Assembly (NCBI GenBank): GCA_030704615.1
Contig: CM060734.1
Span: 40,424,001 to 40,488,000 of the forward strand
Direction of reading: 5' to 3'
From: Takakia lepidozioides
Taxonomy: Eukaryota; Plantae; Bryophyta
DNA: 64,000 nt
A model generated the notes under the pieces. The model had not been told where the DNA came from. It was given only the letters and a program-made list of their open reading frames with translations, and searched no databases. Position 1 is the stretch's first letter; each line of letters starts with the position of its first letter. Positions 1 to 64,000 of the stretch are shown here, in pieces. The position numbers and the translations under genes were made by a program.

Positions 1-92
1 TCTCTTCCCATCGGCCTTCTTCATATCTATAGCCAACGTTAGTCCCACCTTACATCTTTTAGAGTGGTGACTATCTACACATTCATGTGATA

Positions 93-817
93 TTCTCCCC
101 CTCCCATGGAACCTCATCGTCCTCGATGAGCAACTTGGTAAGTTGCCATCTCACCTACATATTCTTCTAGATGAGTCTTGAGAGACAGGTTCTCAGGTAG
201 CTTCACTCGTATGATAGCCTTTCCAGGCTACCAGGTACTCTTCTTGTCATCCCCGTCCATACTTTCTAATATGGTAATCAATGAAAGCTTCCAAGCGGCA
301 TCCCATTCTCTTGTTTACGGTGTAAGTAAATTCTTGCCATAGACCACTTCAAATGGTGTTTGACCATTAGAAGAATGTAGAGAGTTATTATAAGCAAATT
401 CAGCGGCAGGAAGAAAATCTACCCAATCTAGCTGATTCATGCTTACAAATGCTCGAAACATTTCTTCTAATCTATATGATTAACACGTTCCGTTTGTCCA
501 TTTGTTTGCGGATGGAAAGCGGTACTTATCTTAAGCTCAACTCCCATGAGTAGAAAAAACGTTTTCCAAAACTGTCATGTGAATTGAACACCACGGTCAG
601 AGATGATATCTTTCGGCATACCATGGTGCCGAAATACCTCTTTGAAAAATAGCTTTGCCATCTCCGGAGCGCTAACACGCACATTAGTGGGTATAAAATG
701 TGCTCGCTTACTTAAGCGACATACTATCACCAAAACAGCGTGAAGCCCTTGTGCCGTCAATGACAAGTGCAAATGGTTCTTTATAGTTAAAGGATAGTGA
801 TGGTATTTTATTTCCAA
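93..817 (-). mobile_element. Degenerate Ty3/gypsy chromovirus remnant: integrase core + chromodomain + PPT
   Basis: ORF 575-817 reads VIVCRLSKRAHFIP...HHGMPKDIISDRGVQFT; it continues through frameshifts as STAFHPQTNGQTERVN...WVDFLPAAEFAYNNS (rve core). EYLVAWKGYHTSEAT*EP at ~187-240 is a chromodomain motif. Purine tract GGGAGGGGGAGAA at 105-93 precedes a probable 3' LTR running off the window start. Confidence 0.88.
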
Positions 818-845
818 CTAAGACAGTTGGAGAACAAGTTAAAAA

Positions 846-1347
846 ATGATTTCAATTGCTTCTGAAACAGAGATTGAGAGGATACACAAGGTCATTATTA
901 ATTTTGATTTCCGCATAAAGGCTGAAGCCAATGATCCCCTGGCTTTACCAATAGTATGGACTTTACATTATGGACTTTCACGTAGTGGTTGGAATTGGGT
1001 AAGAAAAGATGTCAACAACCATGGAGATGAAGAACAGGTTGATATTTGGACAATAGTTAGTGGTGGCCATCTAACCTATTTCTTTCCACCTTTAAAATTT
1101 CCTAGATATCATAAGGTAGAAATTGGAAAGAATGTATTGATGCAATACATCATTGACCCAATGGAATTTTTGGAAGACAGGGAGGTACAGTCAACATACA
1201 CTCTATGGTCAGTGAAACCTACTATGAGGAACAAGGCGAAGAATAACAAATTATAATACTTGAATCATGGGGGTCCCTTATTTTTCTGTCACACTCAATC
1301 AGCCCAACATTCACTAAAGATTAATGGGATCACTTGGGGAGAAGGGG
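846..1347 (+). mobile_element. Unassigned 136-aa ORF followed by a PPT-like tract; possible 3' internal end of another LTR element
   Basis: ORF 846-1256 has no motif I recognise. GGGGAGAAGGGG at 1336-1347 is followed closely by TG (1350), as at a PPT/LTR junction. Confidence 0.35.
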
Positions 1348-3719
1348 TCTGATGGGATAAAATTTGAGCAAATGGCTCATACCTTATTGCGTTTATTTCA
1401 AGCAATCCAAGCATTGCATTTACATTTAACGCACCACTTGGATAATTTCCACGGACTTAAAAGAATGGGTTCTGACACAATATCCTTATATTAGGGTATA
1501 TATAATTATAAACTACTACACATAGATGATGTAACATACACAAGAGTCCACAATGGACCGCAGTTATCAAGATTCGGGTGCAGTTGTTTTGAGTATGAGA
1601 GTTTCGGCCTTGCTCTCATCTGTTTTGGAAGAACAAACCCAAGCATGCATCTTGGCGTAAGTCAGTGGACAAGGAACCGGTGGGGATAACATTTTCCGGA
1701 TTATATCACCTCACTGCACTAAGCCACTTTTAAAAGTTAAAATGGGAAGATCTCTCGTATGAGGGACGATCACACACTTTGTTGTCATCATTTACAAAAC
1801 ATAAACGTGTAAAAATATATTTTCTGCACAATTGCACAACACAAAATAATGCACAAAAGATAAAGAGCAGAATAATTAAAAGACAGAAAGTTCTTGTAAG
1901 TTAATACAAATCACTATCAAGGTTGGACAATAAATCTTGGGTTCCAACAAAGCTCTTCTTACAGCGAGAATGATCTCCTTGAGTTTATAACGAGTGAATC
2001 ATTTTATGTATACTTTCATAATTATTTTACAAAGATAATATTTGGGTATATGATGTAATATCTTCATGGTTTTACTTCTCTCACACTAACCGGTGATTAT
2101 GGGTTCGTTGTTAAAGGGACTAACTTTTTCAGTACGAGTGCCAAAATGTTAAGTGAATTTACAGCCTTGTGCTAAAATCTCATTTTAGATAACTTTTAGA
2201 ACCAATTAAGCCCCACCAGGTGACCACCAGCCGCACCCAAGATCAACAGGCGCACCTATTCTCCCAGAAAACATGGAAATCGGGCTCGCACTCACAGCCC
2301 CAGAAGAGAATCCCACAGGCACGGCAGTGCCCGATCACAACGGCCTTATGACCGCAAGAGGTAGATCCTTCATCAGATGGGCACGCCCTCTTTGTTTTCG
2401 GTTTTTTTTTTTTTTTTTTTTTCCCCAGTGAGGGACGGGTAATGTTGCGGGGATGTGAGCATTTTTTTTTTGGGGTGGAATGGATGACTTTTTGCAGGTA
2501 CTTTCAATTTTGAATGCAATCGTGAACCTTCGCAACGACCATGAACGGTCGTTCTACCGAGACCATGAGCCGCCATGACTGTGCGCCATGAGCGGGAACG
2601 AGGACCATGAATGGGAAACGTGGAGCGTGAATGCACGATCATGATGGGAAGCGCAAGAATGGAATATATATCAAGGCAGTTAGCTTGTAGGCAGTGAAGA
2701 CAAAACGCAGGGGTATAAAGGTAGCCAATTGGGTAGAAGAGAGCAGGGGTGGCGGGGGGCGGGGGGAGAGATACTTTCACGGGGACTAAGCCAAGCATAC
2801 ATAAAGAAGGTGGAGGGAAGCCGACCAGATGGTATACAGGGGAAACCGCGACAAAACTTTACTTCGACTTACCCGCTGTGTATAGAGACCCGAGTAAAGT
2901 TGTGGCATGCTTACATAGGATACCCAAGTATTTAATGTCCCAATTATTTCATGTCTCTCGTGAGGTGATATCCACAACTCCCTTCCAAAGTATCTCTTGT
3001 AGTAAGCCCAGATGTCATGTACCCGACAGAAAGAGCAAGGAGTATATACTTCGTGACCATATAGATTCTTACGGAGGAATTCATGATAAGACACCGCCAG
3101 TCAACAACACACTACCCGCAAGGGAACAGGCGGGCGGAATCAACCAACAAAACACTAGGAGCCATGTTGGCCAAACTCTGTAACGGGCATCGTACAGACT
3201 AGGACGTGGTGTTACCAACGGCCTTATGGGCTTAACGGACATCCTATAATGTTGCCACGAAACACTCGCCTTTCCAATTGGTCCACGGACTGCTGCCGGC
3301 TGAATTCAACGTTCCCACGAAGCACCCAGCCAAATTGGGTCGTCATTCGGATGGAAAGATAGCAGTTATCAGTTAACCAACCGAATAAAACACATAAAAA
3401 GGGAACGGTGATGCTGAGATCTGGGCAGGCGCGTGTGTGTACCCCTGCAAACCCATTTTGCGCTCCCTCATTACGCAGACGGGAGAGTTCTTGTTCACGC
3501 AGCAGCACAGGCCAGCGAAGGAGGAGAACAAGGAAGAGTATCGCGAGAGAGGCTCGTCCGTTCCCCACAATATCAACAACACGGGAACGGGAGTAGGACC
3601 AGGCAAAGAAGTAGGGGAGGAACAGTAAGGAAGAATCACAAATGCAAGTGGGTAAGGAAGGAGAATTTGTAAGCATATAAGAAGAAGCGGTTGTAGAAAT
3701 CAGTTGTTTCGACGAGACA

Positions 3720-6700
3720 ATGCCGAAGAGAGCACCCACTCTCAATACCGTGCTATTCGACAAGGAACTCGCCTTGTTGAAGAAAAGGAAACTTCCACCC
3801 ATTCTCTGCAGGGTCACTACGGATACCGCAACATATGCGGAAAAAAAAACCGACACGGTGTGGCAGCAGTCTGTACGCCTGTATGACTTCTTTGATGATG
3901 TGGATTGGAGGAAGGCGGATCTTGTGGACGTTGTCAGGACGATCACCTCCTACAAACCCGAGACAAAGACGGTGGTTTGGGAGGGCCATCCCATAGTGCT
4001 AATGGAGGAGTGCATCGCGAAGGCATTTAAGCTGCCAATGGACGGGTTCCAAGTCCCGAAACTAATCAACGATGCAAAAAATATGGGCCGTCAACCCTAT
4101 TTCCAACCGGACAAAGGGTTCGATGCAGCAAAGGGATGCTTTAACTCCGTGAATGCAAGCTCGTCGATTTGCAGGAAAAAGATGGAGGTTCTATCCGAAA
4201 TTTTGTGGTGTAAACAACCCAGGGCCAGATCCAACCGGCACTTTTACAATGCATGGTAAAGGCAGGAACAGAAAATGTAAACTGGGCGAAGGTATTGTTC
4301 CAAGGACTCCAGCGGGGAATGAAAGAGGCCAACAAGAAAAGGCCGGACAACAAAAAGACCATAACCATTCGTTGGGGCCATCTTATACAACACCTCATCA
4401 AGCACTGGAGGGATATGACACCATATGAGCTAGCAGGTATGGGGACCCAACTCGGGGCGGACATATCGGACTACCAAGAAACCGGCGAGCCGAACGATAG
4501 CGAGGACACCCAGAGCGTGCGAAGCGGGGCCGATGCACAAGAAGTTTCACCTGCAGTCATGGTACCCCCCAGCGTGGTGGAGCAAATGTAGGGGATCGAA
4601 CTGTCAGCCCCGAGTTCGTGGGGAGGGATGCCCCTCTCCAAATCTCTCGCAATGGGACCCGGACAGGCACCCACGGAACAGGGTGAGATATCCATTGACC
4701 GTTTTTTACGGGACGTCGAGGTCCCTCATTTTGAGAAAGTTAGGTTTGAGGGAGGATCCCCAGACTCGCAGGGACGACTCAAATTCCTACGGGGAGAGGA
4801 TACTGACGGCCACGGAGGTCGATGAAATGGAGTACCCTGAAGGCGGCGAGGAAGCACGGGAACCAAGGAGCCCACAACAGCAAGTGGAGGTGGCAAAGTT
4901 AAACGCTTTTGCGGTCTGGCCGCAAGACTTCCAAAACGACATGATGGCGCTGAAGCGATATACGACCCACGTGGAGCAGCTGCAGTAAGCCCACAAACTA
5001 CTCCGCGAGGATTATGAGAAACTGGGAAAGGAAAACAAAGACAGGCAGGAGCACGAGAAGCGTAGCGAGGATAGTCAGCGGCAGCTGGAGGAGACACAAG
5101 AGAGGCTCATACAAGTGACCCAACAGGCGACGGGACATAAGACCCATGTGGAGCAGCTGCAGTCAGCCCTCAAACTACTCCGCGAGGATTATGAGAAACT
5201 GGGAAGGGAAAACAATGACCTGGAACGAGACATGCAAGAGCACAAGAAGCGTAACGAGGATAGTTAGCGGCAGCTGGAGGAGACACAAGAGAGGCTCACA
5301 CAAGCTACCGAACAGGCGACGGGACATAAGACCCACGTGGAGCAGCTGCAATCAGCCCTCAAACTACTCCGCGAGCATTATGAGAAACTAGGAAGGGAAA
5401 ACAAGGACCTGGAACGAGACAAGCAGGAGCGCAAGAAGCGTAGCAAGCGTATCACTGCATATAGTCCAACGCGCACTGGAGAGACACAAGAGATGGCCAG
5501 GCAAGCGACCGAACAGACGACGGAGAAAGTGCTCCAATAGAAGAAGACGACGGACAAGCTCAAATTCGAGTTGGAGGAAACGGAAATTAAGAGGGGCCCG
5601 TGGTCCATTGGACGAAAAACAGAATTATTGATCATCTACCCGGCACCAGATGACCTCCCTACAGGAAGAATTGTAGGAGAGGAGGGGTCGGCTGGAGTAA
5701 AAAGAGAAAGTGCTGACGTTAGCTCGAGAGGATTCGTTGGCCTTCGAACGAAAGTACCAATCCAAAAGGGCTGAATGGAAGAGAGTAGTACTCAAGGCTA
5801 AGGAGGTGTATCGAGGCCTGCGGAGATCCAACAATGCAGTGGCCATTCTGAAAAGGGACATGATGCACTGGGAAACTCGGAGGGCATTGGTTCGTCATGA
5901 TTTTTGTGTAAACTTGCGGAGCATAAGGCCAAGGCGATCGCAACAAAGGCTGGCCATAGGGGGTGAGTGGCATAACCAAAGCTACACGAGTTGCGTGAGG
6001 AATTCAAAGAGTGGGCCAGAGATTATCTGGACACGACAACCTCGGAGACCCTGCAGTCAAATTGGAGAAGGAGCCATAGAGCAGGAGAGACAGTCTGGGC
6101 CGGAGGCCGCTCAGGGAATCTTGGGGAAGCTCGACAGGCTGTAGGCAATGGACACTTTTGCTATCTTGGAAACTGAGAGACGCATCACCCCCTACTTGGA
6201 ACTTGGATCAATTCCACTCCCACTATCAAGTGGTTTTATGACCTGGCGCGTCACTAGGGGCCGGTGGCCGCAACGCAACGCTTCCGGGTCTCCGGAATGC
6301 CACTTCATCGCAAGAAAGGAGGGGACCACAATGTCTCCTGATGCCGCTCTCCTGCCGTTGCTCCCTGAGCACCAATGCTGGAAGGAATCAGACGCCCGGT
6401 ATCGGAGGTACCTTTGCTTTCCCCCACTTTTATTGATCACATTGACACGTTAGGATTACCCGACGATGCCTACGAAAGGTATTTATCCCCCAACCAGTAC
6501 CTCGTAGCCCTGGAGACTCTGCTCTGCTGCGATGCCCGTGCCCAAAGCACTAGAGGGGCAATCCTGGCCCTGAGAACGATTATCCTGACCCGCCATCAGT
6601 TGGCGATACCACCACAACGAGAGGTATGGACGGCGGGGTCTTTGACGCATATTGGCGCAAGCGACTCGAGCTACCCTACGACGATATCTTACGGCATTCA

Positions 6701-7036
6701 AACTAGCGGTAGGGACATACGACTCCAAGAACTGTCCAGAGTACGTGGCAAAAATCGACGCCAGTACAGGTGCATACAGCAATACGTTTATACGGTTCTA
6801 CAGGGTGCATACAGCATTACGTATTACGGTTCTACTACCTGATGGAGGTGAGATACGAGCAGCTATGTAGGCACACAGCCACCTGCCCAAAACCTCTAAG
6901 TATGATTTTGACCCCCTCCAGCAAGCACGGCAACAATACACGGAAACTGCTACGGGAAGAAGCGGCATGGTCATCCACCCATCACAAGGCCCTCATCGAG
7001 CTACACCAATCCTTGAAGGACGAGGCCTTGTTCTGA
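3720..7036 (+). pseudogene. Disrupted large TE-associated ORF (plant transposon accessory-protein-like N-terminus + coiled-coil repeats)
   Basis: Chain of + strand ORFs broken by stops and frameshifts (3720-4259, 4253-4591, 4628-4988, 5337-5540, 5710-6144, 6375-6870). Motifs VVWEGHPIVLMEECIAKAFKLP and VNWAKVLFQGL resemble TE accessory ORFs. No gag/pol motifs seen. Confidence 0.5.
4965..5450 (+). repeat. In-frame tandem repeat (~2.6 copies; periods 177 and 189 bp) encoding a coiled coil
   Basis: ACCCA(C/T)GTGGAGCAGCTGCA starts at 4965, 5142 and 5331. Unit translates as THVEQLQSALKLLREDYEKLGREN...RQLEETQERL.Q.T.QATGHK. Confidence 0.9.
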
Positions 7037-8394
7037 CGAGGGAAGTCCTGCCTGGCTCGTAGGCTCAAAAGGACCCAGGCCCCGCCTACGTACCCTACCC
7101 TCCTAGGAGCGACGGAAACATCGTTTAACGAGGCTAGATGCCGAGTCAAACGAAGGGTGAGAAAGGAGCTGATAGGCGAGCTCCACACCTCGCTCCGCCA
7201 CTGGATACAAACGGCCCTGCCTCTGAGACTGAAACCCATGGCGGCATTACGGTACCTACCGACCTGGACAGGGGAATGGACGAAGATGAGCGCAACGCCT
7301 CGGATGACAGCGAAGAGGAGTGCCTCCCGCTACCCCATGAAACCACTCAAAGTAGCTCAGAAAGTGGGTCTAGTCGTAGTAGAGCCTCACGAAGATGGCA
7401 AAGAAGCCGTCCATGAGGACATGGACGAATGTAAGACTAAAAATTTGACCCTCTGCACACTTGCGCACGTGGGAGGGAGGGAAACACCGAGGACGTCGGC
7501 ACAATCAGAGCCGGAGGCCTCACTGGAAAGTTCCACTCCTGGAGGGCGGGAGGGCATAAAGGAGACGACAGTTGCATTGGAAAGGAAAGTAGACAACCCA
7601 GCTCAACCACAAAGAGCGAGGGTTGAGTCAGTGGCTGGCCAGAAGCGCTCACCATCACCACTGCCAAAAGCAGAGGTGAAAAAGAAAGCAATTGTGAAGG
7701 AAGACACATCTGGAGTGTACATGAGTGCTGACCAGAAGGTCTGTTTCGAAGTAGAGAAGGAAGTTGCAGCACTCCGTGAATCGCACGAGTAAGTGAATAT
7801 CGTGACGTTGGTCTGCCAGCACTGGGTTTGCCAGTCAAATGTTCTGGCAGTGAAGGGTCTTTTGAGTCTTATCGGTTTATGCTAGCGACTGTTTTCAGGT
7901 CTATAAGTCCGGTCTGCCATGTTCGATCTGCCGGCCTGTTCTTGGGTCTAACAGTTCAGTCATTCAGTCCGCCAGTACGGGTTGCAGGGTCTGCTGTGTG
8001 CCAGGATCTGGATGTGTTCGGGGGTTTGTTGTCTATGAACAAGTATGTGTTTTTCTATGAAAGGCCTTTAAAATAGTTTTGTTTTAAAAAAAAACATTAT
8101 TATGTTTTTCCACACCTTCTCGGTCTGCCATCACGGTCCTATCGTGGTCTGCATGGTCCACTGATATGCTGTTCGTCTGAAAGGGTTTCTTCCGAGTTTG
8201 TGCAGGTTCTCATCCCGATTTCGCTCCACTTTCAACACACATATCTCAAATGGAAAGGTAATGCTGTACTTTTTGAAAACGACCCAGCGTTTGAGTGCAG
8301 TATTGACATCAACGACCTGAAAGCCTTAGAGAAATAGGAATCCGAGGCTACAGACCGATTGCTTGAATTGTGGTGTATGTTCTATCAGAAGGAT

Positions 8395-9572
8395 TGTAGA
8401 ATAAAACTATAATCAACCCTAAAGAAAAGGATCAATCAGTCTAGAGTTAGTTCGCTAGGGAAAGCACTATACGACTATAACATAATGATGCCCTGTTATT
8501 CTATTTCTCTTTATTCTCCCCTCTGAAAACGTTCTACCATTACTTATCTCAATCTATAGCAACTAAGATCCTACCAGTTTCAATAATACCCCCTCCACTC
8601 TCTATCAACTCTATCCCATTATATGAGATCAAATACCATTGCTCATCTACTACTCTTCTCCAGTAATCTATCTGATACAAGACCAATAGCTCTCGATACC
8701 ATCATTTATTCACCAACCATAAATTGATTATCTCTTTGTCACTACATTGCAGTCTTTTAAAGATATCTAGCGACAAACTATTAGGTAGACCAGTAATTAA
8801 TTCTACAGGATATGCTATCCGTTCTTTTCCACACATCACTATCGATCACTTTTTACCACCAAGTTTGTTTCTTCAGTTGCTCCAGGGATTTTCCTTCACC
8901 AAAATTATGATTCCATTCTCTCATAAGTTCAGGATAGCCTTCAAATGGTCTATACCACTTCTACAACCAACTGTGCTTCCAATAACAACTCCTGTATAGA
9001 ATGGATATCTCTCTATACCATCCTCTATTGACTAATTGCAATAAAAATACTTCTTTATCGCTACAACAAGGCTTCTGAAAGATTATTATCGATAAATGAT
9101 CTGGTAATCCAGTGATCAACTCTGATACTTCTTTTATTCCTCATCATTGTTTTCTGCCATGCAAATGATTTTACTTCACTGTTGTACTCCTACCATTAAT
9201 CCAATTGAAGATGCTCTATCTTCGTTTCCTTAATCTGCTCCTTCTTGAACTCTGGATATCCATCTATCGATATTTCTCTTGGTAGACCAGAAACTAATTC
9301 TCACACCGAATTCTTATCTTCTTCATTTGTGCACATTCTCACCATCTCACATAATTATGGTTCTTCAATTCTTTCACACAGAATCACATTCTCATTCCAT
9401 CACTCCATTCTTCACATATACACAAAGTGAATTGCATTTTTTTTTCTTCTCTTTTTTCTCTTCTATTCATTCATAAATCACAACATTGCAAGAACGCAAT
9501 ACTAAATCTACCATTGAAGAATAACTCTATAGTCTATCTCCTACTCACTCTACTCTCCCTACTCCGGTCACA
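8395..9572 (-). repeat. 3' LTR
   Basis: Direct repeat of 11752-12926; on + strand begins TGTAGAATAAAACTAT and ends CCGGTCACA. Confidence 0.9.
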
Positions 9573-10734
9573 TCTAATGGCCAAATTATAAAGTAATGAC
9601 GCTAGATGCTCATTCTCCCGCCATTGACCACGACGAGAGCACATACATACACCAAATCGGCCTGTAATATTCCGTGGCCATGGTCCAGTGATTGGTGTTA
9701 ATCGAGTGCCCATCTTCAAAATCGATTCTCCCGTTGCAGTATGGCCATAGTCCTGCCTTATCCATAACAACACTTCCCAACATGGCAACACCTTATCGTC
9801 AGAATCCGCATAGACCTTCTCCGGCCGGCCCAAAAACTCTGAGTACTCCCAGTTAGTAGGAAAGTGACATCATTCGAATATCGCGAACCCCACCTGAGAG
9901 ACTTGAGTAGCACTAGGTTGATTGATGTACAAATCCTCCATCCATTTGGCGGTCAATAACTCTGGCCAGGTTTTTGCCTTCATCCCCCTGCTTACCCTTT
10001 GCTGAATTGCAGTCTGTGTCCAGACATAAGCAGATCCATGTAAACACTCCGGAACTAGTCTATACCTACGATGAGCTCTCTCCAACATTGTATGAGACTG
10101 GGTCTCGTCCAACACTTGAGCCACCAGATGTTGCACCATATCTAGGTAGCTTGGCAACAATTTGTCATCTAGCCTCGGAATAGTAGAGAGAAAACCATAA
10201 GCATGGACTCGATTCCATTGCCTATCCCGGAGGTGAGATTGTCGAAACGCTTCTAGTCTATCCTCCAATTGTTTATAATACAAAAAACAGCGACAGGCAG
10301 GATCTCCAACAGTAAACAAAAACTGCTCCGGGTGGGCGACTGCCACGTCTCCCCTTACCACCATCTCCACGGTCAAATTCTCCATGCGATAGTTGCACAT
10401 GTCTTCCCACTCTTCTTCCAAATCAATCGGCTCCTCTCCGCCATTGAAAAGCAATTTCAAAAGAGTATTGTCATACAAGTATCCTTGACTAAGGCTCTGA
10501 GTATAGCACACCTCATGCCATCCCTGCAAAACACTGAGTCCAACCATTTCTGTAGGTCTTATCATCTCTCTGAACTGTTCCAACTCAGACATTTGTGCCT
10601 TCATGGTCTGCTCTGTCACATTCATCTCCCCTTCCTGCTCAATGCGATAAGAAACAAATTCGTGCTGCAAGGCTACATATCGTTCATCAGGATTGTTTAT
10701 GGTTGCAGGTTGTTTCCCCATCTCCGCTACCTGA
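9573..10734 (-). pseudogene. Accessory ORF of unknown function fused in frame to the truncated gag
   Basis: ORFs 9870-10829 and 9534-9833 are in the same frame, separated by one stop. No pol motifs; the frame runs straight into the 3' LTR. Confidence 0.55.
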
Positions 10735-11600
10735 ATATCCTCTAGGCGACCTGCAAATGAATCGACCGACTCGCCTTTCACCATATGGAGTTTTGTCAAT
10801 TGCTCCCATAGACGATCGGTAAAACCCAAGGGTCGAAACTATGTACGTTAGGAAAGCTGTTTTTAAGGAATTCCAATCAGGAAATACTCCATGCTATTGC
10901 CGATGATACCATTGGAATGCTAACTCCCGCAAAGTGGCAGGGAACATCGTCAACCAACAGAATTCCGTCCTGGCGTTATTAGCAATACAAGCTGTCATGA
11001 ATTGAGCCAAATGGCAGTCGGGATCTGACCCTTGCAGCCCCATAAACTGTGGCATGGGCGATACATTAACAGTTCGATCGTTAGGCGTTCCCACATCCAC
11101 CACCACCGGAATTGATTGGAGAGCGACCGCAATTGGTACTGTCGCCATGGTGCCATTGGTGCTAGTACAATAGGTGGTACAACAGGTGGTGCAAGGAATG
11201 CAATAGGGGCACGATAGGTGGTGCCGATGCAGCTGCCTGTGCGGCCAATAATGCTCGTCGTGCTATCCGAACTGCCAATCGATTGGATCTGGCTTTAGCC
11301 TTATGTTCCGCGGTTACGGAAGATTCCCTCATTCCCCATAAACCCTTCTTCTTAATTGACAAAACAAGGTGATCTCCTCGATTCCTTGCAACAGTCAATT
11401 CAAGTGTTCTCGACGTCCTCTCTTGTTCAGGCGATAGTTGAATCTGCTCCTCCTGCGCTATCGCCAGAGCTAGCATCTCCACTTTTTGTTGACTTAGGAC
11501 AGGGAGGCTCAACCGTCTCCCGCGCCTTCTTCTTACTCCAAAAACATTCCGGGATCTCCGCCTTCTTATGCTGCTTACGTAAACTACAATAAGGGCATAG
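10735..11600 (-). pseudogene. Truncated retrotransposon gag
   Basis: PQFMGLQGSDPDCHLAQF...FPATLRELAFQWY...DWNSLKK...LHMVKGESVDSFAGRL follows the Retrotrans_gag pattern, with stops and a frameshift. Confidence 0.8.
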
Positions 11601-11727
11601 TTTGAAACTAGGTGAGGAAACCTTACTATTACGAATGACTTCCCTTGTCATCTCATAATCATTCAACAGAAAGTAATTGTCTTGAAATTTTTAGTAAAGC
11701 ATCACTATAGCAAACCGCATCATCTTT

Positions 11728-11745
11728 TCCCCGGCAGCGGCGCCA
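11728..11745 (-). promoter_or_regulatory. Primer-binding site (tRNA-Asp type)
   Basis: Minus strand TGGCGCCGCTGCCGGGGA, 6 nt after the LTR end, is one mismatch from the Athila-type PBS TGGCGCCGTTGCCGGGGA. Confidence 0.85.
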
Positions 11746-11751
11746 AAAAGA

Positions 11752-12926
11752 TGAGAATAAAACTATAATCAACCCTAAAGAAAAAGATCAATCAGTCTAG
11801 AGTTCGTTCGCTGGGGAAAGCACTATACGACTATAACATAATGATGCCCTGTTATTCTATTTCTCTTCATTCTCCCTCTGAAAACGTTCTACCATTACTT
11901 ATCTCAATCTATAGCAACTAAGATCCTACCAATTTCAATGATACCTCCTCTACTCTCTATCAACTCTATCCCATTATATGAGATCAAATACCATTGCTCA
12001 TCTACTACTCTTCTCCAGTAATCTATCTGATACAAGATCAATAGCTCTCGATACCATCCTTTATTCACCAACCATAAATTGATTATCTCTTTGTCACCAC
12101 ATTGCAGTCTTTTAAAGATATCTAGCGACAAACTATTAGGTAGACCAGTAATTAATTCTACAGGATATGCTATCCGTTCTTTTCCACACATCACTATCGA
12201 TCACTTTTTACCACCAAGTTTGTTTCTTCAGTTGCTCCAGGGATTTTCCTTCACCAAAATTATGATTCCATTCTCTCATAAGTTCAGGATAGCCTTCAAA
12301 TGGTCTATACCACTTCTACAACCAACTGTGCTTCCAATAACAACTCCTGTATAGAATGGATATCTCTCTATACCATCCTCTATTGACTAATTGCAATAAG
12401 AATACTTCTTTATCGCTACAACAAAGCTTCTGAAAGATTATTATCGATAAATGATCTGGTAATCCAGTGATCAACTCTGATATTTCTTTTATTCCTCATC
12501 ATTGCTTTCTGCCATGCAAATGATTTTACTTCACTGTTGTACTCCTACCATTAATCCAATTGAAGATGCTCTATCTTCGTTTCCTTAATCTGCTCCTTCT
12601 TGAACTCTGGATATCCATCTATCGATATTTCTCTTGGTAGACCAGAAACTAATTCTCATACCGAATTCTTATCTTCTTCATTTGTGCACATTCTCACCAT
12701 CTCACATAATTATGGTTCTTCAATTCTTTCACACAGAATCACATTCTCATTCCATCACTCCATTCTTCACATATACACAAAGTGAAATGCATTTTTTTTT
12801 TTCTCTTTTTTCTTTTCTATTCATTCATAAATCACAACATTGCAAGAACGCAATACTAAATCTACCATTGAAGAATAACTCTATAGTCTATCTCCTACTC
12901 ACTCTACTCTCCCTACTCCGGTCACA
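11752..12926 (-). repeat. 5' LTR
   Basis: Direct repeat of 8395-9572; the PBS follows it on the minus strand. Confidence 0.9.
11904..12191 (-). CDS. Small F-box-like ORF inside the 5' LTR (95 aa from ATG)
   Basis: MCGKERIAYPVELITGLPNSLSLDIFKRLQCGDKEIINLWLVNKGWYREL fits the plant F-box pattern LIxGLPxxLxxxIFxRL...LxLVxKxWxxxL. The 3' LTR copy has G->stop in NKGW. Confidence 0.55.
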   Translation of the reverse strand: MCGKERIAYPVELITGLPNSLSLDIFKRLQCGDKEIINLWLVNKGWYRELLILYQIDYWRRVVDEQWYLISYNGIELIESRGGIIEIGRILVAID

Positions 12927-14849
12927 ACTCTTTGGCTCAATTGACCCCGTCTGCTTCACATAAACGTAATATATAGCAGAGCGCTCCAACAACTGTAATA
13001 ACCGCTCAAACTCCTTCATCCATCATTTACAATTATTTATCCATTTCTTCTATCATCTAGTCCATGATAGACTATCGGCTGCATACAGGATATCAAAGAA
13101 CACTGCTCTATCGCAACAATATCAAAGGTATCGCAGAATATGTCAATGATAAAGATATTAAAAAGTTCTTAAAATTGTCACTGAGTCAGAAATTCCTATT
13201 ATTCTACAAGGATCTCGATGTGAAGACATATAATGATGTTGCTATTTTGCCGACGTGGATTTGGAGTCTAGTGAACATTCACTGGAGTTCAAGCCAGGAA
13301 CAGGTTCGCTCGCAGGTGGAGCACTTACTGACCGTGTAGCGTATAGGCAAAGACCTGAAGACCTGCAAGTACATACTGGTACCAATAGTTGAAGGGTAAG
13401 TGTCCTACGTTTCGACTGTGTATCTACCTTGGATGGGTCTGCCTACATTGCTCTACAGTCATTGGTCTACAACATTGGTACTTGGCATTGTCTTGTGTCT
13501 GTCAAATCATTTTACAGCTTGTTTGGAAAGCTGATGCGTCGCGTAGTGTGTCAGATGTCATTGGAGTCTGGTGATTGTTGACCAGGTGCGCCATGTGTTC
13601 ATTCATCTAAACTCAATGAAGAAATTTCACAAAAATGTGGACATACAACCATGGGTTCGAATTGTGTATGGACAATGTCTCGGCTTAAAGCACATGACCC
13701 CGGAGTGGAACAAGGCCACTTCATTCAAGTTTAATGTCCCTGAAGTGCCGCAACAACCCTTTTCGTGGGAATGTGACTTTTACATCATGTCATTTATCAA
13801 GGGGTTCTGTGACTGGTTGAAGGGCGACTGTGGCGGAACATTTAGAAAGAGAGGAAAGCCTTTTACCTCAGAGTGGTTTACATTCCGCTATGCTTGCAGG
13901 CAACGCTTAAAGTGTGTTGAGTACATTTTGAAGGCACTTAGTACTATGGAGAATGTAGCAGTAGAGAGGCAATTGTCATCGGACAGAGTCTTCTGATGTC
14001 CGGGTTATTTCTTCTAGGCCTGGCAATAAATGAAAGACATGTCCTTTGCTTCGTCTTCTCTCTCTCTCTCAACGTGGCTGAATCTGTCGAAGCCTGAAAT
14101 CAGACCAACATATACATTGCTCTAATCCTTTGGAGGCTCAATAACTTCATGATCCCGGTCATATATGCTTAGTTGTGGTGGAAGAGATCATGGATGAGTG
14201 GCAACAAATTACTAGAACAACTACGCTATATTACAGCTTTAATATTATGGGATAGTAACTGGTCCATGCACAACAGTCCGAGCTATATGTGTGATGAAAG
14301 ATACAGTCCATGACATGTTATTTCAAGCAACATTCCATGCACAACAGTCAACAACATTTCCTGTCATGGGTATTGACACGCCCTGAGTAATGCCCCACTA
14401 GTCACACAAGACAAAGCATTTTAGCTATGAGACACTTAATTACAGGAACAAGAATGCACCAGCAAGGACATGCTCCACATTCGCTTCTGCTCTCTGAGGG
14501 CCCAAAGCTCAACAGCCATGTGCTTGCTCAAACAAACGCCCTCCTCTGCATTTGCGCCAAAGTGTTTGGATAGACTCTCCAGTAAAAAATATGGCCCAAA
14601 GTGACAGACCAGTCAAGTGTAGACTGCTAACAGACCTGAAAAGCAAGCTCACAGGTACTAAGAAACTTCCACTGCGGTTGTGCAGAGATGAGTATCATAA
14701 ACCATGAAGTGAAGAAATTCTTCAGTTCTGAAAATCCATAAACAGTGGACTAAATTTGGTAAATGATCAAATCATATAAAACGCCTGATTCATTTTATTT
14801 GGGCAGCTGTAGGAAATTGGACTAATGGACAAAAATAGCTTTCTTCTGA

Positions 14850-14950
14850 TTCCAGACAAACAGCTGATTGTCATCCCCTTGAAAAACAAGCTCTTGATCA
14901 CCACTTGAGGCCATAGACCTCAGACTGGTGGCCAACAAGTTGTCATAGAA
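14850..14950 (-). pseudogene. CCS52/FZR (Cdh1) WD40 gene fragment, copy 1
   Basis: LVGHQSEVYGLKW...DDNQLFVW resembles [30 protein letters not shown]. Confidence 0.7.
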
Positions 14951-15159
14951 AAGAAAGAATGTGAAAGATGTCTACGGGCAGAAAATTTCCTTGAACCTGT
15001 TTCCAGTCTATGACATGGGTGAGGCCATCATGGATGACCTCAAGGGTTTACCCACTCTCGGCACTAGATTGAAATTCAAAGTCAGGGCAAGTAGCCTACC
15101 TTTGAATAGCAAACAGACGCAAAGAGGAAAGTGGGATTGTAATCGCCCGTTGTGTGGGC

Positions 15160-15750
15160 AACCTGAATTCCAACCTTTTGAATGTCTGCATGGACTTCCT
15201 TGCCCATCTCCCAGGCTGCAAGGCTGGCACAGGCATTGGCAACACAGACAACTGTGACTTTGTTAGGGGTCACCCCTTGCTGTATCATTTGCTCATAGGT
15301 CTCCAAAGCCTCTCTACCACACCTATGTTGGCATATCTTGTGATCATTGTGTTCCGTGAGACCACACTGCATTGAGCCATATTGTCAAACACATGACGGG
15401 CATCCTGTATGGATGTCAACATGGACAACTTTGCCCTTCTCTAAGGCTGCCAGGCTTGCACAGGCACTGACAATGCCGATGAACGTAACCTGGTCCGGTG
15501 TCACGCATCATTATGTATGATGACTATTTTACCGGGGCGAACGAACTCGTTTCGGAACTCAAGTCAATATGGGGGCGTTGTCATGTATCATTTTCTCATA
15601 GGTCTCCAAAGCCTCCTTACCAAACCCATGTTGGGCATATCCTACAATCATTGCATTCCATGACACCACATTTCGTGTAGCCATTTTTTCAAAACTCCGT
15701 TTGCATCATATATGCTGCCACATTTACAATACATGTCGATGAGGGCAGAT
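15160..15750 (-). pseudogene. PLS-class PPR gene fragments
   Basis: SALIDMYCKCGSIYDA..VFEKM..RNVVSWNAMIVGYAQHGFGKEAL and GREALETYEQMIQQGVTPNKVTVVCVANACASLAAWEMGKEVHA; frameshifted. Confidence 0.85.
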
Positions 15751-15899
15751 GGTGAGTACAACAGACATTACCTGTATTCACTTATATCTTCATTGACCTC
15801 ACTGTCCAAAGAATAGTTCATGCAAAACCAGCCGGCTTAAGAAGTAAGCAGAAGATAAACCTAACATTAGTAGAAGGTTTAGCATAGAATCAACTTCAT

Positions 15900-16125
15900 A
15901 CACCAATACCGGATGCAACAGTCAGCCGTCCCCCCACCCGAAGCTAGCAAGCCAGGTTGATGTGGTGACCAAACAATGGCCTTCACTGCTGCAGTATGCT
16001 CACTGAACTTCAACCAGCTTTCAGTTGATTGCTAATGAACTAGACAAACAGCTGATTGTCATCAAGCTCTCAATCATTATAAGAACACTTGAGACCACAG
16101 ACCTCAAATTGTTGCCCAACAAGTT
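15900..16125 (-). pseudogene. CCS52/FZR (Cdh1) WD40 gene fragment, copy 2
   Basis: EVCGLKCSYND*EL..DNQLFV* followed by LKFSEHTAAVKAIVWSPHQPGLLASGGG/TADCCIRYW, the Cdh1/Cdc20 HTAAVKAIAWSPH...LASGGGTADRCIRFW motif. Confidence 0.85.
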
Positions 16126-16699
16126 GTCATAGAAAAGAAATAATGGGTGATAGAATCAACTTCATACACATTATCGGGCGGTGATGAACAATGGGGCAAT
16201 TCTGGAACAAAGATTGAGTCAATCCCAGTAAAAGCAGGAAGATGAAAGCAGGTGGTTAACTTGTAGCTTACAAGGGTCGGTGAGGGTCAAATCATGAGGA
16301 GCAGTCACATAATTGATAGAGTAGCAGGTTCCCCGCCCGTGTCCAAACATGTCTCCACTGCCTAAGCAACCAAAACACCAGTCTGAACAATGCAAGAGAA
16401 CAGGGAGATGACGAATTTGCCAATTTCTAACCCCCAAATAAAGTAGTTTTACTCACGTTTTAGAGGCATTCAGAAACAAACAGGAACAGCTACCTGTGCA
16501 CCTCAGAATCACATAGACCAAGTAAAGAAGACAGGAACTTGTCCAACACTTGGAATATTTGAAGGACAATTCCACCCGCCATTGCACTGAAGCCCCTTCT
16601 GGAACAACTTCTGGCTTGCACCCAATCAATTTGTTTCCAGTTGCAATCATGGAGCAAAAGATAGCATGAGACATCCCACTCACTGAATTTTTTAAAAAG

Positions 16700-17271
16700 T
16701 CGGAGAAGGACGTGGAGGAAGTGAGAAGAATGGTGCGGTTTCGAGGCCAACGCACCAAATTGGCATGGGCCCTTCTAACCATCGTCTACGAAGCGCATCA
16801 GGATCACATCATGCACAACAACTTATCCCCCGACAATGTTCTATTGCATTTCTCGAGTTATAGTGAGGATGTGTACATCGGGGTGTGTGATTGGGGAATG
16901 TCATCATCGACGATGACGGAAACCTCCAACCCGACACCATATGCTTATGACAGCCAAGATGACATCAACATGGAACGTGCATTGCAGATGGTGGATAGCG
17001 CCGGAACTTACGATGGTGCATAGTTCATCAAGCAAGTTGGTGGATGGGACACATTTTAGGCCTTCTTATAGCATGGTTTGAAGCATTTGCCGTTGGCAAA
17101 ATTGCCTCGGCAATTAATGACAACAACCAAATGGATGTTCAGCTGTTCAAAGACACTTCAACGGGAAATTGTTTCACCAGAGCACTGATGGGACTTCACG
17201 AGAACCTAGCAACATACCGATACACCCCAAAGACGGTTGTCGATCGTTTCAAGGGTGGGCTATTCAAGTGA
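16700..17271 (+). pseudogene. Divergent intronless protein-kinase-like pseudogene
   Basis: IMHNNLSPDNVLLHF (catalytic loop, D->N), YIGVCDWG (DFG equivalent), and RWWIAPEL after a frameshift at ~16985 (APE motif). Confidence 0.7.
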
Positions 17272-17879
17272 CCTATACCCACAGAAACCATGAATAGACC
17301 ATAGAGTACAGTCCGAGAGAAAGTCTTCGTGCTGTTTTTGTAAATATTTTCATACTCTCCCGGAACATAAAATCCCTGACGGACAAGATACGATGTTCTT
17401 CCGGGACCATTTTGGATGTAGGAGACCAGATTGGCCGAGGACGGTTGCGTCGAGAAGAAAACAAAAGCACTCGTGTTCATTTTCTGAGCCACAAAGGCCT
17501 CCAGTATGTTCACATAATCATTGGACTCAAATACGATAGAGTCGTCTTCAGAAACTATATTGACGAACACCATCGCATTGGGTGCCCGATACGTCTATAG
17601 GATAGAATAGACCATAGATTCAAACACATTAATTATGCATCAATAACATCGTACAGTTCCAAAGACAAAGGTGTATTGAGATCATGCATGTACTAAATAA
17701 ATTATCATTGTAAATAGTAAATTGTATGTGGTCGAGCACTACTAGCTAAAATGGATTGTTATTCTATCTATAGTGAAAGCAATCTTTCTAGTATATGCCA
17801 TGAGAATCGTGTTTAAAAAAAATGGATCAGATTATGGATGCCTATTACAAAAATCTATAAACCTTGAATAATAAGTAAT

Positions 17880-18720
17880 ATAGTATTTTTCTAGTTCTTA
17901 TTCCCATATTAGAAACAAGTGCAAAAATTGTTAGGAAACATTTGTTTTCTATGCATACAATTATCAAAAATTACAAATTGCTATATATTAAGTTTTGGAT
18001 GCATGATATAGTGGACCTACAGACATATATAGGCAATTGAGGTGACATTTGCATTTAAAATATATTTTGTATCTTATGGATTTTGACATTAAATGCATTA
18101 ATTTGTTCTAATTTATATTTTATTATTTTTATTATACATATCTCATTGGTAATAGTTTTATCTATTTTAAATAAATAATATGGACAATAACTTGTTGCAG
18201 CATAAAGATCAAGAATATATTGTGCATAAGTCTTAGTTTGCCACAATGGGCTAGAGTGTATACGTGTATACCAAATGCATTATTACAAATGTCTTTATAT
18301 GCTCATTTTAAGGATAAAACAGGTTTTTGCAATGTAATACATAAAACACACTATGCACACACACACACATATATATTTTGTAATAATGAATAAAACTCAT
18401 CATATGTAATATCTATATCCATATCTATTTCATTTAACTCAGTGAGTAGTAGTAACATCAATCAACTATTGATCATTGAATTGAATTGATGACTGGGGTC
18501 ATGGTTTTGGTTGTGTTTAGTTTGAAATAGTTATAAATTCTAGTTAATTAGGACTTTATATATTTATATTTATATTTTTGTTGGCATTGGGACTGCATAT
18601 TGTTCATATCACTATAATATGAATCCATAATTAATTCACAAGAGCTACAATATTTATTGTTGTGCGTGTGTAAGTTATTTTTTAATTAATATTATTCTTA
18701 TTTTCTTATTTTATCATTAT
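17880..18720 (-). mobile_element. Helitron/Helentron RepHel remnant (Rep domain), heavily decayed and AT-rich
   Basis: WQTKTYAQYILDLYAATSYCPYYLFKIDKTI matches Rep WxANxDIQY/FILDPYAxxxYxxxYxxK. A downstream QMSxQL...PLYHAS-like stretch and an upstream HTH...C...PMP-like stretch are also present. Confidence 0.65.
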
Positions 18721-18994
18721 ACGTGAACCGATAAATTCAAAAAATCGTATTCATCTCAAATTTAATCCTAATATTGTTTATTGAAAGTGTAGCCTTATTG
18801 ATGCGAGACCATGTATTTATATATGACAATGAACTCAACCGTGTTGGATGGATGAAAGACGAGGATTGTCATCAGCTTTGATAACCAAAAGCCCAAATAG
18901 GTAAAATGGTCAAGCTCACATTCTTATAAACACGTTTCAGAAAAGTAGTCGTTTTGCTACAACTTATAAGCTAATTGACTGACCCACCAGCTGT

Positions 18995-21290
18995 AAAATG
19001 AACAAAATAAATAAAAATATATTTTAAACACTTCTGGTTTTATTTTTATTTTTTGTTTATTTTGCCACTTTTGGTGAAATAGTGCAAGTATCTCAACCCT
19101 AGACGTGCAGGGAGAGAGCTATAGTTGTCACTACTAACGTGGATGGCCCATTGCGTGGAGTTGCATCATCTTTAGAGGATATTTGCCTGACATACTGAAA
19201 TACTAAATACTTGCTGAAGAACTCGGCTGATATACTGAAATAATCAATTAGTTTTTGCTTTTTTTCCCCTCCTTTGTTGCAAACATCATCGTTTTCATTT
19301 TAGAGTTTTGAAATAGATGAAAAGATATGAAGCTTATTCTATGAGTATTTTGTCTTACAAATCTAGATATCATTGTTTTTGTAGCCGATGTGATTCCGCT
19401 ATAAAAATAAGACAAAAATTGAACCCCTGTGGAGTCCATGAAACCTTCATCTTAACATTTTGGCTAATATGTTTATCATGAAATTTATCATAAAAAACTA
19501 ACTATCAAATTTATGAGGTGAGACCTCCACACTTGATCTTGCATTATCCGCTACATCGAATTCAAAGAGCACAGGTGTAAGGTTTAAGAATATCAATTTC
19601 CTCACGATTTGATAATAGAAGTATCACATTAGGTCGATTTTTATCTTCTTGAACTAGTCTTGGAGTTTAATCTACTAACAGTCATCAATCGTCCATTCCA
19701 AGTGCGTCTCGGCAAACTGGGCATTTCAATGTTTTTGTCAACCATTTTGTAAGGCAATGCTGATGGTACATATCAACCATTTTTTTTTTTTTCATTTTGC
19801 CTTGGAGTGGACATGGCGAAATATTTTTGGGACTGAGTGCACAGGTGACAACATGTACAATATTCACCTAGAATCCACCTGGCTACATGTATGCTATGTA
19901 TGTGTTGTGCAATATGACGATTGGACGATGCAATATGACAATATAGTTACTATGGTTTGCTAATTTCTTCAACCGAAGCACCCCGATTTCAAAATCTCTC
20001 TTCGAACACGCTATCATTAGCTCCAAGTACAGTCCCTCGCAAGGTGGGACTTTGTGGTGGCACTCTACTTCTAAGGTTTGTCCTTGATGTGGAGTGCGAT
20101 ACCTCCTCACTCGCCGCACCATAGGTTCTATGCTCCAGCATATGGGCTCTTTTGAATGTGCGACAATGAGTAAGTAGATCATGTACTTTTGAGAACCGGT
20201 GATTTGCACCTTTATCTTGGCACAATAAGCACATTTCAATTCTAAAATATCTATATCTATGATACATTCACCATTGTTGCAGAAATGAACAAAATAAATA
20301 AAATATATTTTAAACGCTTCCGTTTTTTTTTAATCATTTTTTTTTTTTTTTTTTGGGGTCATTTTTGGTGAAATAGTGCAAGTATCTCAACCCTAGACGT
20401 ACAGGGAGAGAGCTATACTTGTCACTACAAATGTGGATGGCCCGTTGCGTGAAGCTGCATCATCTTTAGAAGATATTTGCCTGACATACTGAAATACTAG
20501 CCGTTCTATGCTCCAATGGGCTCTTTTGAATGTGTGACAATGAATAAATAAATCATGTACTTTTGAGAACCGGTGATTTGCACATTTGTCTCGGCACAAT
20601 AAGCACATTTCAATTCGAAAATATCTATATCTATGATATAATTCACTATTGTTGCAGAAATGAACAAAAAAATAAAAATATATTTTAAATACTTTCGGTA
20701 TTATTATTATTATTATTATTGTTGTTGTTGTTGTTGTTTTTTTTTTTTGCCACTTTTAGTGAAATAGTGCAAGTATCTTAACCCTGGTCATGTAGGGAGA
20801 GAGCTATAGTTGCCATTACTAACGTAGATGACCCGTTGCGTAGAGTTGCATCATCTTCAGAGGATATTTGCCTTACATACTGAAATACTAGCCGTTCTAT
20901 GCGCCAACATATGGGCTCGTTTGAATGTGCGACAATGAGTAAGTAGATCACATACTTTTGAGAACCGGTGATTTGCACCTTTATCTGGGCACAATAAGCA
21001 CATTTCAATTCTAAAATCTCTATATCTATGGTATAATTCACCCTTGTTGCAGGAATGAACAAAATGAATAAAAATATATTTTAAACACTTCCGGTTTTAT
21101 TATTATTATTATTGGTCACTTTTGGTGAAATAGTGCAACCCTGGACGTACAGGGAGAGAGCTATAGTTGTCACTACTAACGTGGATGGCGCGTTGTGTGG
21201 AGCTGTATCATCTTCAGAAGATAGTTGCCTCACATACTGAAATACTAGCCGTTCTATGCTCTAACATATAGGCTCTTTTGAATGTGCGAG
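18995..21290 (-). repeat. Left arm of inverted repeat complex: tandem ~380-bp [linker-zinc finger-R] units plus one zf-RING-3' block
   Basis: The R motif (TTCAGTATGTCAGGCAAATATCYTCTRAAGATGATGCAGCT...CACCAAAAGTGGC) occurs on the minus strand at ~19065-19205, 20360-20500, 20750-20890 and 21115-21250. Region ~19065-20290 is the reverse complement of ~23060-24260. Confidence 0.9.
19685..20285 (-). pseudogene. Second copy of the zf-XS-like + RING gene (5'-truncated)
   Basis: EMCLLCQDKGANHRFSKVHDLLTHCRTFKRAHMLEHRTYGAA ... MYHQHCLTKWLTKTLKCPVCRDAL. Confidence 0.55.
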
Positions 21291-22948
21291 ATGGAGCATG
21301 GAACGGTTAGTATTTCAATATGTCAGGCAAATATCCTCTGTAGATGATGTAGCTCCACGCAACGGGCCATCCACGTTAGTAATGTGGTTGTTATCTACTT
21401 GGTTGAGTATTTGGCCGTGATGGTGACCACTTTTCAAAGTTTTAACTATCTCATGATTGAGGTATGTGGGCATTCGGTCACGAAGAGAGAATAGACCAAA
21501 TCCCAATGTGAAGTTATTAATGTTGGAATGATGAGCATGATCATGGTTCTAATTCTCTGGATATAGCTTGAGACTTCGTGATGAATAACAATATAAAGGA
21601 TCCAACTTTTGATTTGTCTTGTACGACTAATTGTCAGTTTATGAACAAGCTAGATTAATATATATTATGGAAGAGAATATGGGTGTGAATGCCTTGAATT
21701 TAGCGGAATATATGGGTGATAAGTTTTATGGAATTGGTAATGATTTGTACTAAGTATCATACTATCAGTCTCTATTTGTGAATTGTGGGAGCTCACCTTG
21801 AAATGCCCCAATGCCCTCAGAAGAGAAGGAGATAAATGCACTATTATATCATCATGAATGGTAATACCAAGAATTTGCGAATTTTCAGGACCTGGGGGAG
21901 CTATGTTTCAGCACGAAGTCTCTGGGAGAGTGTGCTAGAGAAAGAAAACACCAATGAAACCTCAAACTTAGTTAATAGGACATTGGTTATTGATCTTAAT
22001 AATTGATCAATCCTACACGTCTTTGGTTTATCCAATGTCACTGTCATCACTAGATAATTAAGAAAGACACAACATCAACACTTTGAAATATGCATAGGTC
22101 AAGCGTAGAAAATACCTCTTCTTCAGTTTTGTCCTCTTTAAGTGCCCGATAGAATATGTCGATGAGTTTCTCAATTTGTTTAGTGGACATACTACATAAT
22201 AAGGGGACAATGATGTCATATTTGCTCATTGTATTCGTTTGTAGAACGATGGGGGGATGTGTCAGTGTTGTGGGGCAACAATCATAATGATATATCCCGA
22301 GATGATCTCATGAATGAATGATCCAATCATCTTGCCTATGTTCTAGATGTTGGAAATACTTCTGGAATACTTGAAAAAATTATGTACTATTTTGAGCCTA
22401 GATAAAAACTATTTTCATGAAGTCATTTACGAATAAATTCTTTTGATTTCTTCATTAGATACATTCATTCACTATAGATCCACAATACAATAGAATCCAA
22501 TTTGAAAACCACATTTTTGAGTTGAAAATGTCACAATTTATATTTTTTGGGTTTAACAGTCCATAAGAGGCGAAATTATATTTCTGAAAGGTATCATTGT
22601 GAATACGATAGATACACAACAAGCATGGTTCACAAACCGTAATTGTTTTATAACGGTCATACTAAATACATTTCATTCTAGCGACGACCGAAGGTTGGAA
22701 TGGATGGTATGCCGGCTCTCTATCGTTCATGTTGACAACCAATTTGTAGCCCAATGGTCTAATATTTGACGCCTCCTAAAGGAAGCGTAAACTATGGTGT
22801 CTCTTCACCTTGAAGGGTTATTGCCTTCTTGTCTCTCTTGACGTTAAGAAACCTTATCTCATATCTTTATTTCTTTATCTTTATCTTACATTCAAGCCCA
22901 AACCATGTTGTAGCGCAAGAGAAAACTTTCTTTTCCTCTTCTCTCTCT

Positions 22949-23663
22949 ATGGCGCCAACCATTGTTAAATATAGAAAGGAAACAAAAGAATGGTTAGATG
23001 ATTGTGTGGAACATGATCTTAGGGATGCGAATGATCGTGAGGAAGCATACCAATATTTTTTGTTGTATTTCTGCAACAACGGTGAATTATATCATAGATA
23101 TAGAGATTTTAGAATTGAAATGTGCTTATTGTGCCCAAATAAAGATGCAAATCACTAGTTCTCAAAAGTACGTGATCTACTTACTCATTGTCGCACATTC
23201 TAAAGAGCCCATATGCTGGAGCATAGAACCTATGGTGCGGCGATTGAGGAGATATTGCACTTCACATCAAGGGCGAACCTTAGAAGTATACCAGAAAGTC
23301 CCACCTTGCCGGGGACTGTACTTGGAGCTAATGATAGCGAGTTCGAAGAGAGATTTGAAATCGAGGTGCTTCGGTTGAAGAAATTAGCAAACCATAGTAA
23401 CCATATTATCATATTGCATCGTCCGATCACCATATTGCACAACACATAGCATATTTGTAGCCAGGTGGATTCTAGGTGGATATTGTACATGTCGCCACCT
23501 CTGTACTCAGTCCCAAAAATATTTCGCCATGTCCACGCCAAGGCTAAAAAGAAAAAAAGAAAAAGAAAAGGTTGATATGTACCATCAGCTTTGCCTTACG
23601 AAATGGTTGATAAGAACATTGAAATGCCCAGTTTGCCGAGACGTACTTCGAATGGACAACTAA
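22949..23663 (+). pseudogene. zf-XS/SGS3-like zinc finger + degenerate RING-H2 protein (disrupted)
   Basis: From ATG 22949: ...YQYFLLYFCNNGELYHRYRDFRIEMCLLCPNKDANH*FSKVRDLLTHCRTF*RAHMLEHRTYGAAIEEIL...; C-terminal MYHQLCLTKWLIRTLKCPVCR. The two stops are sense codons (R, K) in the other copies. Confidence 0.55.
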
Positions 23664-24640
23664 TGACTGTTAGTAGATTAAACTCCAAGAACATCATAAA
23701 AATTGATGTTCTTGAACCTTACACCTATGGTCTTTGAATAATTTGATGTTCTTGGAGTTTCATCTACTAACACCAAAGTGCAAGATCAAGTGTGGAGGTC
23801 TCACCTCAAAATATAATAGTTAGTTTTCTACTATAAATTTTATGATAAACATATTAGCCAAAATGTTAAGATGAAGGTTTCATGAACTCCACAAGGGTTC
23901 AGTTTTTCTATTTATTTTTATAGCGGAATTACATCGACTACAAAGACAATGATATCTAGATCTGTAAGACAAAATACTCAAAGAATAACCTTCACATCTT
24001 TTTATCTATTTCCAAACTCTAAAATGAAAACGATGATGTTTGCAACGAGGGGAAAAAAAGAAAGAAAAAACTAATTGATTAATTGAGTATATCAGCCGAG
24101 TTCTTTAGCAAGTATTTCAGCTAGTATTTCAGTATATCAGGCAAATATCCTCTGAAGATGATGCAGCTCCACGCAACCCATCCACGTTAGTAGTGACCAG
24201 TATAGCTCTCTCCCTGTATGTCCAGGGTTGAGATACTTGCACAATTTCACCAAAAGTGGCAAGAAAAAAAACAAAAAAAACGAAAGTGTTTAAAATATAT
24301 TTTTATTCATTTTATTTATTTCTACAACAATGATGAATTATATCATAGATACAAAGATTTTATAATTGAAATGTGCTTATTGTGCCCAAATAAAGGTGCA
24401 AATCACCGGTTCTCAAAAGTACGTGATCTACTTATCCATTGTCGCACATTCAAAACAGCCCATATGTTGGAGCATAGAACGGCTAGTATTTCAGTATGTC
24501 AGGCAAATATTCTCTGAAGATGATGCAGCTCCACGCAACGGGCCATCCACGTTTGTAGTGACAACTATAGCTCGCTCCGTACACGTCCAAGATTGAGATA
24601 CTTGCACTATTTCACCAAAAGTGGCAAAAAAATAAAAACA
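22949..24640 (+). repeat. Right arm of inverted repeat complex
   Basis: Contains the zf-RING block, then R (24120-24260), zf (24315-24480) and R (24482-24625), all inverted relative to 18995-21290. Confidence 0.9.
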
Positions 24641-24936
24641 AAAAAACTAATGGTCTCCAATTCATTACGGTTGTCCAGGCCACTGACTTTCTTTGGAATT
24701 GTAGAAGATTTTTCATTTCTTCTACTAATTCCGTAGTATGATATGACTCATCTTTTGAGCGTTTTATGACTTCTCGCAATTCTTGATAAGAAGCCCAATG
24801 TTGAACCTTTGCTTCAGCTTGTGTTGCTTTTAGTTGAGCGGATTCTTCAAAAGTATAAGATTGCTTTTCATCGTCGCCCTTCCATGACATCAAAATGACA
24901 CTATTCTTCAATCTTAATTATCCCATTGCTATCTAA

Positions 24937-25042
24937 GAGAGAAGACTCCGGCCACTAAGAGCCACTTCGCCTCATGGCTACTGCCTCTTTTCCGGGGTGG
25001 GCCCTATAAAGAAAACAGGCTGAACCTGCAGGTGTCTAAGGA
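24937..25042 (-). mobile_element. Very short 5'-truncated copy of the non-LTR element at 26229-26650
   Basis: Reverse-complement similarity to 26540-26646; flanked by the 13-bp direct repeat CATTGCTATCTAA (24924-24936 and 25043-25055), a probable TSD. Confidence 0.75.
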
Positions 25043-25159
25043 CATTGCTATCTAACATTATCTTCTAGTCAACCCATAAGTTGCTATTGACATTCTTTTG
25101 CAGGATTTTTACATAGGCTTCAATACCAACTTTCATTAAAATAATGTTCATATTCCATT

Positions 25160-26172
25160 CGCTACAACAGAAATAGGGATTTATGACTGGGATTCATGAC
25201 TATGTTCTGGTCATAAGTCCTTCATGACTAATAGTCATAAACCCTTAGTCGTAGAGCGACTGTAGTCACATGTACCTGACAGTCATAAGTCCCCATGACT
25301 GACTGAAGACAAGTTATGTGTCATCTGAGCGTACTGACTGGAGGCTGACGTGTAGTCATATGTACTAGCGTTGTCATGACTACAGACACCCACATGGAGG
25401 CCACGCGGCGAGGCGCCTGCATGCCACGTGTCCACATATTGACCCTATAGTCATAGTCATAGTCATACCAGTGCTGTCATGACTACATACATCCGCATGG
25501 AGGACACGCGACAAGGTGCCTGATTGACTCGTGTCCACATTGACATTTGAAATTCAAATTTTGAATTTCAAATGTTCTAAAATTTGAATTGTGCGTTGAC
25601 CATTGACCCCACACTATCCCACACATTACTAGACAATACATACTTGAACCTAAGACCTTCGCATTATAGCATTACTAAATCAATTTACACTAACCAACTC
25701 ACACCTATTATACATACATGCACAACATAAGCGGTTTGATTGTATATAACCACAACAAACTTTGAAATATAAAGAGAGTGACACGTCTAGTCATAGTCAT
25801 GTATACAGTCACAGTTACAGTTACAATCATGTAGTCATGTAGTAATACATGATTATGACATGTCATCCAATCATAGACATGTGTACATGACACCTCATCT
25901 TATCTTAGACGTACTCATGACTGTTAGTCATATGTATCGTGACATGTCAACACATCTTAGACATGCACACGACTATTAGTCATATGTCCCGTGACATGTC
26001 ATCACATCCTAGACTTGCAGACGACTGTCAGTCATATGTCCCCTCATATGTCCGTCCGATAAATATTTTATTCATTTCTAACTGCATTCACGACTGTGTA
26101 ATCATTTACTTAGTCAAATGTGCCATGACTACGGGAAAGCCACAATCATGAAACCCAGCTTCTCTTGTAGTG
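25160..26172. mobile_element. Non-autonomous CACTA (En/Spm) element
   Basis: TIRs CGCTACAACAGAA / TTCTCTTGTAGTG (rc CACTACAAGAGAA); 3-bp TSD ATT on both sides; dense subterminal AGTCAT/ATGACT repeats; no transposase. Confidence 0.88.
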
Positions 26173-26228
26173 ATTTCTCCTTGGGGTGATGTTAGGTACT
26201 TTATACATTTATTATATTTAAATACAAA

Positions 26229-26650
26229 AAAACGGAAAAAATACGCCCCACTTATCCTTGCAATCCACCGGCGAGGCTGGAATACCGGCCCGCTTACCGT
26301 CATCACTGCCGGACCTAGAGGAGGTATCCACAACGCCAGTATTAATGCTATACACGACAACCTCCAAATTCCCCTCCCCCCTATCCACAAATGCTTTAAA
26401 GCCATCTCTCACGGCGCTACGTTCCCTCACAGCCATCACCAACAAACAACAACTGGAATCTAGCTCTACGACGGTACCGTAGGTACCTCTGGGTACCCAT
26501 GGGTACCCCTGATACCTCTTCTCCTCAGTTACTCGGTGTCCTCCTGGACACCTGTCTTTCTCATAGGGTCCACCTCCGAAAAGGGGGCAATAGCCGCAAG
26601 GCGAAGTGGCTCTCAGCTATGCCGACTTAGTCCGGAGTCTTCTCTCTCTC
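26229..26650 (+). mobile_element. 5'-truncated non-LTR retrotransposon with an RLE-type C-terminus
   Basis: KRKKYAPLILAIHRRGWNTGPLTVITAGPRGGIH...IP...I followed by frameshifted LTAITNKQQLE; (TC)n tail; 10-bp TSD TAAATACAAA at 26219-26228 and 26651-26660. Confidence 0.75.
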
Positions 26651-27269
26651 TAAATACAAAGATACATATACTGCAATGTCTATGGCTCTGAGTAAGATAA
26701 AAGCTTATATTTGTCTTACATCATCTCCTTGTAGACTAGATTCCTCATCTGGAACTACGCCTCTCCGCCCTTGTCTTGCTCTATCTCTTCATATATAGCT
26801 ATCAGATATCTTCATGTCCTTTCGTTGTCATTAAGATCTCTTGACTCACCTTGGTTCGTTGCCCTCCATAACTGAAATTATACCAAGACAATAACTCTTG
26901 ATTAATAATATCTCAATGATCTATACGTCAGTTGACCCCTTGATGATATTCATGCATGTGATACAATGTACATGATGTTCGAATGTCTTGTCTTCCATCC
27001 ATTCGATGGTTTCATTTTTTTGCTTTAATATCTTATTGTCTGTGATACTGTGGTGGTTCCAAATTGTTCAAGTCCTCACTATAAAATCCATGTCTATGAG
27101 GTATATTTGTAATCTTGTCTTTTGCTCATCGCAACAATAAGGTATGTTTTCCATGTGGTTCTCCCCGGCTATATGTATCAATTCCATGGTAATAGGTTTT
27201 ATTTCCATGGTTAGTGTATACTCACATGAGCCAAGTCAAGCTCATGTTCCCAGACTTATGTTGCAACAT

Positions 27270-27745
27270 CATCGTCTTTAAATTAGGTGGATCAATAATT
27301 AAGTTGGTCTAGTAAAAAATAAAAGTCAATGGCTGTATCCAGTTATGAGTCAGAGTACATGGCATTAGCAAAGTAGTTGTGCAAACAATATGGCTGAGAA
27401 GCTTAATGATGGATTTGGGATTTACTCAGGAAAAACCTATTGAAATCTATGCAAATAATGAGAGGGCTATTGCCTTGTCCGAGAATCCCAAGTTCCATAC
27501 TAGAAATAAGCTTATTGAAATACAATATCATTACATCGTGAAAAAGTATGATTGAGGGAGGTGGTACTACAATATGATTCTACTTTTGCTATGGTTGCAG
27601 ACTTTCTAACAAAAAGCAATCCAAGATATAAACATTTTCTCTTTGCGAGAGGACGTGGACTGAAGTGGACCAAGAACATCGCAACACTTAGAACTATAAG
27701 ATTGAAATGGTTTATGATTTATGATCTCTTGAATACTGGGAGTGA
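27270..27745 (+). mobile_element. Ty1/copia RNase H remnant
   Basis: WSSKK..VSSYESEYMAL...WLRSLMMDLG...AIALSENPKFHTRNKLIEIQYHYI...MVADFLTK. Confidence 0.85.
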
Positions 27746-27929
27746 AAGAAATACTCCATCAATTAGATGAGAACAAAGTTAGAAAACAAGGGGTGGACAT
27801 AATTGTGTAGGACTTCGTGTATCAGAAATTATGAAGAGTTACTAAGTGTGTAGGGAGCGAGAGTATAGAGAAAGAAAAGACTTCATAAGAGACAATTCAT
27901 GTAAATCTAATCATGTATTTCATGGACAA

Positions 27930-29600
27930 GTGTATCTAATTGTAGATTATTGACTAGATGGTTTTCCAACAAACCAAAGGTTAAGTCCAAAAGTTCTAGG
28001 TATTGATTATAATAAATTCATCATACGTTCATAAATTCCATTAGAGTTCTTATGGCTCTTGATGCTGATCCTCATAATGAGTCCATCAAATGGATATAAA
28101 TATTGTGTCTTTAAATGTTGAACTAGATGAAGATATCTACATGAGAGTTTTGTTCAATTACGAAAAGCTAACCTTGTGTGCAAATGACAAAAGAGCTTGT
28201 GTGGATCAAAGCAAAGTCCAGCTTAGTAGGCAAGAAATGATACATATCTTTCAAAGACTAAATATTTGAGAGAAGTGTAGATGATACAACTATATATGTA
28301 AAATGTATTGGATAATTACTTGTAGCCATAGCTTTGTATGTAGACTACTCAATCATAGTCACAAACAATAGTCAAGGATTATTATTGCAGACCGAAGCAT
28401 TGCTATATGCAAAGGTCTGACATGAAAGATATGGGTGAAATAAAACATTGCCCCAAAAATACAAATAAAAAGAAGCCGACAACTGAGAATTGTGAGTTGA
28501 ATCTAAGTATATATACAAGTACACTGAATACATTTGGCATGGACTCACGCGTATAAACCAATAAATATCCCACTTGAATTGAGATTAATCCTAATTCGGT
28601 TCCTCCAGGATTTCAATCTCACCTGGGGCAAGGGCGGCCTACTCGGCTCCCGTGTTTCCAACTCTTATGTTCTTTGGGAAGACTTCTTCTCCACGCAATG
28701 GCAAGACACTTGGTGAAGGGGTTTGCAACTGGAGGCACAGGCACACTAGGGACCCCATGTTCAAGGCTCACCTCAAGTTTTAGTTCTTGCTTCCTAATTC
28801 GTTGACTCCGGTTTTCTAGTTCAAGCTTCTTAGTTATCTACTTCCTAGGTTCGGCATTGCTCAAGGACTCCATCTTGGCCGCTGCTCTCCTAGTAATGTC
28901 CCTCACACCTTATTCAGTGTTGCTGGACCATAGGTGAGGTCTGCATTGCACATCCAATCCTTCCCGACTTTGCCGTACTCTCCCACTCCTCATCATCCCT
29001 CGAATTTACACCATAGTCACTTGCATTTCACTCTGCATCTCGCTCACTTTCTATTTCGTTCTTGGTGCTAGTATGCTATGGTTATTGGGATGTTCCCCCA
29101 CTGTAAGCCTTGCATGGCCCCCTCGTGGTTATTTTTTCCACCTGTTGTGACTCATTTTTCACTTAATTTGATTAAAAGGGCCACCATCCCCTTAATTAAA
29201 AAAAAAAAAAAAACTAACTAAAGATCAATCTACAAGCACAAAAGAATACATGCGAAAGATGGCAAATATACCCTATTAGTCGGGTATTGGGATCTTGATG
29301 TATACTTATGTAGTGGGAGTCATGTGACAAATGGCCAATCCTGGAATTGCTCACTCGTTTGGAGTAAGAAGTATCTTGCGATATCTTAAAGCTAAATTAG
29401 ATCATGGACAACTCTACAAAAAGAGCTTAAGCTTAAGCTCTGAAACACTACCACAAGTTATATGTCACGGTTATTCAGACGGAGATGGGGCTGGTAATAT
29501 TGATGGTAGAAAATTTATGTCAGATTATGTCTTACTTTAATTTCAAGAGCTAAGTTGGACCAACATCAAATAAGGTTGCTTATGAGGCACTGGACATACA
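27930..29600 (+). mobile_element. Ty1/copia RT/RNase H remnant, interrupted by an insertion at ~28590-29213
   Basis: HQMDI...LDEDIYM, LVCK..KSL.G.KQSP, ALYVDY, MKDMGE; after the insertion PY..GIG.LMY, ILRYLK, GYSDGDGAGNIDGRK. Confidence 0.8.
28590..29213 (+). mobile_element. Poly(A)-tailed insertion, probably a LINE 3' fragment
   Basis: More GC-rich block interrupting copia coding sequence and ending in an A-tract at ~29198-29213; no clear TSD. Confidence 0.4.
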
Positions 29601-31500
29601 TTAAAGAAATACCATGGCATATTATAAACCAAACTTTCTAATCAAGTTAGAATACATTCTCATCACAATCTTTGATAATCCATACATCATTTTTCCTAAT
29701 TTATACAAACAACACATCCATCCAAGCCAAGCAAATCCAAATTACTCGATTGTGTCCATTGTCCGACATTGTGCCAAAGGCACAGCCGGTGCTGTTGGTG
29801 CACTACCCAGTAGCGGAAAAAGCAAGGGCTGATCCCAATTGATAGGAAACTTTTTCTTATTAATATAAGTATGACTTAACAGGATCATGAATCTTTATTA
29901 ATTCTTTAGTAAACCTGGGTAAAGCTATATGTAACTTATTGTTTGATTGGCCTTCAACTACTAGAGCAAGTTCTGAAAAAATCGTGAGTGAAAAAGAATG
30001 GTTGACTCCACCCTTGTCTGCTCTTGAAAAAGGGCATGTATCGGACAACCCTTGTAGAGAGAGGGTCAAGGGGGATACAATTTCACACAATTGACCTGTA
30101 ACTGAATGGGCTGTAAGATTGCTCCATCTGTATAGGCTACTCAGGCATGTAGGCATGAATACATGCATTAATCCACACATATGAAAGACTTATCATGAAA
30201 TAAAAGAAAAGTGGCACTTCATCAAGTAGCCCTACTTGAAAAATACTGTGCATGACTAAAGTAATCTGGAAATGTGCACTATTGAATGACAACTACAAGA
30301 GTTGAAAACCACAATCTTCTCATAATGTAGGTTGACCACAACCATCTCTAGAGAGGGGTAACAAGCATTAAAGATTGTATGGTTTGGACTCACAATATTA
30401 TTTTCTTTGTGGTTAGGCTATGATATGAAATAATAAAAACATTACCAAAAGTATTAGGATATTAGGGTACACCATAAATCAAGACAAGAAAGAATTGAAG
30501 GTCTCAAGAAAGGAAAAAGATAGTTCAAAATTTCCACAAAAATTAACCCTTAAACACTGGGCCCAAAACGGGCTTCAGGGCCCATTGCGTTTTCAGATCT
30601 GCTTCAAATTTTATGAAATTAATGCCATAAGAGTAGCCCCTGTCGAGCATTGCCAGGATGATGGCCCTCATTTTGAGTTAAGGCAAAGTTGTGTCATCAT
30701 GCAAGCAAGGGGGTCAAATTTTGATGAAGGTAATTTTAGGGTTTTTCATGCTAAGATTTCTTCACACCTGTGTGTGAGAGAGTTATAGTTAGGGGATTTG
30801 ACCAGGTTTGACCAAGCGGCAACATTACATGTGTTGGCCACATTGAATGGTTTTTGGCTTGTTGAATGAGGGATCCCAAGGGGAGCGGCCTGAACTGGAG
30901 TTGATCCCGTCACTCAAATCTTTAAAATACTGCTAAAAAATGTAATGTTTCTCCAATGGGCCCCAATAATGGGTCCCACATTCAACCGTGGTGATTTCTG
31001 GATCTGGGGCTGATTGCCCTGGAAATTGGCAGGTGGGTGCAGGAGGAAGTTCCGCACATATCTAGAAAATTGACTTCTTTAAGAAATTGATCGATACACC
31101 ATTTTTTTTTTACTGCAGGGGTCCTATTTTTCTAAAAAGTCAAACTATGGCAGTGGACGTTTTAAGGGTCAACATATCAGATTGAACTAAGAGAAAACCT
31201 ATCATGGAGGGCCATATGAACAAAGTGAAAAGAAGTCGAGGAAATGAACTTCATCTTGCGAAATCCGAAATCATATGACATAATGATCCCACAAGTATTC
31301 AGTTTGTCTATAAAACTCCATGATACGCCTTCACAACAGTGTCCTTGGTGGGACATTTCTGCTTTTCTTATGGACAAACCTAAATTGAAGTGCATACTTG
31401 GGTTACCAGCACTGGCCGAAGACAAGTAAACTGGAAATAATTTAATATACATGCAATTAGGCCTATCCCATCATTAACCCCGGTTACTTATGAATATATG

Positions 31501-34500
31501 TCAGATAAAAATCAAAGCTAACAACAATGCAACTAGCAGAGAAAAAGCAATCCCCAAGAAAGCAATGTTGTAAACTGGATGTGGTTCCTTACCCGAAAGC
31601 TTGGGCTTTGTGACACTACCTTTCTGTCTATCATTGAGCGTTCCAGGATGCTGGCTGACTCTCTCATCATAACTAGACTTGTTGCCCTTGCTCCCTACAA
31701 CCTCACAAAAAGAGGTCCTTGATGGAAGTGCTGAAGCTTCGGGCTCCACTATGCTTGAAGGCTCCAGAGGATGCTGAATAGCAAACAGCTCTGTGCATCG
31801 ATCTTGCACCACCTGCAGGTTCACACATAGGCATTGTATAAGATATCCCATTCATTCTTTTGCAATGAGCACAAAATTAGATAGATCTGTGTTTGGTGTC
31901 CATATGCAAAGATGACAAAGCAAGGACTTAATTTAGACAAAGTGCACTTGAAGTTGAGGCACTCAGGCAAATACCTTTGTCAATTGCAACAAGGTCATGA
32001 TCAGTGTAAATCACTTCCATCCAAAAGAAATAAAAACTCCATTTATAGACACATGCATAAAAGAATGCAAACTGCACAGAAAGACGGCCTTTATCCAGAC
32101 AAGTAGTGATGTCCCCAAATTGTGCCCCTGAGGCAATCACAAGCAGTCAACAGTCAATCACTAACACGATGGGTTACTTATCTGAAGTTGACCACCACTA
32201 GGGTGGTAAGAGCTGAACTGAAGTACTTCTTAAGATTGATAGTTGACCTGTCTGATCCTTAGAGAAAGAGGTGGAGGGACTCCTCTGACCATTTCCCTGT
32301 TCCATGACATAATCTCAAGAGGGTAGTTCCCGAACGAACTGTTTCAGACTTACCCACAATGGTATTTGAACCTCGTCCAGATTCAACTGTGTTGATTCAC
32401 CATTAGCAGGGACAACATAGATAGTACTACTGACTTAGTCGTTGAATCAGATGGTATGAATCAGACAGTGGGAGAGAAGAGAGTTGCTTTCACCTCCAGT
32501 GTTTCGTCAGGGAGCATATAGTCGCAAAACAAGGCTCCATCATGCCAAGGCACTAGTACTCTGCGAGGCAATGCAAAGCTACATTCCATGCTGTCTATAC
32601 CACTGCATGCACTGACCACAATGCCTCATTATCATATAAACACTGAATTGGGTTTGCAGCTATGGACGATAAGAGTCATTCAATGCATAAAGCCTGAATT
32701 AGACACTACAATTATTATCTCCCAAACTGATAAAAGGAGGATACTGATATAAATCCCCTGTCTGCTTTCAATGGTATTAAGGTTAGAACCCAAGTTAAAC
32801 AGTGAATAGCCCAACCTTAGGAGCTATCAGCAGCTGCTATGAGTCTGCATCTGAACTCAAACACTTGCATCAATCAATAGTTTTGAACCTTGTCCACCTA
32901 CCATGATCTAAGGAGTGGATGTAACGATTCTGACTGCAGAGTAGTGCCAAAGGGACTGCTCTCCCCCTCCAACGCAGACTCAGCTTGTTCAACTTCATCA
33001 AAGAGAACTTCCAGCCTACATTTCAAGCTGGCAATTACATCATCCTGCAAAGTTCAATCCCAGTGTTATTCTTTCAACCTTAAATCACAAAACCCACCTC
33101 CTAGAGTTTGTCAACAATGCCAAAAGAAAAGTTGTAAAAAGTCCATCATCTGTGTTCAATCATTTCTTGCAACCTCCTTGTCAGGGGTGCAATCACCTAA
33201 TGCACTAATTATGATGGCCAATTAGTCTACCTGTTAGGAATTAGTACTTCACACTACAATAAAACAGAAGAAACCTTCAGATCTGAGATTGCAAGTTGCA
33301 ACGGCTCCCTTATAGAGGCAAATGCACGTGCATGCACGACTCCACTCACTACCAACATCCCTGCAACATTTGCACTGTTCTCCACGTCTGCAAGCCAAAG
33401 ATGCCAGTCACCAACCCAGCAGAATCTGATTACTGGAGAATTCCGATCTTGGAAACACCAGGAAACACTTAAAAAACCTGATCCACGACCATGCAGGTCT
33501 TTATGCAAGTCACACTACACTCTGAGAAAAGTCAAAAGACTCCCAAAGTAGGTCTTCCATTAGAAACTGTTTTAACAGCAGTATAAGCTGTCAAAGGCTC
33601 GTCTTGCAGTAGACAGAATAATACAAGCTGCCCGTCACAGGACTTGAAGGCATTGTAAGTCCAAGTTTCCTCTTTGACTTGCCCTTTCACTGGAATTATA
33701 AACCCAAGGATCCAGAGTAGAGGCCTTCCATTACACATGCTTCCAAGCTTACCATGCATAGGGTCTGTGCCTGGCTGCTTCCCCTGAGGTCAAGTTGGTA
33801 AGCAAGATCACCAAACCAATTGGAAGGTGCCCTGCTGGCTTCGACATGGTTCTGTCAGAATGTATCTATCCATTTCAAGAGGACCGTGTGCAATTTACAA
33901 GACTGTTCCTTATAGAGAAATTACACCCCCCCCCCCGGCAACTTTTAAGGCTACATCAGTAATTTTCCGTCAATATTTGGGAGATCAAAGCATGAAGGTA
34001 CCTTGTACTGCTCCAGTGCCATTGACAGGTAAAAGTAGTTCAACAGCATGGGGTCCATCTGCTGTCCTCCCAGCGCCCAGTACTTTGTCTTTCACTGGCT
34101 GTCATTAAGCAACCATCAGTTGATAAAAACTCAGAAGGCAACATAAAGCATCAACCTTATTAAAGAGTGTCAAATCCTAATTTCTTGGCTGTGACAGCTC
34201 CATTCCCCTCCCCTACGATCTCTCCTCTTCCCTGCTCCCACCAGTTCCTGGCCTATCCAGACTAAATGTGCAATCCCTTGCCACAAGGCTAGGGCAAGCC
34301 AACCTTCTGGATGACTTTGGATTGTCCTTCTCCATCTGTCCTTCTCACCGACGTTGAAAATCTAGAGCCTGAGCCTAAAGCCCTGGCCCTGTTGGGGTCT
34401 AATTGCTGGGCAACTTGCACACAGCAGGTGGATGCTTGTGTGAAGGGATATCTGGAAAGCCTGAAATTATTGTCTGTACCAAGGTAAGTCCCCCTACCGG

Positions 34501-37500
34501 AGTGAGCACCTCACAAAGGTTTTGTCCCGCCTGAACTGGGTGCACAAGGTTACAGGAGACAACACAAACTGTCCTTGTCTACTCTTGCCACATGTATTGC
34601 AGTCTAGGTCAAGCTACAGAATATTCCACTCAGCCTTCCAATTTTTCTGACACCTCCGAAATCAAATGTCTCCTTACAATTGTTTGCGGTTCACCTATTG
34701 TGGTAGAGGTACCATCTCAAAAAGATCTGTTTATGGAGAAAGGGCCAACTGGGGGTTGAAGGTGTTTATCAGACAACACAAACTGTAGTGAAATTCTTCT
34801 AGCACATTTCTGCAAGGAGACAATATTACCAGTGAGCCATCGACCAGGGCAATAGCAGACTTCAGGCGTCCAGCCTCAAGTGCAATTGCAGAGAAGAGAT
34901 TCTCCCTCAGTGTCTTGGTGACCCCTTCCTTCTCTTTGACCACCACTGGTACCCTATGACACTCCATAGACATTGAGTACAATAGAAGCTACAGAGTTAG
35001 CATAAAATTCCATACGTCCCACTCCCACCATGTGCTTGCAAGTTCTGTCTCAATTATTCAATCGCTTCTACAGCCTTAGCACTCGCAGCGTCCCTGCTAC
35101 AGTTACTAAGTATAGAGTTATAGCTTCGAGGTTCCGACAAGTAAAATCTAATTAATCGATCCTTCCACACTTCCCTTTCCCTACAAAGCCCCACAAATGG
35201 GAAATGCAGAAAAGAGCCGCTCTGTACACTGTCAACAATGATAGTATGAACAATACACAAGATGGTAGTCCAATGTAATCAATCCACGAATAGCCCACAT
35301 GCATACCTGATGTCTAGTTTATGTGAATGCACAAACGTATGCAAATTCGACAGTAGCTTTCCGAGCTTCCACTCGCAAGGCCGCAACGAGGTTGCAGAAA
35401 AGCTAGAATCCAGAGCACAGCTTCGGCACGACAATCTGCAATCTCGCACTCAAACCAGTGAGACATTCTATTTCAAAGGTGGTACAGCAAATCTCTCTTT
35501 GCCCCATGCCTGGTGAAGAAAGTGTATAGATTTGCAAAAGAACTTTCAGACGAGTCATGTCCCTGCATATGTCCAGTCTCTGGCATTTAGAGCTCCTCCA
35601 TGTATGACAAGGATCATGTCTTGATCTACTACTAGCTGCAACGGCATCTACAAGCTATCATTAAGCTAGTCAGATTAGTAGTAGTGTGACTTCAGGTAAA
35701 TTCTCAGTACTGCCTGCTCAGGAAAAAGGGCAAGTGTGCTACGGGGAGGCCAAGCACCTTGACCCTGGCTCCAAAACTAGTTCCTTGTAGTAGATTGATC
35801 ATTTCCAATGATTTTTCACTTTCAATATACACCCAAAAGTTAGATAAAAATTAAACAGGTCAACTGACACAACACTGCTTTTGACATGGATTCTCATCAT
35901 GCCTGGGTTTAGGTGCAAGGTCCCCGATAATGTGGGGCTAACCCAAGTTAACCTTTCCTTCACAGGCGTTGAAGTTGACAGCCCCATAGAGCAGAAGTGA
36001 AGAGAACATCAACAGACCTCCTTGGGCTGGATGATATGTGCAACAAGAGGTGCTCAGAAGCCTCATCTCCATCCCCATGCACTGGTGCTGCTGTTCCCAC
36101 TGCCCTCACTGCCTGTCCCAACATAGCAAACCCAGAACCACAAACGTTCCTTCTTAATAGACAAGCCTTCATGCAACCCCACAGCTGCAGAAATCACTAA
36201 GGACCTACCTTACTGCAAACACAAACCCAGTTTATATTCATAGCCAGGAATCCAGTCCAAGGAGCTGAAAAAGCTGCTCCGATATCCTTGGAATCCGCAT
36301 AAGCTATCCTGCAATTCCTGTCACTTCAATGAGACAACTACATAGATTTTGTTCCAAATAGGAGGGATGACTGTAGTGCGTAGCACATCTACCTGCCATA
36401 ATGTTGCTGTGGAGAGTTTGAAGGTATTCTCTGCTGCAAATACGAACACACCCACCACATCCATACCTCCCAAGAGCATCCTTGACACCTGAAAATTCTC
36501 CAAACCAAAAGCCTCCTTTAACATACAGAATTTTCCATCTGTTACAATGAACGAAACAGTCTGCACAAGATTAGTTCACCTCAATCTCTTTGAGGTAATA
36601 AGGAGCAGCAGAAATGCCTCAAGCCAATGTCCATGTACTAGCTGCCGCAGTGCTGACGTAAATCCACGTCAGGAGAAAATGTTATATTTAAAGAAGATGC
36701 TTTATTATCCTGCTTACAAACTCTGATAAAAGGACCTCTTCTTTGTGTGATGCTCCCACTGATATCTCGCCACATTGAAACCCACTCACATCTGATTTCC
36801 AGACTTCAACAAGGCCTCGTCTTTTCATGATAGTCAGGTCAGGTCCACATTACACAAACCTGATCATGATGGAAGCACATCCACCAGGCAGCAGGACCTA
36901 TCAACACAATATACTATGATTTGACCTTGATGAAGTGTTAAGCTGAGCAGTGCATAGTCATTACCTGGCGGGCATGCTCTGCCACCCAATCGATGTCAAC
37001 AATTAAAGCAAAAAACTCAGCTGAGGGTTTTCCCTTTCCCCCTTTCCGTCCAACACTGTCCTTCTGGCCCTTCTGCTCAGTTCCTACTGATGTGATTTTG
37101 GCAACTTCCTCCCCATCTTTAGCTGGTGTTGGAATCAGAGCAAAAACCAAATCCCTGCTGGATGCTACTGCCAATTTTCCTACAAGGAGCCCAACCTGCA
37201 AAAACACTCCAACAAATTGGAGGCACTCAGTCAAACAGGACAACACAACCCTCTGGACCTCTGTTGATAGGTGCATTGTCATCCGAGCTTGATAGATAAG
37301 AGGAACTGTCAACAAATAACCCATCTGGACGTATGTGGCATAAAGCAGCTACACTCACGTCACATGATCCATGTGGGAAATTGGCAATGGTGTGTGTTTG
37401 TGATGCAGATGCCGAGGGTGCCCTTATCCTGCAGTGATCCGACCTGCAACCGGCTTTCCTGAAGACTAAACCCACAGATTCAAGCGCGCCAGAGCTGCCA

Positions 37501-37916
37501 GCACGTCCCCCTTTTCAAGCTGGAAACTTCGGGTAAGAAATGTAGCATGGACTCTCTAGCTTTGGCTTCTTTGCTGTTACGTGGAGGCCACGTCCTACTC
37601 AGAACAATGCCAGCTCTCCTGCTCAAATGCCATTTCTCACACAACTCACATGCCATTCGTCACAAAACAGCAGGCTTGCAAGGTTCCAGAGGACAGGGCA
37701 ACTTCCTTCCAATTCCATCTGTGTGTGCAGTCAAAAGGCAATGATGGCTGGCAACAAGGCGGGGATGGTAAGCTGGCCTTTATCCCAGCGTGATTGGACT
37801 TACTTACGGCATACCTGTGCGGGGAGAGAGTGTACCTGGACAGAGGCTCGCGAAACAAAAAGAGAGTCTACATGAGCCTCCACCTGAGCCTCATCCCCCA
37901 CTACGCTCCTCACCAT
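31501..37916 (-). CDS. ODR4: ODR-4-like ER membrane protein (about 11 exons)
   Basis: Exons: 37916-37836 MVRSVVGDEAQ...VQ; 37195-36965 VGLLVGKL..RDLVFALIPTP...IDWVAEHARQ; VSRMLLGGMDVVGVF; LLLHISSSPRR; LSCRSC...LRPCEWK; LPRRVLVPW..FCDY; last exon 31812-31501 has a C-terminal TM helix. GT-AG junctions. Confidence 0.9.
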
Positions 37917-39412
37917 CTCCGCGCCTTTGTTCCACAATATTCAAACCCCACGAACTTGCCCTTCAGCTCCGATACTCTCTTGCAATGACGTCGCCATCTC
38001 GCTCGTCTTCGCTCGACAAATGCACCTTTCCAAGAAACTTGTGTAGCATCGGAGATACCCTAAATCCTGGCAGTTAATCTGTTCCCTGTAACAGCGAGTC
38101 TGTTATCTATCAAATCTTGACATGCCCTTTTAAGTATCTGAAATATTTTTTGACCGCTCGTAATCATTAACAATTCACCTGAGAGCAAAAGAGCTGGTCA
38201 CCAGTCTATCCGCAGACAACGGAGAACCACTAACAACTTTGGGAGCACAGCCATTTTAGAGCTGTGCGGTCTTTCCCTTACAGAGCAGAGCTACAATAAA
38301 GATTTCAAATGCACACTCTAGATGAAGTAGATATCTTTTGCTGTCATATTGTCTCTCTGAGTGCATATTCTAGTAGGACTGCAGTTCTGTTGTTTTGCTG
38401 GAGCGATGTTCTAGGAAATACAACAAACAATTCTTTGGGAGAATTTGACCCCATCGTCCAAGCAGAACAGGAACTCCCAGAGCGAAAGCTCTGGAGGCAT
38501 GGGGAAACGGATGGAGGACCTATTTACACATCTATTTTGTAGATTTTACCCTCAACAACTTTACAGGGTCTGCAGGTCTTATGCATGATTCTTTTTCTTT
38601 GGGGTGGCCTTTCTAAAATTGTGACATTGATTTGATTTCATCTTCCACCCTTGCAGGCACCCATATTCAGGCCACATGATACTTGGACATCAATCCACAC
38701 GTTTTGAATCCTGCACTGTCCAAATGAGATCCAAAGTGTAATGGCATTGTACAAGCAAACATGCCAAATGAACATCAATTCAGGCATGCACTTTCTTACG
38801 GTAGTTGATCATTGATTCAGTCCCAAGAGGGTTGCTCTGCCTTGCAGGGTCCAGAAAGAGACAGTCAATAATTGAGCCACAGAATGAATGCCTCACACCA
38901 TTCTCATCAGAATTTCATGTCAATCACCCTGAAAGCAACACCACTCAAGCTCTCAAACCCAAGCAGGAGAGACTGAATTTTTTGGCTTATTGAAGAGAGA
39001 GAACAAATTCAGCATCCATACGATGTCAGGTCACATCTATGAGGATAGCCCCTACATCCATATGGAGCCTTATACTCATGAGCCCAATGAGGCCCCAGGA
39101 GCCTGAAAGATTAGGATGGCTGGCATTGCCACACCTTAGCTACTTATCATTTAGGATTACATACATGCTCTAAACATGGTTATGTTTCAGTGTCCTGCTG
39201 AGAGAGCTGGTCTCGTCCCCGTGCTCGATCTTCCAGTGCTAGGATTTCCTGTCCAAAGGGTATCACAAAACATGGCTTGCAGGCAGAGTCAAATCATAAG
39301 ACACTGTCCAACCTTCCTGGCACTCTCTACGTCCTTAAAGTTGAGAGCCGCCCACGGGATGAGACCTGGATGTGACCCTTAAATTGAGATCCCTAAAACT
39401 ACTTTGCATAGT

Positions 39413-41276
<1,864 letters not shown>

Positions 41277-43434
41277 TGGGCATGCAAATGTTTCAGTTCC
41301 TGTTACTTCAGAAAAAGAAAGGGGGTTATTTTTCCCCCTCCTCCTGAATTTTGAGCCGTTCTCCCTATTAAAAGGAAAAAGGAAAGAAAGAGAGACTCAG
41401 AAAAGTCCGAGATATATTCATATGGACGTTTCTATCCTACACTGCATAGTCCAGCAAAACCAATCCTCTAGGAGCCAGTTGTGGGCTTTACAAATTCAGC
41501 CTGAAATGTAGGATAACTCCCAAATGATTGATTCAGACAAACAGTAAGAAGGCATGCCTCGATACTATTTCACAGCAGTCCAGATACTCACTTTTTGCTC
41601 AGCTATCTCTGCCACAGTGTTAGGGTAGATGAACTATACAATGTAGCAAATCTGCGTTCTCAAGTTTGCCCATTGGCAGGGGTGTTAAATCTGTCTCCCA
41701 TCTCAAAAGGAACGAAGAATCAATCAACTCAACATTTAAAATCCCAGGACTTCCTCAGCTGTTGCAGACTTGATTCAGTTCCACGGTACGCACAATGTGC
41801 TAGTTTGCACTTCCCAAAAGAAAAGCAAAATATTACGACAAGCCATTGCCTCAAAAAACAGAAGATAATCATGCTCTCTTCGGGTTCGCCCAATATCGTT
41901 TTGTATAACATTTTGGAGGCATCCATATGCAATGGTCAGATATACATATTTGTATTGCAAACTCAGCCAATGAAGCGATCAAAGATGGACAACAACTAAG
42001 AGACTTGAACACCAAGCAGCCTGCAAAGAAAACGAAAACGAGACAATCTAAAACCCAGCGTCCATGTAATCCGATACAACGCTTCAGACATACAGCCTCA
42101 GACCGCCCTCGATCTCTTCCCACGATCTCCTCCAATGTGTATCAAGAACTCATGGCTAAAAGTCATGAAGACATTTGGACCAAATCGGACTGATGCGCTG
42201 TGCTTGATGATAAAAGCAGCTCAAACAAAACCAACAGACAATGCAAGAACGCGACTACGCAGCTCTTCAGACCCACTTTGAAAGACCCACAAACACATTG
42301 TCCACCCGCACAGCCAAACAATCACGTGAACAGAACCCATATGTGAGAGTCACGTACCTAGTTGAAATTTCCCTCACGTTGCCAATCAAAGAACCTGCTC
42401 TCTGAGAGAAAGAGAGAGAGAGAGTGTGTGTGCGCGTGACCAAGGCATGCACGACCAGCCTTAAATCGAACGCAGGTAAGTAATAACTCAGTCCACACTT
42501 CCCACTCTTCCGTGTCGGCAGTACAGTTTCACAACCCCCTACGAAACTTATTTTCCGTCCCCCTTCCTTCATTGGCATGTTTTACGTGGCCGGACCCACA
42601 TCAGACACTTTTTTTATCATTTGTCAATCATGATGCACAACTGCACAGCTTGTCTAGTTAGAGCCGGGTTACTGCCAAGAATCCTGCTTATACACTCATT
42701 GGCAGGCTCCAGCCTAGGCAGGGTTCTGGGCTGTAACCTGGCTGACACTTGATATTTGGGACAAGTTTGACAAATCTGCTATCCAGCGTAACCGGCATGC
42801 TCTCCCCAGTCATGCCCAAGAAATGATCAGAGCCCGGTACCCAGGAAACAAGCCAGTACAAATGCCTGGGGTAGGGCTTAGAGACATTCGTTTGGTTATT
42901 ATACAGTGGTGAGTCCTCCACATGTAAGCTTCAGCGTAGGTGGAAAGTGTGAAAGTGCAGGTCAAGAACAACTTTGTATGTAACAGTCATGCTCCGCATT
43001 TGATCAAAACAGCATGATCTGCTGTGTTTCTTGTTGGTCAAAGGACTAACTTAGCGATCATATCATTGTGTTTTATGTGTGAAGATAGTGGCAGTGGAGG
43101 CCTGGAATGACTAAATTGTTGGAGGGGTTAATGACTGCACTACTGAAAGAACATGGGAATGTAGAGGTTTGTATGGTATGGGCCTTATTATTTTTGGTCT
43201 CACGGTGTGGTAACTGGTGACCCTCTTACAAGGGCTTTTTCCAAAGATGCAAGGGGCCAAAAAAAGAAAAAGTAAGAACCCCGTTTTGCCAAGCCCCAAA
43301 GAGTTCGAATACATGAAAATGTTTTTCCTTGTTTTATCAATCTTCATCCCCTTCCATTAGAAAGACTTGCTAAACCAGAAAGGGAAAAAAAAGAGGAAGT
43401 TACTGCTAAAGTCAAAGTTGGTTTACTGTCCAGC

Positions 43435-43623
43435 AAGATAAAAGATAAAAGATAAAGATTCTTTAACGTCCAGTGAATTTACAGAGCCTACTGCTCAACA
43501 CACAGGCCATCGAGGGCCCAATGGACGGTCTGAAGGCACATGTTGAAGGATTGAGCCCAGGATCACCGAGGTTATGCACAGGCAAGGCACAAACACCCAA
43601 CCACTGGGCTACCTGCTCAAGTG
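43435..43623 (-). mobile_element. tRNA-derived SINE, copy 1
   Basis: Roughly 95% identical to 60741-60927; minus strand has A-box-like TAGCCCAGTGG, B-box-like GGCTCAATCC and a (TTTATC)n-type tail. Confidence 0.75.
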
Positions 43624-45186
43624 CTATAAGGTAGCTGACCTGGTAATGCCAACTCCTGGGTGATAACTAACAGGCTGTTTCTGGAGAAGGTAACACTTCC
43701 AGGGAGCAATTATCAGACTTCCTGCCTTACTACTTATGGTTGGACTGGTGGTGACTAAAATTGTCAATACCAAACTTTCTTAAGAAATTGTTTGAACTCA
43801 ACTTACAGAGTAGTAAAACTGATTGTCAGTCTGGCTAAAATACAGGATCCAAGAAACAAAAAAAATACTGCATACTCCCATGCAAAGTAACATGGTACCT
43901 AAGTTATGTCTTCCCCAGCAAAGTTAGAGCAATCATCATCGTTTGCCTTTTAGTGGACCCAAGGAGCCCCTGTAAATTCCCTGTCCAACATTCCACTGTT
44001 TTGGACTCGCATCGGCCAGATTTCCCAAGATTTTTTCTGGGCCCATCTTGGCACAAACTTTCACTGAAAGACCGTATGAGTCACTGAACGACCCATGAGT
44101 TAAATCGCTAACTTACATGCGAGAGCTGTACTCTGATTCCAGATACAAAACATGTTTCCGTGATAAATTCACATCTGTCTCTCTATCTCATTCAACTACG
44201 ACAACCAATGTCTTATGAGTACATTCTCTCTCTCACAACCGATGGATGGATTTGGGCATTGTTGTTGTTTGTTAGACCTCCCAGGTTGTTGAAATTTTCA
44301 CTTAATTTGACAGCAGAAACGCCATACCTTCTTCCATCTTTCCTCCATGATACACCCCGAAGAACATTTGGTACCACCTCTTGTGATTATATGAGTAGGA
44401 GAAATGGTGCATTTCAGAAGAATGTTTGAACTCATCACTCACCTCTGTTGGTTTGCAGGCCACATTGAGGGTGAGATGCAGCTGTGCAGGTGGAAGTGGC
44501 GCAGGTGGACATGGGCGGTCAGCCAGGTGGGAGGGAAGCCGACATTGTAATGCGAGCATGTGGGTCCCTGCCGATCAGGAATGCACCTTTGTGGGATGCC
44601 TGACGCTGTTCAATAATGCCGTTGCTGTCTCACCTTCTTTGTTCGTGATTCAATCGTGAACGATGATGCTCCTTCCCACTTTTGTCACCATCCCCAACCC
44701 CACGACATTGAGATTAAAAGGAAGCGGTAAATGATGCGGAAGTAGTCTTTGGGCGTATGTGGATTGGAACACTGGACCACCATCTCCTTCTTGAACCCTG
44801 AAGCCTATCTCCCCCCGAGATCACTCGCTCTGCGAGACTGATGAAAGATGCTCTTCCACCATCTCCGTCTTGAACCCCGAACCCTAAGTTGTCTCCCCCC
44901 GAGATCAGTCGCTCTGCAAGACTGAGAAAAGAAGCTCTGCCTACACTCTGCAGCTTGCATGCTGCTTACTTCCGGATCGGTTGGAGTGGGAGGACGGGCG
45001 ACTGGTAGTTGAAGTTGTTAGAGGATGCAGGGAGATTGTGTTCGGTCTCTGCACGAAGGTGGTTTGTAATTGCGAGTGAATTCTCACCAATTGAGTGAGT
45101 TGAAGGAAGAAAGGTTTTTTCTGCCGTAAGTGAGGCAATTGAGAAGGTGGGTTGCACAAGGACTTTGCAAGTATCTCGAGGGCGGG

Positions 45187-48100
45187 ATGGCTTTGTCTAT
45201 GGGTCCCGTCTCTCCCCACTCTACGCTCCATTCCTCTCACCAACCTCGTCTCGACGTGTCTACCTCCTCCTTTGTTTCCCGAAGCTGGTGCCCCCCCGCA
45301 CTTAGGGCCTGCAATATCTCCTCAAAGGGTTTTTCTTTGACGATGGGGAAGGTCAGCATTGCTGTGGCATCAGGCAAGAAGGTTCTAGCAATGGCTGCGA
45401 TAGCAACTGTGACCAAAAGTGATCACAGAATAGGAGACAAGTTTGCTGAATTGAAGGAGCAAGGCAAGGTAAACCTAGCACGCTGTCTTTCTTACAATTG
45501 CAAGCATTCATGAGTTGAATTGAAAGCCTCCAATTCTCATTTGTGCAATAATCAGTAAGTTTGGAGGGAAGGAAGTAGCAAATATGTTGACGACATTTGA
45601 TGATGATGATGCATCCTATTGATTGAAGGATGGCTACTTTACATTTAGGACGAGCATTGTAAGTGGGCAACATCTTTCGGCAGACCTATAAGACTAATGG
45701 GGACTTCAAATGGTAATGGGTGCCCATGCTTGACTAAAGGACAGCTCTGTGCAGGTGGCACTGATACCCTACATAACGGCGGGTGACCCTGACATGGATA
45801 CAACGGCAAAGGCATTGAGGTTGTTGGATAGCTGTGGAGCGGACATACTAGAACTCGGTGTGCCCTATTCAGATCCCCTGGCTGATGGCCCTGTCATTCA
45901 GGCCTGTTTCTATCCTCTTCTCAGTTTCCTGATTCAAGATGAGTCCGCATTCGTCGGTTTTTTTCCTTTTGCTACCTTTAATTGGAAGTATGGAGTTCAG
46001 GGGGACTTGTGTATCTGGCAATGTAGGCTCTCAACTCTTACATTTCATTTGCAGGCCGCTGCAACCAGAGCGCTTGGCAAGGGTACTAATCTTGACAGGG
46101 TTCTTGGTATGCTGAAAGAGGTGATTCTTCTCCATCTATACGTTGTATGCATGCCTCGGAAGCATCTAGATTAAATTGGTAGTTACAGTGACTGTGATGA
46201 TAAGAACTACGCACTCTACACCTTGAGCAGCTATATATGTAGAAATGTATGCACGAACAGTTTGGTTTTTACTAGTGATTAATTCACGCTCATGGAGTCT
46301 CGCGTATCACTCTTGCACTCTGTCACAGACTGGGACCGTTGCTTTTATGTGATTGCCAATTGTATTTCAAGACACAGCCTTGAAGTGTCATTATGATTAC
46401 TTTTGTTTGTTTTCTCAGAATGGAGGGAGTCGTCGATATCCGTGAAATGAAGCATGTGGCTTTTGTCCATTATGACCTAAAAGGATGTGTGGTGCAGGTG
46501 GTGCCGGACTTGGTAGCACCTGTGGTGCTATTCACATACTACAACCCAATACTGAAACGGGGTCCTGAGACATTCTTGAAGGCTGTCAAGGCAGTTGGTA
46601 TTTCAGGTACCGCGTTCTATGAGAATTCCAGCTTTGGGGGCCTCCATGTTTTTACATACTTTTGGTCGTTTGTGTCCTGCTTTCTGAAGTTTATGTCCAT
46701 TTCTGCGTGTCTGTATTGGTCTGTCTTCTAGTCTTAGAGAGTTTAGAATCTAGATTTTGGGCTTGAGCCCAAAACAAGTCGTTGAGTGGCTATGGTTCCT
46801 TTCGAAAAATCATCAGATTATTCTGCATCTTTTGATGTGCTGGTACTTTCAGCATGCCAACATGCTTGCTTCATGGCTGGAGGAATTACATGTGGATGTG
46901 ATTGCAGGCTTGGTAGTGCCAGATGTGCCACTTGAGGAGACAGACAATCTCCGAGAACTTACGGCTGCCAATGGCCTTGAATTGGTAAGTACATGTGCTG
47001 CCCTTCTAATAATTCTTTGGTAAAGAGTATGATGCCTGTTGCATCGTTGTTGGTCAGGCCTATTTCTTCGTTCCTTTGATACTTCAACATGGAATTTTAT
47101 GATTTGTAGATATTGTTGACAACTCCCACAACCCCCAAGGCTCGTATGGAAGTAATCGCTCAAGCGTCACAAGGCTTTGTGTATCTGGTGTGTACTTTCT
47201 TTCCTTTCTCATCTTTTCATCTCTGCTGATTGTTTTCAGTGTTCACATGATGCGCGGATTTCAGAATTGTGTGTATGGCATCATGGCAGGTAGAGAGAAT
47301 CTCCTCATGAGACTGGTTGTTGTGGCCTTGTGGCCATAGATGCTGTAGCTGCTGTGGATGGGAGGACAGAGGATGGAGAGAAAGTGATAAGCCTATGCAT
47401 GGTTTGACAGATTTGTGTTTGATGCAACCCCTCTCAAGGGAGAATAGAGAGTTGATTTGGGAGAATTTTTGTACACTTGGTGCATTCATGTAGGGAAACA
47501 TGCAGTGGAGAATCAGAATGGATGTGCATGACCCATTTGTATTGTGCCTTGTAGGTGAGTTTGACAGGGGTCACCGGTGCACGCTCTTCAGTTGAATCTC
47601 GAGTGGAGGATCTTTTGAGGGAGCTGAAGCAGGTGCCCCACTCTTGTTCTGAAAAGAGCAGTGCATTGCACTGCAAAGTCTGTTTTTTCTTTTTCTATCC
47701 AGTCTTGGAGGAATGAAGTGCAAACCACCCTGACCAATGTTGATGTTCCATGCACGTTTGTGCTTTGGGAGGTGTCTGGATTCCCTGTAATTTTAGATGT
47801 AAGATGCAACCTATTAATATGAGGCTGTTTCAGTTTAAGGGCAATCCGTCAGGGAAGTGTGTGGAGTCAATCAGAGGGTGTTCCAACATTCCAGTCAAAG
47901 GTCTGTCATAGTCTGATACAGAGTCCACATTTCAAGGTCTAATACAGATTGTAAGAATTGGGATGGACACTTGTAGATATGACGGGGCTTCAAGTCATTT
48001 GATTTTGTTCTTGTCATTGCAGGTTACAAACAAGCCAGTGGCTGTGGGTTTTGGTATTTCAAAGCCTGAACATGCTGCTCAGGTAAATTACCTATTAAGC

Positions 48101-48869
48101 TGTCTGACCTACTGAAGTACAACTGATCATCTAAGTCTTTTCGGCAGTATATAGCGCACTTCCTCTCGACTGTATTAAGTCTGGGCATAGAGATAACTCT
48201 TTGCTCTATACTGTAAGTCTACAATTGAGACTTAATTCACCTATAGTGTGACCACGTGGATGGCTCGAGGACATTCCCCCCCTGCTGGGAGTTGTCAGTT
48301 CGACTTGAGAGTATGCATAAAAATTGCATCAATTGTGAGTCGCAATGTTTTCATTAGCAGCCACTCACGAGGGAACTCATGGTTGATTCCTAAGTTAGAA
48401 TCCAACTCGGAGGTACACTTGATGGCAACAAGAGGTCATGGTTCAAATCTGGAGTGACAAAGATTAAGGGTTGTTTACATAAGCATGACATTGAAGGTCT
48501 GCTATGTGAGACTCGGATACAAACTCTAAGGTCTCAGTGTGCAATCTTGAATCTCTGTGTATTTCAGTTGGACTTGGAGTAGCTGTCAGAAAGCGCATGA
48601 CCAAATTTCAAAGAACCCTGCAACCTTTCTTGGAATGTAAGAGTTTTTTCCACAGCAGCAGAGCAACTGTTGCCTCCACTCTATCTTCGTGCCTGATTTG
48701 CATGAGCATGCTCCTATCTTTTGGTGTGTTACAGGTGGTGGGATGGGGAGCTGATGGGGTCATTGTGGGAAGTGCTATGGTCAAGCTGCTGGGGGAGAGT
48801 GCTACTCCCACGGAGGGACTGGCTGCGCTGGAGACTCTTGCTCGTGACTTGAAGGCTGCGATTTCATGA
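45187..48869 (+). CDS. TSA1: Tryptophan synthase alpha chain, plastid-targeted (9 exons)
   Basis: Transit-peptide exon 45187-45468, then [12 protein letters not shown]...[74 protein letters not shown]. Confidence 0.97.
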
Positions 48870-51601
48870 AGCCGTGCGATGAGATTGTTCTGATCTAAAT
48901 GTTTGGGTCAACTGCAGCAGGGGGCCTTGCATCATGATCTAATTTTTGTAAATATTAGAGTCACATGTGGTCAGGCAATCATATGAAAACTTTTGAGATC
49001 CTATTGATAGATACATTGACCCACTTCATCTGCAAATTGGAAGAGGTGGCGTGGATGCTTGTCCAAAACAAATTGTCAACTAAATGAGCAAATTGCAATC
49101 GATTCTTTAACATCTTGGATTTCGTGTTAGGCAGATTTCAGTTCTTGGTGAAATGGTGATTGGGTTTTATAAAGCAAGGTCCATGCCCCAATCCTTCTAT
49201 CAAACACCTTGCAGGCACTCTTTTTCTCTTGCAAGTGTCAGTTTGTCAATTAGGTCTGAGGAGTTTAGACTCTGGTTATATGGTTCAAATCTGTGGTAAT
49301 ACATAAAAGGCCATGAAACTGCTGATGCTCCCCTTGGTTGTATTGGTAAAGTCTTCGCATTACCATGTCTTAAGAAAGCTTCCTCTGTGTTACTAAATTC
49401 AGAACATGATGTTAAAGATACAGCCAGAGTGAACACAGACTGTGAGAGAGTTCAGATCCAACAAGTTTTGAGAGCATTGGGACTTGGCGAGCTCTCAGTG
49501 CCAAGGATTGTAGTTGCAATTGTTGACATCAGGCCCTTTACTGGTTTTGGTCTCCACCCATCCAGTTTATTTTGCTTGAGACCCTATATGGACATCACTG
49601 GACTTTCGCCTGGTTGGACTGAGTTCAGTTGTGCGTGAAGGATCTCAACAAATGGTAGTGACATGTGCTTGTTGTGGATATTTGTGAGTCACTAGGTGGA
49701 TAAAATGCTGGGACATTCTTGGTTGCAAAATAAATATATGTTCTTGGTTGTAACCTTCAGTTGCAAGAATGGACAGGTTCTTTGTTGTAGCCCACTTGCA
49801 AGATGACCACCCTCTCACACAGACATGTTCAAGTAGAGAAATTGTTGAACTTAGCCAGTCTCAAAGCACATTTAGCAGATATTAAAGAAGCCACCATTGC
49901 AGTCGTAGAGAGATCCAGTGCAGATCAAAAATCTTTGTTATTGGCAGCCCTCAGTTGAACTGCATGCTTTTCTTGGTGCAGACACCTGCCCTGATTTGTT
50001 GGCCACCCTCACCCAGCTGCATTTTCTAGTGGATCCGTTACGGAATGCCTGTTGTGATGAGAGTGACCCTATAGGTGCAGGCATCAAGCAATGAGCTCAA
50101 ATAAGATGCCCCTGCCTGCTATATGGATTGTCTAACTGGCTCACCAACAGGATGCAAGTGTCTTGCAAGTAAGCATGTAAATTCATTCACTACCAGTCGT
50201 CACATGACAAATCAGATATTCATCATCCAAGAGAAATCAATGTATAAGTGGCTGGCCCCATGATGCAACTGACCTCCACATATCAGTGCAACATTCTACC
50301 CAGGACTGTGCTTGAACATCTGTGCAGGAAGAGGGAATGTACTCATAAGATGTTGTTTGCTGTAGCCTTGCGGCCATTGACGCAAACTGAGCGTAACAGA
50401 AAGAGGTACTCACAAGACAATGTTTGATGTGGCTGTGAGGCCATAGACCTTGCGCCCAGTTCGGGCGAAACAGACAACAGAAGGGCACACTTCAGTAGTG
50501 GGGTTTGGGTTTTACAAATTTCCTCTAGAGAGCCCTTCACAATCTGCTGTGTGTGATGGCCACAGCTTTAGGCTCAGCCTTGCGGTCTTGAAAGTTGGTA
50601 AACAGAGGTGCAGGAACTAAGTTCTTGATGGTCCTGAAGAGGGTCATTCTCTGATAAGAATACCCCTGACATAGTATCAGTGACTGCTTCTTCAGCTCTT
50701 GCCTGCTCGTCTTCCAAATGAGAAGAGTGACCAGGTCTTCAAGCCATACAGTGCAGCTGCTGTAGGTTAGGACCTAGGGAAACCCTATTCTCCCGCCCCA
50801 TCTCCCATTCTCCCATTCTGTTCTGGGAACAACATCCTCAACAGAATAACCGGATCAGGCAATTCTTGAGTGGTGTTACCTAAAACTTAGGCACATTGTT
50901 AGGAAGTAATCCTACACCCCGTTTCTTACCTACATACAAGGGGAAAACCGGTCTGTGTATGTTGCCTAGGCAGGTCCATTTTTTGAGTTCTGTCCAAGTA
51001 AGGGTGCAAACTCTCCTCCCAATCCTCTCTGTTCACATCCTACTAACTTCCTTATCTCATATTGTCCGCTAAGTTCATATCATCATGCCCAACATGCAAA
51101 ACCACCCCTTAATTTTAACTCCAGGTCCTCCAAAAATCCGCGCACCTTTACCCTCTACAGTTGATATCCCCCAACACAGGGGTGTATTTATGTGACAATC
51201 TTCAATCCTGGTTTTAATAGATCTTTGAACTCTACACTTCTATAAACTCTGAAGTTTACAGTCACTTCAATGGTGCAACTTACTTAGAAATGGACTAAAA
51301 AGTCCATGTGCATCATTGAGCAGCCCTAACAGGCAAAGAGGAAAGGTAAGACGAAAAATAAAGGTAGCTCATACAAAGACAGCTAATGCACACTATTCCT
51401 TGCATGAGCTCCTGGGTATGCCCTAGATTGGTTCCAAGTTGAGAGGTTTCCTGAATTCACTCAAACACATTGGCTCCAGTCTGTTCCTTGGCATCATCAG
51501 CACAAGGGCCTCTCAACTACCCTGAAGTATATGGCCCCGACATGCATACAAATTCAGATCCAGTAGTCTTGTCACAGTTGAGCAGGATACCTTCAAGCAG
51601 A

Positions 51602-52882
51602 TCATATCCAATCTCTCTCTTGGAGTTTGAGTGGAAGGTAAACCTCAGACAGATACTGGAATCCAAACGAACTTAAAGCTTGAATCTCAGCTTTCTCCTT
51701 GGTCTTCACCATGAGTTCCAGCTCCTTAACCCAGTTCTGATCCTTCGTTATGAAATCCTCTTCAAGCAAGTCTTTCCCTGTCTTTATATCCTGATCGGTC
51801 ATAGGCAGCCGGCATTGCTCAGGAATTTTGTACTTGTTGAGATCGGACGGCCGAACTCCTAACCATTTGATGTCTGGTGTTGTGAGATTGGAACTATCAT
51901 AGGACATGTTTTTAGATCCACTCATGTACACAGACAGGATCTTCAGTCCATAGGGATCACTGTCCACCAAACCCAGCACAGGTAGCTTCAAATCCGTCTT
52001 CATCTTCTTCAGAAACAGCCGGGTGGCAACGTCAGGCTGCCCTTTGGCTGTGATGATGACACAAGGAAATCTATTGTAAAACCTATCCTCCGCAAGTCGC
52101 ATGAATGCAGCATCTTTTTCTACGAGAAGAATGAAAAGAGCATCACTCTCCATGCCCTGAACCTTGTCGACATTGGGAGGAATGGCTTTTCCACCAACTC
52201 CCATTTTTGTGCAATCGATTCTGTCCCCATCTTCTGTGAAAAAAAGCCTCCCTACCACGACTCCCTTCTCTGAAGCAACCACATTCAAGCTTGATCTTGT
52301 GCACCCCAGCATGCAAGAAACATCATCCAGAACAATATCTGACTGCCCCTGATCCTGAAAGAGTTTAACATCAGTGTAGAAAAGATCTCGTTTAGTCACA
52401 TGTATCTGCTTTGTGCAAAGTTGGTGAACGAGCTGTAGGATCCGTGTCGTGATGGCTGTCTTCCTTACACTGGATATGTTAGCAAACTGACGAAAGGATG
52501 CCTTATCCTTGAGGACAATGCGGTCCAGCTCAGGAACATAGAGCTGATTAGCACTGCTCCTAGAAGGTATGGCGTAGCCAAAGCCATTACCTTCCAAAAT
52601 CGATTTGGCAACGCTCAAAATATTCTTCTCTATCTCGAAGATCACACTGCTGGTATTAAGATCCACCACCTCTTTGCAGGCATGCGCGAGGTGCAAGTCT
52701 GCGAGGGTTCTGGTCTCAGGCTTGGAGTCATGAGCAGTTTGTGAGAAATCCTTCACAGAAGCAAGTATCACAGGATCTGGTTTCAGCTTCTTCTTGAAAT
52801 TAAGTGCAGCCTGGGCCTGCGCCTTTCGAGCTTCCGGTGGCTCGTTGTCCTCGTCGTCGACAGCCCTGCGCTTGTCCGCCAT
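51602..52882 (-). CDS. TOP6A: DNA topoisomerase VI subunit A (SPO11-3/RHL2), intronless CDS, 426 aa
   Basis: [11 protein letters not shown] (catalytic Tyr), toprim LLVEKDAAF and DSDPYG, KAEIQAL; ATG at 52882 (MADKRR). Confidence 0.97.
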
Positions 52883-53224
52883 CGATGGTTTCCGCAACTG
52901 CTTCAGCTCTCCAGGGTCCTGCAGAATTTTGGAGGGAAAACAAAGAGGTTCTAACGACGATGATCGACGAAGATCTAACGTTCTATTTACACCCACAATC
53001 TTGTCTTTTTAAATCTCTTTTCTCATGATCCGAAAATAATCGACCCATTGTATGGAATGGGGCAATCATTGTCTTGTAATGTTTCCCGAGCTGGTGATTT
53101 TTCTGTCGGTGCCAAGTCGATCCGAGAAACTTGTCGAGGCTACGAAGAAACGATCGAGAGTGAAGCGCAAGGAAATGATGGTAGCTTGAGGATGGTAAAG
53201 CCAGAGAGCTGAGAGCTGGGAGCT
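52883..53224. promoter_or_regulatory. Compact divergent (bidirectional) promoter region between TOP6A and DSE1
   Basis: Only 342 bp separate the two head-to-head start codons. Confidence 0.6.
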
Positions 53225-56200
53225 ATGGCGAGCACAAAGGGCCCAGCACCGGACCCTGTTGCTGTGCTACGCGGTCACCGTGCTGCTGTCAATGTTGTGG
53301 CATTCCACCAGCCCTCTGCCACCCTTCTTTCTGGGTCCGTATTTTCTTCCATAAGCATACAGTTGTTTCCACCCACTCGATTGTAATTTGTTAATTACTC
53401 CTGAAGCATTCTTCTGTCACATTATCTCAGGCTTTGTGAAATTTTATAGAGTCTGTACTTCACTCAATCCATCTCAGGACAACATTTGCAGAAAGAAAGA
53501 GCCATGGCAAGAAACGTCCAATCTGCTTTCAACATGCAAGAGTGCCAACTATTGTTGGAGGCTTTAGACATATTCGGTTGATGGATGCATAGTCATAGGG
53601 GTTATGTGATTCTGCCATCGTCCCAGGGAAATGTGTATGAGAATTTCATTATGCATTTCAGACGCTGTTTGGTGTGAAGGAATACAAAGTGTATGACACT
53701 CATGCTCACCAGGCCTGAAATTCTATGCTTGCGAGTAATGATGACAGCGTCACTCGCCGAGGGATTCTTAACCCAAGTGGTGAAAATTGGGGCATGTTAC
53801 TTTGGATCCTACGTCGTAGACCTTGACTGATGATGTTGATGATTCGGGGCCCCAAGCAAGGGATCCCTGTTGGGCCTGTGAATTCTCTACCAAAGTCTCG
53901 TTTTGCCTAACAAGACTTCAGCTCCATCGTCTTTGGCAAGTTTTGATGTATCGTCCTGCTTCAAGGTAGTTAGCAAGCATGATGACAAGATGGGCATCGC
54001 CTCTGAAGTAGGGCATCTTCATCTCTGAGTGCTGGCCATCAGCCATAACATTGGAGACATACTGAGGGACATGAAAATTGCAGGGATGCGGATGGGGACC
54101 TGAAGATTTGGGATTTGGTGAGGCATAGGCCCCTGTCTTCTTCAAGGTACAGTGGATCAAGAGACTTAGCTGCTGTTTGTTGCACTGTTCATTATGAAAT
54201 AAGTAATGATCCAAGGTTTGTGAGGTCATTTCTCGATCCTGGCCTCATCCTAAGGTGATCTTAAACGTGTGGCAAAGGCCAGGGTCACCTTGATTCACAG
54301 CAAAACAAATGCCCATCTGCAGGGGAAATAGTTACTGAGGTTAAGCATATGCCAATGGAGAGGCCTATTGGTAGGCACTTGCACCACATGAGAGGCTGGG
54401 TGGAAATCCACTGATTTGGAATAAGGGGCCAAACATCCTCGAATGATTGTTTTGATTATTTTTTTCCTTACGGAAGCAGTGGCCCATCAATTTTGAGGTA
54501 GCTGTTCAGCTTGTGGATGCAGTCTTTTCCTTGTCTCTTCTTGTGCAGATGGTTGCTTTGGAGCAAATCTACATCTATTCAGAAATGTCTGTGTTTTGTG
54601 GGTGCAAATCTAGTGTTAAATGCTACAGTGGTTTTGCAGAGTGCACAGTCCAGCTGCTGGGGTGATTGGTATAGGAGTGTGCAATGCACTGGGCTATAGA
54701 GTTCTGAGGTGAGCTGTTCCTCAACCTTCTGATGTTATTAGGTGTCCAGCGAGTAAAGTTTCTCCACATTCTTCAACTGTCATTTGGATATGACCGGCAC
54801 TGTCATAGTGGTCAAGTCTTGTTTCTCCAATAGGAAGGTGGAGTCGAACCAGGTGGAACAGGTGCTGTCACGTAGTTTTCTCAAAACTAGGACATTTAAC
54901 TGATGGGCTAGCAAGTTTTTAAATGGGTATTGGTCTTTGGCAGCCAAGGTCGGGATGGAACTGTGAAGTGCTGGCAGCTGACTGAATCGTCCTTGTCGAG
55001 GTGCCACTTAAGTACTCCTATTCTGGTGCTTTCTTAGCTTGCAAATGTGTGTAGGGATGTGCTGACCATTGTCAAAGTGCTTTATTTCCAGCACTTCCCT
55101 CAGTTGTTGCACTTCTTTGTCACTTGAGGACTTTCCAAGTTGCCACCAAATTAGCTAGCTGTGCCTCTTCATGAGCGACAGAGTTGGTGACTGTCACATG
55201 CAGGCAACCTTTGCTCACTATCAAGACAGAGGCATATCACTTTTGCAAGCTCTCTCTTGCCACCACAAAAATTGAACCTGAAGGAGACGATGTACTGGAG
55301 TTCACATCACCACAGCAATCAGCACATTTACAGAGCCCATTCCTTGAAGATGACATGACACATACAGAAATGAGTGAGCGAAATTCCAAGACACCTTGTT
55401 CAGATACTGGTGCCCAAACTCAAGCAGATGACAAGCTTGCTTCTGCTACAGAAACAGGTAGGAAAGATCAAGATATGAGAATGGTATGACTATTCACTTT
55501 GGGAATGCTTGTGAATGTTTTGATTTACCGGAAAATACAAGAAATTCTTGCTATGCAGTTCGCTGCTCACTGATATGATAGTGGTGGATGGGAACTGAAT
55601 GGAGTGGGCAGTGGGCGTGGGGAATGCAAGCATTGGGAGAGGTAGAGTGCTCATGGCGATTGCAGGAAAGGAGCCGTCTGCGGTAGGGCTAATCATTCTG
55701 CTCTGACGTGTTACTTAATATGAAGGGGATACTGGCTGGGTGTCTTCTTGAAATTCTCTATGACATACTACTGACAGTTCATGAGAGGAAGATTGTCAAC
55801 ATTACATGCGATGGAATGGGATGGTGCAGGTAGAGATGTGGGACCTTGATGCAGGCAAATGTGCGCAACAGCTTACCTCCTCATCTTCATCAGGTCGCGT
55901 CATAACTGCTCCCTATGCTCATCTCGCTTTTCTGACTCCATTTCAATGTGACCTGACATGATGTCCATGCCTGGGTTTCTGAATGCAGGAATGTGTATGG
56001 CCTTGCAAGCCTTCGTTCAGCCTGAAGCACAGGGCGTTTGCATGGTGGTTGCTGGGTTAGTAGCAAAGGTCACATGCCTTCTAGTGACTTGGCTTTCTGA
56101 TAGCAAGACTGTTTGTCATAGCATACCTTGTTGTTTTTTGAGTTTCTAATTTGTCAAAAGAAATGATTCTGCAGAGACTAGGGCTTAAATCACTCATGTC

Positions 56201-57816
56201 AAGAGCGAGTATGGTGATTTGAATCCAGGTCATGTGGTAAACCATGATATCCGTGACATATCTTTATGAAGTATCCGTCAGTGACATTTTGAACCCAGGG
56301 GCATGGTACCCTTGGGTGAAATGTCTAGAGCCTTGGCTAGGAGCAATTGACCAGCGTCTATGGGATCCCCATAAGACCACAGGGTCTTCTTTTGGACATT
56401 AGTAGCTAATACCATAAACATCAGGGTCATCGTCATTGCTGATAAATTGAGAAAATGTTGCAGTTACGAAGATGGAACGATGTCCGTGTGGGACATGCGC
56501 AATGTAGCAGCACCCCTGCTGCAAGCCAGGCTGCACACTGAGCCAGGTGAGCGATTGTTAGTAAGTTTGATCTGGGTGCATGCTCGTGCATCTATGTTCA
56601 TGTAAGCTCCATCTCACTAGGTTGTTGTACATTGCATTGCAGTGTTGAGCATTGCCATGGATGGAGCAGGAGTAGGTGGTGTGTCAGGCTCTGCAGATAG
56701 CAACACAGTGTTTTTTGTTCTCGACTACCAAGTGGTGCGTGTGCTCCATATCATCTATCTTGGCATGCAAGCATGCCTGGGCGGCTGCTGTGGCCAGTAA
56801 TCTTGGTAGTGAAAGTAAGGCTAGTCAGGATGTAATTGGTATTGGTCCCTGAAATAGGTACTTCCCGGACTTGTATCCAGTCCCATGTCCAACTCAAGTG
56901 TGAAATTGGGAAATGACTGCTCTTGGGGTTTGTATTGGGACTGCTTGCTCTGGACCCCTGCTGCCATTCTAACTTGCGGTTGACTGGGTTAAGTGCAGAA
57001 TAAGTGTGTTGTGAAGAAACAATTTAGCGGTCAACCTGGCATTGGAGATATTGCAATTCGTAATGATGACAAGCTTGTTGCCACTGCTGGTTGGGATCAC
57101 CGGTACGCAGACCATGGTGACCTTGTCTTTATGTACGCCCTGGTGTCAGAGGGCTCTCACTGAAGTGCTTTTACACCAGGGCCACTCTTGACTGAACTTA
57201 TGTCCTAACATATGCTGAACACGTGTAACTTGTGGTTCTTCATGCAAGCCTTTTATAGCTCTCAGTCTAGTGCATTGCCATCAACTTACAGCATGGTTGG
57301 CAACACACTTCTCTTTGATGCAATAATGTACAGAATTGAGATTCCTCGCATAAAAACATGGAGGGAAGGGGTGTGACAGGGTCCGTGTGTATGACTATCA
57401 GCGCAGAAGACCTCTAGCTATCCTCAAGTACCACTCATCTTCGGTACTATTTCAACCATCCACACACCCTTGGTTACAGTCCACGAACACTTGGATGCCC
57501 ATGATTGTTAACTCAGCTAGACATGATAGCAACCTCAAGACACATGCTTGTCTGGACTGTGGCGGTAGTTTGCTATTGTGTTGTCCATTTCTCGTCAATA
57601 TTGCTTTCTTTGGCTTTCAAGTAGCTGTACTGGAGCCCCTGTTAAGACTCCACTGGTATCTCTTCCCTGGCACTTAGTCTGAAATGCTTCACTAATGCTG
57701 AAAATTGGTGTAGGAAACAGGTGACCGGAGTTACTTTCTCTGAGGACAGGAGATGGATGGCATCATCATCAAGAGATGCTACAGTCGCCCTATGGTCCTT
57801 GTACCCTCCTGTATAG
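53225..57816 (+). CDS. DSE1: DSE1/ALT2/TAN-like (ASA1/GNB1L family) WD40 protein (about 13 exons)
   Basis: MASTKGPAPDPVAVLRGHRAAV; DADGDLKIWD (~54084); QGRDGTVKCW; YHFCKLSL; GMCMALQ; YEDGTMSVWD; ATAGWDHR; PLAILKYH; ASSSRDATVALWSLYPPV*. GT-AG junctions. Most exons are absent from the ORF track. Confidence 0.92.
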
Positions 57817-58977
57817 AGGACATGCACAACCCAGTGGAGAAAACAATGTCACTCCTCAAGTACGTAGATGGTGTTCACCATTATCTGCCTTGCAACCTAG
57901 AGACAGTCCGACTTACTTCCCTGAAGCTTGTTGACATCTTGGCTGAATGTTGTGGGATGCTAAAATCAAGGCATGTAGAGGTCCAATCATTTTGTTGTCA
58001 TTCCATGGAACAGAATGGCGGGATGACGCCCTATCTAGGCATGTCAGACTGTCATGGTTCCTGAGATAGATTGCAGCATCCCTCTCATGCGGGACTGGCT
58101 GTGGTTTAGTGGGAGATGACTGAACTCTTTTATAATGGTCACTACAAGAGTTTCTGGGGAGAGTCGAAAGCCAAGTACTTGAGAGAACAGGCAGCAATCA
58201 GCAAATTTGTTTTGAAGGGCAACGGAGGCTGAAGTGCATTGAAAGGACGAGGAAAAAATAATAACGTGAGGCCATGAGGCTTACAAAGGGGATACCACAC
58301 ACATGGCCAGGCCGCTCAGCAAAGAGACAAAAAAAACCTAGGAGGCCAAATCAAAACTTAGTTGATCACTAAATTTGGAGTAGCTCAGCAGTGACGCCAT
58401 TTGACCTCTCCATCTTCGCCTTAAGTTGGAGAGTTCCCAATCTTGGGGGAGTTTTTCCATCCAAGCAACGCATGTGTCAGAAATACAGGTGCAGATGATG
58501 CTGCTCTTGCAGTTTCCAGGAGAAACCAAATGCCTTGAGAGGGTTTTTGCACACTGACCCATCTTTAAAGAAAAAAGAAAATTAATATCATTTTTTGAAA
58601 AAAATAAAAATTACCCTTCAGGACGTTTGTTTTGTTTTGTTTTGTTTTGTAGCGTTGTTGAGATCTCCCAAACCATGGGGCCCCAGCCCCGGTGCTTGGT
58701 GTCGTTGGAAAGCCCTCGATGAGGAGGGGTGCACCGGCTTGGTCTCATGATTTTTGGACCTACGGTGTGGGAGATGTGGAATTTCAGTTACTTTGGGTTG
58801 CTGGAAATTCGGGAAAAGTAGCAAAGTGGACTTTCCTGGAGCAGTGATTGGTCCTTCACGTAGGAGATTTGGAATTTCAGTATTTTTGGACGCTGGAAAT
58901 TCGCGAAAAATAACAAAGTGGATATATCAATATATTAAGCCTCGATAGGGAAGATTGCAAAATTAGCAAAGTGGGCT

Positions 58978-59200
58978 TTGGGATTGCACTTGGACGTAGG
59001 CAACATTGGATGCTGGAGGTCGCACTTGGACCTCTATATGGGAGACGCACATGGATACATAGGAGATTGCACTTGGGCTTAGATTTCCAATTCTTCACAC
59101 ATGGGCCAATGGCACAAGCTACCCTAGATCTCGCAAACAGTGGGGTCTCTGGACACATAGGGGATTGCACTTGGACATAGATGATAGTGGACACTTGGGC
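58978..59200 (+). repeat. Short dispersed motif array (GATTGCACTTGG-like, about 5 copies) within a probable TE remnant
   Basis: Copies near 58982, 59020, 59064, 59163 and 59191. Confidence 0.5.
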
Positions 59201-60225
59201 CAACGGCATAGGTTACCCTAGTAATCTTTTATCTCAAGGGCTACTTCCCCTTTTCTTTAAAATAAAATAAAATAAAACGAACTTGAGGTTCAAGGGAAAA
59301 AAGAACCTTGAGGTATTGTAGTAGGTTTGGCTCGGCCCCGAAAATGAAGAGCGAGGCACCACAGACAAACAAGATACGCGAGGGGACACGGATGTAAATC
59401 TGTGTAGGAGCTTTCATTTAATTAAAATCTTTTTAAATGACTGCCTTTGTGCATTCTTTTTCTTTCTTTTTTTCTTGTTTTTGAGAGAACAGGGGACAGT
59501 GCCCTGAATTTAGTTTTTATTTGAATTATTTTGGGGAAAAAAATTAAAACCTCAATTGGCACAGGGCCACCATAAGGCCAATACACACGGCGAACCGTAA
59601 CGGATACCCCAGAGAACAGTAACGATTAGCAGAGCTAAGCTGAGAGATTGATGCTGAAAAACATTGCAGGAACAATTCCTTGAAGAAAGATTTCAACCAA
59701 GATGTTATTCAAGGTTAAGATAAACAAGACTAGACCAATAAATGGGTTGTAGTCTAAGAACGTAGAGTTTTACATATCTCCGACATAATCATGCTGGATT
59801 CAAGTGACCACTGCTTAGAAACAGATAAACTGAGTCGATGAGGAGAGACGAGTCTATCTGAGGTAAGATAGTCTAGTCTTCGTGGAGGTTTTAACGTGTT
59901 TCCAATTGATGTCTGCTTTGTCAAATTTTGGGGAAGCGGAAGAGGAGGGTCCACTGCCATCGAGTAGGGATCTGCTTCGCAGGAGTCTGCCCCAGAGCAT
60001 CTGCAAATGAGCCCCCTTCTGCCCCAGGTTGATCTAAAGCGGTCGAAGAGATAAAGATGACGTTTAGGGGCTCTGGCGATCTCTGCACTCACCATTTTCC
60101 AAGCAAGCTCAGCTGCAATGGTGAGGTCAAAATAACGTAAGGAATTTCCAAAAAAACTCCTTTGTATTTCAAGTGGGCTTATTTCGTGGAATAAAGTGCC
60201 AGGCTGGCTAGTAGCGTTACGAACT

Positions 60226-60311
60226 GCTGCTAGGGGGGTATTCTGTTCCTACCTGCGCTCCCAGACCCCCGAAGGGTCGAGGGCAGGTAGGAACAGAATA
60301 CCCCCAGTAGC
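60226..60311. other. Strong hairpin with a 23-bp perfect stem
   Basis: GGGGGTATTCTGTTCCTACCTGC (60234-60256) pairs with GCAGGTAGGAACAGAATACCCCC (60283-60305); inner GACCC/GGGTC stem. Confidence 0.9.
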
Positions 60312-60740
60312 TAAGCGCCACGTGGGGAAGCTATCGTGAGTAGCGCACACAAAGCCCATGTTCCCCACTTCCACCAGAGGTGGGGGACGTGGGGGGACGT
60401 GGGGGGATTATGGAAGATAATCCCACCCAGAAAAAAGAAAGCCATAAAGTCGACCAAAAGAAAATTACGACAGCAAAGCCCTCCCCTTCCCTCTCCGAGC
60501 AGCGGCCCTTGCCCTGGCCCTATCAAAGCCGTGGTGGAGCCTTCCAGGCTGTACGGTCCGCTCGTTGCTCCTGCAATGCATCCCTATACTTAACACCTGC
60601 CACTTGCAAAAATCCCATACTCTCACACCTGTACAATGTACACTAGCTACCCCCCAGAAAAACCACTAGTCTCACCCCATTACTAACCCGCGGCTTGGAC
60701 CTCCCCTTGTGATGATTGGTGAACAACTAACTTAGAGATG

Positions 60741-60927
60741 AAGATAAAGATAAAGATAAAATTTCTTTAATGTCCAATGAATTTACAAAGCCTACTGCTC
60801 AACACACAGGCCATCGAGGGCCCAATGGACAGTCTGAAGGCACATGTTGAAGAATTGAACCCAGGATCACCTAGGTTATGCACAGGCAAGGCACAAACAC
60901 CCAACCACTGGGCTACCTACTCAAGTG
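60741..60927 (-). mobile_element. tRNA-derived SINE, copy 2
   Basis: Same family as 43435-43623; B-box GGTTCAATTC; flanking GATGAAG direct repeat is a probable TSD. Confidence 0.78.
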
Positions 60928-62239
60928 ATGAAGCAAAGTTTGGATAAGATGAAGACTTCTAACTACAAGTTCGCAAAGCTCGCTTGGCAGGGTTATTTTT
61001 TCCTTGTGTACTTTCTCTGCTTAATGCAATTGTGTTGGATGGATATATCTAGTTGAACCTCCGTATGGAATACTAATATGAGTACATGTATTGAAGAACA
61101 TACCAGTTGGGTATGACTCAGTATGAAGGAGCTAGTCTACCCAAGTGATACATGAAGTAGGAAGTAGGTATGTCTTTAGAATTTCACACGCATATACCAG
61201 ACCATCTGGGTAACACACTCTGCAATGTGGTGCGGTGAGTTTATGTGGATGGAGCTAGGTCTGAATATAGAGTGGCATAGGTTTCTGCCCCTATGCTGCC
61301 CAGCTGAAACATGTTACAAAATGATCCAAGTACTAAGAGCCACGACTAAATAATCATACCTTTAAACTATATCTGAATTTATTTTGCGGAGATCATGTGA
61401 GCTTAATGATCGATCTCAGAAATGGTTTTTGACATCACGACATATTGATATAAATGAAATGTCAATAGAAATACCATACTACTGCTCATATACCCCAAGT
61501 ATAAAAATAAACAAGCCGCAAACTGCGAGAGGCTCTGTCCATTGAAGCAACAATTTATCTCTCATGGAAAAACCCATTGGGACAAAACACACGAGGAAGA
61601 AAACCTTACGCGACAAAAAAGTTGGAACACCATGCTACACTAACTCGAATTCATGAAACACAAGAAATCTAGATAAAGATTTCAAATTAAAAGTCTAAGT
61701 ACATGAAATTCAGAAATTTAGAATAAGTTAGGAGGAGACGCGGCGATGGCGGAGCTGCGAGACAACCTCCAACGGTCATTGCACCTCTATCCTTCACCAC
61801 CATCGCCTCGTTTCCTCTCCTTAGTTCTACAGCTCTATGTCCTTCAGCTTCCTCTCACGGTTGGCTTCCTATTGATATGCAAAATATCCTCCTAAGATGA
61901 TATCTGAAACCATCTTATGGTTTTGATTTTTGGCTTCAAAGTCGAGAAAGAACCCCAACGGTCTCTTCATCTCTCCCACCTTCTTGCCTCGATTGTCCCA
62001 CCATTGACTGGGGTCAGAAAAATATTCATTCCACAACTTCTCCTCGTCTGTGTTACCTGTTTCTGATACTTTCCTGTTGTCACATTGGCAGAATCATGTC
62101 AAAGTCACTCCAAACTATCAAAGCTTCACTCAACCAGCTAACTTGCATAATTCAGACATGAATAATTAGGGGCGATTCTGATAAGAGGGGAAAACAAGGT
62201 GAAATTGAAGAAGGTGCCTTCATTAGCAGTCATTACACT

Positions 62240-62480
62240 CTATCCTTTACTCAGCCATATTGTTGAACACTCCCTGTCCACAAGGGTATTGTTCAGAATG
62301 ACATCTGCCACAATTCCAGCTTTGATGATGCAACCATGGACCTCTTTGCCCTTCCCCAGCAAGCTCGCACATGCACTACAAACGCAAACAACTGGTTGTG
62401 GCAAACTGGGAGCAATATGTGTCAGAAGAAACCACTTATACAAATCTACAGCTTACAAGCTGTCTCTATCCTCAAAATTG
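62240..62480 (-). pseudogene. PLS-class PPR fragment
   Basis: VCVCSACASLLGKGKEVHGCIIKAGIVADVILNNTLVD. Confidence 0.75.
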
Positions 62481-64000
62481 GCAGCACATCACCCGCTGCT
62501 ATGACATATATTGCCCTAGACACACATTGCCCTAATTGCCATCCCCCAAGATGCTACCCCCACCAGACTTCTCTCACTTAGGTCCTTGCAAGGCTGACTT
62601 CCAGCTTTGACTCTGTGCATGGGGCCTATCGGACAACATACACCAGCAAGCCCTCCCCCTATCCTGCATCAACTCATCTCAGTCTTATCAACTGCACAAC
62701 ATATGATGGGAGTGAGTGCAACATGGGAAAGAGCCACAACACATGATGAGCTGTAGGGAAGAAGCAACATCGTGCAAGTAAAGCAAATGATGAAGCAGAA
62801 AGACGAGGCAACATGGGAGAAGGGAAAATGGGGTCCAAGGGCTGAGAAGGTCAACTGGTCAACAATGAGGAACTGGCTCTGGAGCACTATGTTGATGATT
62901 AAAGAGAGCAGCAAATACATGTGGGGCATCGCAGCAAAGTGCATGCCAACGAGGGTCAGAATAGTGCAAGAAAGACTCCACGGATGGTGGGCAGCCAAGG
63001 GAGATGCAGTGAGACAATGCACTCATGGCAAGGGAGCTGCCAAGACAAAACTGTTGATTAGGCTACGGAGAAAAAGGAAATCACAAGATCAACTACGAGG
63101 AAAAGTAGCAATTCAAGCATGGGAGCTGCTGCTAAAACATGAGGAGGAAGACATACGAGGTGAAGCATCAAGGGAACCAGTAGGAGATGAGGAAGATGGA
63201 GCACACTTTCTTGTCAAAGGTTGGCGGCGAAGAATGCAACCCAGCAATCAGAAAGTGAGGCACCCGAGGCTGGACTGCTGCAAAGAGGTATAAAGACAGG
63301 AGCTGAGAATGAGATGTTGCCTTTCGTTGAAGTTCCCCACACAAGGGCTGTTTGGCAAGCAAAACCCCAGGCAAGGATGAGAGGTGAATCTGGGATAAAA
63401 CCAGCAGCTGGGAGTGAGGAAAGACACAAGGAAGGGCAGCAATACCTTGTCAAATCTGAGGGTGATGGCTGGAGAAAATTAAACAAGGACTGGAAGTATG
63501 GGAGCAGCAATCGCATGAAGAAAAATCTGCCTGAGAGGTTGAAGAGTGAAAGGGAGGAAGACATGCACCTCGCTTATGAAAAGTGGAAGGGCAGGGTAGA
63601 AAACCTGATGCCTGAAATTGATGGGAGCTCGTGGGAGACTCTGCCAAGAAGACTCCAATCAGCTGTTGCCAACAATCGGACCAGTGAAAGATCGCCCTTG
63701 GCTGGCGCAACACCACAAAATAAGTGCAGCCCTGATAGCATGGTGAGTGGGGCACCAACAGAGCCATAAAATGAGGGAGAAGGAGGAGACTTCCCTGCCA
63801 AGAAAGTCAATGCGGGCCTGCACTGACATGCAAGGAAAGGGACACCGTAAGTGTTGCCAACAGATGTAAATCAGTGCTCATTCATTCGAAAGCACCACGG
63901 GAGATGAAGGAAAAGACACCTGCAGGGACGTTGAAGCATAAAAGAGGAGAGCACTTCACTTGGGAAGAAAGTGAAGCATTGGAGAACGAGGCTGATGACT

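Follow-up and report, generated by a model that had tools for sequence, protein, structure and literature searches.

Both long terminal repeats (LTRs) of a retrotransposon copy in the moss Takakia lepidozioides carry a tandem array of three related units, each descended from a mini-gene whose core probably represents a divergent F-box. Comparison of two of these units gives a clear sign, read from their codons, that the encoded peptide was under purifying selection for a long period after the unit was duplicated and that this selection acted on the F-box-like core. The copy described here is decaying and gag-only, and it belongs to an LTR retrotransposon family present in many copies in the moss. 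The mini-gene in the LTRs is a credible candidate for an undescribed type of transposon accessory mini-gene, although its function is unproven.

The element occupies the minus strand of the window, the whole 64,000-nucleotide stretch of DNA that was analyzed, and its two direct repeats are the only pair found when positions 11600–13100 are compared with the window by blastn. The long terminal direct repeats with TG...CA ends that are expected of an LTR retrotransposon are present, both repeats starting with TGTGACC and ending in ...TTATTCT(A)CA. The 5′ LTR (11754–12929, minus strand) is about 1,176 bp long. The 3′ LTR (8398–9575, minus strand) is about 1,177 bp long and contains the same three-unit array. 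By blastn, the two copies are 98.2% identical, with 21 differences comprising 19 substitutions and 2 indels (~1.6%). A 17-mer that begins with TGG and resembles a primer-binding site (PBS) lies 6 nt past the terminal CA of the 5′ LTR (11729–11745, minus strand); no tRNA has been matched to it, and searches for tRNA genes and Rfam families found none in the 64-kb window.

The 2.2-kb interior contains three frameshifted ORFs, two of which resemble gag on visual inspection and in their ESM features. These two ORFs, of 84 and 319 aa, lie in different frames between 9870 and 11148 on the minus strand. Retrotrans_gag clusters are ESM-feature neighbors of the gag-like sequence at 0.87–0.88, which provides a lead only, and the gag-like ORFs have no Pfam match and no homologue at E ≤ 1e-3. 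A gag and pol pair is not found, as pol is absent from the 2.2-kb interior, and the copy is non-autonomous because it lacks pol. The element is a non-autonomous LTR retrotransposon copy that has probably undergone recombination. No target-site duplication was found, the pentamers flanking the element being different, as could result from recombination between copies or from nested repeats. Blastn finds no solo LTR of the element's family within the 64-kb window.

The surroundings of the element contain several other features. The flank immediately outside the 5′ LTR (12930–13050) is repetitive in the DNA sequencing runs, and one contig per run joins a similar flank to the LTR start. The element may therefore be located within a repeat that is duplicated or nested, which would fit the lack of a target-site duplication. 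Adjoining the 3′ LTR, positions 4001–8000 form a GC-rich block (52–54%, against ~40% around it) with a strong AT skew (0.34); it contains several ORFs of 150–240 codons without a Pfam match and may be another repeat. Elsewhere in the window, an uninterrupted 464-codon ORF at 51602–52996 (minus strand) encodes the full set of topoisomerase VI subunit A/Spo11 domains, namely TP6A_N, an all-beta domain, and Toprim (E 1e-67). A SPO11/TOP6A-type gene that lacks introns is unusual among land plants, and this one could be a retrocopy. A GDP-mannose 4,6-dehydratase gene at 39833–41276 (minus strand) has at least two exons about 480 bp apart, matching PF16363 positions 1–124 and 121–274, and looks like an ordinary host gene.

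The three units of the 5′ LTR differ greatly in their state of preservation. Unit 1 (12557–12691, minus strand) begins with an ATG at 12691, runs into an in-frame stop ahead of its ELVSGLP motif, and has lost about 140 nt of the F-box-like core while keeping a GYPEF...IEHL tail. Unit 2 (12211–12502, minus strand) retains its F-box-like core (12477 to ~12331), with the homologous ATG at 12502 out of frame with that core; a stop follows HSWL at 12316–12318 and is in turn followed by a 34-codon tail whose frame ends at 12211. Unit 3 (11904–12191, minus strand) is an open, ATG-initiated ORF of 95 codons in which the F-box-like core spans approximately residues 11–60, followed by a 35-residue tail without a family match. 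In the 3′ LTR, unit 1 (9202–9336, minus strand) and unit 2 (8856–9147, minus strand) carry breaks identical to those of their 5′ counterparts, and unit 3 (8549–8836, minus strand) is interrupted by a nonsense codon (8702–8704), which corresponds to residue 45 and comes directly ahead of a conserved tryptophan. Five of the six units in the element are broken, which leaves unit 3 of the 5′ LTR as the sole unit open from its ATG.

Several features identify the units as copies of one segment. The ELITGLP motif occurs at 12477 in unit 2 and at 12158 in unit 3, exactly 319 bp away, and the two units share 64% nucleotide identity over 174 nt (blastn E 2e-13). Unit 3 matches unit 2 at E 1.3e-16 and unit 1, weakly, at E 0.02 by tblastn. 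The homology of units 2 and 3 is far beyond chance. A three-way DNA alignment places an ATG at the homologous position in all three units. As 319 equals 3 × 106 + 1, successive units are shifted by one frame each. The distance from the stop of the unit 2 tail to the ATG of unit 3 is only about 20 nt, and this spacing, along with the ATG kept in each unit, indicates that the ancestral unit was a whole mini-gene and that the array is a series of near-abutting mini-genes. Frames of 91 codons that cross the units on the plus strand lack an ATG and were dismissed as chance.

This organization agrees with much of an earlier note on the same DNA, which had described three related minus-strand peptides in the 5′ LTR, a 319-bp spacing of units 2 and 3, a GYPE(F/L)...(I/L)E(H/Q)L stretch common to units 1 and 2, and a repeat of the array in the 3′ LTR. 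All three peptides are where the note had placed them, the spacing is exact, the shared stretch is visible in the translations, and the array recurs in the second, nearly identical LTR. The note had further proposed that each unit carries a small F-box-like ORF; the three related units are real, but just one of them, unit 3 of the 5′ LTR, is open.

Profile searches connect units 2 and 3 to the F-box. Against 24,736 Pfam models, hmmscan returns only two families for either unit, PF12937 (F-box-like) and PF00646 (F-box), and the matches of both units cover profile positions 2–33 or 2–43 in register. Unit 3 matches PF12937 at E 6e-4 to 1e-3 (19.2–19.9 bits) and PF00646 at E 2e-3 to 5e-3 (17.0–18.4 bits), and the F-box matches of unit 2 have E-values of 1.2e-3 and 1.6e-3 (19.0 and 18.7 bits). 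All of these scores, at 17–20 bits, fall below the gathering cut-offs of 24.3 for PF12937 and 20.5 for PF00646. The unit tails have no Pfam match. Searched against PDB sequences, the unit profile and unit 3 by itself both align best with the Cdc4 F-box from yeast (1nex_B), at a non-significant E of 0.5–0.7, with an alignment that is in register from LITxLP through the terminal tryptophan; unit 2 alone has no match in the same PDB sequence search. Among the ESM-feature neighbors listed, all that are named are F-box clusters, at 0.88–0.93, which is again a lead only.

The residues shared by units 2 and 3 follow the same pattern. Invariant positions comprise L17, P18, L21, I25, F26, D33, L39, L41, and V42, a GW pair, and a later YW pair, and these are hallmark F-box positions: the L-P motif, the hydrophobic helix positions, and the conserved tryptophan. 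An AlphaFold2 model of the core alone places helices at residues 12–24, 27–37, and 40–54, after the LP motif, with low confidence (pLDDT 64). The corresponding model of the whole unit 3 ORF has a pLDDT of 50 and spurious strands and was rejected as unusable. With the low-confidence core model, Foldseek retrieves nothing from the PDB at E ≤ 0.001, and VIA-align retrieves no F-box, only generic helical bundles with Z ≤ 4.7. The units are likely to be a divergent F-box, with membership of the family unproven. The F-box identity proposed in the earlier note is thereby upheld in part: the two F-box families are the sole Pfam matches, in register and with the hallmark residues in place, but the scores lie below the gathering cut-offs and no F-box fold is recovered. 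The same holds for the comparison with PF00646 and PF12937 that the note had suggested, which gives matches to both (E 6e-4 to 5e-3) that are sub-threshold.

The strongest statement that can be made about the peptide concerns its past selection. Units 2 and 3 were compared over a core of 49 codons (147 nucleotides), in which 55 nucleotides differ (63% identity) and 30 of 49 residues agree (61%). The 55 differences are distributed as 17, 12, and 26 over the first, second, and third codon positions, and Nei-Gojobori counts give a saturated pS of 0.93 against a pN of 0.24. Read in the two shifted frames, the same alignment retains only 35% and 29% amino-acid identity and contains 4–6 stops. When the 55 differences are placed at random, 16.5 ± 2.3 residues remain identical, with a maximum of 26, against 30 observed; this number was never reached in 20,000 trials (p < 5e-5). 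A Fisher test of synonymous versus nonsynonymous changes gives p 4e-12. Nucleotide identity between the two units is 57–80% in the core and falls to 23–42%, the random level, in the tail and spacer. As the protein has been kept at 61% identity despite synonymous saturation, past purifying selection on the peptide can be concluded, and the earlier suggestion that the conserved residues hint at such selection is borne out by the substitution counts, the randomization (0 of 20,000), and the Fisher test. The pS of 0.93 exceeds the 0.75 expected at saturation, which is compatible with a pressure for nucleotide divergence between direct repeats. The selection signal could predate the entry of the array into the LTR.

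More recent changes have a different character. Between the 5′ and 3′ LTR copies, unit 3 has accumulated seven differences, of which five are nonsynonymous, including one nonsense change, and two are synonymous. Changes since insertion look like neutral decay, as expected of any single insertion, and the array in the present copy is dead or nearly so.

Sequencing data place the element in a large family. In three DNA runs from one sample, contigs cover the whole element, with 750–1,000 contigs per run at 80–99% identity. Joints in these runs pass over 94–270 bp in the interval 12166–12524, as in 12253>12510 and 12253>12524. The pile-up of contigs indicates that the family is abundant, and the joints that some versions of the LTR lack stretches of the array near unit 2.

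Relatives of the peptide are harder to find. A word-index protein search with unit 3 yields no candidate, and phmmer against 1.84 billion representative proteins yields no true relative, at a sensitivity that extends only to relatives with more than ~50% identity over so short a domain. Its lone match, P0001, a repeat protein of 4,644 aa, consists of twelve identical 3-bit matches and was discarded as an artefact. Contigs from JGI metagenomes and IMG/VR show peptide-pattern matches to the unit alignment, none of which is confirmed by tblastn. As no similar protein was found in these collections, there is no sign of a recent parent gene.

The run data speak neither for nor against transcription of the units. 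One run guessed to be RNA contributes four contigs with <90% identity to the element, none of which lies on the units and none of which covers any part of 11880–12950. This run is one of two that were guessed to be RNA, and next to none of the sampled words occur in either. Within the LTR, its contigs match only 11726–11843, a 118-nt stretch spanning the end of the LTR and the PBS-like site, in a contig whose sequence to either side is unrelated. This conserved end may also occur in a different family, one that is possibly transcribed. A motif scan identifies a single TATA-like motif in the LTR, TATATG at 12770–12775 (minus strand), upstream of all units, and this motif is a candidate promoter by inference only. 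With this sole motif ahead of the whole array, the units would fall within the transcribed leader (R/U5), a placement guessed from a single motif. Transcription from TATATG would, in this copy, put 13 ATGs ahead of the open unit 3 ORF.

Three alternative readings of the array have to be weighed against an accessory gene maintained by the element. One is that the array consists of non-coding tandem repeats of an enhancer or regulatory, U3-type kind, with the ORFs and the F-box resemblance arising by chance. Tandem repeats are common in LTRs, and an open frame of 95 codons in ~1.2 kb at 39% GC has, by rough estimate, a chance of ~0.1–0.2. Neither point accounts for the codon-position pattern, the in-frame identity of 61% against 29–35% out of frame, the randomization result (p < 5e-5), or the calibrated Pfam E-values, and this reading is strongly disfavoured, to the point of being very nearly dismissed. 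Another reading accepts selection on a transposon mini-protein that is not a functional F-box: its core would bind gag, RNA, or some other host protein, and the resemblance would be convergent or vestigial. The sub-threshold level of every F-box match is in keeping with such a protein, as are the fold searches, which give generic three-helix bundles with Z < 5. It is nonetheless improbable, in that units with only 61% identity both match, out of 24,736 models, just the two F-box profiles, and do so at identical profile positions, and the residues invariant between them are the hallmark F-box positions.

The most substantial rival is capture from the host. Here, the 5′ end of a host F-box gene (a start codon, the F-box, and ~35 codons), or a piece of a host gene or array with repeated F-boxes, would have been taken up by the LTR, with conservation acquired before capture and decay afterward. 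Plant F-box proteins have the F-box at their extreme N-terminus, as the units do, and the breakage of five of the six units, the neutral appearance of the post-insertion changes, and the presumed-RNA run, which places nothing on the units, are all what such a fragment would show. Gene capture by plant LTR elements is also well documented (PMC7264820). Against this stand the ~20 nt from stop to ATG, the identical unit boundaries, and the 319-bp period, which fit the duplication of one segment rather than three host genes. Divergence after duplication should moreover be neutral in a captured fragment, yet it is strongly non-neutral, and no parent-like protein appears among 1.84 billion representatives, a search that detects only relatives above ~50% identity. 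Capture followed by decay is judged unlikely, although less so than the two preceding readings.

The preferred explanation regards the mini-gene as an accessory gene of the transposon, kept up within the lineage of the element and with SKP1 binding as its likeliest activity, a reading we regard as about evenly balanced between right and wrong. The ancestral unit would have comprised its own ATG, about 10 residues, a three-helix F-box-like core of ~50 residues, and a brief variable tail that ended in a stop, and a unit of ~319 bp would have been triplicated into the tandem LTR array. The 319-bp period of near-abutting ORFs with identical boundaries points to one duplicated segment and makes a set of host genes unlikely. 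As such duplicates would diverge neutrally unless their product mattered, selection probably took place inside the element lineage.

At the molecular level, the F-box-like core would bind host SKP1, a subunit of SCF ubiquitin ligases, and the short tail would bring a host silencing or restriction factor to the SCF complex. Alternatively, the mini-protein would act as a decoy by titrating SKP1. Whether as a binder of SKP1, as an anti-silencing factor, or as a decoy, the mini-protein has a role that is conjecture. By analogy with known F-box hijackers, intact members of the family might express LTR-encoded F-box mini-proteins that bind SKP1 and degrade a host factor or blunt SCF activity as a form of counter-defence; the array would then have stayed diverged in nucleotide sequence and conserved in protein since identical direct repeats are lost in reverse transcription. 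This full scenario we consider doubtful.

To our knowledge, very few plant transposons carry counter-defence genes of their own, with VANC as the textbook case. Hijacking of SCF by F-box proteins is known in viruses and bacteria; no report of such hijacking by retrotransposons was found in the literature, and a full-text literature search returned no description of F-box ORFs inside LTRs. If a selected F-box-like array in LTRs is confirmed, it would constitute a new class of transposon accessory gene and offer a handle on the persistence of a high-copy family in a bryophyte genome. Solo LTRs would then copy the ORFs as well, leaving potential SKP1-binding micro-ORFs scattered genome-wide. If capture and decay is the true history, the array would be a clean but ordinary case of LTR-internal gene-fragment capture and triplication.

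Among known systems, the closest functional parallels are the polerovirus P0, nanovirus Clink, and Agrobacterium VirF proteins, F-box or F-box-like hijackers of SCF with measured SKP1 binding and known targets. Like these, the unit peptide is a small protein of a genomic parasite with an F-box-like motif as its main recognizable feature, and by analogy it may act through SKP1. The known hijackers are encoded by viruses or a bacterium, whereas the carrier here is the LTR of an endogenous retrotransposon. VANC, encoded by the VANDAL (Mutator) transposons of Arabidopsis, is an anti-silencing protein that causes DNA-sequence-specific loss of methylation, and it provides a precedent for a plant transposon with its own accessory gene against host silencing. 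It differs in belonging to a DNA transposon, in its unrelated sequence, and in not acting via SCF. ORFs inside LTRs are known from retroviruses, in which MMTV sag lies in U3 and HIV nef overlaps U3. As in the moss element, coding sequence within the LTR is duplicated at both ends of the provirus; in contrast to it, the carriers are retroviruses of animals, their single ORF is expressed by splicing or from LTR-internal promoters, and their proteins are unrelated.

Plant LTR retrotransposons themselves offer two further comparisons. The additional ORFs (aORFs) described for these elements, such as Ogre ORF1, the antisense ORFs of Retand/Tat, and the env-like ORFs of Sireviruses, are located in the internal region, and F-boxes are unmentioned in a review of them (PMC7264820). 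They resemble the units as coding capacity beyond gag-pol on a plant LTR family without a close host homologue. However, aORFs lie outside the LTRs, either in the interval from the LTR to gag or downstream of pol, ahead of the 3′ LTR, and are single and often antisense, whereas all three units lie within the LTR, in sense orientation and in tandem, and are F-box-like. Captured gene fragments, known from maize Bs1 and from surveys of rice and sorghum (cited in PMC7264820), show how a fragment with an N-terminal host-type domain can come to reside in a retroelement and offer a plausible origin of the unit. Such captures are usually internal, single, and decaying neutrally, in contrast to units that are triplicated in the LTR with saturated dS and low dN. 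F-box genes that have captured transposase domains, together with Helitron-borne regulation, represent the reverse situation (PMC12062965). The array is best placed as a variant of the accessory or captured ORFs of transposons rather than as an established F-box effector, and its likeness to the viral F-box hijackers is one of analogy only.
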